Positions 1-64,000 of a stretch of DNA of 64,000 nt are shown in pieces (position 1 is the stretch's first letter; each line of letters starts with the position of its first letter). The notes below the pieces were generated by a model. That model was given only the letters and a program-made list of their open reading frames with translations, had not been told where the DNA came from and ran no database searches. The stretch is from Paecilomyces variotii (lineage: Eukaryota). Both the position numbers and the translations under genes were made by a program. The DNA lies in NCBI GenBank assembly GCA_004022145.1, contig RCNU01000016.1. The stretch is one strand, 5' to 3'.

Positions 1-3000
1 ACTCGTAACTATTAATATTTAAACTTAAATTATATAATAAATAAGACTAATTAAATATTAATCTTAAAGAATATTTTTATTTTAACTAATAGCTTAATAA
101 GCTAATTAAATAAAAAATAAAAATCTATTATAACTTTAACTATAAAGGCTAAATATATAGATATATATTAAGCTATAAAATAGTCTTAATAATTAGCTCT
201 TCTTTTAAAAGATATAAGATATAAATATTAGATTAATTTAAATAAATTTAAGCTAATAATAAGAGAAGAATAAGCTTTTATTATTAATTCTCTAATTAAA
301 GTCTATAAAGATAATTAAATATTACTATTATTAATTAGAGATACTTATATTTATAAGAAGTTAAAATATATTAATATTACATATTACTATATATATAACT
401 TATATTAAAAAAATAAGATTAATATTAAGTTTATTAAAATATAAAATATAATAATAAATAGTTTTATTAAATTATTACTAAAGATAAACTTCTTAAGATT
501 TTTAAGTTAATTAAAATTAATTAATCTAATAAGTTTAAATTAAGGAGAAGTATTATAAAATAATAGTTAAAACTAATAAGTTCTAGTATAATAAAGATTT
601 TACTTTAAGAAAATCTTTAAAAATAATTTTATTTTAGTAAAATTAAGCAGCTTAAAAAAACTACTTCTTAAGCTCTATTTAAAATTTATTATCTTAACTA
701 AGAATATAGAAATATACTTTATATCTATTATATACGCTAATACTCTTTCTTTTTAAGTATTATTAGCTCTTTTAAGCTATTAAATTAGTCTAGAGAATTT
801 TATTTAAACTTATTCTTTTTAACTTAATATTTAATTATAAAGTTATAGTTAGCTAATATTTTTACTTATTTTACTTACTTTCTTATTAATATTTTAATTA
901 TTATAAAATAAGTAAAATTCTTATAATTTATAATTACTTTAATTATATATTTTACTCTTTTAAAATAAACTCTTTACTATTAAAATATTATTACTATAGC
1001 TAATAATTTCTTATTATAAATTTTATAATTAAGCTTTATTAATATTATTTTTCTTAAATAATATATTATTAAATATAATTTTCTATTATTATTTAATTAT
1101 AATAGAATTACTTTAATTATATAGTTTAATATATTAATTTTAATAACTGTTTTTTTCTTTAAGTTATATTATTTAAGTACTAGTACTATAGTAAGTCTTA
1201 TTTTAATTTTTTTAAATACTTTCTATTATATTTCTATTTATTAATAATTTTTCTCTTTTTTTAATAAGTTAAATAGTAATCTTATAATATCTATATATTA
1301 TTAATATATTATTAATAATAGTTTATTATTTTAATAAATATTTATAATTCTTATAAATTTATTAATATTAGCTAATTTTTAATTATTTAAATCTTCTATT
1401 TATTTATTTATATTCTTTTTTAAATAATTTAATATTTTAAGAAATTTATTTCCTTAATATAAAATTTATATTTCTTTAGCTTTATTTATAGCTTTATTAT
1501 TTATAGTTATTATAATATTATCTTAATATATTTAATATATTATTTATAGTTCTTAGAGAATATTAAGATATTATCTAAATATATAACTATAAAGTTATAT
1601 ATATAATCTCTTAATACTTTATTAATAAATCGCTAAAATATTACTAGTATATTAGTTAATTTAAAAGATATAATCTTATATTTATAATATTTAAACTTAG
1701 TTTTAAATATTATTTTCTATTCTTTACCTTTTTTTTATTTATAGTTTATTATAAGCGTTTATAATATTAAATTTTATAAAAATCTTTACTTCTTATATTA
1801 TATTTTAAATCTTTATAATTAATAATAATAAGTATTTATTTTTAATTATAATTATATTAAGCTATTTATATCTATATAATTATAAACTTCTATTCTTTTT
1901 TAATATAAATAGTATTAAATATTTTATTAATAATATTAATAATTATATATAATCTTTTTATAAGTTCTCTTTAATATATATCTTTAATATTTTTAATTTT
2001 CTCTCTAATAGCTAGTAAATTAATTTATATATTAATAACTTCTTTTTAATTAAGAGTATTTTATAATTATATAATTTATAATTTAATAATTTCTTATTAA
2101 TATTAAGATTAAAGAGATTTTAAAATTACTTATATTTTTTTAATATCTTTAATTCTATTATTTCTTTTAATTTTTCTATTCTTATTATAGTACTATATAA
2201 TACTTAATTATATTATTTTTCTTTAAGTTTATATATCTTTTTATATAGCCTTATCTATTAGCTTACTTTTTAAAGATTCTCTAGAATTTTCTTATTTCTT
2301 TAATTTAAAGCTATTAGTTATTTCTCTTAACTTAGTTCTTTTTATAGCTAACTTTACTTTACTTATTTAACTCTTAAGAGCTTAAGAGTAATTTTATTTT
2401 AGCTTTATTTTATATATATATCTTATAAATTATATTTTATCTTATATTTTATTAATTTTAAATTATATTATTTAAGCTATAATATTTTAAGTATTATATT
2501 ATACTCTTTAATTTTAATTATATTAAAGTTAAGTAATTTTAAATAGTTTTAAACTAATATTAGAATTATTCTTATCTCTATAATTAAGAATTATTTTAAG
2601 TCTTTTTTATTAAGTCTTAAAATTAATACTAGTTATTTCTTTATTTTTTTTAAAGTTTTCTATAGCTTTTAAGTTAATTAATATTTTAATTAATTATTCT
2701 ATAATTTTAGTTTATAATTTAATATATTAACCTTTAGCTATTATTACTATTTAGTATTATTTCTTTTATTATTTTCTTTTAATTTAGTCTTTATATAAAA
2801 AAATATTTATTATTAATTTTCGCATTATAATATATTAAATAATAATCTTTATAATATATTATTTAATATATACTCTTATACTCTAAGTATTTCTAATATT
2901 TTCTATATATATATTTTAGCTTATTATAATAGGCTAATATCTCTCTTTATAAGGAATTTATTTAAGTCTTAGCTTATTAAGCTTTTTACTTATAGCTATA

Positions 3001-5780
3001 CTTATTTAAATTTAATAAGATAAAATCTATTATTTATATCTCGGCCTTAATTACTTTAATACTTAGTTTTTTATTAATCTTAAGTAATTATTTACTATTT
3101 ATACCTTTTAGCTTCTTAAATATTTCTTTAGCCTTATATTATTTTTTTTAGTTTAATTAAGTCTTTTTATAGAATTACTATAATTATTTTTTTAATTTTA
3201 TTATTTAATAGTATTATTTATTAGTTTAAGTATTTTCTAAGTTCTTTATAAATATTTATTAATTTTATCTTATATTTCTTATATTATTTCTAGTAATACT
3301 AATACTTATTTAAATATTATAGTTTTTAGAGAAATTATATCTTTATCTTTATTATTCTAAGTTATTTATTTATATTATATTTATTTTTAACTCTTTAAGA
3401 TTTTATTATAATTACTTTCTTTATTTATTACTTTTAATTACTATCTTAATTTTTTAATATCTTATATTTCTTTATATAATAGCCTTTCTTATTATAGTTA
3501 AAATATTTAAATTTCTTTTATTTTTAATTTTAATTTCTTTTATTATTTTATCTTAATATTATAGTATTTAGCTTTATTAGCTTTAATCTATAAGAATTCT
3601 TATTCTTTATTAATTATTTCTTATTTAATCTATATTAATTTAATTTATAATATCTTATAAATCTTTATTATTTTATATATTTTTTTAACTTATTTTTATT
3701 TAAATATTTTATTATTAATTTTAATTAATAATTTAATAAGGTTATTAATATTATTTAATTAAATAGTCTATTAACTTATATTATTTTATCTTATATTTTT
3801 TTAAGCTTTTATTTATAAATTACTATTTATATTAATAATCTTTATTTTAAGTAAGATATAATTTATTTAAATTATATTATATAATTTATTACTAATTATA
3901 TTTAGTATAAATATTTAAGCTTTTACTCTATAATTTTTATCTTATCTTTAATATTAAATACTTTATTTAACTTTATTTAAAAGCTTATATAGCTTTTATA
4001 AATTTATTTAATAATTTTATTTTAATTATTTTTATTAAGATTTAAAGTTCTTATTAACTATTATTAAGTTAACTTAATTAAATATAAATTTTCTTATATA
4101 AAATATTATTAAAGGTATTTTATTATTATTATTAATAATATTTATTATTTAAAAGTATAAATTTAATTAAATAATAAATACTTATAATTTATCTCTTTTA
4201 CTATAATAGTTTTTTAAGTTTTAATAATTTAATTCTTTAATATAATTTACTTTTTATAGCCTATATAATTATAATAATCTCTTATAGCTATTTAATTATT
4301 TCTATAAGTTTTTAAGTTATAGAAGTATAATTTATATTATTAATTATTATAGCTTACTTAATAAGTATTACTTAATTACTATTAAATATTTTAAGTTTTA
4401 AATATTTAAACCTTTAATAATAGAGTTAAAGATACTTAATATATTATTACCTTAAGATCTTAGCTATTTTATTATACTATTATTAGAGAAAGCTTAAGTA
4501 AAACTTTTATTTAATTCTTTTTTAATAATTTAAATTTATTTAAATTTTCTATAAGTAATTAATATAGTTTATTTATTATAGTTTATTAAGTAAAACTATA
4601 TAAATATATAACTTAATAAGTTTTATTAAATAATTTAAATAATTATAATTAAATTAAAAGTAAAGCTTAATTAAATTATAATCTTTCTAGTATTATTCTT
4701 ATTAGCTTATAATAAATAGTAAATAAATAAAATATATTAAATATAAAGAATTAAATATATTTATTAAATATAAATAAGTATTTTTATATAACTTTATAAT
4801 TTAATTCTTTTTTTCTTACTTTTTATAGTCTTTTATAAACTTATCTCTTATAGTCTTTAAAAGACTTTAACTTCTTTAATCTTTTTAAACCTTATTCTTT
4901 AAAGTCTTTTATAAACTATTTCTTATTATATAATTTTAAACTCTCTTATTATTATATAGCTATTTTCTTTTCTTTTATATTATATTATAAGGTTTTACTT
5001 ATTTTTCTCTTATAAGTTTATTATTTATTTAATTAATCTATAATAATAACTATATAGCTAAGTTATTACTTAAGGCTTTTATATCTTATACTTTTATACT
5101 TTATTAAAGTAATAAATAATTATATTAAAGTAATATTATATATATTACTTATATTATTAATATTTTTATTTTATAATATTATATATATAATACTTTTTAA
5201 TTTATATAATTTCTTTATTTTATTATTATAAAGGTAATAAAATACTCTTTAATTTATTATATTATAAATATCTTTATAAAGCTATATTTTATTATAAATA
5301 TAATAATTTTATAATAGCTTAAAAATAAGCTATTTTAAGAAGATTATAAATTTATTAAAGAATATTTAATTTTATATAAAGAAATTAATATAAAAATTAT
5401 AAAATTATAATAAATCTTTAAAATTAAATATAATATTAAGATAATTAATTAAACTTTATACTCTTTTTTTTTAAGATTTATATAATATTAAAATTAAGAA
5501 ATACTTAAAGATTAAAATATAAATAAGTTTTAAATTATTATCTTATTAAAAGCTAATAATTTATTTTAATATAATTTATATCTTATTATTTCTTTACTTA
5601 TATAAACTCTTTACTACTAGTCTTTAATAATATAAACTCTTTTTTATACTAAGTAAACTTTTCTCTAAGCTAAGTATATAATACTATTACTCTCTTACTA
5701 TATTTACTAGAGAAGTAATTTACTAATAATCTTTAAAAACTTATATTCCTTATACTAGTTATTAACTATTTACCTGCCTT
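1..5780. repeat. AT-rich, RIP-degraded repeat/heterochromatin block (probable transposon relic; possible centromere flank)
   Basis: Almost entirely A/T, with no ORF in the supplied track. TpA is everywhere, CpA/TpG are very rare, and surviving C/G sit mostly in ct/ag/gc/cc contexts, the end product of RIP C-to-T at CpA. Normal composition returns over ~5780-6000. Element family not identifiable. Confidence 0.85.
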
Positions 5781-5908
5781 TTTTACAGATAGTACTATTA
5801 TACTTAATATAATATTTTAGAGATTTATTTAATTTATCTCTAAGCTTATTGCTAATGCTATGCAAATTATATAATTGCATATTTCCCCTAAGCCTTTTAT
5901 ACCAGTAC

Positions 5909-6855
5909 TTAAACTGGAAGCGAAAACTTCTTGCCCTTTAAAACCCTGTATAAAGTATCTTAGCATTGCCTTTTCTCACTCCTAGAAAGGGGCGATTTGC
6001 TAATAGAATTCACTTACTTTGTGTAGTAAATATAAAAGAAATCAGAGTACAACACCGTCTGGATGATGCCAGCTAGAACGGGGATAGCATGGAAGTAGTT
6101 CTCTGCGAAGTAGCGGTATATCCAATTAGGGATATAAAGTGCGCGATAGATCCCAAGTGCGAAGAGGTAATGCGTTGTTATGGTGTCTGCTTCACCGGTT
6201 CTTTGCAGCATAAACAGCTGGGGTAAAATTGCAACCGACTCCAGCCAGATTGAAAACGTCCACAGGATCTGGGGCATCACGAGATGATAAGCTTCTTTCC
6301 GAAGTAACCATTGGTCCAGCATATCCCAAGACTCACCTCTGAAATACTGTATTCAGCTGGAAAGAGAAGTGCCAAAAGCGCACTGAAACCAAGAAGATAC
6401 TGCACTTTGAAAGTATCGAGATTGGGGTCGTTCGTCGGCTTGTAGTCGTTAAGCATGAGATAGATGATGTAGGCAGAAGATCCGATGAAAAGGATCTTGA
6501 ACGTAGTGTTATATGCCGAGTCCGTGAACGTCCAAAAAAGGTCTTCTGGAGTTAGCGCACGGCCCAGACAGCAGTAAGATGTTCAGTCGGCCTTACCCAG
6601 ATATCGCGTCACGAAAACTAGGAAATATAACGCCTGTGATTTGAAGGATAGTCCGGAGCAGCTCTGTCTCATTGCTTAGCTAGAGAAGGAAAGGAATGGG
6701 GAAGTAGGAGCGCACGCTCGACGACTTCATCTTCTGTAGAAGAATGAAGATCGATGCCAGGTGGGAGAAGTCCGCTGTTGTGAAGCAACGAGTCAGCGCG
6801 ATCAAAAACACAGTAGAATTGCCTGATACGCACCTAAAAGTCTGAATATATTCAT
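5909..6855 (-). CDS. erd2: ER lumen protein retaining (HDEL/KDEL) receptor, 6 exons
   Basis: Spliced translation: [115 protein letters not shown] introns restore the frame. Confidence 0.95.
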
Positions 6856-7447
6856 GGTGCCAGGTGATAGTTAACTGCGGTTCCTGAAGAGTTGAAAAGT
6901 AGAGGCCGTACGCGTCTAGGTCGAGTATTGGCAGGGTGAATAGTTGGAAAGGAAGGACAGAAGAGAAAACCAAGGTGGTTGGGTGCTAGTGAGCACTTAA
7001 TGCCCACGAAACATGAAAAGAATTCGTGGCCTTGTTGTCGTTAGCAGACCAGAAGAATTAATTGCTGGAAGGTGAGAGTGCAAGGGAGTATTGTTGACAC
7101 GCAGCCTCGCCATGTAAAGTACGGAATTACCCGCGAGGACGAGTTCTTGGCATCTTAGCTGATCTGCAGAGCAGGATACCTCCAGCTCCCCACCAACCAA
7201 CAGCTTTCAAAAAGATCATTACTCCACCATTGAATACCATAGTAGTTAAAATTAATACTTCTTAAGTCTAGCTATGCTGTTACAAACAAAATATGCCCGC
7301 TGATAACTCCTCATGCTATTATTCATACAGACCCTTCCCACCATAGGTATCCCATATCGATGCAATTTTCCACCGTGCTCCCAGTCATTCCCAACGCCGA
7401 CCTGCTCCAGTGCGCTCATAAATCAGGAAGTAAATAAAGAGGGCCTT

Positions 7448-9217
7448 TCAGAACGCCGTTCCGCCACCAATACTCTCCCCCTCGGCCATGCGCTGCAAAT
7501 GACCTTCAGCCAATTCACTTCTCAACGCACCGGTTGCGCTCTCCCTGTCCAACTTGTCCCAGTCCCTGAGAACAGCCCTTTTCAATCTCTGTTTCTCCGC
7601 GACTTGTTCGAATAACTTCTCCTGATCTGTTTCTAGCTGGGACAGTCGTCTCTCAGTTGCGGGATCCAACGGGGACGGAAGGAGCTTTCCTCCCGCGATA
7701 ATAGCAGGGAGGCCCGAAAGATGATTCGTGACCTTCTGAGCGCGAGGATGAATACCGGAAGTACTACTGCTTCGTCGATATTGGGGATGTCGCGAGGAGT
7801 CGTATCCCAGCGGAGGAGGCGCAAAGCTGCCCCGAGGTCCTGTGGGAGGAGTCCCGTGATAAGTTTGCTGGATAGGTCCACGACGCGGCGGCGGCGGCGC
7901 AGTTGCTGCCCATGATGGTTCACGTGGACTCTCACGGTTACTGAAACTAGGACCACCACGGGGCCTGGTTGGGGCGGAAAGTAAGGAAATGTTGCTCCCA
8001 CGACCTGCTGTAGATGCAGCCGCAAAACTGTTTGAAGGGCCAGATGGAAGTTGCATCTCACGAGAAGTTGGTGTGGACGAGACCCAAGAAGCATTTGACT
8101 GTCTCCTAAGCGCCTGTGGTCCACTTGGTGGGACTGATACTGTTGGCGCATACGGTTTTGATGAGCGTCGTGTTATTTCACTGGCATCTCCATCACGACC
8201 ACGCTCGCCACTTCTCGGGACTGATAGGTCCATTGTGTTGGGTGACGCCGTTTGATGTTGTTCCTGAGAAGGTTGCCCCTGATCTTCGGAAGGTGACTTC
8301 ATCATATGTGAAGATGGTGTATCCCTAGGCCTAGAATCGCGTCGAGGAGTATCTGATCGACTTGCTGGAGAGTGACTTGGGTGCTCCGACGCAGGTACGC
8401 TAAGCCTGTCGGGATGTATACGCGGTGATGATCGCTGAGACGTAGCAGTGGAACCTTGGGCAGATGCATGCGTAGATGGAGCCTGTCTTGGAGGTGTAGG
8501 AGAGCGTCTTCTGGACGCGTTAGCCGCGAAAGACTCCCGGCCTCTGTCTCTAAGTGTAGGACTACGCGAACGAGTAGAAAACCCCCCTCGCGAACTGCCT
8601 CCTCGTGTTATACCCCGTCGAGCCGGTGAAGGTGCTCTCGTATGTCTATCCGAGGCAGATGAGCCATAGCGTTCCCGTCTGGGGGACCTTGAATAGCGAC
8701 CGGAGGGAGAATGCCCCCTGATGCGCTTAGGCGGACTACGGGGTCTCGAAGCGCGCGGAGACCGTGGTCCAGAATAAGGAGACCCTCCGCGCCAAGAATG
8801 ACGATTGGGAGACCTGATTCTTTGGTCTCTTCTCGGAGAAAGTCTTCGTGGAGGCGATCGTGTCCTCCCACGGTATCCGATTCCCGCATCTCGATTTCGA
8901 TATGGAGGACTGCGCGACCGACGCCGAAAGGACGGAGGCGGAGAGCGACTGCGCGGACGATCAGATGGCCGACCACCAGATGGTACCCATGTATCGGCCA
9001 AGGGACGAGGTGACCGGTTTCGAGCAGGCGTCCAAGGAGAGCGTGTGAAGTCTCGAGATGCAGAACGATCTATTCTGTCTGACGGGCGGTAGCTTTCCCC
9101 GCCACGTCGGTCATCAAACCTGAGATGGATGTTAGCTACAGTCCTAAAAGAGGAAGAAGCGTACATGGAGACGTTATAAGGGAAGCGACAAATACTGTAC
9201 CTTCTATCTCGATCCAT
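7448..9217 (-). CDS. Ser/Arg-rich (RS/RSP repeat) low-complexity protein with coiled-coil-like C-terminus
   Basis: 589-aa ORF rich in RSRSP motifs. One short in-frame intron after MDRDRR (gtacag..gctaac..ctcag). Helical C-terminus RLSQLETDQEKL..WDKLDRES..LRSELAE. Confidence 0.75.
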   Translation of the reverse strand: MDRDRRYSICRFPYNVSMYASSSFRTVANIHLRFDDRRGGESYRPSDRIDRSASRDFTRSPWTPARNRSPRPLADTWVPSGGRPSDRPRSRSPPPSFRRRSRSPPYRNRDAGIGYRGRTRSPPRRLSPRRDQRIRSPNRHSWRGGSPYSGPRSPRASRPRSPPKRIRGHSPSGRYSRSPRRERYGSSASDRHTRAPSPARRGITRGGSSRGGFSTRSRSPTLRDRGRESFAANASRRRSPTPPRQAPSTHASAQGSTATSQRSSPRIHPDRLSVPASEHPSHSPASRSDTPRRDSRPRDTPSSHMMKSPSEDQGQPSQEQHQTASPNTMDLSVPRSGERGRDGDASEITRRSSKPYAPTVSVPPSGPQALRRQSNASWVSSTPTSREMQLPSGPSNSFAAASTAGRGSNISLLSAPTRPRGGPSFSNRESPREPSWAATAPPPPRRGPIQQTYHGTPPTGPRGSFAPPPLGYDSSRHPQYRRSSSTSGIHPRAQKVTNHLSGLPAIIAGGKLLPSPLDPATERRLSQLETDQEKLFEQVAEKQRLKRAVLRDWDKLDRESATGALRSELAEGHLQRMAEGESIGGGTAF

Positions 9218-9576
9218 CTTTGGCTCAGATAACGAATCTTGTCTTGATCGGAGAAGCTGCTTTTAGTCGCGTTGCAAAGCGGTGAAAATCCAGATGACTA
9301 ATCAGGCCTTCGAACTCGCTGTAACTAACCACCACATAGTTAACTAGGTAACATAGCTAACCACGGCGTAGTTAATGTAGTTATATTTATCAAGCGGCGC
9401 AGAGATTGAAAAGGTTAATATCTCACTTTAGTTGCTGTCTGTTCTATGGGGATAACAAATTTCTGAATTTTTCCGGCCTTCAACAACAGTTGGCGTCTAG
9501 CCTGGCTATGTACCGAAAGTGGCCGGATCTGATCTTATCTATCCACCTAGCCCTTACAACATCCACATGTAAAGAC

Positions 9577-10580
9577 TCAAGCAGGGAGGTCTCGGATAAT
9601 CCCAGCCTTCTTCTGTGCGACATAAAGACGGGCATTGCCAGGTGCTGTAGCAAAGAACAAATGATTGCGCATTGCTGCACCTGAGAGGCGCGCGACTCCC
9701 GGAGTATCTGGCTTCACAACAGCCGTCTCGCGAAACCAGGGAGTGAGTTCCACAAATGCAGAAGTAAGAATTTGCATGTCAACAAATATAAGAGGCTCAG
9801 GTACCTGACCACTTGCAGTTGTTATGGATGCGGTTGTTATGAATGTGGTACCTTGTATAACTCCGGCATGTAGTGTTGGATTGAAGTTGAGTACTGCAAG
9901 GTCTGAAGTGAAGACTGTGAGAACATTGCTTCCGGTGTCATTACAGACTAAGAAAGGCCGTGTCAAGCGTGGGTCGCCGCCGTACTGCGGAGGTAACCTA
10001 ATCCGTGCATGAACCTAAGTTTTATTACTTTATGATCTCAAACATTTAATATAGACTTGGCATACTTGGTGCATATTGAAGGTCGGATTATAAGGAAACG
10101 AATCTGAGACAGATTGGACCATTTGTTGAGGCTAGTTATAAGGAAAAGCCAGAAAGCGGCATACAGTTGGCCCTGGACTATAATATCATAGATTTATGCA
10201 TTTACCTGAGGTCCACACTGCTGCGTGAATTGATGGTACATATTCTAAAGACATCACAAATGTAAGTTACTGTAATATATATTCAGTACGGTGATTGAAA
10301 AACATACCTCGCACCACTTGATCTCACCCGGAGCCACTGACTCGTCCTCCCACGGGTTCTTCTCCACCCGTTTACCATTCACGAGGTAAACCGGGGCATC
10401 TCCGAGTTTGCGTGGCCCGAGTTCACCACTCTCATAGAGCTTGATGAGAGCTTCCACGTTAACGCGCTGTACTTGACCGAACTCAGTTTGAAGAAAGTCT
10501 TTTAGTTGTTGAATTCTTTCTGCAGGTTGGAGAATGTATGGTATAGGACAGGCTGGGCTGAACACCGGCTGAGAATCCAT
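9577..10580 (-). CDS. Hypothetical ~270-aa protein with C-terminal retropepsin-like (DTGS) aspartic-protease motif, 4 exons
   Basis: Exons MDSQPVFSPACPIPY..KWCE | NMYHQFTQQCGPQ | PQQMVQ..FNMHQ | VHARIRLPP..PFLVCNDTGSNVLTV..ARLSGAAMRNHLFF..RDLPA* join in frame through three GT-AG introns. The protease call rests on motif resemblance only. Confidence 0.65.
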
Positions 10581-10623
10581 GTTGAAAGGCGGACCTTTAA
10601 GGGATTCAGAAGAGCAATAAGTG

Positions 10624-10920
10624 GGATGAAGTGCGAATGATTTGAGGATGAAGTGCGAATGATTTGAGGATGAAGTGCGAATGATTTGAGGATGAAGTGC
10701 GAATGATTTGCGGATGAAGTGCGAATGATTTGAGGATAAAGTGCGAATGATTTGCGGATGAAGTGCGAATGATTTGCGGATGAAGTGCGAATGATTTGCG
10801 GATGAAGTGCGAATGATTTGCGGATGAAGTGCGAATGATTTGAGGATGAAGAGCAATAAGTGGGATGAAGTGCGAATGATTTGAGGGTAATTCAGAAGAG
10901 CGATAAGTGGGATGAAGTGC
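10624..10920. repeat. 22-bp minisatellite (GGATGAAGTGCGAATGATTTG[A/C])
   Basis: Ten near-perfect tandem units at 10624-10843, one more full unit at 10863-10884 and a partial unit ending 10920. A second motif GAAGAGC[A/G]ATAAGTG occurs three times around the array. Confidence 0.95.
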
Positions 10921-10997
10921 AAATCATATGACGGCGGAGTCACGTCTTTTGATAGCGTATTATAGCGCTAAACCAGTAACAGCAAAGCTAACCGCAT

Positions 10998-12186
10998 CTA
11001 GTAATCCACATGTCCTGAAGCCTTTGCTTCCGAATTATTATGTGCTCTTTTTGCAGCAGCAATCTCGTCTATCAGCGGTTTGTTTAGTAGAGCTTCACGC
11101 GCAGCATTGTCTCCAGCAATGGCCTTATTGAGGCCTTGGCCTGAACCCAAGTGCTGGTTCTCCCAACCCCAGCCTGTGAGATACACACCGACATAGAATG
11201 TCTGCATGCCTCCTAAGAGCTGAACAGGCGGCCGTTCATCGACATATTTGAGTTTGATACCTTTGCCCATTATTTTCTTCGCAAGAAGCTCCTTCGACTG
11301 AAGAGTCGGCTTCGTGTCAAGGAAACAATCAAGTTTGGGGGACCATAGCTGGGATAACCAATTCTCTACTTCTTCGTAGCCACTGGTGGGATTAGACGAT
11401 ATGACGGCAGCAACGTAGGCCTCAAAGATGTCCCCCTTCGTCTTTGTCCAACGTTTAGGCTGTTTGATATTCTCCTCTGGCACCGCTGCCCTGCGGTCGA
11501 AACCGTATAATGTCGCGAATTCTGCGAGCGTTTCGTTCTTCACCAGGAGTTCTCTCAGCTGTGATATTCGCCCCGAGGGCAGATTCTGAAATCGGTTCCA
11601 AATGAGCTTGGTAGCCATGAGCTCCAGGTACGCATCGCCGAGTATTTCTAGCCTGTCATAATTCAAGGTGCTAGTATCTCCTTCATGGCCCTTCACAACT
11701 CCTGGATGCCTAAATGCCGCTTGTTCCAATGCCGGGTCTCTTACAAGAGGCAAAACCGGCAGATGTGTCGCCTTGTCCTCTGGCGACGTCCTTGGTGCCT
11801 TTTCTGTCACTTGAGAGGATTTACCAGCATGGCAGTGGTATGTGCTTGTGGCCTGTGCCAATCTTCGTTCGATCTGGGACGCTGTTTTCAGTAGATCGCG
11901 ACCAACTCCTCCGAGTTGATCCTGGACGGGCCCGACACCTTTAATCACCTCGGCGACGAGATTTTGCAGCTCGACCAACAGAGACTGGATTTTATTGGTG
12001 TCAGGTAGCGCATTTGCGCTTGTGGCTCCGCGCTCAATCTTAACGGGGCGGTCATGATTCTAAATATCTCGAATGTAAGTCTGAAGTTGGAAAAAATGAG
12101 GTATTCATTATTACCTTTGACTGCTTCTCCGGTGGACCAGCATTCAGACATTGGCTGAGAGCACCGGCTTTCCTTTTGTGTCCCAT
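10998..12186 (-). CDS. Ribonuclease III (Rnt1/Pac1-like): one RNase III domain plus dsRBD-like C-terminus, 2 exons
   Basis: RNase III signature NYDRLEILGDAYLEL and GDIFEAYVAA; C-terminal LGSGQGLNKAIAGDNAA. Upstream exon MGHKRKAG..KQSK splices in frame (gtaata..tttag). Confidence 0.88.
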
Positions 12187-12498
12187 CTGTGAGCAGAATT
12201 TCGTCGTTGTCAGTCCGAGAGACTAATGCTGAATGCAAGAAAAAATAAGAATTCCAGTGTAGATAGCAGCCATATAGCTTTCTGTCACATAAAAAGATCG
12301 CCAGCGATTTTGGACAACTATGGTTAAAGCATCAGTTTCATTATTTTCTGCGCAGTTGTAGGAGGATGAGACCCGCAGGAAATAATATACCTAGTAGATC
12401 ACGTGCACGACCGCCGCGCTATTGCGGATGCTTTTCACGACTCGATCTCTCCGCGGAACTCGGATCAATCATCCATTGCGACCTTTGTCTCCTACAAG

Positions 12499-12992
12499 AT
12501 GGCGGCACCACAGTCACGCCTGCTTGAGTTACTCAAGGTGAGATATTATTTCGCTCGTGGTCATGATATGTTGCTAACTGCCCCTTCTTAACAGAGTCAG
12601 TGCCGCATCTTCTCTCTGAACTACAATCCTCAACGCTTGCGGCTGGGAAATAAGATCTTGCGACAGCGATTGCGAGGACCGGCGCTTGCGGCATGGTACC
12701 CTAGAAAGACCGTGTCATTCCGTGATCTCCAAGAGACGTACAAACCTCTTGGTTTGACCACCTTCGATGAAGCGGAGGATGACCGAGAAGAAGCGATCCA
12801 GATGTATGTATTCGAATAACCTCAGGGCGAGAAGTCTACCTGTCACTAACATCCAACCCAGTGCCAAATTAAGAGGAAAGGGACGACCGAAGAAGAAGCG
12901 AACTGCAGCAGGTACGATCCTTTATAAACGACAGCACATGTCGACGACGCTAACAGCTTCCAGAATCGAGAACGGCAAAGAAGAAGAAATAA
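12499..12992 (+). CDS. rsm27: Mitochondrial small-subunit ribosomal protein mS33/Rsm27, 4 exons
   Basis: Spliced: MAAPQSRLLELLKSQCRIFSLNYNPQRLRLGNKILRQRLRGPALAAWYP..EDDREEAIQIAKLRGKGRPKKKR..KKKK*. Confidence 0.9.
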
Positions 12993-13662
12993 GCCATACG
13001 TCTTTGAGTGCACGGGACACAGGAGAAGGATGCATTGCTGACGTAGATTGCGCGGTGTCTAGAAAACATCGCGTACTCGCCTGCGGCTGGCCGCATTCAT
13101 TCAAACTTTCTCCGGAGGAGTTCTGGGCTCTTTCTTACCATGCGTGCTTTCCTTCCCATGTAATATTAGCTTCTACCGAAATCATCCCAATGAAATATCA
13201 GGAAAATAGAGTATATGACAATGCTTTGTCTGGAAACCAACAATCACGATATATGATGCATCTCTGAAAGATCCAGTTTCGCTCTTTGCTGAATTTACAA
13301 ATATAAGCCAGCAGACAGCAATGAGCCGTCTATTAACCACTTTCAGCTATCCTTTCAGATATCTATTCTATATAATCCTGGACTGTTATCTACCAGTGCC
13401 CCTAGTGATATTTGCTCTATAAAACAGGGGGAGGGGGGCTCAATATTCTGCCTATAATGTATCGAAATCGTATTATAACTCCAAAGATAAGAATCGTTGC
13501 CACTGTGCAATCTAACAAGGATAGTACTAGAAGAGTATTAAGGATGCTTTGTAAACTACTATGCCAGTACTAGTACACAACACGGATTACTAGTAACAGA
13601 GAAACCATGTCATTATTTAATGTGACCTATTATTGTGACTTATGTCGATGGTTCATAGCTGC

Positions 13663-15404
13663 TCATCGTCGACTCCGTCTCTCTTCATCTTTCTTGAGTC
13701 GCTTGCGACTCTCACTCGCAATCATATCACTGAGATCCTCCTGAAAAGCCCAATTAGGATGCTCTTGCTGTTTCTGCGCATCATAGAGACCCTGAAGGTC
13801 CTCCTTATTGATGCCATCATGAGCCTGCAAAGAGTCCGGATCAACAGACACTTCAACATCGCCCGGCTTCTTCCTCTTCCGGTTCTGGTCTTCTGCCCCA
13901 AGAACGGGAATGTGACTCTGAGCTGCTTTGAGATCATATGCTCTGTCGCCTCCGAAGAAACCGTGTACGCGGGTCTGCTGTTCGGGAATGACTTGGTACG
14001 CAGTTCTTGGTTGTGTGTATTCCTCGGTTTCTGTTCCCCGACCATGCTTGCGCACATCGAATTCACCAGCTATGCTCTCTGTTCCTCCGATTTCGGTTGG
14101 TACTGCGGAAACAATACCGCTGGGAGTTTCCAAGCCACTGGGTGTCTGCAATCCTCCCTCGTCACCCTCCTCCTCCTCTTCCTCCTCTTCCTCCTCTTCG
14201 CTTTCTTCTTCCTCTTCCTCTTCTTCTTCTGGAGGCTGTAGTTCTCCCCAGAGATCCTTCTCCACCGGCTCCCCTTGTTGCACGTTCTGCTGCGTTTGCA
14301 GCACACCGAAAATATCACCTCCATAGAGAGGTCTGTTATGCTCGTCCACTGGAGGTTTTCCATAGCCACCGGGATGGTAACCCCACATGCCTCCCGGGGG
14401 CGGAGGAGCGTTCAGACCAGGAATCTTGAGAGCAGGATAGGACGGCGGGGGTCCGAACCGCTGCTGATTGATGAGCCAAGGAGGCGGTGCGCCTGGTGGG
14501 ATATTGAGCGCTTCTTTTAGCTCGTCACTGAGCTCACCAGGGCGCAAGTGCCGGAGATTCGTCTCGTATTCCTTGCCTTCGTAGTAAACTTCGCCGTAAC
14601 GAGTGAGTTCGGGCTTTGTCTGAAATCGAAAGAAAGCCTCGTAAAGCTTCTGGTAATCGATATCCAATCTTCCCATTTTCGGGTTTACTCTTTCTCTCTG
14701 CTTCTGCTTTAAAGTTGCTTGTTCCTGTTTTTCAAGGGCGGCGTCCCGCATTTCAGCGATACCCGTCTCCTGGATGAACTTGGGAAGCGCAAAGGGAGGT
14801 TTCTCCACACCTCTCTTGGAAGAGAGATATTCCCGTTTCAGCGACCAATGTGAAGGTACAGGGACGACATTTCGATAGGCTTTGACGTGAACGAGCAAAC
14901 GCGGGTCTGGGGCTGATGTATCTGTCCACTCCACAATCTCAGGTTTGTGCACCATTGCCTTAAGTTCAGCAACAGAGAGCTTATTCAATTCTTTCCGTTT
15001 CCGCTTCGATAATTTGGGCGCCTGGTTCTCCTCTTCATCTGGAACCTCGTCATCATCGTCGTAATACACCTCTGGTTTTTCGGGCTCTTTGGGCGCGGCG
15101 CCTTCTCCTTCCGTATCCTCAAACTTTCCTATGACATCCTTGTACATATCCCATAAGGGATCGTTAGGGTCTACCGAAATTTGTGAGAGTTGCGAATCCT
15201 TGTCATCATGTGCCTTTGATGTCGATGGTTCAGTTTCGGGCTCTACTTTTGAAGGCTCGACCTTCGGTTCAGCAGCGTCCTAATAATAGTTAGCAACTGA
15301 CTCAACAGAAGTGTGCACGTATGACATACCTCATTATTCTTCTTCTCCTTCTTCCTTTGCCTTCTCAGTTGATTCTTGCTAAGTTTCGCAGTTGCCGCCG
15401 GCAT
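13663..15404 (-). CDS. cus1: U2 snRNP splicing factor 3B subunit 2 (SF3B2/SAP145/Cus1)
   Basis: Motifs VPVPSHWSLKREYL, KQKQRERVNPKMGRLDIDYQKL, PPPWLINQQRFGPPPSYPALKIPGLNAP. First exon MPAATAKLSKNQLRRQRKK starts at 15404. Confidence 0.93.
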
Positions 15405-16209
15405 GGTGTACGAAAAGGGACAGGGCCCTAGCTCCTATCTTGGTGGATGGATCGTATACTCGCGTCAGGATGGTCCGATATCGTATCAAGCTTCGTCAAA
15501 GACACGAAGAGCTCCCCACTGGGTATTAAGGTGCTTGCGCGAGCTAAACTTTTCTGATGGGAATCGAGCGCGGTTGCGATCGAGAACTCCGACGCCGACT
15601 TTCGCCTCTGCTCCAATACCGTCACGTGATAATACGCGCCTATCGCTCCACAGCCTGCTTTACTCTAAGTAAGTTAGTGTACAGATTCGCGCGTATATAG
15701 TTAAGGCCCCAGCCCCGCTATAAAGTAGGTTGTAGATGCAACAATCTTCCCTGTTACCTGCCACATGTATTTATAACTATATCTGACAAATGGTACAGAA
15801 ATATGATATCATACTAGGAAACTAGTATTAGCATGTAGTTAGTCATTTCCAACTTCGCCTGGTCGTCTCCTGCCTGCTATTCCAAGCGCCTTATTGCATA
15901 CTGGCAATAACTTTTGTCGTCCTAGGGAAGAAATAGAAAAGGAAATACATGAAGAATGAGAAAAGGACCTGTCAACGCCACTGTTCTCCCAGAACTGTTC
16001 GAGCGTCAATGCTGATGCCTGCGTAGGGAACAATAAAAAAACAGACTGATGAATAGGCCGATATCAGAAACGTCCAAGCGTTATCTGGACACGACAGTAG
16101 CCCGCCCAGGTCAACCTGATGCGTAACGAATGCAAGAGCTCTCCTTTCTCCGTTCACTGCCTGTGTTCCAGATATCCAAGTCAGAAAAGAGAAGGATATT
16201 ATGCAAGGC

Positions 16210-17784
16210 TCAAAAGGAACGCTGATTCGGATTGCCATCGTTCCTCACGAGGACAGGGTTATACCTGAGCTGAGGTGGAATAAGCGATGGGTCGCTCCTT
16301 GGGGGGTTCAAAGGGCTGGCAATGGAATTGGGCATTGTATGTAAGGCATCGCTAAGAAAAGAAGACATCCCGTGACTTTCACCTGGCTGTTCACGAATTT
16401 GTTGGCGGCCATTATCCCAATCGCCCTGGCTGCGAGACTCACTAAGCACATGTGTCTGCAACCTGTCTAGGTTCGCGTGTCGACTGACTACCGACTGTCT
16501 CCTAGATACGGGGGGAGAGATATCCGTTGGAGACCGCGATGCTGGTTCAAGTTGCGGTGATTCCCTCCGTGAGCTAGGAGGTGTAAGACGGGATCCTCGT
16601 CGACGAACTTGACAAGTAGGACATATCTTGACGAAACGGGAAATAAGCTCCTTGGGGATCCTGGATATGTGTTCTGTCAGATAAAAGCCACAGAAGACCA
16701 GCATATTTGAGGCCACTTTATCAGGACATGTCCGGCGTGACTTACCATGAATATACCCGACGCACTTGGGCAGAGGTCTTGTCTCGACCACCGTGTTGGC
16801 ATTCTTGATGTGCCTTTGTAAGAATCTTGAATAGCTTTTCGCGAATAGCTACTGGCTTTCCCTCATGACAGACCATCCTGCACTGTTTCAATACCATCAG
16901 AATTAGCATCATCCAAGAGTTGAACATGTGACATCATGTTACCTCTGGGTTTTGTCCGTCAATTGCCTGGAGCTTGAACATCTTTTTGACCCAGAACCTA
17001 TATTTTTCATCGTTAGAGATTCCCATTGGTATAGTTGAATAAAGATGGAGATTGGATAGAGGCGATATAATGGCAGGCTTCTGCAATTGGATGAAGGGAT
17101 ATCTATTTACGTACCTGAACTGAGCAGATTCGACAGCCGTATCCTTCGGGTCCATCAGCACGCTCCTGATATTCCGCGCTCTGGCGGCGTGAATAAGTGC
17201 TTTGTCTTGTTTCTTCACAGAAAGATCATCGACATAACTGAAAATTTGATGAGCAAAGTGTCTGTCTGCTCATTCGATGGGAAATGGACAACATACCTTG
17301 CCATTAACCGGTCGAATTCCCTAACATCTGGAAAACCTTGCAGTGGAGGTATGACAGGTTCAGACAGCATTGTGCTCTCATCGAACGACTCTTGACTTTC
17401 GACTTCATCTCGAGGCAACGGAGACCGCAGAGGCAGATATCTCGGGGAATGAAGATAGTGCGTCTGGGATGCATAGTCTGAGTATTTGTGAGGCAACCCC
17501 TGGGAGAAGATCTGGTTTTGTGGAGAAATTGGAGAAAGATACTGCCTAGGGGCGTAAGATGCTCCCGAATCCGGAGGATTTTGAGACAGACATGACGGTT
17601 GAGCAAATGATCCGAGCTGAGTCGAATAGGTGCTAAACGGCTGCTGGGAGAAGCTGTATGCTGCAGACTCAGCGTACCCAAGCTCATGCGGTTCGACATT
17701 GTCATATGTGCCAGATATATTCAGTTGCTGGCCAATGAAGTAGTTATCGTGCCCCTGGCTGCTATATTTTCCGTACCCACTCAT
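16210..17784 (-). CDS. Integrase zinc-binding (H2C2) domain protein, multi-exon, no catalytic integrase core seen
   Basis: Spliced: ..YVDDLSVKKQDKALI..ESAQFRFWVKKMFKL..HEGKPVAIREKLFKILTKAHQECQHGGRDKTSAQVRRVYSWIPKELISRFVKICPTCQ.. Start and final exon less certain. Confidence 0.75.
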
Positions 17785-20700
17785 GATGGCTTGATCTAGA
17801 TAGTACTGGGAAAACCAATATATCGACGACAGAACACAGGGGATGCCGGTATGGTACAAGTCTTTGTGTGATTAGGAGTAATTGAGAGAGGTATTTAGCG
17901 GCTTTCAAGTCCACTATGAGTCAATATTATGGATATCGTATTCAATCTGCCACAACTGGAACCCCAGACTGAGTTGTCATGAATCGTATAAATATAGTCG
18001 ATAGAGGAACCAAGATCAAGAAGAAGAGAAAGACAGAAGAAGGGCTTCAACACCAAGAAACCAGTGTGAATGGTGAAACACTTCTTTAGGGGAAATTGAA
18101 TGCCAGGTGGTATCAGGAAGCAATCTCAAGACACAAGAAGGGCGAAGGATAGCATACAAATAGCTAGTCTGGCTAGCTACAAGCAGAAAAGAAACATGGG
18201 ATCGCATGCGGGTGCTGTACATCGAGTACGTGTGGCAAGAAGAGTTCAAAAGAGAGCTCCACGAGACCATGACGCCCTGCCTGCAGAATCCAAGCGACCA
18301 TGAGAGGAAAGAAGCATAGAGCATAGGATCCCTGGAAAGGGACAGCAAATAATGCAATAGATGTGTTCTCTGTAAGGTACGGGGCGAGATACTAAAAGTC
18401 AGCTGAACCATCGTGGGAAATGGGGATAAGGTGGAGCTTGCATGGATCTGGATATCTGACTGCAAGTTGCATCGACAATCCAAGCCGGAAGCGGTCAAAC
18501 CCAATCGAGTAAAGAGCATCATTTTCGCCTGGTATAAGGATCAACGGGGGCAGACAGCTTGTTGTTCCATTCTTCTGCCCGGGCCTCGCTGATTCAGAGC
18601 CAAAGAACAGCCACGGTGAGTTTTCACATCACTGCAAGCCCCAAGCAGCATGGATCTTCGCAAGGCGCTCATGCGTTGCGCTTCCTCACCGACTTCATTC
18701 AACAATGTCTTCATCAACGGAAATATACATGGCACGCTCGCTGGCCACGTCGAGGAGGGTGGCCCTACTGCAATGTCATCCAAGGGTGCTGTATGCCGGG
18801 ACAGGCTATAACCAATGGCCGGACGGTGATCGGGGGATTGGGGGCCAGCTATGGCGCCAACAAAGTCGTCAGAGATCCATGATAGGTCTCGCGATCCGAC
18901 TTTGGTACCTTTCAGAGAACTGTCTGTGTAGGCTCAACTGTCATCTAGACCTGGCCGATATACATACTTCATTTTCTCTGACCGTGACAGTGCGATGCCG
19001 GGAACCATCGGGCGCCCCTCATCTGCAGCAGTGGCATGCACAGAAGAGCCCTTATTTGGGCATGATGTCTCCTGCGTGCAATAAATCAGGGTCAAGGGGG
19101 ATAGAACTCCGGTTCCTGCGAAATCCATATCGTCGGAGACTCGTGTCCTGGGGTGATTTGGGCTGGCAGTGTCAAATCCGTGTCTAGCCACGAGGCACAA
19201 TCGAGCGTTTCACGTCTCCCAGGCGGCTGCTTTTCTGTGCGACGTATCTACTGCATTGCCTCGAGGTGATGAGCCACTTAGGAATGCCCACCGCACTATG
19301 ATGACGGACACCTGGACCATTTCTGACGTGCCCTTCAACTCTCTCATATGTCCTTTGCAAATGCAGCTCTGCTGTCCAGACCTCTTGACTCTGGGTGTCT
19401 TCTACCCGTCAATGAGAAAAGGCATAAGCAATCTTTGTATGTCGTGGAATCATTGCTGCAGATCTCTGGAGAGGATCTTCTCAATGGCTCGTATAAGTGC
19501 GTTTGTTTATGACAATGTCTCAGCGACCTAGCTGGACCATTGAAGCTACGCTGCTATGGGTATAGCGGTCTCCGCACTGTGGACTCTATCGGTTCTGGCC
19601 TTTATCTGTCTTAACCAAATCTGATACTGGATAGTATCGCTAAGACAGCGAGATATACATACATAGTCAAAAGCTTCCAGATGATGTAGTTGCGATGGTA
19701 ATAGCCGGACTGTGACTAGGGTAGGCTTCTTGCGATCGCAACGAGCGTCTCAAGGACAAGAGATCTCCGATAATGTGCGCTGCTGCAGGGACAGCGAACA
19801 GGAGAAATCGCCGTCCACTCAGTGCAGAACAAGTAGCACAGGATTCGTCGCGAGATCGGGCATGAGAAGTAGCAAACGGTGTTCTCCGATTTGCTGCTTG
19901 TGCTGTTCGCATTGAGCAAAGTAGACCAGTCGTCTAGGTAGTGTATATCTATGCAATCGGGCAACGTCCGGCATTAAGTAGCGGAGCCGTGGAGAACTGG
20001 GTCTCGTTAATAAATAGTAACTATATACCATTTTTGGGATGAATAGCGCCAGAATCCGATGGGCTATTAGATTATCACGGGATTTCCAAGTGCGGTTCAG
20101 CAGACAGCAGGGCCGGGGTTATTGCCATCAATTATCTATTATTGGGATCAGAGAATGAACAGTTCACGAAACGAAGGCATGGATAATTACCATAGCCTTG
20201 CTAAGTCTCTCAATGACTAACTGACATCGGCCGTCGAACCCAACTAGTCATCATGTCACACATAACTACCTGCAGCTTAAAGTCTGAGAATCAATAGTAT
20301 TCTACGCTTAGACCGCACTTTTGAGTCAGACAGACAGCACGAAGTTCTCCGATCCTTCACGATATAGCCTGGTCTCTGGACTTGGATCTAGACCCTTGAA
20401 AAGGTGAGCTAGACTTGACGGCGGCGGAATCAGTAACTCCCTGGATGTATCTTGTCGGATCCTAGATACATACTGTTGCACAATACTAGCAATACATGAA
20501 GAAGCAGCACTATAGACCGTGTCGAGAATGATGAAATGCAATCCCATTTCCTGAAAGGAACTTGAGCCATGTACTCGGTACTATACATTTCGAGGTTGCA
20601 GTGGACTTGAGGGACTCGGAATATTCAGAAACTGATCTCTCCTAACTTTGATCTCCTATATATCATATTAATTATTATTTACCTTTCTGGGACATGGATC

Positions 20701-22325
20701 TTGATCGTTGACCATACTTCCTGAAGCGCTAGTCAACAGTCAGTCAAAGTTCGGTCCCCTTAACCAAACAAGCAAGTATAGTTATGGGAACTAACTACAT
20801 ATCTATCTAACCCTCCTCTAACCTTACCCTCTCATTGTCTGCATGTATATACCCTGTCATTCTCCCTTGTCAAAGACAAAAGATTAAAACAAAGGAACGA
20901 AGCCAAACCCCCTGTTCCTACAAAGCAAGCCACACTACCGGAACCGCAGGACCATCTCTGTTTGGTTATAGAACTCGTTAAACGAACGGATACTTCGGGT
21001 TTAACTAATTAGCTTTCTTTGGTTTCTTCTGTGCCCATGCCTGTCAGGATACGAGCATAGTAGGCGAGATAATCTTCCAAACTACCTAATGAGTAAATGT
21101 CTATTGGATACTTTACTCTCTGCTCTTGCTATTAATCATGCAGTGCAATCGCCTCATTCCATCCCTATATCCCGATTACCGTCTGCAGAATTTCTTTTCT
21201 TCAGAATAATCCAAAATAACTCCTTGTATAGTTAGTATACATGCATCTTGTTTCGGGGTTCTAAGCGCAGAGTCCCCGTGCCTCTTGTAGAAATTTCAAG
21301 TGTACTAACTAGCACCTCACCTCACTGCAGAGTTGTGGAGTCATTCCCTACCTTGTGTTACTTTGTTTCTCTTTTCAAGGTCCCGTATATTGCCCATATG
21401 AGGGCGGTCCTCATCGTATTTTCTTTCGCCTCACCTGATTGCAGCTGCCTCTTCTCGTCTAATAGACATTTATCATGAGTACTACCCGAAAATGGAAGTT
21501 CTTGTTATCTCGTTAGAGAGCCGATTTCTCAACGACGGGAAATGTCGGTATAGGATGACCCGCCGACCTCTCGTTATGCTATACCAGTGTGGGCCCAACA
21601 TCGGGGTTCTTTACTACATTGCTTTTAGCCATTGGACAAGCGGCATGAAGGATTCGATTGTGCTTCCTGGCTGATAACTGGAAAGGAGCAGCCTATCCTC
21701 AAAATTTCCCTTGTACTTTTTTCCGCACAGGAGGCTGCGCGTGCTAGATGGCAATGATACAGTAGAGCAAGATAATGCAAGCAGACAGCGGTATTGAGAT
21801 TTCTAGACCCGTGAAGAGTTCCCGAAGCGCTATTGCCAAAAAGCTTTATTGACATAAAACAACAAATATAAATACAGTGTCGCCCATAGAAACATAGTCA
21901 TCACCCCTGATTCCACCAGGTCCTGAGATGAGCACACCCAGCAAGGCGTGGGATGAACGGCGTTTATAAAAACAAGTTGCAAGAACGGAACCTAAGGAAG
22001 ACCCAGATAGTCAAAACACCGCCCAATGGATCAATTAAACCAAAATGCCTCATCGTCATTAGTCATAGAGCATCTGTCAGCCAGACAGAGTAGCTGTTCT
22101 GTGCTCCCCCAGCGATAGAATGCTGTCATTATCGAGTTATAGCAGTGCTTTTTCAAGAAGCCGGTGAGGGATAGTACCGCAACTTTCGAGCTTCAGGAAT
22201 GCTGTGCGTGGGGTGGGAAGAGGCACATGCCACGAATTGCGAGGGATCTTTCCTCGGGTGACATATGCGTAGTCGTGTATCGCGTTTTTGTTTCATTAGA
22301 TGATTCGTTCATCACTTCAACCGTA

Positions 22326-25300
22326 TCAGGGCAAGAATCGATTGCCATTATCTGCGGTCTCAATCGGCTCCGCGTCGAAATGCCCAGCATCAGTCCTGAC
22401 CAAGCTGCGAATAGCCCATCTCCAACTGTCGCCGAGCTTTCCACGGTCAGCATTGACCCATTTATCAACTTTGCGCCTCCATTTTTCTTCCTCCGCCCTT
22501 TGTCGTTTGATAAACTCTGGTCCGACGTCGAACTCTTCGGTCATCGGCCATTCGTCCGAAGAATCACCACCGCTCCTATCATCACCGCTTGCCGCGCCAT
22601 CGCCTTCGTTCGAGTCGTACGTCTTCGTTGCCTGGGGCCCACGTGATTTCGACACATTGTCTTTAAGATCCTCTAGACCTGCAAATGGATCTTCATCCTC
22701 ATCGACCACAGCGACTCCTTCGGTGCCGGGCTGTGTCGCCGCGAGCTTGAGCCAGCACATCCGCCGAGGATCAAAGACCATGCCCCCAACGACCTGCACA
22801 CCTTGCATTGCACCTACATTCGTTATCAGAGCCGGCGCCGTCTTTGGTGATTTAGGAGACGCCAATGCATCAAAGCCAGCCAAAGCATTCTCGTTCCCTT
22901 CCCAGCGGAACGTAGAAGGGTTGTACTGCATTCCCTTGAGGGCTGTAACAAGAGATGTCAGCTTAGATGCACATAGTATTCTTACAACATATGGAATTAA
23001 CGCACACTTAGCCTCATGCACGCCCGCTCCCAGCGGCTTGATCAAGTGAGGCTTGTTTAAACCTCCCGACTTTCCTCTTCTGCTCTTGATTGTCGACGAA
23101 GAGCTAGAGCCATGAGTGCCGGCTTGAGCCTTCCAATTTGCACTGACAGGAGCTAGAGGGCCGCCATCACGGTCCCTCAGGCTCATGTTCAATGAAGCTA
23201 TGCGCTGTTCCCTGGCATTTCTAGAGGCAGCAGTGTCGCGTGCAAACCGTGGAGTAGAGTCCTGTGGCCTGGAAGAAGTTACGGGAGTGGTTGGGGGGAA
23301 GGGATGCTCTGTTCGGTTTCCCGACGAAGTCTGTGACTGATTCGATTTAAGACGGAGAGATTTAGGAGCACCGCGCCCGACAGGTTGTTTGACGAATTTG
23401 CTCTCAGCTGATGCGGACGTTGGAAGATCATCGAACGACTCGAGCTCGGTTCCGTCACCGAAGTTTCGCCTCCTGGTTGGCCGGGTGATAGTGCGCTTAG
23501 CAGCTGCCGCTAGAGTCTCAGGGGCTAATTCGGTCGAAGAACGACCGGGAGTATCTGACCGCGTAGAAGTTGAATGACGAGAGGTCGGCCGCTGGGTATA
23601 ATGAGTATCTGTAGAACTATCCGAGTCCTTACGTCGAAGGTTACGGGGTTTGACGCTAACATGATGGGATTGATCATGAGATGCGCCCGCTGGAAGAAAT
23701 GGCGCAGGTGTTCTGCGGTTAGATACCAAGCGCGAGTCATTCGTCATGCGTTCGACCGGGGTTTTTGGCCGAGTCAACGAAGATGGCCGAGGAGCTCCGT
23801 CGTGACGTCCCGGAGAGCGCTGGAAGGACAGCCCTGTCGCAGACCCGGGCGCAGTACGCATGGCCGGCATGGATCTCTTTGCTCTCAAGAGCTGAGCACT
23901 AGTAGTAGTCGGCTCATTTTTGACAATATCCCTTGAAGGGTTAAAGACGAAATTGCGACGGCCGGGGGTCGAAGGCGTCGAAGTATGAGAAGATGTAGGA
24001 AGCGTAGGAAGGGAAGAGTGAGATATATGACCTCCAAATCTCGACTGCGGCCTTCGAAACTGCTGGAGGGGAGCACCGCTTTCAGAGACGGGTTCAAGGT
24101 GGGTAGAATGAGAACGATCATGGCCATGCCCGGAGAGGCGCGGAATTCGGGTTTTAGGGGAGACGGGCTTGTTTGTGAAAGTGATCGTAGTTGCAGAGCG
24201 ACGAGCAGGGCTAGATGGACGTTCTGTCTTGCGTCTGATATTCCGGTTTAGAGTGAGTTTTCCCGGGTTGAACACATCGCCGTCTCCTATCTCAAGATCA
24301 TCGAAGAAATCCTCCTTGGCTGAAGCATGATCCGTCCTCTGCACCTTCGAGGGCGTGTCGGGGATATCCTGTGGAGGCTGCGACTCTTGCCGCTTCCTCA
24401 GGGATTCCTCGAGATTCAAGGGCCCATCAGGAAGGACCAAACCATCCAAGCCATCATCACTCTCAGCAGTTAAACAACTAGAAACACTGGGACTAAGAGC
24501 AGAGGCCGAAGAACTGCGATTTGATCGACCGTCCCTCATAGTTCCCGCAAAACGGACGCCAATGCTTCCTTCCGCCCACTCGAGGTCGAAATCATCCGGA
24601 GTATGGTTTGAAGAACCTGGAGTGTCCTTCCGTGTCGAGAGTCTCAGAGGCGTCCCGTCATCCGGAAACTCGAGGCCATGATCGAAATCATCCGTGTCTT
24701 CGGTGACATTCTGATTGTTCAGCACAGTCTGCCTTTGGGCCGCTCTCGGCTTCGGGACTTTGATTGTGGGGATATCGCCCATATCGAGGAGATCATCGGA
24801 GTCTTTGAAAGCGGCTAGGTTGGGTACAGTCGGTCTAGAGTGCGGCGATGATGTTATATCAAAAATGTTCGGAGAGTGACATTTGACCGGGCTTGTAACG
24901 GCGGAGCCAATTTGACGCAGACTGTCGGGAAAGATGCGTGTCTCATGTTCCCTCAATACCAGCTCTCCATTGACCTCTGATAGATCCAAGTCTTCAGACC
25001 AGTCTTCAACAGCACTCTTTTTCACTTTCCTACGGCCGAGCCTCTTGATCGCGCCCCCAAGTAAGGCAGACTTGGGGACATTGGGTGGAATTGGAATGCC
25101 GGCATCTTTGGCGGACGCAATGGCTTCCTCTGTGGCGGCTTCGTCATTATCTTGCAGCAGAACCTGCCAATCCTCGTCACCAGCGTTGGAGTCGAGATCG
25201 GAACGGGCTGAACGGCGAGATGAGATGGAATCACGGTGTCCAGAGCGGCGTACTGACGAGCTTGTCACAGATGTCGCGCTCGAAGCAGCAGGGAATTGTA

Positions 25301-25391
25301 TGTCATCCGTCCACTGCAGGTCACCATCGTCATCCCAACATTCAATCAGCTCCTCTTCAGCGTGGTGCAGTCGTAGAGTGGACGCCTCCAT
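22326..25391 (-). CDS. byr4: Septation/mitotic-exit GAP scaffold Byr4/Bfa1
   Basis: Long S/R/D-rich ORF with Byr4-type C-terminal motifs GMQYNPSTFRWEGNEN, PALITN, GMVFDPRRMCWLK. A 63-nt in-frame intron at 22943-23005. Confidence 0.8.
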   Translation of the reverse strand: MEASTLRLHHAEEELIECWDDDGDLQWTDDIQFPAASSATSVTSSSVRRSGHRDSISSRRSARSDLDSNAGDEDWQVLLQDNDEAATEEAIASAKDAGIPIPPNVPKSALLGGAIKRLGRRKVKKSAVEDWSEDLDLSEVNGELVLREHETRIFPDSLRQIGSAVTSPVKCHSPNIFDITSSPHSRPTVPNLAAFKDSDDLLDMGDIPTIKVPKPRAAQRQTVLNNQNVTEDTDDFDHGLEFPDDGTPLRLSTRKDTPGSSNHTPDDFDLEWAEGSIGVRFAGTMRDGRSNRSSSASALSPSVSSCLTAESDDGLDGLVLPDGPLNLEESLRKRQESQPPQDIPDTPSKVQRTDHASAKEDFFDDLEIGDGDVFNPGKLTLNRNIRRKTERPSSPARRSATTITFTNKPVSPKTRIPRLSGHGHDRSHSTHLEPVSESGAPLQQFRRPQSRFGGHISHSSLPTLPTSSHTSTPSTPGRRNFVFNPSRDIVKNEPTTTSAQLLRAKRSMPAMRTAPGSATGLSFQRSPGRHDGAPRPSSLTRPKTPVERMTNDSRLVSNRRTPAPFLPAGASHDQSHHVSVKPRNLRRKDSDSSTDTHYTQRPTSRHSTSTRSDTPGRSSTELAPETLAAAAKRTITRPTRRRNFGDGTELESFDDLPTSASAESKFVKQPVGRGAPKSLRLKSNQSQTSSGNRTEHPFPPTTPVTSSRPQDSTPRFARDTAASRNAREQRIASLNMSLRDRDGGPLAPVSANWKAQAGTHGSSSSSTIKSRRGKSGGLNKPHLIKPLGAGVHEAKCALIPYVVRILCASKLTSLVTALKGMQYNPSTFRWEGNENALAGFDALASPKSPKTAPALITNVGAMQGVQVVGGMVFDPRRMCWLKLAATQPGTEGVAVVDEDEDPFAGLEDLKDNVSKSRGPQATKTYDSNEGDGAASGDDRSGGDSSDEWPMTEEFDVGPEFIKRQRAEEEKWRRKVDKWVNADRGKLGDSWRWAIRSLVRTDAGHFDAEPIETADNGNRFLP

Positions 25392-26499
25392 ATCGGATGA
25401 AGGGCCGCGTAACAGGATGGCAGGACGACCATGTAACTAACGGACTAGATGCGACCCAAGATCAGAGTTATATCGGAGTAGATAGCGGACTAGGAGGTAT
25501 CAGATGCTGCAGTTGGGATACGCGGAAGATCGAACGTCATGCCGCGTAGTTTCAAAAGACCGTGATCGTAGGACTAAGAAGCTCGTTTGTAGCTTCTTCT
25601 GCGTCGAGGCGGATGCTGGTGAGCAATAAACGGTCTTATCCTGGAAAAAAAGAAAGAAAGAAACAAGAAAAGCGATAGAGTCTCCAGCTTCCAGCTGGAA
25701 TTTGGGGTCTAGTCTAGCCTCTGGGCGATCAGAAGATCAAAGAAGTGGGAGACGATGCAAGGACGAATCTCCCAGAGAGCGGGTCAGGCGATAAACGCGG
25801 GGGGTTCCAGGCAACGCGAAGACAGCCACGACGATGGAAACAGGAATGAGTGAGAGATGGCAACGCGCCAGGAGGTCGAGAGACAAAGGATAAGACGTGG
25901 CTTGGTGATGCCGTCCCCAGCGTCCAAGTGGAATGAGGTCGCGGGTGGACGAACGTTAAGCGCTCTTAGTGTGATCTTTGGCGCAAAAAGCACCAGAGCA
26001 TGCCGGAGGGAGGCGAGACATCGAGCAATATAGTTCCCAAGGAGGTTGGTTATAGCTATGAGGATTGTAAAGACTTATTCTACCTGAATTATTTGTGACT
26101 TAAAAAAAGAGACAAAGAAAAAGAAAAAGAGAAAGGCTTGCTGGAATAATAATGATTGAATCGGGGAAGATTGTAAACAAAAGTTCTGAGTACTTAGTAA
26201 ACTAGGTACCCAGGTAACTAACTAGAACGCTTAAACCGTTATCTTCACCGTACCTGGCAGTAGTGAAACCCCATCGAGAGCTGCCTGGAAGCTACTAATA
26301 TTAAATATCCCGCCTTGACCATGTCTGCCTGAACCCACGCAGACGCCATCAGTTATAAAGTCCCGCGCGTTATTATTATTTTGTGCCATTCCAACTAGAA
26401 AAGTCTCCTGGTATTAATTTTCCGGGCGTAATCCCGCCATATTTATTTCAGCATTGATCCTGTTCTAATGCCCATTGCGACTCCCATTCGGTCATTCCA

Positions 26500-27910
26500 A
26501 TGTCGTCCTCCGCCGAGCCACCAGCCCCTCGCATATTGCGTCTATCGAGGACTGATGACCCGACTGCTTACGTGCTCATCCACGTCTCCAGGTCGGGCTC
26601 AGAGCCACTGGACTTGAAATTGGTCGCGACAGAAGGAGAGGCGCCGTATGTCGGCTCAGGTGGATCAGCCCGTTATCCTTCTACGACAATCCGCTAGCGG
26701 CGTGCTAACAGCTTCACTACAGTGAGACAGTCGCGTGTGAAGAGCCTCCGGGCGAAGAATTACCAGGGTAGCGATGACGAATGGGTTCAGATTCTGAGCT
26801 ATGTTCTCAGACAATCCCCGCCCTCCGACCACGACGCTACCTGGACCACCGGCTTGGAGGTCACGGCTAGTATTCGTGGAGAGGGCGACGAAGACAAGGA
26901 GCTGGTCATTTTGATCAGAAAGAGAATCGACACCATTACAGTATGCCATCTATTCTCCAGACTTGCCTCTTTGGGTCTTGGTGAAAGCCCCGTCTAACGC
27001 ATACACCACAGCAAAGACTAGGCTCTATATCCTTGAAACAAGACGATGAACAAGCCATCGAATTGTTCGAATGGACGGCTATCACTGCATCTGCTGCAGA
27101 CACCCTTGAAACGCAGGTGGCCTCGTTGAGTGCTCGATACCGCGCTGCAGAAGACACCATCAGCAAATTGAATGCGCAGCTTGAAGAGCTGGTTCGGGCA
27201 AAGAGCGAGCATGAGGATCAATTAATCGCTAAATGCGTCCAGCTGCTAAATGAGAAGAAGCTCAAGATTCGCAACCAACAGCGCCTGCTGGCGTCTTCCA
27301 ATGTGGACCCTGGTAAAGGTGGGTGTTTTCATAGAAAAAAAAATCCTTTCCTTGTAGACAACCATCTAATGAGTCCTACCCCGTCACAGCCCATGAGCTC
27401 GAAGCTGCTGTTTCCGACGGATCCCGAAGAAGGAAAGCCGGTGCGAGTCGAGTTTCTAAAAGAAAAGTAGCAACCCCCGTCGACGCTGATAGCGACGAAG
27501 ACGGCTTCGAGAAGATGGAAGTCGACACACCAAAAGGTCGACGCCCCCCAGCCGCAGCTCCTGATGAGGAGGAAGAAGAAGAAGAAACAGATTCCGACAG
27601 ACCCTCAACGCCTCAACCGCTGGAAGACGAGGAAGAGACCGCAAGTGACGATGACATGGAGGACAATGAGGCAATTCCACCTCCAGCCGGCAAGGAGGCC
27701 AAAGTAGCAGAGGTGAATGCAGTTGGTGGGATACAAAGAAATGCCGGACCACCTGCCCTGCAGAGCCGACATACCCCTCCACCGCGAAGAGAGCTCCCTT
27801 TTAAACGAACCAGAGCGAGGGATCAACGCCAAAGTCCCCCAGCAGAGAAGCCACCTCCATCTCGTCCTTCTCCAGAAGATGATGAAGAGACAGATGATGA
27901 TGAGTTGTAG
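26500..27910 (+). CDS. xrcc4: XRCC4/Lif1-like NHEJ protein, 4 exons
   Basis: Beta-rich head (LDLKLVATEGEAPY..IRKRIDTITQRLGSISL), coiled coil ending LLNEKKLKIR (XRCC4 ligase-IV-binding region), acidic disordered tail. Confidence 0.75.
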
Positions 27911-28421
27911 TTAGCTCAAAAGCGAAAGTCACTCCCCTCTAGTCAAAACCGTGGCTCTTTATAGTAATGTCAAGCTATTCAAAACTTCAATTGCCAGCTC
28001 CTGTAGTATAGGATAATGCTGGTGCCTCTTATCCTACTGCTCCGTCGTATGGATCCGCAATAGCTCGTAGCTACGATGCCTCACAAAGGGGAAGGACAGA
28101 TGTTCACTTCAAAGGATAGATCTACAAGGGCTTGAGTTCAAATCTGTGGGCTCTTCTCGAACACCAACCACTCTTCAGGATTTCATGCTCTGACGTGTCG
28201 ATCTATATGTACAAGTCCGCCGCTTCCTACAAAGGACGGTGGCCCTAGGAAGTTTGGTCGGAGAGAGACACACTGAGACATACGCCAGGTAAAAACAAAG
28301 GAGAAATTTGTGATTGGAAACAAAAAGCGACAGGCATAAGCAATCGAGTACAGAGTGATACATAGAGAAACGCCCAAAATGAATACTGATCAATCAACAG
28401 ACTAACTACGCCGCTCGCAGT

Positions 28422-30975
28422 CTAGGCAAACGCGGCCTGGGGAGACAGTTCCCCAGGTGCCATGAAATTCGTTTCGGGGTTGCCGGTAGCCTTAGCTGCA
28501 GAGCAACGAGCCATCGTCGGAGAGCTGCATAGGATGTTAGAAAAAGAGTCCTCACAAATACTACGACCGGGTTTAACAAACCTTCTTGAGATCACATCAG
28601 TGAAGTAGAAGTCGTCAATGACCTTCTTGAAAGAAGCACCACTGGGCTTGCTGCCCTTGTTCTGGTCAACGAGCTGGACCTTGCTCAGGGAGCTGACCGA
28701 CGTCGGCTCCACCACGTCATATCGGCGGAGGACAGGGCTGATCTCCTCCATGCGGTCACGGAGCTGTTCGATGTCGTCGTAAGGAAGAGGGGCACCAAGG
28801 AATTCACTGGCAGCACGGATAATCTTCCAGTCGTCGCGGGCAGCACCGGGGAGCGAAGTAGCGGCGCGAGTCACCTGCACGCGACCCTCGGTGTTGATGT
28901 ATGTGCCAGACTTCTCGGTGTAAGCAGCACCCGGCAGGACAACGTCAGCAAACTGAGCACCACGATCACCGTGGTGGCCCTGGTAGATGACGAACGCATC
29001 CTTGGGAAGATCGCTGGCGGTGATCTCATCGGCACCAAGGAGCCAAACAATCTTAGGTGTGGTGTTGGCGACCTCGGGAGATGGCGTAGTGAAACCAACT
29101 TCATAAGCACCAGCACGGGAAGCAGCACGCTGGAGCACGTTGTAGCCCTGCCACTCGGGAGTGTTGAAGTTGGCGTGCTTCTCGATGAAGCCTCCGACGG
29201 TCTCGAAGATGGCCTTCGCATCAGGGTGCTCGGCCGCAGCGCTACCGACAATGATCATCGGGTTCTTAGCCTCAGCGAGCTTCTTGCCAAACTCTCCGGA
29301 AAGCGCAGACTTGAGCGAAGTAACGTCGTTACCAAGGTGGTCAAACTCGAAGGTGCTCTCGAAGGTCTCGCCCACCAGAGCAATCTCGACATCAGAGCGC
29401 AACCAGTGCTTGCGGATCCGAGCATTGAGAACGGCAGCTTCATGGCGGGGATTCGTGCCAACCAAGAGGACTGCATCGGCCTCTTCGATTCGGTGGATCT
29501 GGGAGTTGAACAGGTAGTTCGACCGGACGTCAACACCGTGAGCAATAGGAGAGGAGCCACCGGGCTGGTCAAGAGCGAGGTTGTCGGATCCCAGCTTGTT
29601 AGCTAGGTCCTTCATAGCGACCAGGGACTCGACCTCAACGAGGTGTCCGGCAACAGCCTTGAACTCGTTGGCGGCAGGTTGCAGGCGCTGGTAGGCCGAT
29701 TCGATCTCGGTCAGGGCCTGCTCCCAAGAAGCCGGAGCGAACTTTCCTTCTCTCCGGATCAGAGGCGTAGTCAGACGCTGGGTCTTCAATCCGTCGCATG
29801 CAAATCGGGTCTTGTCATTGATCCATTCCTCGTTGATGTCGTCGTTCAGTCTAGGCAGGATACGCATCACCTCCAGACCCCTAGAGTCGATCCTGATGTT
29901 AGAGCCAAGAGCGTCCAGAACATCGATGGACTCGGTGTGCTTCAGCTCCCAAGGACGAGCGCGGAAAGCGTAAGGCTTCGAGGTAAGGGCACCGACGGGG
30001 CACAGATCGATAACGTTGCCAGAAAGTTCGGAGTCAAGGTTCTTCTCCAGGTATGTTCCGATCTGCATGTCATTGCCTCGTCCAGTGGTTCCCAGCTCTG
30101 GGGCACCGGCGATGTCATTGGCGAATCGAACACAGCGAGTGCAGTGAATACATCTGTTCATCGAGGTCTTGATCAAGGGTCCGATGTTCTTGTCCTCCAC
30201 AGCACGCTTGCCTCCCACTTCGTGGAATCGTCCACGGTCGGCACCATATCGCATGGACTGGTCCTGGAGATCACATTCACCTCCCTGGTCACAAATGGGG
30301 CAGTCGAGGGGGTGGTTGGCCAACAAGAATTCCATAACACCTTCTCTGGCCTTGTGCGCGAGGGGGGAGTTCGTGTGGACGACCATTCCGGGCTGGACGG
30401 GCCAAGCACAAGAGGCGACAGGCTTGGGGGCGCGTTCGACTTCGACCAAGCACATACGGCCTATCTAGATGTTAGGCTTCATATAATATCCGCGAGCAAC
30501 GGTATATACTCACAATTGCCTGCAATCATCAACTTCCTGATGTATCGCGTTAGTATCCGTATCCAACATGTGCGGTTAGCGGAGAGGGGTAGCGTACTCA
30601 TGGTAGCAATATCTGTAGCCTTCAAGTTAGCATTGAGCCTTATTAGAGATATGATCATCTCCTCTCACCTCGGAATTGTCGCTCCTGCCTTCTCACAAGC
30701 TTGAATAAGGGCAGAGCCGGCTATGATGATATGTAAGCAAACGACATCAGACGACCATCCAACTTCTTCCTACCTTCTACTGAAACCTTTTTGCCATCTG
30801 TAATCAATTAGTCAATGATCTCCCACTACCGAAATATACAGCAGACTATGCTAGACGCACCAATTGTGATTTCCACTTCGGCTGCCCGAGGGGTCGTCGA
30901 CGCGAAGGTTCTGGGATAGTTGATCCTCGGAACCCGCCTCGAACGGGCGGCCGCACGAAGCAGCTGCGGCCGCAT
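28422..30975 (-). CDS. nuo78: NADH:ubiquinone oxidoreductase 75/78 kDa Fe-S subunit (NDUFS1/NuoG)
   Basis: Presequence MRPQLLRAAARSRR..; Fe-S motifs RYCYHE..GNCRMCLVE, HPLDCPICDQGGECDLQD, RCIHCTRCVRF, CPVGAL; several short 5' exons. Confidence 0.97.
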
Positions 30976-31927
30976 GATGGAGAGGGCAGTAATTAGGACA
31001 GGAGGAAATACTGCGACAGGAGAGGCAGAGAGAAGGGCGGGGGGAACAAGGGCAGAGGATGGAGTAGCTGTTGTTCGCGGTCGAAGTACTTTTGACCTCA
31101 CTCGGATTCTCTGCCAAGACCCTCGTCGGGATGGCGTCTCAAATCACCGGCTTCAGATTGGTTCGGCAGCGCGGAGCATTCTTTTCTCCGTCCCGCTGAT
31201 TAACAACCACTCAATTTTCTTCTTTTTTTCCCCCCTCTCTTTTTTCCCTTTCTTCTTTTATTAAATATAATACTCATTACGGGCGTGATTATTGTAGGTG
31301 GTAGTGCATCCTTCTCAGTTGAGGATTGATCTCTTCCTCCTCTGCTACACAGTCCCAGAACAAGTTTCTTTTTGGCGCCGTAGCTGGAGCGACTGAGGGC
31401 AGAAGATTCTGTCTGATTACGGTTCCGTTCCTTACCGACGGTCGCTACAATTCTGCATTATTATTCTCACCAATGCAGGTCGTAAAGATTGTTCTGGATG
31501 ATATTATTACAGACGAACTTTTCCTTCCTTTCTTTCCGTATTTATGTCCCTACAACTGGAGACTCTTCGTTGCTCATTGTCGCTGTTGAATCGCACAATA
31601 ATAATGAGTTTACGCTACGACGATATGGGGACCCTATGTACTCCGTATCCGATATCAACCGCCCTGAATGATATCAGGTCCGCAAGATGATCATCTAATA
31701 GGTGCGCATTCGCATGTATGGTATGGTCAACATAAGATGTCATTACCAAATTCCTTATCTAGATTGGACACAAAACGATCAAAGGCGCTTTTAATGCTCT
31801 GATCAGGCGACATGACATCAGACATGTCTTCCCCGTGGGGTCTGTAGAGTACATTCTTCAACGCCATTCAAATAAATATATCATGATCCGAATATGGTAC
31901 ATAAAGAGACGCAAGGCCTGCAAAAGA

Positions 31928-33642
31928 TCATCTCGAAGACCCTGCGTCACCGGGTTGCCATGTCGACTCTTGCCTAGTTCCAGGCGGTAACCACGTGTGT
32001 GAGGTGCTTCTATCTCTTGTTGGCCCCGGTCCATCATCTTCCTTCCTCTGGTCAGCAACCGCCGCACTGAAGCCTTCAGGACGACGATTTTCGCCAATCT
32101 TGGCGGGAGGGAACCCGTATCCATGTGAGTCTCGCGGTTTGCTGGGAGTGCCAATGTTCAGAGGCAGAACAGAGTCCTTGGATCGGAAATGGTCCGCATT
32201 CGCCCGACGATCAGCAACATCATCATGACTGTTGCGATCATAGAGATATAGCCCGAGAAAGGTGAGTGCGATACCAAGCGCCTGAATAGGTGTTGTGCGA
32301 CTTCCAAACCACACGATCGCAACCACTATCACGAAAACACGTTTGATGAGAGAGGCAACTGAATAGGACACCGGAGAGATCATGGACAACAGAACAAACG
32401 CTAGGATGTTCTGGGCAAAATGAGATATGCCGTTGAAAACGAACTCGACAAAGAGGGCTCCATGGTCCAGTGCGCCTCTCTTTCCTGACAGCTCAACCGC
32501 ACCGTCTTGGAAGAAGTCTTTGATCAGAGAATACCCTTCGCTGACAAACCAGATAGGCACGGTCAGTATGAATGCAAGCGCTGAGCAGTAGCATAATAGG
32601 TTTAGCTTGTCTAGTTTACGCGCTCCAGACTGGCCGTCTTGTTCCGCACGGGCTGCCTCATTAAAGAGCTTCTTGGAGAAAATATTCTGAGAGACGAATA
32701 CTATTGCAGCTAGGAAGGCGCACAGGATGCCGAAGAAATTGGTGGAGAAACCGGTCGAGCAGGCGAGCATCACACCGAGAGTTAAGGGAATCAAGGACAT
32801 GTAAGTTGCCCTTGCGTATCGAATACGGAACACAAACCGATATGCCAGCACGGTAAAGAGAGGCGACAATCCTTTGATTGTGTGGACGAGAGATACTGGA
32901 ATCTTGGATGTGGCCATGGAACTGAGGATATGACCAGCCAGCTGGAATATCGCCAGGGGCAACGCCGTCATAATCACCTCCCTCGATGGGCGACGGATGC
33001 CGTGCTTGAGGGCCGGCACTGCTCGTTTGAGTGATGGGAATAATCTCGACATGTATACGAGCAGTAAGCACCACATTGAGACGAAAGCGAACTGAACGAT
33101 AGTAAGAGTTATCGGCTTTGGAAGCGCGTTGAGAATTGATTTAGACGACGTATTCGTCAGGGCCGAAGTCATATACCAGATAAGACATAGTACCTGGGAG
33201 CTCAAGCTGGTAAGCCAAGATGCCGGGAATGAAAACGGACGTCACAACAGGGACGCTGCCTTACAATGAGTCTGACCGACACTGGAGCCCTGAGCGCCTC
33301 CGCCAGCTCGTGCGCATTGGCGCTCACGCCACCATTCCCAGTTCTAATGGTGGTCAACGCCTCGTTTATACTCTTTCTCGGTCGATGTTTCGATCCTCTT
33401 GGCCCCGCAGCATGCGCCCAAGGAGGATTGCCTCCTCTGCGCGGCTGCCAGGTATCGTTCGCCGCATATTGAAGGGAAGGAAGCCCTTTATCTGTTAAGG
33501 CCTCATGCGAATCATCATGGAAGTCTGGGAATTTATCGACGGGGCTCGGCATCGAATGCGCGCTTGATGTCTGTATTACGGGTGGTTGTGTCTGCCGAAT
33601 TGATGCTCGCCGCTGCGTACCGGTCACTGTGGTCGTGCTCAT
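31928..33642 (-). CDS. sly41: Triose-phosphate/nucleotide-sugar transporter family protein (Sly41-like), 2 exons
   Basis: WYMTSALTNTSSKSIL, IPVSLVHTIKGLSPLFTV, QNIFSKKL, SPVSYSVASLIKRVFVI; multiple hydrophobic segments. Confidence 0.82.
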
Positions 33643-35785
33643 AGTCCCAGGCCTAAGTTACGGGCTACTGGATATGTCAGTATCGTCTTGAGACATCGTA
33701 CGACCCTCCGCGGGGGAGACCATACCGGAAATCGAGAGGCAATTTCTTCGGCGGAATCTCCAATATGCACCCTACCACGGCGCAATTGGGAATCGAAATG
33801 AAACCTTTGCAAGTCGTTCACAGTAAAGAGCGTCTATACAGATTGAACATCGGTACGGAAGGTGTAGCAGCCGAGACACTGGACTCGGCAAGGAACAGGT
33901 AACGAATGGACGTGTTGAACTAGCACTGCATTGTCTGGGATCGCGAGTCGATACATAAACTGGGGATCGATCGCCTGGTCTAGTTACCAACTCGATTTGA
34001 CATCCGGCGTGGGCAGCGACAGTGCTTTCGTTTGGTGGTAATATGTAGTTTCGGAAAACGTGGAAGGATTGGTTCCGTTGGTATCGAGTCGTCGTCAGCG
34101 TCCGTTTTAAGAGGCTGAAGTACTCGGCAGCGGGAAGCCACAGTGAAATCACGTGTTTGACATCTTCGCCCGTGGACAATAATAATAATAATGATATCGA
34201 AGTACAGCTTCATCCTTCATCTGGAAAATATACGGCGTACTCTTATAAGTTATTATTGGCAGGCACTCGAGCTGATTAAGGGACTACTATCAAATTTAGT
34301 TACCGTGTTAGGGAACACTCTCTCCGTTTGAACGTCGATGTCGTCGAAATCGATTCTGGGCGCAAGCTAAAGAGCTTAGCCTTTGTTAGATTAGAGGCGA
34401 CAGGTGGGATCTTTCTCTAACCAATCACAGATATGCCTATCATCCACGTTCCAGCCCTTTCGGGGATTCATCTTTTCTCCTCGACTATGGGGACAAAGGC
34501 GGCTCCTTACGTGGATCTACGATTCCCCGGTCTTTCACTTCAAGATATACGCAATGGCACACAGTTGCCTAACTTCGATGACCTTTGTGTGTTCGTAATA
34601 CTGTCCTATTTCAGTGGACGTGGCGGTATTATCGCTTGTCTATCCCATGGCAAGAGAGGTTGGGTGTGATATATGTCCTCGTAACTCTTCTGTTAAATAA
34701 AACGCTACTCCAACGAACCCCATGTTGGTTCCTACGACTAACCGCTCTTATATTCGACCGATATCTGAAATGACATTGCACAATGATTGGGTCATGTCAT
34801 TGTTCTGGGGCTACTGGTTTCATCAGAACATGTTCCTTATACAGAGAGTAAGAATTACGGCCACCACACCTTTTGATAGCTCTTATTTACTTCCGCATGA
34901 CAAAGTTCTACTCTCTCTCTATTCCCAAGAGACCGAGAAACTTGCCAATTCATATATGCTTTCTAATGATTACATGTCTAGCAAGAGATGACTATAAGAG
35001 CTGCTGATAATTCTTTTTGTGATGATGTTCTGCTCAGAGCGATGTTTCATTGCATCATTGAAATGAAAGTCTTGTTCAGTGCTCTCTACTCTATCCGGTA
35101 GCAAGCCTGCGCATAGGACCCTGATCTACTTGTTTTACTATGGCGATTCGTTCCTGTAGCTTCACGAGACACTAGCCTACAAAGCTGTGAGCTCAAACAA
35201 CTTGTTGTACTTTGTCTTGCATCTTCTATTTCATCCTTCAGGATGTGAGAGTGCCCAAGGGCTGTATCTCGAGATCCTCCGGTCCACAGGTTCTTTCCAG
35301 GTTCAGGTTGTTGATGCTCCTTCCTCTTTGGGACAGTGGTGTTATAGGAACATCGCTCCCTCCTCCTCCTTCTCATCCTCCTCCCCCTCTTGTCTCTGTT
35401 GACGCTTCTCAATTCTTTCTATCCACCGTCCAGCCTTCCATTCCTACGCTCGTTCTAAGCTTCCTTCCCGACTCGTGTTGAGTTCTTTGAGTATCTATCT
35501 GGCTTGCCAGATCATTGCATCTTTTCAATTCTACTTTCTACTATCTACCTGCATATCTCTCAGCTTTGCTTCTGAATCTCGTAATCTTTCAGTGCCTGGT
35601 ACTAGCACTCTTGTTCAAGCTTCTTCTTTGGTCTTTGATTTCAGCACGTCTAGCCCGCTGGGCGTGCAGGTGACCAACACACATTGTTGCAGCTTCCTTT
35701 CATCTGGTACTCTATACTGTTTTTCTCGGCGCTCGTATTTTTTGAAGCCTTCTCGCAGTTACCAAACAGTGTTCATCGGGTTGAA

Positions 35786-38735
35786 ATGTCGCTCCCATTT
35801 GGACCAGCAGCGGGATCTGACAACAAGGGCCGTGGTCATCTTTCAATTCCCTATGAGGGCAGCTCTGAAGGCCTTGCAGTTACTTTGGCTCGTGTGGCTA
35901 CGGTACGTCCATCTCTCGACGCGTTTTGATTTTTGTGTCTTCCATTTTGTTTTCATAGACACCCAGAATATCAGCTTTCTGACGATTATTCAATCCCTAA
36001 GCAGGAAGATCCAAACATGTCTAGCTGTCTTCCTGCAGTCCCAAAGCCTGGGAAATCTGGAAACAACCAGTCCCGCGTGAGCAACGGCGAAGATGTGCCG
36101 TCGAGCAAGGTCAGACCATCTCACTCTTTTGTAGATGACTTCTTGATTCACAGTCATAGAAGCAGAAGCTAGAACACTCCTCTACCATGTCATCCGCTGA
36201 ACATCACACATCCGAGATGGAGAGACTTCTCGCCAAGCTTTCCCCTAAGCCTCAGTCGATCCTTGAGAAGACTACTAAGGACACTATCGCCGAAACTTTG
36301 GAGCGCCAGGTGTCTTTGGAGAGACAGGAGCTGCTTCATGGCAGGGTCAATACTCCTTCCGCTGTCCAGGGAGAAGACGATGGTTCTTCTGGTGCATCGC
36401 TCCGGACTCCTGCCACTGAACCTTTCACGGTCCCTAGCAGCGCAGATATGACAAAGCGAGACCATGAGAGAGTAGATACCATTGAAATGCTCCGCCTGAA
36501 GCAGGAGTTACTCGCTGCCAACTCACGTATCGCGCTTCAGGAACAAGAATTGGCGCAGACACGCGTCATAAAGCATACCCTTGACCAAGCACTTGGACCG
36601 CCTTCAGAGGCTGACTTTAACGGCCGTGACATTACGGAGCAAACTCTTAGCAACCTCCAAAGTGCGTTCAATGCCTCTACTCGGTCTGTCAGCCAACGCG
36701 CGGAGTCATGGGTTGGCCAAGATGATTCGCGCTCTGATATATCCGATGCACTATCTGCTGGTGCATATAACAGAACCCGCGGTTTTTGGACTACCCCTCA
36801 ACAGGTATTTGGGGCTAACCTTCCAGCTTCGAATGACAAGAACTATCGCGAGTTTCCTTCCATGCCTGGTAACTCCGGAGCTCAGGAGCACAGTCGTGAT
36901 TGGGACAGCAACGTTGGCACACCGTGCCATCCTGGCCAGGGTCCATACCAGGCTCATCGAGTACTCTCAGGTCCTTCTTCTAATGCGGGATTTAGCTTTG
37001 ATGGACGGTACTCCGGTGAGCAAACGGTGTACTTACAAAGTCCTAACCTTGGACCTCGTCGCTCTTTCACCCAAGTGAACCGTGGTGGCTCCTGCTTTCC
37101 TCCACAGAATTCGCCTTGGGGCACTTTTCCTGCTGGAGTTCCGAACAATATCGGTAGCAGACCAGCACCAAACCAGCACATTGGGGCTTACCAGCAGGTT
37201 GGGATGTTCCCTGTCCTGCCGTACCAGCCCCGTCCCATTGGGACTCCGCTTTCACCAACTGCTGCAGAATTCACTTCGGCCAATGGAAATGTTGCTCCCT
37301 GGGCAGGATCAGCGGTAAGTACCAGATATCCTAACGCAATTTTAAAACAAATCTGACATATTTAAGGTTGGGACAAACTCTTCCCAGACATATATCTCAC
37401 CACTTGAGCCATTGAACTATCGCCGTCTCCTGGACAAAAATGTCTCGTGTGATTGGAAATACATCGTCGACAAGATTGTATGCGGAAACGACCAGCAAGC
37501 CTCTATATTTCTCCAACAGAAGCTCAAGGTTGGCACTGCTGAGCAGAAGTACGAGATAATCGAAGCGATAGTGAGTCAAGCTTATCCTCTCATGGTGAAC
37601 CGGTTCGGGAACTTCTTGGTCCAGCGCTGTTTCGAGCATGGAACGCCTGAGCAAGTTGTCGCTATCGCAAACGCGATCAGAGGCAATACATTAAGCCTCA
37701 GTATGGATCCTTTTGGTTGCCATGTGATCCAAAAGGCTTTTGATTGTGTCCCTGAGGAACACAAAGCTGTGATGGTCCATGAACTTTTGCGTCGGATTCC
37801 GGAGACAGTTATTCACCGTTACGCTTGCCATGTTTGGCAGAAGCTCTTCGAGTTGCGTTGGAGCAATGAGCCTCCACAGATTATGGCGAAAGTTAACGAG
37901 GCCCTACGAGGAATGTGGCATGAGGTGGCATTGGGCGAGACTGGAAGTCTCGTAGTACAGAATATCTTTGAGAATTGTGTCGAAGATGAGAAGGTAATTG
38001 TCGAAAACTTGCGGTAATTTTGACCAAAGACTAAACTATGATAAAGCGCCCAGCAATCGAAGAAGTCCTGGCGAAGATCGATCTTCTCTCTCATGGCCAG
38101 TTTGGTAACTGGTGTATACAACACATCTGTGAACATGGCGCTCCCCACGACAAGAGTCGGGCTATTGAACACATTCTTCTCTGGGCAACTGATTACAGCA
38201 TGGATCAGTTTGCTTCTAAAGTCGTGGAAAAGTGTCTGAAGATCGGCGGTAGCGAGTTCCTTGACCGGTACCTTGCTCGCGTCTGCACCGGGCGTCCGGA
38301 CCGCCCTCGTATGCCGCTAATTGACAGTAGGTTCTGGGAAAAAAAAAGGATATCTTGATGCTGATTGTGCATAGTCGCGGGAGACCAATACGGAAACTAC
38401 TTGATTCAATGGATCCTGATGAATGCAGCTCCTCATCAGCGCGAATTGGTTGCTACTCACATCAGGTATAGGTAGTACGCATACTTTCAAGATATATTTG
38501 TTAACCTATTGCCTACAGAAAACATATGGTTTCCCTTCGCGGTTCTAAGTTTGGCTCAAGAGTCGCCATGCTCTGCTGCAACCCTTCTCACACAACGCGT
38601 CCTGGCCCAGGTGCTGGCGTCCAATTGAGCCGTTTTGGCAACCCGAACGACGAGCGCTACCCCGTGGCATCTCAAATTGGTGGTCGATTCAACCGCGGTA
38701 ACCAGTGGAATACTGGATATCCTCCTTTCCGTTAA
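35786..38735 (+). CDS. Pumilio/PUF-family RNA-binding protein, multi-exon
   Basis: C-terminal PUF repeats: DQQASIFLQQKL, NRFGNFLVQRCFE, DPFGCHVIQKAFD, HRYACHVWQKLFE, GQFGNWCIQHICE, DQFASKVVEKCL, DQYGNYLIQWIL. Start codon and N-terminal exons less certain. Confidence 0.88.
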
Positions 38736-39701
38736 CTGAACCAACTGACAATGGAATCGTGACGATCTCCTGTGATCGGATTACCAGAAGTGGATGACAG
38801 CATCCGCGCTAAAATCAAAAAATGTCAACAACTACTTGTTCGAATACACATTTGAATATAATATGCTCTTTCTAGGAGTCAGATGCGTGGGTTATGTCTT
38901 TGGTTCAAGGGCGTCTACCGTCAGCAAAAGTCCTGCCTTGGCTGATGAACGCCAAAGCACAAACGAATCAGTCTCATCGTTTGAACTTTACGCCTGTTTA
39001 CTACTACGGTACGACATATCTATTTCTAATTCTTTCGGCTGCAGTGTCAGCTAACGACCGTCACTCTAAGTTGTCATATCTCTGAAGATGGTCACATTCT
39101 AAAGCAGCCCAAAGACATAATTTGTATGGATCGTTATCTCCGGGGCTTTGGTTTACCGAGAGAGAAAAAGCAAGAGGTGCCCCTGGTTAAGCATGCTTCT
39201 CTCGTGGCAATTGTCTCCTTTCATATGAGTGCTCTTGTTCCCTTGTCAGCAGTAATATTACTGGTGTACCTGCTTTCATTCACAACTATTTTCTATCTCA
39301 GGAGGGATCTCCCTCAAATGTTTGATTACTTTTCCTGTCACTCTTTTCACATTCATTTTCTTACTTGTCCGGAGGCGCAGGAACCGGTGGCGGTGGCTTA
39401 AAGCTCACCTTTCTTGCTCATACTACCAAAACATCCTGTATGTTATCGAATCCTTCTTTCTCTAGGAATATCAGTTCATATGTTATTGATACACCCGAGC
39501 AGTCTGTGAGGCACGAGCGCTTGATTCAAGAAGTAGAGAAGGATCATGAAATAGAGGCTGCAATAGTATATCCTGCTGCATCAACATGGTAGTCACGCAG
39601 GTCAAAGGAGGACTGATCGGGAAGACCTACGGGGCTGGCGTGACTGTCAGCAGCAGGCAGCATGGGGCTTGGATCAGATGCTTGTCGATGTCCTTTATTG
39701 T

Positions 39702-40425
39702 TTAACCCTCTAGGGGTTGTGAGGCGGCCTCATCCGTCGAGGGCTTCTCCCATGGCTTCCGTCTTTTCTCCCGCGTGCTTGGTGCCTCTTGGCCAGTCAA
39801 TACTGTATCTGGGATCTCTTGGATGCCAGGCACTGGTTGTCCGGTGGTTATGAGCTCGACTATATGCGCGAAAGAGGAAGGATATGCAGGCTCAACGCTA
39901 GTTGTTCCGTCTGGTTTTGATTCGATTCCTGCCTGCGAAGATGACGCCGCCTCTGCTTTCTGTGGAACCTCATCCTGTGATTTGCTGCCCTGCTCCTGAG
40001 CCTCGTTAGGCGACTGTGCAGACGCCGACGCAGACGCAGACGTCGACCTCAACCAGTTTCTATACACTGAAAAATCAAGAGGCGGTGTCAGATTCTCCTT
40101 CCTGCCAAAAAAGTAATATATCAGTAAGCATCTAGTCCGTCGCCGTTCACATCCGATTATAGCCTTTGCATAAGAAGATCTCCACAAGACTAGGCTAGAG
40201 TAGAAAGCGGACTCACCTCGAGAAGTAGAAGCATTTAGCCTGCAGCACCAGGTCATCTTCACGATTGATCTCCTCATCCGTGGCAGACGTCTCGGGATGA
40301 CCGAGAATAACCGCGAGGCCCTTTCTAAACTCGAGATCGGTCGAGAATGGATATGCTTTCAATTCATTAAAGCGTGATTCCAGTGTAGTCGTACCCGTCG
40401 TAACGGGCGTTGCTGGAGATGCCAT
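39702..40425 (-). CDS. pex39: PEX39-like protein (C6orf226/Yjr012c type): N-terminal helical domain plus C-terminal KPWE motif, 2 exons
   Basis: AYPFSTDLEFRKGLAVIL..LQAKCFYFSR | KENL..SFAHIVELITTGQPVPGIQEIPD..RRKPWEK. Family recognised from memory of the motif pattern. Confidence 0.72.
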
Positions 40426-41168
40426 TTCAGCCTGCCGTGTTGTGTGTGTGTGACACGGAATAATAATAAAAAGAGGACGAAGAAGAAGAAGAAGCTATAT
40501 CGATCGATATAAAAAGGAGAACGAAAAGAAATCAACGCAACGAACTAAGTACTTGGTGGGTATCACAACAAAAAGAACGAACCTCGTTTTGCATGTGAGT
40601 TGTGCGGAGTCCTTTAAATCGATTCTAGGTAGATAGGTAAGTGATTAGGTACTCTAAGCTCGGGAGCGGGACACTGAGTGGAGGGGTTAAGACCATGACG
40701 TAGCAGACGACGCTACTCGAAGTATTAATATTACTTATAGTGTCTATCGTTAAGTCTTGGTAGTTAGAGTATGGATATATGTACCTTGGTAATGGTATAG
40801 GAGGGGGTAAATTATTGTAATAGTTTATCTGGCTTTTGGTGCGCTGGATGCTGATATGAGGGGTTTCTTGATGATTATGTTAAGCCAACTAGGTACTACT
40901 ACTTAAAACCACCAAATGCATACTTAATATATCCAGACAGAGGGACAATATCCCATTACCACTTCCTTGACAGGATAGATCTCAACAAAATACTGCAGAA
41001 AATAATGCTAACAATGACTTCGCGACTGTACATTTTTCCTTTTCATGCATAGTTAAGTAGGTTTGTAACTAGTGTACACACATTTTCCGAGTTCTTGCGC
41101 GCCGACACAATCCGACCAGGAGCGCCTATTTTTCATTATTTCCAATAAACTCCGATAAAATCCATTTT

Positions 41169-42654
41169 TCATGACATTGAGACATCCTCCTTCTTTTCTG
41201 ACCTAATGTGGCCACTCTGGCAACCAGGGCAATTGTGCACAACCTCATGAGCAAATAGATCACAATCAATGCAGAAATGATTTCCGCAGGCTGTACATTC
41301 GTAACGGCTGCTCACACTCATCCCTTTGGTATGAGCGTGGTTCTCCGTGACCAGCCATTGATCCTCAGGCGGAACCGGGGGAAAGTTGACGCCGCATGAA
41401 AAGCAATTAGAGCTCTTCGAGGCGTTCTGCCAGGGTACCTCAACCCAATTCATAAGTGGGAATAGATGATGGTATGATCGAGCAAGATGGGTGGAGAGAA
41501 TGAGTGTAAGACCACATGCTGGGCATTCTGCGGGTAGGCTACAGATTTTGCTGTTGCATCTGGAACATAGATATCCTCCACGCGAGGGCTTGGAATGGCA
41601 AGCACACAAAGACGGAGCTGATTCAACCGTACGGGATGGAAATCCCATCATCAATAGGGAACTAGCAGCCTGTTTCTGGGAATGCTGGACAGGTGGTGTT
41701 GTCACTTCCATCATCAACTCGCGGAAATGTTGCTCGTTAAGTGCAACCCCATACACTGTATCATCTCCGCTATTAGTTTTCGCACAGAGTACACGGCATA
41801 TCGCAACCTGTGCTGCGAGTCCGACCACGGCTACTCGTATCTTATCGTTTATAAGCGTGTTTATCGTTTGGTGGATGTCCCCAGGATCCGAGGAAAGGAG
41901 GGCACCAAAGACGATCAGCACTTCTCGCGTTCCGTGTTTGGGGGTGTGGCTTTAGTGAATTAGCATCAAACTCAGGATATTGCACAAATGGAGCTCAGAT
42001 GACATACAATAGTGCACCGCGGGCCATCTCAAGCCCATTCTGAAGACTGGGCAGCCCTTTTGGGTCCTGCGCTCTGAGGCGTTGTAGGGCGCTGATATGT
42101 TCTGTGGGATTCCCGCTCAAGTCGCTGATTCTGACTGCCAGACCATCCCTCATACCCAAGATACCGAGCTGGGAGATAGGGTTCTGTTCAAAGAATTCCA
42201 CGACGAACTCCTGCGCATATCGAATCATAAGGAGGTAGCGCGTAGGCCGGAGGTCCTTCTCAGCCATGGCCTGCGAGAGATCCAAGAGTAATATCAAATG
42301 CCGAATGATACCTCGCTGCAGTGGAGTCGTATCTCTGAGCAGCCTGTAAGGAAATCCCAGTTCAGCACCATCACTCTCGATCTCTGGCTTCTACTCTTGA
42401 CGGAGGAGCTCCATTAGACGCAGCCTGCTCGGCCAAGCTCACCTCTTCCTTTTCCCAGCTTCTAATAAGCCTTCCACCGTCGAGCTGATAGTCCCATCTG
42501 CACCTTCTACCAGCGTTTCCCATGTTCTTGAGACTTCCCACTCCGCGCCTCCTCGTTGTCTTTTTCTCGAACGGGTGTCGCGCGACACCTGATGGGAGCC
42601 CACCTCCTCATCGTCTGTGATCTCTCCGATATATTCCTCATCGGAATCGGCCAT
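41169..42654 (-). CDS. ssl1: TFIIH subunit Ssl1/p44
   Basis: vWA-like LLDLSQAMAEKDLRPTR, FFEQNPISQLG, PSLQNGLEMA; zinc modules CSRC..CPAC..HLARSYHHLFPL and CIDCDLFAHEVVHNCPGC. Confidence 0.95.
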
Positions 42655-43132
42655 GATTTCTGTAGCAGTGCTGGCCACGACCGTTGGCGAAAAAATAGGT
42701 CCTTGCTGGGTCGGGCGAAGTGCGGCTGTCGGAGATGATAGGCAAGGCCCAAGCTCCCTCGGAGCTCCCTTTCTCCCTTGCTCTGCTCTTTTTTTTTTTC
42801 GAGTCTCTTCGCAAGACGAGACAGCTCGTGAATCGATAAAATCGTCGCCAGATATCCCGCCCACTAGCCACGCACCAGGGTCGCAGCAGATGTGGGCTGT
42901 CCGGTCACGAAGAAGTGTAGCCAAGGGACTCCAGCGCGGACTGAGCGCTGATGTTGTTCGTTGTCATGCAACCCATCAAAGCGTCCCGCCAACCTCCCGC
43001 CGGCTCCCCTCCTTCCCCTCCCTCGCGCCCCGCCATATAGCTCCTCTGCATTCTCGCGCATCTTTTCGTCTTATTCCGGTCTCCTTTGGAAATACTCCCA
43101 CGGTGAGACGCTGCTCCTACGAATCACGCACA

Positions 43133-46100
43133 ATGGTTGCACAGGATAGAGAGACGCTGCCGGACGTGTGAGTGGAACTTGATGGATATCCATAGCTACA
43201 TAATCACGCGAGAGATCCTGGAGCTCTAATACACTACCAGGGCAAAGCCAATTCACTATGACCTGTCACTTTTTGACCTGGAATTCGGCGGATCGTGGAG
43301 CTACAAGGGTGTTGTCAAGATCGATCTCGATGTCACTAAGCCTACCAAGCAGATCGTGCTGAACTCCAAGGAAATCGATGTACAGAGCGCCGAGATCCTT
43401 GCTAAGGATGGTAAGTGAACATCACAGCTGTGTATTGTTCTCGTTTGCCCTTTTCATACACAAAGTTCTCCTTTCGCACCCCTGGAACTGAGTGCTGATA
43501 CGGAATTTGACAATAGGATCCGCGTCGGCCAAGGCTTCCCAAATTACCTACGATAAGAAGTCGGAGCGTGTTGCGCTCGAATTCCCCAACGAGATAGCTC
43601 CTTCGAAGACGGTTCTGAAGATTGATTTCACTGGAACAATGAACAGCGCGATGGCCGGATTCTATAGGTCGAAGTACAAGCCAGTTGCAACCCCGGCCGC
43701 CGACACGCCAAAGGAGGGCGACTTCTATTACATGCTGAGCACTCAGTTCGAGTCGTGCGATGCTAGAAGAGCTTTCCCCTGTTTTGATGAACCGAATCTG
43801 AAAGCAACATTTGACTTTGAGCTCGAGGTCCCCAAGGAACAGGTTGCTCTCAGCAACATGCCCGTCAAATCGGTACGGGATGGAAACAAGCCTGGTCTGA
43901 AGTTCGTCTCTTTCGATAGAACGCCCATCATGAGCACCTATGTCAGTATATCTCGTTATACCGTACTTAAGAGCTCATGCTAACTGCGCAGTCTAGCTAC
44001 TTGCTTGGGCAGTTGGTGATTTCGAATATGTCGAAGCTTTCACGCAGCGTAAATATAAGGGTGCCAGTATTCCTGTGCGAGTATACACGACGAGGGGCCT
44101 CAAGGACCAGGCTCGCTTCGCCTTGGAGTGCGCTCACCGAACAGTGGACTATTTCTCTGAGGTTTTCGAGATCGAGTACCCCCTCCCCAAGGCGGACTTG
44201 CTTGCGGTCCACGAATTCGTAAGTATCACACATCGCTAGGATATACCTGCAATGCGTGCCTATTCTTGTTTTTCCTTAACTCGATTGCTGCTGACATTCC
44301 TTATGGCTAGGCCATGGGTGCAATGGAAAACTGGGGTCTCGTGACCTATCGTACAACCGCCGTCTTGTTCGATGAGGCCAAGTCTGACGCTAGATACAAA
44401 AACCGCATTGCCTACGTCGTTGCACACGGTAAATCTTATCTCACATTGAGGCTATGCAGCTCGACACTGACTGACTACGATCAGAATTGGCACACCAATG
44501 GTTCGGAAACCTCGTGACGATGGATTGGTGGAATGAGCTCTGGCTGAATGAAGGATTCGCGACCTGGGTCGGTTGGCTTGCCGTCGATCACTTCTATCCG
44601 GGTAAGATTTCCACATCCACATAACGGTAGACACATCCTAACGCCATGAACAGAATGGAATATCTGGTCTCAGTTTGTCGTACGAAGCTCTCGAGGTATT
44701 TCCCAAGACTTTCGAATATATGTTGACATTTGCACAGGCTGAGGGTGTTCAACAAGCCTTCCAACTCGACTCGCTGCGCGCTTCCCACCCCATCGAAGTA
44801 CCCGTGAGAAACGCTCTTGAGGTCGACCAGATTTTTGACCATATCAGCTATCTTAAGGGAAGCTCGGTTATCCGCATGTTGAGCAGCCATCTTGGAAAGG
44901 ATGTCTTCCTTCGCGGTGTGGCCGATTACCTTAAATCTCATGCATACGGTGAGATACTCTTGGTTCCGTGGAGGAGATTGCATTCTGACCTCTGTGTAAC
45001 AGGAAATGCTACCACCAATGACCTTTGGTCGGCTCTCAGCAAGGCCTCTGGCCAGGATGTCACAAGTTTCATGGCGAGTCTAGAATCGCCCCGTTGTCGA
45101 TCGTTCCGTTTATTAACATCTTCCAGGACCCATGGATCCGTAAGATTGGTTTCCCCGTGGTTACAGTCGCAGAGGAACCTAGCCAGATTGGAATCCAGCA
45201 GAAGAGGTTCTTGTCTACCGGTGACGTGAAGCCGGAAGAAGACGAGACCGTCTGGTGGATTCCTCTGGGAATCAAATCTGGCCCCAAATTGCAAAAGGAA
45301 GACCCCCGTTCCTTGGTCGCCAAGACCTCTACCGTTAAGGACATTGATGCAGACTTCTACAAACTCAACAAGGACCAGTCGGGCTTCTACAGAACCAACT
45401 ACCCTCCTGCTCGCTTGGCCAAGCTTGGACAGTCTCTTGACTTGCTGAGCACGGAAGACAAGATCGGCTTGGTCGGAGATGCTGCCGCCCTGGCTGTGTC
45501 GGGAGAGGGCACTACAGCTGCTCTGCTGGGTTTGCTCGAGAACTTCCGAGAAGAGCAGAACTACTTGTAAGTGTCGTTAATACCTTCGCCGATCTTCATT
45601 GTTGCTAAAGCATATCGTCCAGGGTCTGGCAGCAGCTTTCAACGTCTCTCGCAAACATGAGATCTGTATTTTCCGGAGACAAGGAGACGGCTGCGGCCCT
45701 GAAGAGGTTCACATTGAAACTGGTGTCTCCTACTGCTGAAAAGCTGGGTTGGGAATTCAAGCCCGACGAGGACTACCTTACGGGTCAACTTCGGAAGCTG
45801 GTGCTCTCGTCGGCAGGAACTGCAGGACACGAAAGGCAAGTAGGCTCCATGAAGCGATGCTTCTCTCATGCGGCGTAACTAACTATGACATTAGCATTGT
45901 TGCTGAAGCCAAGCGGCGCTTCCAGCTGTGGGCTACGGGCAAGGACCGCAACGCCATCCATCCCAACCTTAGATCGACCATCTTCAGCATCAATGTGAGA
46001 GAAGGAGGCCGCGAGGAGTACGAGGCGGTTAAGGAAGAATATCTGCGGACCGACTCTGTCGATGGCAAGGAGATCTGCCTAGCGTCGCTTGGTCGTACGA

Positions 46101-46489
46101 AGAACCCTGAGCTTGTCAAGGATTACTTGGACTTTGTCTTCTCCGATAAGGTTCCTGTCCAGGATATCCACAACGGAGCCGTGTCCCTGGCAGCGAACTC
46201 TGAAGTCCGACACCTGCTGTGGGATTATATGAAGTCCAACTGGGACGCAGTGGCACAGCGTCTGTCTGCGAACAATGTGGTGTTTGAACGGTTTGTGCGC
46301 ATGGGCCTGTCGAAATTCGCCGACGCTGCGATCGGAGAGGATATCAAGTCTTTCTTCAAGGACAAGGACACCAGTGCCTACGAACGGGCTCTGGTGATTG
46401 TGTCTGACACCATCCGGACCAACTCGCGATACCGGGAGAGGGACGAGAAGCTGGCGCTGCAGTGGTTGCAGGCACACGGATACGCGTAA
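43133..46489 (+). CDS. M1-family (puromycin-sensitive/Ape2-like) aminopeptidase, many exons; possible upstream in-frame start at 42890
   Basis: [53 protein letters not shown] (HEXXH..E, split by an intron), [11 protein letters not shown]. Confidence 0.95.
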
Positions 46490-47261
46490 GCCACATAACT
46501 ACAATAGGCCGTTTCACCAGGTTCGGAAGCCAAGCGTTGCAGTTGGGCGCAGCAGACATACATTGATATCTAGAGCCACGCGATAATGAGATGCAAGTCT
46601 AACCCAACTGAAGTGAGAGAGAGAGAGAGTCTAGGGTCTCCCCTTTTCCCCGCATCTGTAGGCTTCGAGAGTAGCTCCTTAGTCGTGGTAGTAACTAGTT
46701 GTTGCTGTAATAGTTGTAATAGTAATATATAATACTAGTAACAGTGGTAAGACAGGACCCAGAAACCGCTGCATCGCGCCAGTCACCTGAGGCCACCTGG
46801 GATCTTGCGGTCAGCAACGCATGACTCTGTGTCGCTCATGGCAGACGCCCGGTGCAGCTGATTGCTACATTGGTCACTAGGTAATTAATTGATTTTATCT
46901 ATGATATGATATGATATGATATCTATCTCCAGGGTCGAGCTCGATCCACTGATCCAGGGCTGTTGGGGGCTAGACTGCATCGGGCGCTAGCCGTCCAGCG
47001 TTTGGTTTCGCCCGCTCATCCAGTGACCGCCCAAGTCAGAAGAGAGTTGCACGCCGTGCTCTCCTGCTCTCCTGCACTACTGAGCAACGCAACCTTACCG
47101 TTCATATCGCCCCTTCGAATCGATACTCTACTATCCTCCAGCATCGCTCTCCCACCGGTGTTGATATCCAGAGTCTCCGGTCCCGTAGTCCTGCCTCTTG
47201 TTCTGACTCCCTCGACCGTTTCTTCCCCACCCCGTCCAACGCCAACCCGTCTTCGTTCATC

Positions 47262-48291
47262 ATGAATCCCGAGTGGTAAGTGCCTCTGGCGCCGTAAACG
47301 CTGTCGTTACGACATTCAGCCATCTGGTTACCACTTCTTCAAGACCGATCTATCACGCTAACCACGCCTCTGATTGTGTAGAGTACCTTTCTGCCACCTC
47401 ATCCTCTCGACTTGGCGTCGCGTCGTTCTTCGAAATCCCACGTCTCTCGCCCGCATTGGTCGGGGATACTAATCAGTAACTCGTTCCAGATACGATTATC
47501 TCTTTAAGCTCCTCCTCATCGGAGACTCCGGTGTCGGAAAGTCTTGTCTTCTGCTGCGTTTTGCTGACGACACATACACGGAGAGTTACATATCTACCAT
47601 CGGTGTCGACTTCGTATGCATTCCCTCCCTCGAACCTGTGCCTGAGGACTTATGCTATCGGGGGGGCGGTGAGATGGTGCTGACGGGGTGACTTGCTCTA
47701 GAAAATCCGGACCATCGAGCTCGATGGAAAGACAGTGAAGCTGCAGATTGTATGTGCCTCAAAATATCTAGATTCTATGCTTCTGCTTGGGCTAACGGCG
47801 ATACAGTGGGACACCGCCGGTCAGGAGCGTTTCCGAACCATCACTTCCTCTTACTACCGTGGCGCTCACGGTATCTGCGTCGTTTACGATGTGACGGACA
47901 TGGACTCTTTCAACAACGTCAAGCAATGGCTGCAGGAGATTGACCGCTACGCCACCGAGGGCGTCAACAAGCTCCTCGTCGGAAACAAGAGCGATATGGA
48001 GGACAAGAAGGTCGTGGAGTACACTGTCGCCAAGGTTCGTCTCCTCCATACAGAGAACGATCTTTTGCGTGAATGCTCATCCGTTTTGTCTTGCAGGAAT
48101 TCGCCGACAGCCTTGGAATCCCCTTCCTCGAGACCTCCGCCAAGAGCGCTTCCAACGTCGAGCAGGCTTTCTTGACTATGGCCAGACAGATCAAGGAGAG
48201 AATGGGCACTACGACCGTCAACAACAAGCCCACCGTCCAGGTCGGCCAGGGTCAGGGCGTCCAGTCCGGGTCCGCTAGCGGCTGCTGTTAA
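47262..48291 (+). CDS. ypt1: Rab1/Ypt1 small GTPase; complex (nested) first intron
   Basis: [63 protein letters not shown] (C-terminal CC prenylation motif). Confidence 0.97.
47273..47489 (+). other. Nested spliceosomal twin intron (stwintron): internal intron 47276-47381 splits the external donor GTG|AGT
   Basis: Internal intron: GTAAGT..GCTAAC(47357)..TAG(47381). Its removal joins GTG(47273-5) to AGT(47382-4), giving GTGAGT. External branch TACTAAT(47467), acceptor CAG(47489). Confidence 0.82.
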
Positions 48292-49324
48292 ACGAGACGA
48301 TCTTTGCTGTTGTATTGCCCAGTTTGGCGTGAAGTTTGCATCATGAACAAGGCTTTTCAAGGGGTACATTGTGTAGTCGTGCTGGACAGACTCATCGGGC
48401 TAATTTTCTTTTCTGTCTGTCCCGTTGATGGGTGTGGTCCAGGTGACGGTGGTGGGAACTGCCTGCACGACTGTCCTTCGCTGGCTGGAGATCGGCTTCT
48501 TGTGACCTGTTTTTTTTTTTTTTTTCCCCTTTTCGCCGTGCTCTAGATGGCCCGCGGTTCATCCCTATTATCCTTTTCTTCTATCTGCTTTATGTTGCTA
48601 GTGTTTTATGTTTTGTCGACCCATGCCACCATTTTTTATCTCTCACCATCATCACCCACCATCACCACGTCTGTAGGTTGGATTCGTTGCTTCTTTTCAT
48701 ATTTCGTTGAATATGGTTAATGGCAAGAATGCAATCAAATCTCGAGACTGTCTAAACCGTGTGGTGCTGGTGGGTTGGATCTCTTCTAGGGAGATGACGA
48801 CCCGATGTTTGTAGCAGGTAGACCGCTGAAGTATACGTGCGGGACTTTGCGATCTTTCGTTGGAACCTCGATATCGATGGGGTTATTTGTGCAATACTAT
48901 CGTATTTCTCGAAGTTTGCATGGTTGGTTCGTATCGCGATCGTGGATGGCTCATTATCTGGTAATGCTCCAGAATAAGTATACACATGGGATGTTTACGA
49001 CATAGTTACTCTTCTCATGCTTGAACTGCTTCTATGGCTTCTATAGCAAGCACTAAATAGAAAAAATCATCGACGTCACGGTCGGAAAGATCTCGAGTTA
49101 ATAACTAATAATATGCATGGATAATCACGGTCCAGATCAGGGGTCTAACTAAGTTACCCTAACGGACACTAGACTCACGATACGAATAATCGGAAACTCT
49201 TGTCCTTCACGTTTACAGGTAAAAAGTGCCTCGGCTAGTAGCGCCCCAGACTACTAGTAGATCAATTGTTTTAGGTAGTATTACCATTCTCGGTTCACAT
49301 GTCAGTACAAGTGAGAACCTACCA

Positions 49325-49456
<132 letters not shown>

Positions 49457-50084
49457 GATTATCCACTGGAAAACCCGAATACACACACTACAACTTGAAG
49501 CCTACCTAGTTATATTCATTATTGGTGTTGTAGGTCAGGGCAGCGTCAGAACGGCGGTAGATGAGACCAATAAGTTCCCGGCCAAAGGTCAATATCAGCA
49601 GAAATAGTGACTATCTAGATAGATAGTTAGACGTGGAATTCAAGCTTCTTGATTTCAACCATCGACTCTTTCTGCCCTCTTTGCGCGCTGATCTCGCAGC
49701 GTTAAGTAACTGTTCCCCGGACGAGCCGAGGCAGAAGCAGGCCAAGAACGTCAGTTATATCGGCCGGTACGAACTGACTCCTCGTGGCCGCCGGAGGATT
49801 CTCGCGCTCCCCCCGGCATTGATTCGTCCCAGCGAGAGATCGCCCGGGCGGTCGGTTGTATGAAGGGGCCTTCTGATACTTTTAACATCTTGCTCGGATC
49901 TCTCCTTTCCCTCGGATCCCTTCCCTGCTGACTTACTTATTTGCCGTTCTGTAACTATTCAGACTGTCGCAGTGCAGTTGACCGTCCGTCCGCTCCTTTC
50001 TCCACGCTTTCCGTCCACGCGAACGCCTCCGCTTCATCCGCCTAGCCATCGATTTGCTTATCCTTGCGAGAAACCATCTTCAAT

Positions 50085-51178
50085 ATGTCTCAGTCTACTG
50101 TGGAGCAGCAGAAGAGGTCTGTTGCGGCAGCTGCTGCTGCTGCGCAGCAAACTGACAACATCACCCATGCTCTGGCTGGTGCCGGAGGTGGAATCTTGTC
50201 TATGGTTTTGACGTGCGTTGACCCTCGTCAGCAGCAGTTTGATTAAGCGGCGGCCATTGACACATATTTGGACAGTTATCCTCTCATCACCCTATCGACT
50301 AGGGCGCAGGTCGAGTCGAAGCGCGCCCAATCGACGACGCTGGATGCCGTTCGCCGCATTGTCCAACGGGAGGGAATTAGCGGACTCTATGCAGGCCTTG
50401 AGTCCGCCTTGTTTGGCATCAGTGTGACCAACTTTGTATACTACTACTGGTACGAATGGACCAGAGCCGCCTTTGAGAAGGCAGCCATAAAGGCGGGTCG
50501 GGCTTCGAAGAAGCTCACGACCGTTGAGTCCATGATCGCTGGCGCACTTGCGGGAAGTGCAACAGTCCTCCTCACGAACCCAATCTGGGTCGTCAACACG
50601 CGGATGACAACGCGGAAGAATGAATCCGAGGAGGCTCTGCCTGGCGCGGGTCCCAAGAAGTCCCGTTCGACGCTCCAGACCCTGCGGGATCTCCTCCGCG
50701 AGGAAGGTCCCCGGGCATTGTTCTCTGGCGTCCTCCCCGCCCTCATCCTGGTGATCAATCCTATCCTCCAGTACACTATCTTCGAGCAGTTGAAGAACAT
50801 AGTGGAGCGTCGCAGACGGGTGACGCCCAAGGATGCGTTCTACCTTGGTGCTTTGGGCAAGATCCTGGCCACTACGATTACGTACCCGTACATCACGCTC
50901 AAGAGCCGGATGCACGTTGCCAGCAGGGATGGCCCTAAGGAGACTCTGAACGGCACCTTTAAGAAGATTATCCAGGACGAGGGTTATGCTGGACTCTACA
51001 AGGGTGAGTCATACCAGTATCATTCTATTTCCTTTACACGTGACTTATCTATATTATAGGTATCGGTCCCAAGGTCAGCCAGAGCGCCATCACTGCTGCT
51101 TTCCTGTTTGCCTTCAAGGATATTATTTATAATGCGATAGTTCTCGCCCGCAAGCCGAAGCGCGCTCTCCAGAAATAA
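50085..51178 (+). CDS. pmp47: Peroxisomal carrier PMP47/PMP34 (SLC25A17-like, mitochondrial carrier family), 3 exons
   Basis: HALAGAGGGILSMVLTYPLITLSTRAQ, TNPIWVVNTR, ALILVINPILQYTIFEQLK, TYPYITLKSR, GLYKGIGPKVSQS: three carrier repeats with PMP47-like deviations from PX[DE]XX[KR]. Confidence 0.85.
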
Positions 51179-52780
51179 ACGAAGAGACCTGGTCTCAGTG
51201 CATGCTTGGAAGTGCATATCTGGAGAAACGCAGCTGCGGCTCTTTGATACTAAAGTCTTCTCTCCATCTATAGTTATGGCGTCGGCTAGACTACATGCAT
51301 ACCCCTCGGTATAGTCTAGTCTCAGTGAAGTACTATAAGTGTTGCTAGGCCTTTAATAGGCTTTTGCTATAACAATGGTGAAGAACGACCTAATTCTGCA
51401 TTACGGTCAAAAGTAAGTGATTTGGTGGGAAAGTTGGGCTCTATATCAATCACAAGTATACTGTTACCGACCGGCCGATGATGGACTTTCTTCTGAATAT
51501 CTCCTGCATGAACTACAGACAATTCCTTAATATTGAACTATAGCTGAGAACTAAGTTTCTTTTCTATTAGTTCATGATCTATAATAGTGGGTGTAGATGT
51601 CCATAGGATATTCCCTTGCAGATGCATAAGCATAATTGGTCTTGGTGTGGGGTAACTAATTCATGTAATTACCCACCTTAGTTACATGAGCGTTCTATGA
51701 ATATAGATCGCACTAAATTCCCTAATGTAGCCTTTCTTCTTTGATCTATATCTAGTGGAAATGGAAATAGGTAGCTGATGCTGTTTATTCCACACCATTT
51801 TAGGTAACTATGGGGTAGTAGTGGCGCGTTACAGCTCAGCTGGCAATAAAGGACTTGGGTGCCGACAGGACGACATAGTACAGTGATTTGAATCAGCTGA
51901 GATCTCACATTTACCTCAAAAGAAAAGTGAGAGATAATCTCAAATGAACTCCAGCGTCATCCTAGGGTTCGCCCACTATCTAGTTATATACTCGAGTAGG
52001 TTTAACGCACAGACGTTTGCCGATAAGAGCGATAGATAGCAAGGTCACCTGATGACAAGACGCGACAGGCATTTAGTTACTCCTTAACTAAGCACTTAAC
52101 GCCCCGGAAAGGACGCGCGCGTTGTTCGTCGATCTATCCAAGTCCACCCTCAAGTCCAACTCCTCGTCCAGTCTGCTTCAAGCGACGTTGTTAAATCACC
52201 GCATTGCTAGCTTCCTGATGAGCAAGCTATGCGTGATTTGAATTCGAGTCCAAAAAGTTATGACGTGTGTTCGGCTTTCTTCCTAGTGAATTGATCGATC
52301 GATCGATCTTCCCCGCATGTGATATCTGGTGTGGTAAATTTCACTTCATTCACTTTGGTTTGTGGCTTTTCATTCTGGTAATTGTGGAAGTTGACGGGAA
52401 ATTCCGATTTAGGTATTCATTCAACGAGCCCTTTCACTTGCGCCAATCGTGTTTGGTTCGGATTTCACCTCGATTGTTCGAATGAGCGCTGCTTAGAGCC
52501 GGACTCTTTTCGTATCTATATATATATATATATGGTGAATGGTGGATGCTTGGGGGCCTGGGTGGATATTCGCAAGACTCTACTCGTTTTGATAGCTGGG
52601 TGAAAAGCGAACTTATCACTTCACGCTGTGTCGGTGATCGGTTTCTATCTGTCACTTTGACTTGGGACTGCGACATCCGACGACTGTTGGACTGACTGGA
52701 AACCCCTCTCGAGGTACGGTGATATTCACTGCTCAGAAGAGAGGGTGGTACTTAAAGGCATCTCTTCGGTGGGCCTTTCT

Positions 52781-53091
52781 TCCTTGCTCCATCTTCTCAG
52801 AAGCTCTTCGGATTTGCTTCCGTACCTGGCCTCATAACGGCATTCTTGGTCTCGTGCTGGACTGAGGTTTGAGGTCCTAGGTGATCCAGGTTCAGACTAT
52901 ACGTGAGAGGGTATAGCCCTTTCGCGGTAACTCTCATCTCCTTGCTCTATCTTCTGCTCTTCGGATTTGTTCCGTACCTGGCTTGGTAACGGCATTCTTG
53001 GTCTCGTGCTGGACCGAGGTGTGAGGTCCTGGGTGATCCAGGTTCAGACTATACGTGGGAGAGTATAGCCCCTTTCACGGCCACTCTCATC
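52781..53091. repeat. Diverged tandem direct repeat, two ~155-bp copies (52781-52938, 52939-53091)
   Basis: Shared blocks GCTCTTCGGATTTG, TTCCGTACCTGGC, TAACGGCATTCTTGGTCTCGTGCTGGAC, GGTGATCCAGGTTCAGACTATACGTG, ACTCTCATC. Ends 6 nt before the WD40 ATG. Confidence 0.92.
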
Positions 53092-53097
53092 CTCGCA

Positions 53098-55989
53098 ATG
53101 TCCTTTAGTCAGAGATCTCGAGGGTATGGGATGTCCAATCCCGAAATGTCGTCCATCGATACGTCTAGGTACATGACGGATTTTTCTCGAGACGTTTCAG
53201 AGAACTCATATCTGGAGGAGAAAGCCCAGTCATTACTATCGCAATTCCTGAACGCTCCCCGTCGCTCATCATCATCACCAAGGCCAGAGACAGCAGGACC
53301 AGAATCCCATAGTCGTCCCGAAGAGACTACCAATGGATATCTTAAGGCGGTCAGAAACCAGGAAGTGGACTATACACGAGAAATAGAGGGGAGTCGCCGT
53401 GTGTTACCACGCCGCCCTTCAACACACCCATCGACTGCATGGCAACAGCGTGATCACACCACGACATCAACAAACAGAGGCCAAGTCTCGAGTACCACCA
53501 GCACAGTTCCTCGTCAGCCCCAAACGAAAATGCGAGTGAACAAAGTCTCGATGGAGCGGTACGATGGATCATCCGACGATTATTCACTGACAGACTCATC
53601 TCATCACGCTCTATCAGACATTGAGAAGCCAGACCCTTCTAAAGGGGGCAAACGCTCGTCTGGTAGGGTTCCGCAGAAATCATCGTCCTCGGTACCTGCT
53701 GCAAATCAATCTAGGGGAATCGCATCACGGCGGCCTCGTCGATCCGTTGCAGCGCCTACCAATTACTATGGGAACTATCCCAATTTTGATCTGGAAGAGG
53801 AGACAATCGAAAGCACACCCATAAGACACACACCAAGGCAATCTGCCTTTTCCGTCTCCCAGAGTCCTAGATCAAGTCCTCATTCAGGGGTTCGCCGCGT
53901 TGTAGCCAGTGGAGCTACACGGCCAGTTTCGGATAAGATGTCTACGTTATTGCACAGCCGCGAGATTGGCGGCCGTGTCAACCACAGGATACAGTCCCGG
54001 ACTTCTCTTGATTTCACCCATGTCAAGTCGTGGAAGGGCGCATCAAATGATGTCATTGTCCTGGCTTGGTCTGAAGATGGGACGAGGTTCGCAGTAGGTG
54101 CGGCTGCCCAGTGTGACGAGCATAATATGCAGTACAACCGGGGCAACAACCTCATTCTTGGTGATTTGGTGAGTAACTCACTGAAAGCACTCCCTGATCA
54201 CCGGATACCACGACCTCTGCCTGCAAGTGCTGCTTCACAGCATGTGTATAACACGGTTGACCCTCACCTGTATATGAGTGTTACTGCCGTCCAGTGGTAT
54301 GGCGACACGCTCTTTACAGCAAGCTACGACAATACGGTCAAGTTATGGGATGTGTCAAGCCATGCTGCTGCGCGTTGTGTCAAGACTCTGCATCATAATT
54401 CCAAAGTCCAGGTGATGGCAAGGTCCAATTTCTCGCCGAACCTGCTTGCAACTGGCGCGCAAGCCTTTGGCGTTTGGAATATCGAGAGCCGGACTTATAT
54501 GCCTCTTGATGTCGTCCGAAGGAACCCAACTAAGAACCTGGAATTGATTCCATCCTCCCTCGCATGGGGAACAAGTGAGGCTAGCAAACATTTCCTGGTG
54601 GGTGGAATGTCTGGGAGAGACACAGAGAATGGGGATACGTCGCGCGAGGGCCATATGGCCGTATGGCGAGTGAATGAAGCCTCTATCAGCAGTGACCAGC
54701 TGTTGCCGAACGCCCAGAATGTCTTTGATGTCACCTGGCATCCGAGGCTCCCCTTATTCGCAACCGGTAGTGCCGCACCGTTGCTGCGAAGTGCAACGAC
54801 CGCCAAGGATACCAGATCGGTGGTCCGTGTATACGACCCGCTACAGGGGAAGCGCTGTGCGGTGGAGTTCGATTGTCCCGCCTTGGACATCAACGACGTT
54901 GAATTCTGTCCACTGGACCCGAATTACATGACCGCTAGTTGCACTGATGGCGTCACATACGTCTGGGACAACCGTAACCCGTCAGAGATCTTGCACAGGT
55001 TGCAGCACGGGGAACCGCTTAACCAGTTGGATGAAAATCTAACCAGGGAACAAGCAGATGTCGGTGTCCGAGTGGCACTCTGGGGCGATCATGTGCAACG
55101 CTTCTACACCGGTGGTTCAGATGGACGCCTAAAGGTTTGGGATATTCTCCGGTCCCCGGAAGACGCTCATGTCCAGGATGTAGTGACTCTGGAGGAGGAG
55201 ATTATGTGTGCTTCATTCTCCGGAGACAAGACCAACATATTGATCGGAGACGCTGCGGGAGGAGTCCACGTGCTGTCGTCAGCTCCATTTGAACACAGTA
55301 GCTGCATGAAATTCGAGCATGCTGGTGAACCGTTTGATGATATGGAAGAGCAAGAAGAGTCGGCTGTGAAGATGGCGGATAGACTGCTATCATCCGGTCA
55401 GCTGGTGCGGCATCCGGTGTATGGAGTAGGCCAAGGACCTCTCTATAACGGTCCCTATGCTGCCTGGGCTAGGCCCGCACACACGCCCACCGATCTACTC
55501 GGGATCACTCCCCTTACAGAGGACGTACAAGCGCTCCAACTCGACGGTCCTCCTGTGGAGAGAAGACGTCAACTGGATGTTCGGTCTCGGCAGTATGTGG
55601 CAGCGCAGATCCGGCTTGCCCGTATCCGGAACGAGCGACGGTCTCTTCATAAGAGAAAACGGGATACATCTTGGCCTGCAAAGGTGACCCTGGCTCCGGA
55701 GAATCTCATTGATCTCTGCAGTGACGAAGACGAGGAGGCACTCGCGCACCGGCCACGCCCTCGAAAAGCTAAAGATCGCACAATAGAACCCATTATCACT
55801 CAGATAGTGGATGTGATTGATTTAACTGGAGATACCGATTCTGAGGACATTGCTGTTGGCAGCAGTGAACCTATGGATACGAGCGAGGTCGTTGGGGAAG
55901 AGGACGAGCGACTTGAAGCGCTGGAAGAAGACTACTGGTGGCCGGACAGCGGTGCTGTAGATGCCAATATCCAGGATCTTGACGATTAA
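53098..55989 (+). CDS. WD40-repeat protein, probably Raf1/Dos1/DIM-9-like CUL4-DDB1 adaptor
   Basis: Single 963-aa ORF: disordered N-terminus, WD repeats (LFTASYDNTVKLWD, TASCTDGVTYVWDNR, YTGGSDGRLKVWD) including a WDxR DCAF motif, and a QYNRGNNLILGDL block recalled from this family. WD40 is secure; orthology is tentative. Confidence 0.7.
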   Translation: MSFSQRSRGYGMSNPEMSSIDTSRYMTDFSRDVSENSYLEEKAQSLLSQFLNAPRRSSSSPRPETAGPESHSRPEETTNGYLKAVRNQEVDYTREIEGSRRVLPRRPSTHPSTAWQQRDHTTTSTNRGQVSSTTSTVPRQPQTKMRVNKVSMERYDGSSDDYSLTDSSHHALSDIEKPDPSKGGKRSSGRVPQKSSSSVPAANQSRGIASRRPRRSVAAPTNYYGNYPNFDLEEETIESTPIRHTPRQSAFSVSQSPRSSPHSGVRRVVASGATRPVSDKMSTLLHSREIGGRVNHRIQSRTSLDFTHVKSWKGASNDVIVLAWSEDGTRFAVGAAAQCDEHNMQYNRGNNLILGDLVSNSLKALPDHRIPRPLPASAASQHVYNTVDPHLYMSVTAVQWYGDTLFTASYDNTVKLWDVSSHAAARCVKTLHHNSKVQVMARSNFSPNLLATGAQAFGVWNIESRTYMPLDVVRRNPTKNLELIPSSLAWGTSEASKHFLVGGMSGRDTENGDTSREGHMAVWRVNEASISSDQLLPNAQNVFDVTWHPRLPLFATGSAAPLLRSATTAKDTRSVVRVYDPLQGKRCAVEFDCPALDINDVEFCPLDPNYMTASCTDGVTYVWDNRNPSEILHRLQHGEPLNQLDENLTREQADVGVRVALWGDHVQRFYTGGSDGRLKVWDILRSPEDAHVQDVVTLEEEIMCASFSGDKTNILIGDAAGGVHVLSSAPFEHSSCMKFEHAGEPFDDMEEQEESAVKMADRLLSSGQLVRHPVYGVGQGPLYNGPYAAWARPAHTPTDLLGITPLTEDVQALQLDGPPVERRRQLDVRSRQYVAAQIRLARIRNERRSLHKRKRDTSWPAKVTLAPENLIDLCSDEDEEALAHRPRPRKAKDRTIEPIITQIVDVIDLTGDTDSEDIAVGSSEPMDTSEVVGEEDERLEALEEDYWWPDSGAVDANIQDLDD

Positions 55990-56988
55990 GACGAGACTAT
56001 TGTGTCTGGCATTATTAGGGTTAATTAGGGTTGGGTTGGTCTTATTAGGCGCTAACTTTTGCATATAAGCATGGATAAGGCGCAGTCAATGACCTTGCAT
56101 TACTTCGAGAGGTGCATGTCGCTTGGTGTTATTAACTTATTATGCGACTGAGGGAGCGACTGTTATGTCTAGATTCCGATACCCTGGTAACTAATAGAAA
56201 TGTACTTTACATTGGTTCATGACAGAAATAGCCTAGTAGGGCAGTTTATATGCCCTGTGTTGTCCCAATGCACTGTAAACACAATAGTAGCATGATATCT
56301 TGCAATCAAGCACGAGGGCAAAGCGGCCAAAAGCGCGACCTGGGGAACGATCTTCAAGTCCAGCAAGGCTTAGCTTGGCTATTTCTTAGCATTTTTAGCG
56401 CCTCAATCAGAACATGGTAATATGTACTAATAATATCGCCTGTGCACGTACGCGGCGATAAGCACGCAGCCAGCTAAGCCTCAGGGCTGTGCATTGGTTT
56501 GGTGATGCAAGTCTGCAAGATCGTTTAGTTCTGGAATCATCTAGCTTTGTATTCCTTTTCTTCAGGTTGGATCCGAATACCTTGATTAATATGGAACAAT
56601 AAATACTGAGGCTAGATTTGCACCGCCACTTAGGCAGCTGAACCTTGACTATGGAGTATTATTAGAGTAGTACCATAGTTACTGGTAGTACTAGTACCAG
56701 ATTCACTTATTATTGATATCATCCTAGTTTGTAGTAATATTCGTTCGGTTAGTTCCGAGGCATAAGTTAATCATCCTATTTATTTAACTACTGCGGTTGT
56801 CCCCGCGTCAACTTCCTTCTTCCCACTTTACTTGCCTATTACTACCTACTTAACGTCACTGCTCATCACCTACATTATTATCTGTATCCATCACTCACTG
56901 GACTCTCCTTCACTCGAGGCTTTTCATCATCTTCCCCCGAGAAAAGAATCACACATACCATACTTCCAGTGAATCACTTCAACTTCAG

Positions 56989-58056
56989 ATGTCATTTGCC
57001 CCGCCACCAGGACCTCCACCCCCGCCCGTCCCGGAGGGGTGGAAGGCTCAATATGATGAAAGATACAAGCAGTGGTATGTACATACATACATCCTCACCC
57101 ATCCATCCTACCCTTCCGTACATTCTATCCTAACACTATTATTATCTCCCAGGTACTTCGTAAACCTCTCCACAGGCGTCTCACAATGGAACCCTCCCGA
57201 AGCACCCGCCTCACCCCGTCCTCATCTCGGCGGACCACCCTCCGAACCGCCCCCATCTTACGACCAAACCGGACCAGGCGATCCAAGCAGAGTCGCTGCC
57301 GCAGGCGATCATAAGACTCTCTCGTCTAATAATCCATATAATCACACATCGCCAGCAGGAGGAGGAGGAGGAGGGAGTGTGAATAATATCGACGAGGACG
57401 CCAAACTCGCGGCGAGGTTACAGGCGGAAGAAGACGCGCGCGCTGCGGGCAGGAGTCCGGCGCCGTCGTCGTCGAGTGGACGGAATCGGGGCGCGAGTGA
57501 TGATTATTACAATGCTCAAACCGGTCCGTCTCAGGGTCAGGGTCAGGGTTATGCTCCTTACGGTAGTGGTGCGAGTCCGTATGCTGGAAGTCCTGCCCCT
57601 GCTCCTGCGCCTGCGCCTGCCCCGGACCAGCAGCGTGGTAAGAGTGGTGGATTCCTAGGAAAACTCCTGGGTAAGGCGTCTGGAAAACATTCCTCTGGTG
57701 GATATGGATATGCAGGAGGTGCAGGGGGTTATGGCGCTGGTGGCTATCGCCCTCAGCAGCAGGGTTACGGAGGCTATCCGCCTCAACAGGCCTATGGAGG
57801 ATATCCTCCGCAGGGAGGATACTACGCACCGCCACAGCAACAGCAGGCTCCTGCACGACGTCATGGTGGGATGGGAACCGCTGGTGCAGCGGCGCTGGGT
57901 CTCGGTGGTGGATTGCTGGGCGGTATGCTGATTGAAGATATGATCGAGGATCATGATCAGCATGAGTATGAACAGGGATATGACCAGGGGTATGATCAGG
58001 GGTTTGATAATGGTGGAGACTTTGGCGGTGGTGATTTTGGTGGTGATGATTTCTAA
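56989..58056 (+). CDS. WW-domain, Gly/Pro/Gln-rich protein (Wwm1-like), 2 exons
   Basis: VPEGWKAQYDERYKQW|YFVNLSTGVSQWNPP is a WW domain after removing one in-frame intron. Also PPSY motif and a GGGLLGGMLIEDMI tail. Confidence 0.82.
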   Translation: MSFAPPPGPPPPPVPEGWKAQYDERYKQWYVHTYILTHPSYPSVHSILTLLLSPRYFVNLSTGVSQWNPPEAPASPRPHLGGPPSEPPPSYDQTGPGDPSRVAAAGDHKTLSSNNPYNHTSPAGGGGGGSVNNIDEDAKLAARLQAEEDARAAGRSPAPSSSSGRNRGASDDYYNAQTGPSQGQGQGYAPYGSGASPYAGSPAPAPAPAPAPDQQRGKSGGFLGKLLGKASGKHSSGGYGYAGGAGGYGAGGYRPQQQGYGGYPPQQAYGGYPPQGGYYAPPQQQQAPARRHGGMGTAGAAALGLGGGLLGGMLIEDMIEDHDQHEYEQGYDQGYDQGFDNGGDFGGGDFGGDDF

Positions 58057-58498
58057 GAGCACCCCCAGGCCTAGTTAACTTCGCTGTTACTTTGTAGCGG
58101 GCTGCTTGCTCTGCTATGATAATGGGTTTGTTGAGGATGTTTCTTTGCTTTGGCTTCTCCAAGTGATGGAGTTTGGGAGTTTGTTGTCTGTCATGCGCTG
58201 AGAACGATAACGATTATGGTTATTATGTGATGCTGCTCCTGAGATGCAGAATACCTGGTCTATGAGACGGGTTGAATTAACTACAAACTATTCTCTCTTC
58301 GCTTTATGTTACTCCCTGCTTCTACTTCATAGTAAGAACTCATATCGACACTGCATTTATATAAATCATCTAGCATTTGTATAAATCATCTTCTAGACAA
58401 ATATCCATGCTCGTATTACACTATCTATCGAGAAAATAACTTCCTACCCCCCGCAAACACTTGAGCCCAATATTACCAATCCCACCCTCAAGCTGACT

Positions 58499-59501
58499 TC
58501 AACCTCTCCTCCGTCCCGCACTACCGCTCTCCCTCCCCGATGTGATAGCCACTGAGCTATCCGCACTCGCACTCGAAGTCGTCCCGGCCATCCATCCCGC
58601 AAGGTCGAAGTTGGCCGGACCACCGCCTGAAACGGCACTGCGGCTCGCAGCCGTGAGTGGGCCACCGCGAGATTGCTTTTCGAACTCTTCGCGCATTTCG
58701 GGGTCCACTGTATTTGCGCGCGGGGGTTAGTATTGGTATATGCGGGTTGATTCTGGGAAGGAAATGGATGGAAGAGAAGAAAGACGTACTGTTTTCCATA
58801 AGTTTCGGCATAGCGAACATGACGACCATCGCAAAGACAGCGAGGAGAATCATGGGGTTTTTGAATAGACTTAGTGGGGAGACTAGATAGAAAGGATTAG
58901 TATACCATGCATACATACCCATATCAAAAGCTCAGAAATCCAAGAAGAAGAAGAAGGGAGAAGGGAGGAAGAAGGATAAAAACTCACACTTCGCTCTCTC
59001 CTCATAAAACCCCCTCCTCGCAACCACCTTCGCCGGAACAATCACATCCCCAATCCCATTCCCTCCTCCCACCGTAGCAACAAACATCTCCATCCCCCGA
59101 TTACTCCATGCATTTCCCCGAAACGTCTCCCATACCCCAATCACCGTCCCATCAGACGCGACATCCACGCGGTATGGAGCGAAGACGTATTCCCGGGAGC
59201 GGATATCAAGAAGGTATGATCTCGGGCCCGGTCCCGGTTCCGATTTGGATAGGATAGGGAAGGTAAATGTTGAGGAAGTGGTTAGGGGCGCGGAGAGGAT
59301 GTTGTTTTCGGTCCCGGTTCCTTTTTCACTCGGAGATTCGGAGAGAGTTGTTAATGTAGCGTGGGTGCTGGCGGGGAGGACGTTGGGGTTTGGGAGGAGG
59401 TTGGATGGAGGGATGGTGATTGTTAGGGAGGAGGCGGTTGTTGTGGCGGCGTGGAGGAGGGGGAGTAGCAGGAGTAAATTACGCGCTGATGGGAGGAACA
59501 T
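58499..59501 (-). CDS. emc7: ER membrane protein complex subunit 7, 3 exons
   Basis: Signal peptide; SYLLDIRSREYVFAPYRVDV; FYEERAK|FSPLSLFKNPMILLAVFAMVVMFAMPKLMEN|MDPEMREEF. Confidence 0.82.
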
Positions 59502-60109
59502 GGTGGGTTGGTGGAGATGGAGATGTTGGAGGAGGTTTGTAGGCTTGAGTGTTTGGTGTTGGGTGTTGGGTTGGCGGAGAGTGAATGCGGTTGAGAAGTT
59601 GAGTTGTTGCGGGATGGAGATGGGCCGGCGTGGAGTTCGGAGGAGCTGGGTTGACAGAATAGCACACCTCTTGTTTAACTAATACATAAGGGATGAATCT
59701 GACAATGCTTATTTTTTTTTTCAATGATAAAGTATATCTGATTATCTTTTTTTTTCTTTCTTTTCTTTTGGAATTGTTTTTACACATTCGTCGCGTGGAT
59801 AAATTCTACCAGACACTACTCTTTCTTCTGGCATCTCATCTATATCATCTATATCAATCCTTGCAAATCCACTCATTCACACATCTCAATATATTTTGCC
59901 GTGCTCAGTTAAACTATATAAAGGCTCAATTGCCGCTATAGCAGAATGCCTCCTGGCTTCATCCCCAACTAGTCTGGAATATAATCTGTACAGTGAATTT
60001 ATCGAGAACCAAGAAAAAAGCGTCGAGGCGCCTATAATGCATGAATAACGCAGTGAAGAAAACGGGCGTGAAGTGTCAGTGTGTCGTGTGTCGTATATAT
60101 ATATATGAA

Positions 60110-62465
60110 TCACAACTTGGCCTTGGGAGCGGCCTCTTCCTCTGCTAGCTGGGCGTACAGATCGTCCAGGACAGAGCGGTACTTCTTTGCCGCCGGGGGA
60201 CGCTTCATCTTCAGTCTGCGCAGAAGTTAGTCATCTTTTTTTGTTCAGAGAAAGGAAAGAAAAATAAGTGCCACTTACGTCGGCGTCAACAGCTCGTTCT
60301 CGACGGTAAACGGATCCAACATCAAAGCGCAGTTCCGCACCCGCTCGTAACCAGCCAGCTTCTGCTTCTTCGCAATCTGATCCAGATCCTTCAGCACCGC
60401 CTTGCGGATCTTGTCCTCGCCAAGTACGGCCCTGATGGCTTCGATGTCCGTCGGACTGATGTTCCTGCCCAAGATCTTGCTGGCATAGCCGGCAAACGCG
60501 TCGGGCTGCACGCCAAAGATGGCCACCAGCGAGGTCTGCAGACTGTCGCCGTGGATGTAGCCCTGGGCAAGGTATCCGAGCTGAGACATATATACACCCT
60601 CCAGGCGCTCCGGCGATACGTACTCACCCTGGGCCAGCTTCAGCACGTTCTTCCGACGGTCGATGATCTTGAAACGGCCCATCTCGTCAATGCTGCACAC
60701 GTCGCCTGTGCGGAACCAGCCGTCCTCGGTGACGGCAGCGGCAGTCTCTTCGGGGTTCTTGAAGTACTCCCGGAAGAGCGTGTTGCCCCTGATCAGCAGC
60801 TCACCTCGCGGGTATGGCTTGTCATCGACGGAATAATCCATGTCAGGAAGCGACATCAGGCATGCTTCCACACTGGGGGCCAGACGGCCGCAGTTTCCGC
60901 TGGTCAGATCGCTGGGATACTGGACAGTGGTAACGGCGTATGTCTCAGTCAGACCGTAGCCCTGGATGAGATCGATGCCGAACACAACCCTCAGGAAGCT
61001 GTGTAGGGCGGGATCCAGCGGCGCAGAACCAGAAACCATGACCTTAGCCTTATCCAGTCCCAATGCCGAGGCAACCTTGCGGCCCCAAATGCGGTCGTAA
61101 AAGGCATGCTTGAAGGTCCCCTTGGTCTCCAGGTTGGCCGTCTTCGTGGCCAGAACATGCCGCGACAGAGCACCCTTGAAGCCGGACTGTTCGACCGTGG
61201 CGCCGCGGATGACGTTTCCAAAGCGAGTGTACAGACGGGGAACTGAGACGAAACCGGTGGGCTTCAAGACCTTCAGGTCGTCGACGAGCTCCTGGATAGC
61301 ACCGTGGAAATAGCCGATTCTGCCACCGGCCCACAGAAAGCCCTGCTCCGACAGACGCTCGTAGATGTGCGCGAGTGGCAGGTAGGAAGCCATGGTATCA
61401 CCGGGGGAATGTTCCATCACCGACAAGGCACTAGAAGCTGCTGCCACGGCGTTCTTGTGTGTGAGAACCACACCCTTTGGTGGACCCGTGGTGCCAGAGG
61501 TGTAGTTGATGGTCACGATATCCTCCGGAGAAGGAGGATTGTAGGGGCGGTTCACGGAAGCGCCCAGCGCTTCCACTTCATCAATGGTGTAGATAGTAAC
61601 GTCATGGTCTCCCGCGATGGCCTTGAGGATATCGCGCTTCGACTGTCCGGGCTGCTCGCCCGCATCTACTGGATCCAAACTGACGATGATCTTGAGATTG
61701 GGCAGCTTGGGCCTCAGTTGCAGGAGGGTCGGGATATGCGGCAGCGAGGCCACCACGCAGCTCAGCTCCGCGTGGTTGATGATGTACTCGGTTGCCTCCT
61801 TGCCCAGGACGTCATATATGGACACGGAGTAGAGGCTTTGCGACATGCACGCCAGGTCTGTCAGATTAGCAGGTGACTTGGGGCTTCCAAGGCGCTTCCT
61901 GAAGTCTCATCTGACATACCCGTAATCTGCCACTCCGGGCGGTTCTGGCACCACAGTCCAACACCATGCTTGCCTCCCGGACATCCATGTCTCTCATGAA
62001 GTTCCACCAGACCAGAGCCGAAGTGCGCTCGTCGTCGCTGAACGGTCTGGTAGTCAATCCACTGGTAGGGACCGAACGTCTTGGTGGCGGGGTTGTAGGA
62101 TCTCCAGCCTAGACAGTCATTCTTGGGATATCGGTTTGCTGGCCACAGTCAGTATTGAAACGAGCGCCCTATCTAGCCTTCGCGGCTTACCCGACGTTTC
62201 AAAGACATCATGAGCGGTGCGGATCTAGTAAAAGAGCAATTAGCGAGGGTTTCCAATGATAGAGCAATGCGAATATATCTTGTGAGTAGCATACCTTTGG
62301 ATCTAGCGTCTCAAGCAGCTCTTTCTGACAGTTCCACGCACGGTAAACCCTGCTTCGACCGGGCTTCTCGGTTCCAGGAAGGGCCACACTCTGGGGCGTG
62401 CCCTTGGGAGGCTCCTGTCGCAGCTCCTCTGCGCGAGCAAGGTCAACGGGTTTGGAGAAAAACAT
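60110..62465 (-). CDS. Long-chain fatty acyl-CoA synthetase with C-terminal PTS1 (-AKL), multi-exon
   Basis: AMP-binding motifs INYTSGTTGPPKGV, SYLPLAHIYER, GYGLTE, DGWFRTGD, IIDRRKNVLKLAQGEYVSPE. Last exon ends ..EEAAPKAKL*. An apparent 5'-UTR intron lies just upstream of the ATG. Confidence 0.93.
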
Positions 62466-64000
62466 TGTTCAAATCTATTATCTGGAAGACGAGAGAGATA
62501 CTATGTTAGTTACCATTGACCACCTTGCGGAGAGGTTCAATATAGGAATATGACGTCCACATACCGTCGACTGCCCGTTGATAACCCAAACTAGACTCCT
62601 TGAGTATGATATCGTCCCGGGGGAGGACGACAGTTTGGAACAAACACAAAAGGAGAGACCTCAAATCAGACCACCAGATGTGCCCGATAGAGAAAAGAGA
62701 AAGACTCCAGAGTAGAAAATAATAATGAAGAAAAGAGATGCGCGGCCTCCGGACGGAGATAGAGCCACGGTGGACTAGAATGCTAGCTTAATTTAGATTA
62801 TAAACCCCGAGTCTATAACCCGAAGGATATGCGGAGAAGAGAGAGAGAGGAGAGAAAGAGAGCTCCCTACTTACTTCACATGTGTAATCCTCTCTCTCTC
62901 TCTCTTTTCTCGGAAGGGCGAACAGCGGCGTGCCCGGAGAATCGCACGTAGTGGCTGCGCGAAGGGGACTGAATTCCAGATAGCCCTCATTTTACCTCGG
63001 TAGCTACTGGATCTGGTTTAGACTTCCATGTGGATAGAGGATGTGTCGCCTTCGCAGCGCCTTGATTCCGCTTGTCTGGACGAGTCGGATGCAGGGACCG
63101 CTTCCCAGAGATCTCGGCGCAAGCGAACGCATTTCGGGAACCCCGTTGCCTGGACCCTCGGGGCTAGACGAATGAAGGAATGTTGTTCGTCAACGGAGAT
63201 CGGGTCGTTTTGTTTTAGCCCGCATCCACTCCTGATCCTAAACCGGTCCCCGTGTATGAGCCTGAGCCACATTCTGGATGTTTTTCCCAGAATCCCCAAG
63301 TCTCCGCGGCCAAGACGGGTATTAGGTTGCCGGCGCGGGAGGAAGAAAGAAAAAGGGGAGACAGGTGAGAGAGAAGAAAAGAAGAATATCAACGCCGTTA
63401 AGGTGCTTATCTCGGAACAATCCAAGCATTCGGACTAGAACAATATCCAGATTCCAGGAATAATAGTTGCATCTTCAGATAAACTCCGTGTATATTAGAC
63501 GGGATAACGAAGAAACTAGCGACGTTCCCAGTTTCCCGGAGCGCCCGATGGAGCATCTTCGCGTATGCATCTGCATTATTATTGTGTTGTGCCGGGATGC
63601 ATACTTATCGCGTCGCATCGTGCCAGCCTGTCAGGTTTCCTGTCGGGGCTACCGGACGAACGAGCGTTTGATGCAGCTGATGAAGGTTGGGACTATCTAA
63701 CAGTTAGAGTAATCGACAGTCGAACTAGACTGGTTAGTGAGTTATGTTATTCCATCTGATGCGGGGTGAAGTCAGCAGTCAGCCACCACCTCCTCTCCTA
63801 GGAATAGATCGATTTAATTTGCAGACCAGTTAGAAGAAGAGTATCGCACCGATCGATGGCAGGCAAGAAGTAGGTTCAAACTCTAGGAAGCACAAGTTGG
63901 GACCTCGGTAACTAGCCTGTGACGCGATTGGGATAAAGTACTTGTTCGTTGATCCTGACGGGTAGAGGAGAGAGAGAGAGTACTTAATACTGGTAGAAAG

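Follow-up and report, generated by a model that had tools for sequence, protein, structure and literature searches.

Donor-disrupted ([D]) stwintrons are nested canonical U2 introns in which the internal intron splits the donor of the outer one. The cases from the Ascomycota compared here are the [D1,2] stwintron of lipS/AN7524, the [D2,3] stwintron of bioDA, the [D4,5] stwintron of a reticulon-like gene in Lipomyces lipofer and the [D5,6] stwintron of rtnA. As far as the portions of the literature at hand describe them, they are removed by two consecutive reactions under intron definition, the intermediate that lacks the internal intron is detectable, and a faulty mRNA results when the distal sites are used in one step. 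According to the accessible text of PMC7138796, the demonstrated types are [D1,2], [D2,3], [D5,6] and [A2,3]; [D4,5] has been described, and [D6,7] and [D7,8] are recognised in a wide sense. Almost all known stwintrons are of the [D1,2] type, as stated in the available part of a 2025 stwintron paper. These introns provide the clearest natural proof of intron definition in fungal splice-site pairing, and they serve as models for how introns originate, move and are lost. Here we describe a ypt1/rab1 gene whose first intron is in all probability a [D3,4] stwintron.

The gene lies at 47262-48291 on the plus strand of the window (the whole 64,000-nt, or 64-kb, stretch of DNA that was analysed). Joining and translating its exons yields a protein of 201 amino acids from five coding exons separated by four introns (Table 1). 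The protein starts with MNPEYDY, carries the P-loop GDSGVGKS in exon 2 and ends in the tail SGCC with its C-terminal CC; from its motifs and the N-terminal MNPEYDYLFK we take it to be Ypt1/Rab1. When metagenomes were scanned with the protein of exon 4, 565 relatives were confirmed, and the best 80 of them, on which the comparisons below are based, are 57-100% identical to it. RNA contigs cover 47100-47272, extending the transcript upstream to at least 47100, and the 3' UTR reaches at least 48500. A long (ATT)n microsatellite (49327-49462; 45.7 copies, 97% matches) follows roughly 1 kb after the stop codon of ypt1.

Table 1. Features of the ypt1/rab1 gene in the window, with the observations that place them.
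Feature	Position	Strand	Evidence
Exon 1, coding part (ATG AAT CCC GA)	47262..47272	+	sequence, translation
Outer-donor bases 1-3 (GTG)	47273..47275	+	kept in intermediate contig, gone at mature joint
Internal intron, 106 nt	47276..47381	+	sequence; joint 47275^47382 in X4 and X5, GT..AG ends
Internal-intron donor GTAAGT	47276-47281	+	sequence
Internal-intron branch element GCTAAC, branch A 20 nt before intron end	47357-47362	+	sequence
Internal-intron acceptor TAG	47379-47381	+	sequence
Outer-intron remainder (111 nt including 47273-47275)	47382..47489	+	sequence; X5 record 13
Outer-donor bases 4-6 AGT (sequence runs AGTACC)	47382-47384	+	sequence
Outer-intron branch element ACTAAT, 17 nt before CAG	47468-47473	+	sequence
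Outer-intron acceptor CAG	47487-47489	+	sequence
Exon 2, opening A TAC GAT TAT	47490..47613	+	translation; joint 47272>47490 in X5
Intron 2, 88 nt, GTATGC..GCTGAC..TAG	47614..47701	+	joint 47613>47702 in X4 and X5
Exon 3	47702..47749	+	translation; RNA joints
Intron 3, 57 nt	47750..47806	+	joint 47749>47807 in X4 and X5
Exon 4	47807..48034	+	translation; RNA contigs
Intron 4, 62 nt	48035..48096	+	joint listed as 48032>48095, cut 2 places further, in X4 and X5
Exon 5, coding part and stop (...SGCC, stop)	48097..48291	+	translation; RNA contigs

The MNPEYDY start requires that 47272 be joined to 47490, and the genomic hexamer at the 5' end of this 217-nt stretch is GTGGTA. Measured against the fungal consensus GURWGY, a yardstick taken from the stwintron literature, GTGGTA agrees at only 3 of 6 places, whereas the internal donor GTAAGT agrees at all six, as does the donor rebuilt from GTG and AGT. 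The other three donors of ypt1 agree at 6, 6 and 4 places and have G at place 5 in every case. The internal unit is a complete canonical U2 intron with donor, branch element and acceptor. It sits between bases 3 and 4 of the outer donor, so that its excision builds GTGAGT, and the outer unit has a branch element and an acceptor of its own; all six splice elements match the fungal consensus. The sequence-only reading had proposed precisely this nested layout, with a poor genomic donor converted into a consensus one, and its coordinates and elements proved correct to the base. Translation also bears out its claim that splicing from GTAAGT to the distal acceptor leads to a stop at codon 5, the product being MNPE followed by the stop; an mRNA that retained the outer part would likewise read MNPE and stop.

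Searched over both strands, the window contains one match to a strict [D3,4] pattern (GTR + GTRWGY ... RYTRAY ... YAG + WGY ... RYTRAY ... YAG), at 47273; in 100 shuffled windows the pattern matched 0.08 times on average and at most once. Overlapping double donors (GTR+GTRWGY heads) occur at three more places, 11835 (+), 57072 (+) and 49491 (-), the last some 30 nt past the ATT repeat; across the window, both strands searched, the rest of the strict pattern is absent from these three. The predicted RNA fold of 47262-47500 is ordinary (-55 kcal/mol, z = 0.40, with 120 of 200 shuffles folding as well), and no argument from structure is therefore possible.

Evidence from RNA came from assembled contigs, not reads, in which rare forms are dropped and depths are crude; the depths cannot rank parts of the gene and are usable as hints only. 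The stretch is contained in 20 runs, 8 of them recorded as RNA, and four of the 21 listed runs were examined (X1, X2, X4 and X5, from three studies). The contigs of X1 and X2 are all unspliced and DNA-like, come from another strain and are uninformative on splicing; their differences from the window amount to 10 letters in 1401, none of which falls in 47262-47500 (expectation there, about 1.7). X4, which is recorded as RNA, and X5, which is RNA by the tool's guess, come from two studies. In both, the splicing of introns 2, 3 and 4 agrees exactly with the gene model, and no contig of either covers introns 3 or 4, which indicates RNA without visible DNA.

Both excisions expected of a [D3,4] stwintron are seen in these contigs, namely removal of 47276-47381 alone and removal of 47273-47489. 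The sequence-only reading had named three diagnostic joints. The intermediate joint 47275^47382 (listed as 47274>47381, cut 1 place further; 106 letters skipped) is present in X4 at depth 27.2 and in X5 at depth 23.6, and record 13 of X5, which consists of 47243-47274 followed by 47381-47519, has lost the internal intron and still joins the outer part to exon 2. The mature joint 47272>47490 (217 letters skipped, GT..AG ends) is carried by one X5 contig at depth 75.7, with a shorter side of 30 letters and the flag 'between: not known'; it is absent from the X4 list, which speaks neither for nor against it, and the X4 contigs run unbroken through 47272 and 47489/47490. The third joint, the dead-end 47275^47490, is in no contig of X1, X2, X4 or X5, and its absence is no proof against it since rare forms are lost from contigs. 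X4 also contains an unspliced contig (47246-47410, depth 15.7), and its cover, in crude depths, is 15.7 over the internal part versus 64.4 and above over the outer part.

The contigs are built from de Bruijn graphs and the DNA examined was that of the 64-kb window, so the intermediate joint might conceivably be a graph chimera or stem from a second genomic copy without the internal intron. Such an origin is scarcely credible, however. An identical joint with exact GT..AG ends was assembled in two studies, the window contains none of the joined 20-mers, and the DNA-like contigs of X1 and X2 show the full genomic form only. The joint also falls exactly where the sequence and six related loci (see below) predict it.

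Several further features of these contigs were observed. One X4 contig carries, just before 47466 and thus inside the outer intron, 25 letters unlike the window, and this loose end has no match in the window at up to 3 mismatches; it possibly derives from another strain or species in that metatranscriptome, or from a chimera. Depth is high (268.5) in the X4 contig 47466-47534. Intron 2 is unspliced in contigs spanning 47584-47731 at depths of 124.1 (X4) and 30.6 (X5), similar to those of the spliced joint (94 and 34.9, respectively), and its retention would end the protein after ...GVDF at a stop inside the intron. Other contigs of X4 and X5 share only 47513-47543, a 31-letter P-loop stretch, with flanks that differ on both sides; judged by eye from the translated letters, our guess is that these flanks belong to a paralogue of the Rab11/Ypt31 type.

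The reading we favour, at a probability of roughly 0.85, is that ypt1 intron 1 is a donor-disrupted [D3,4] stwintron removed in two steps. U1 would pick the GUAAGU at 47276, the only consensus donor near exon 1, and intron definition would pair this donor with the closest branch element and acceptor (GCUAAC, UAG), so that the 106-nt unit leaves. The first ligation would set GUG beside AGU and thereby create a GUGAGU donor at 47273, which could then pair with ACUAAU and CAG. Removal of the 111-nt outer intron would finally join GA to A and restore MNPEYDY. The order of the two steps, with the internal unit leaving first, is presumed from the layout and the intermediate, and a share of the transcripts may be spliced in one step from GUGGUA.

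Related environmental loci carry the same layout. The motif at the start of exon 2 could be located in 48 of the 80 best relatives (a slash marks the splice site in what follows). At this point 27 of the 48 are uninterrupted, and seven (L001-L005, L007 and L033) read ...YAG/ATAC GAY as in the window. L004 ends 88 nt upstream, its exon 2 start being as in the window. The other six, which hold the 5' part, all read GA/GTR, an internal unit, then WGT ... YAG/ATACGAY. With the internal unit bracketed, their arrangements are GTG[GTATGT..ACTGAC..CAG]AGT in L002 (internal unit of 183 nt), GTA[GTATGT..ACTGAC..CAG]AGT in L003 (69 nt), GTA[GTAAGT..ACTGAC..CAG]AGT in L005 (60 nt), GTA[GTAAGT..ACTGAC..TAG]AGT in L007 (81 nt), GTG[GTAAGT..TTTAAC or ACTTAC..CAG]AGT in L033 (63 nt) and GTA[GTACGA..GCTAAC..CAG]TGT in L001 (99 nt). 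The donors rebuilt from them are GTAAGT or GTGAGT, and GTATGT in L001, where the internal donor, GTACGA, departs furthest from the canonical form among the six. For the outer branch site, the strict pattern finds none in L003, L007 and L033, where CTCAC- or CTTAC-type sites are visible by eye. The GTG/GT..AG/AGT arrangement described in the sequence-only reading is present in the slightly wider form GA/GTR..YAG/WGT in 6/6 related metagenome loci that include the 5' part.

These signals stand in sequence that has diverged widely. Among the seven genes (the window and the six relatives) third-codon identity is 0.32-0.64, a strong synonymous divergence, and the intron interiors of 18 of the 21 pairs lie no more than 2 sd from the shuffled mean; L002/L003, L003/L007 and L005/L033 lie 2.4-3.1 sd above it. 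When the first 9 and last 30 nt of the intron were held fixed and the rest was shuffled 5000 times per locus, YAG/WGT with an upstream branch element arose in 38 to 234 of 5000 shuffles (0.8-4.7%) per locus, and it is observed in 7/7 loci; without the requirement for a branch element, YAG/WGT arose in 179 to 701 of 5000. The seven loci are related, and the product of these rates is therefore not a probability. Nevertheless, internal signals kept amid decayed sequence point to selection on the two-step route, and the nested layout is apparently old, being kept in relatives whose intron sequence is otherwise unrelated.

The same comparison bears on whether the 217 nt are removed mainly in a single step from GUGGUA, perhaps helped by U1 sitting on the overlapping GUAAGU, with the RNA joined at 47275^47382 lying off the pathway. 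This route is formally open, since the stretch excised at the mature joint begins with GT and ends with AG in the genomic sequence, and an intermediate abundant enough for assembly in two runs could be an accumulating dead end. We nonetheless regard it as quite improbable. GUGGUA lacks the place-5 G found in all three other ypt1 donors, and one-step removal would place no constraint on the internal branch element, acceptor or WGT, which are nevertheless kept in 7/7 diverged loci. Moreover, the RNA left by the first cut has a perfect GUGAGU and its own branch element and acceptor; there is thus no reason for it to stay unspliced.

For the two-step stwintron, conservation of the layout is most simply explained as a trap: the outer donor would depend on the internal intron, and loss of an internal signal would be lethal. 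The layout would persist because the gene is essential and loss of the internal signals leaves a stop at codon 5. The same trap has been argued by the authors of the stwintron work for the conservation of the bioDA stwintron, as far as the available text goes.

A further possibility, raised in the sequence-only reading, is a regulatory gate, in which the second step or the choice of acceptor is modulated, the MNPE-stop products are degraded and the dose of Rab1 is set in this way. The intermediate and the dead-end product do both stop at codon 5, the product of one-step splicing from the internal donor reads TGA or TAA in 7/7 loci, in X5 and X4 the intermediate reaches, by a crude figure, roughly one quarter of the word depth of exon 1, and intron 2 is also retained in RNA contigs. 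The stop, however, arises automatically from GTR followed by A, so that no selection is needed to account for it, and a layout locked into an essential gene would explain the conservation equally well, as for bioDA. The dead-end joint is in no contig of the four runs, and the predicted fold of the pre-mRNA stretch is unremarkable (z = 0.40). We consider a gate unlikely, and these data lend no support to a regulatory role of the ypt1 stwintron.

The remaining interrupted loci hint at where the layout came from. Fourteen read ...AG/Y GAY at the start of exon 2 (L009, L015, L017, L020, L021, L023, L037, L039, L042, L051, L060, L066, L079 and L080), three of them with AAG acceptors. In seven of the 14 (L009, L015, L017, L020, L021, L023 and L060) exon 1 reads ATG AAY CNN GAR TA and is followed by GTRAGT or GTGCGT; these seven have a plain phase-2 intron of 180 to 611 nt inside the Tyr-5 codon (GAR TA/GT...AG/Y GAY), which appears to be an old and widespread Rab1 intron position. 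In the other seven of the 14 the first exon was indistinct or was not located. The letters GAGTAGTAAGT are common to both layouts. In the distant relatives they are read as coding GAG TA followed by the donor GTAAGT, versus coding GA, the outer-donor start GTR and the internal donor GTAAGT in the window's group. The plain intron of the distant relatives begins 3 nt downstream, which puts the internal donor of the stwintron at the place of the old donor, a coincidence that the sequence-only reading had missed. GTG stands at the outer-donor start in 3 of the 7 stwintron loci, where a Tyr codon would need TA; as GTG cannot supply it, these bases are no longer coding, which fits an intronic status. 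Exon 2 starts with ATAC in the stwintron loci and with Y in the distant relatives.

These correspondences suggest descent of the internal donor from the old one, together with a 3-nt slide of the exon junction; the direction and path of the change are likewise presumed. The stwintron might then be a frozen stage of a 3-nt slide of Rab1 intron 1, a tentative reading to which we give somewhat less than even odds. The old 5' splice site GAR UA/GURAGU would live on as the internal donor, the former Tyr bases would have become bases 2-3 of the new outer donor, so that TG came to be allowed there, and exon 2 would have gained AUA. The filamentous ascomycetes that carry the arrangement would have been locked into it, with every internal signal essential. 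The stwintron layout may, alternatively, have had an independent origin. The frozen-slide reading, if true, would yield not only the first [D3,4] stwintron but also a worked example of intron sliding by a whole codon.

With respect to novelty, neither a [D3,4] type nor a ypt1/rab1 host was found in the accessible portions of the stwintron literature that were searched; the subtype seems to be undescribed so far. The four types that the sequence-only reading had listed as known ([D1,2], [D2,3], [D5,6] and [A2,3]) stand, but the list was incomplete, lacking [D4,5] and the wide-sense [D6,7] and [D7,8] that appear in the accessible text of PMC7138796. Within the literature searched, a [D3,4] case fills the missing place among the donor splits. 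Its host is a small, single-copy, essential and very conserved gene, which makes comparison across fungi easy, and codon-sized intron sliding can be put to a concrete test at this locus. There is also a practical side: a gene finder that accepts GTGGTA arrives at the correct protein on mistaken grounds, and one that requires GTAAGT would cut Ypt1 short at codon 5.

Compared with the known [D] stwintrons of the Ascomycota, as described in the texts available, ypt1 intron 1 shares the nested canonical U2 introns with a split outer donor, the two reactions with their detectable intermediate, and the faulty mRNA that results from one-step use of the distal sites. Like bioDA and lipS, it keeps its layout over wide taxa in a conserved single-copy gene. 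It differs in the split at bases 3/4 and in its ypt1/rab1 host. Mis-splicing inserts 3 nt and runs at once into an in-frame stop, in place of a frameshift, and it is the internal donor, not the outer border, that coincides with an older intron position. The closest parallel for the proposed slide is a stwintron-mediated 1-nt intron shift involving [D1,2] and [A2,3] types in a DHA1 antiporter gene, described in the accessible part of PMC5587772. Common to both cases are a stwintron beside a discordant plain intron position in orthologues and a link between nesting and sliding; at ypt1 the two positions are 3 nt apart and both outer borders have moved. Neither a locus with loss of the internal intron nor an alternative [A]-type route was seen among the ypt1 relatives examined.

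Recursive splicing, nested introns and intrasplicing in animals likewise involve stepwise removal and donors that become usable after an earlier splice. The ypt1 stwintron resembles animal recursive splicing in both respects, its removal probably being stepwise and its outer donor dependent on a previous reaction. Its introns are tiny (106 and 111 nt), and length is therefore no reason for removing them in steps. In the animal recursive and nested cases no splice element is interrupted by another intron, according to the accessible part of PMC5587772, whereas in ypt1 the donor hexamer itself is split.
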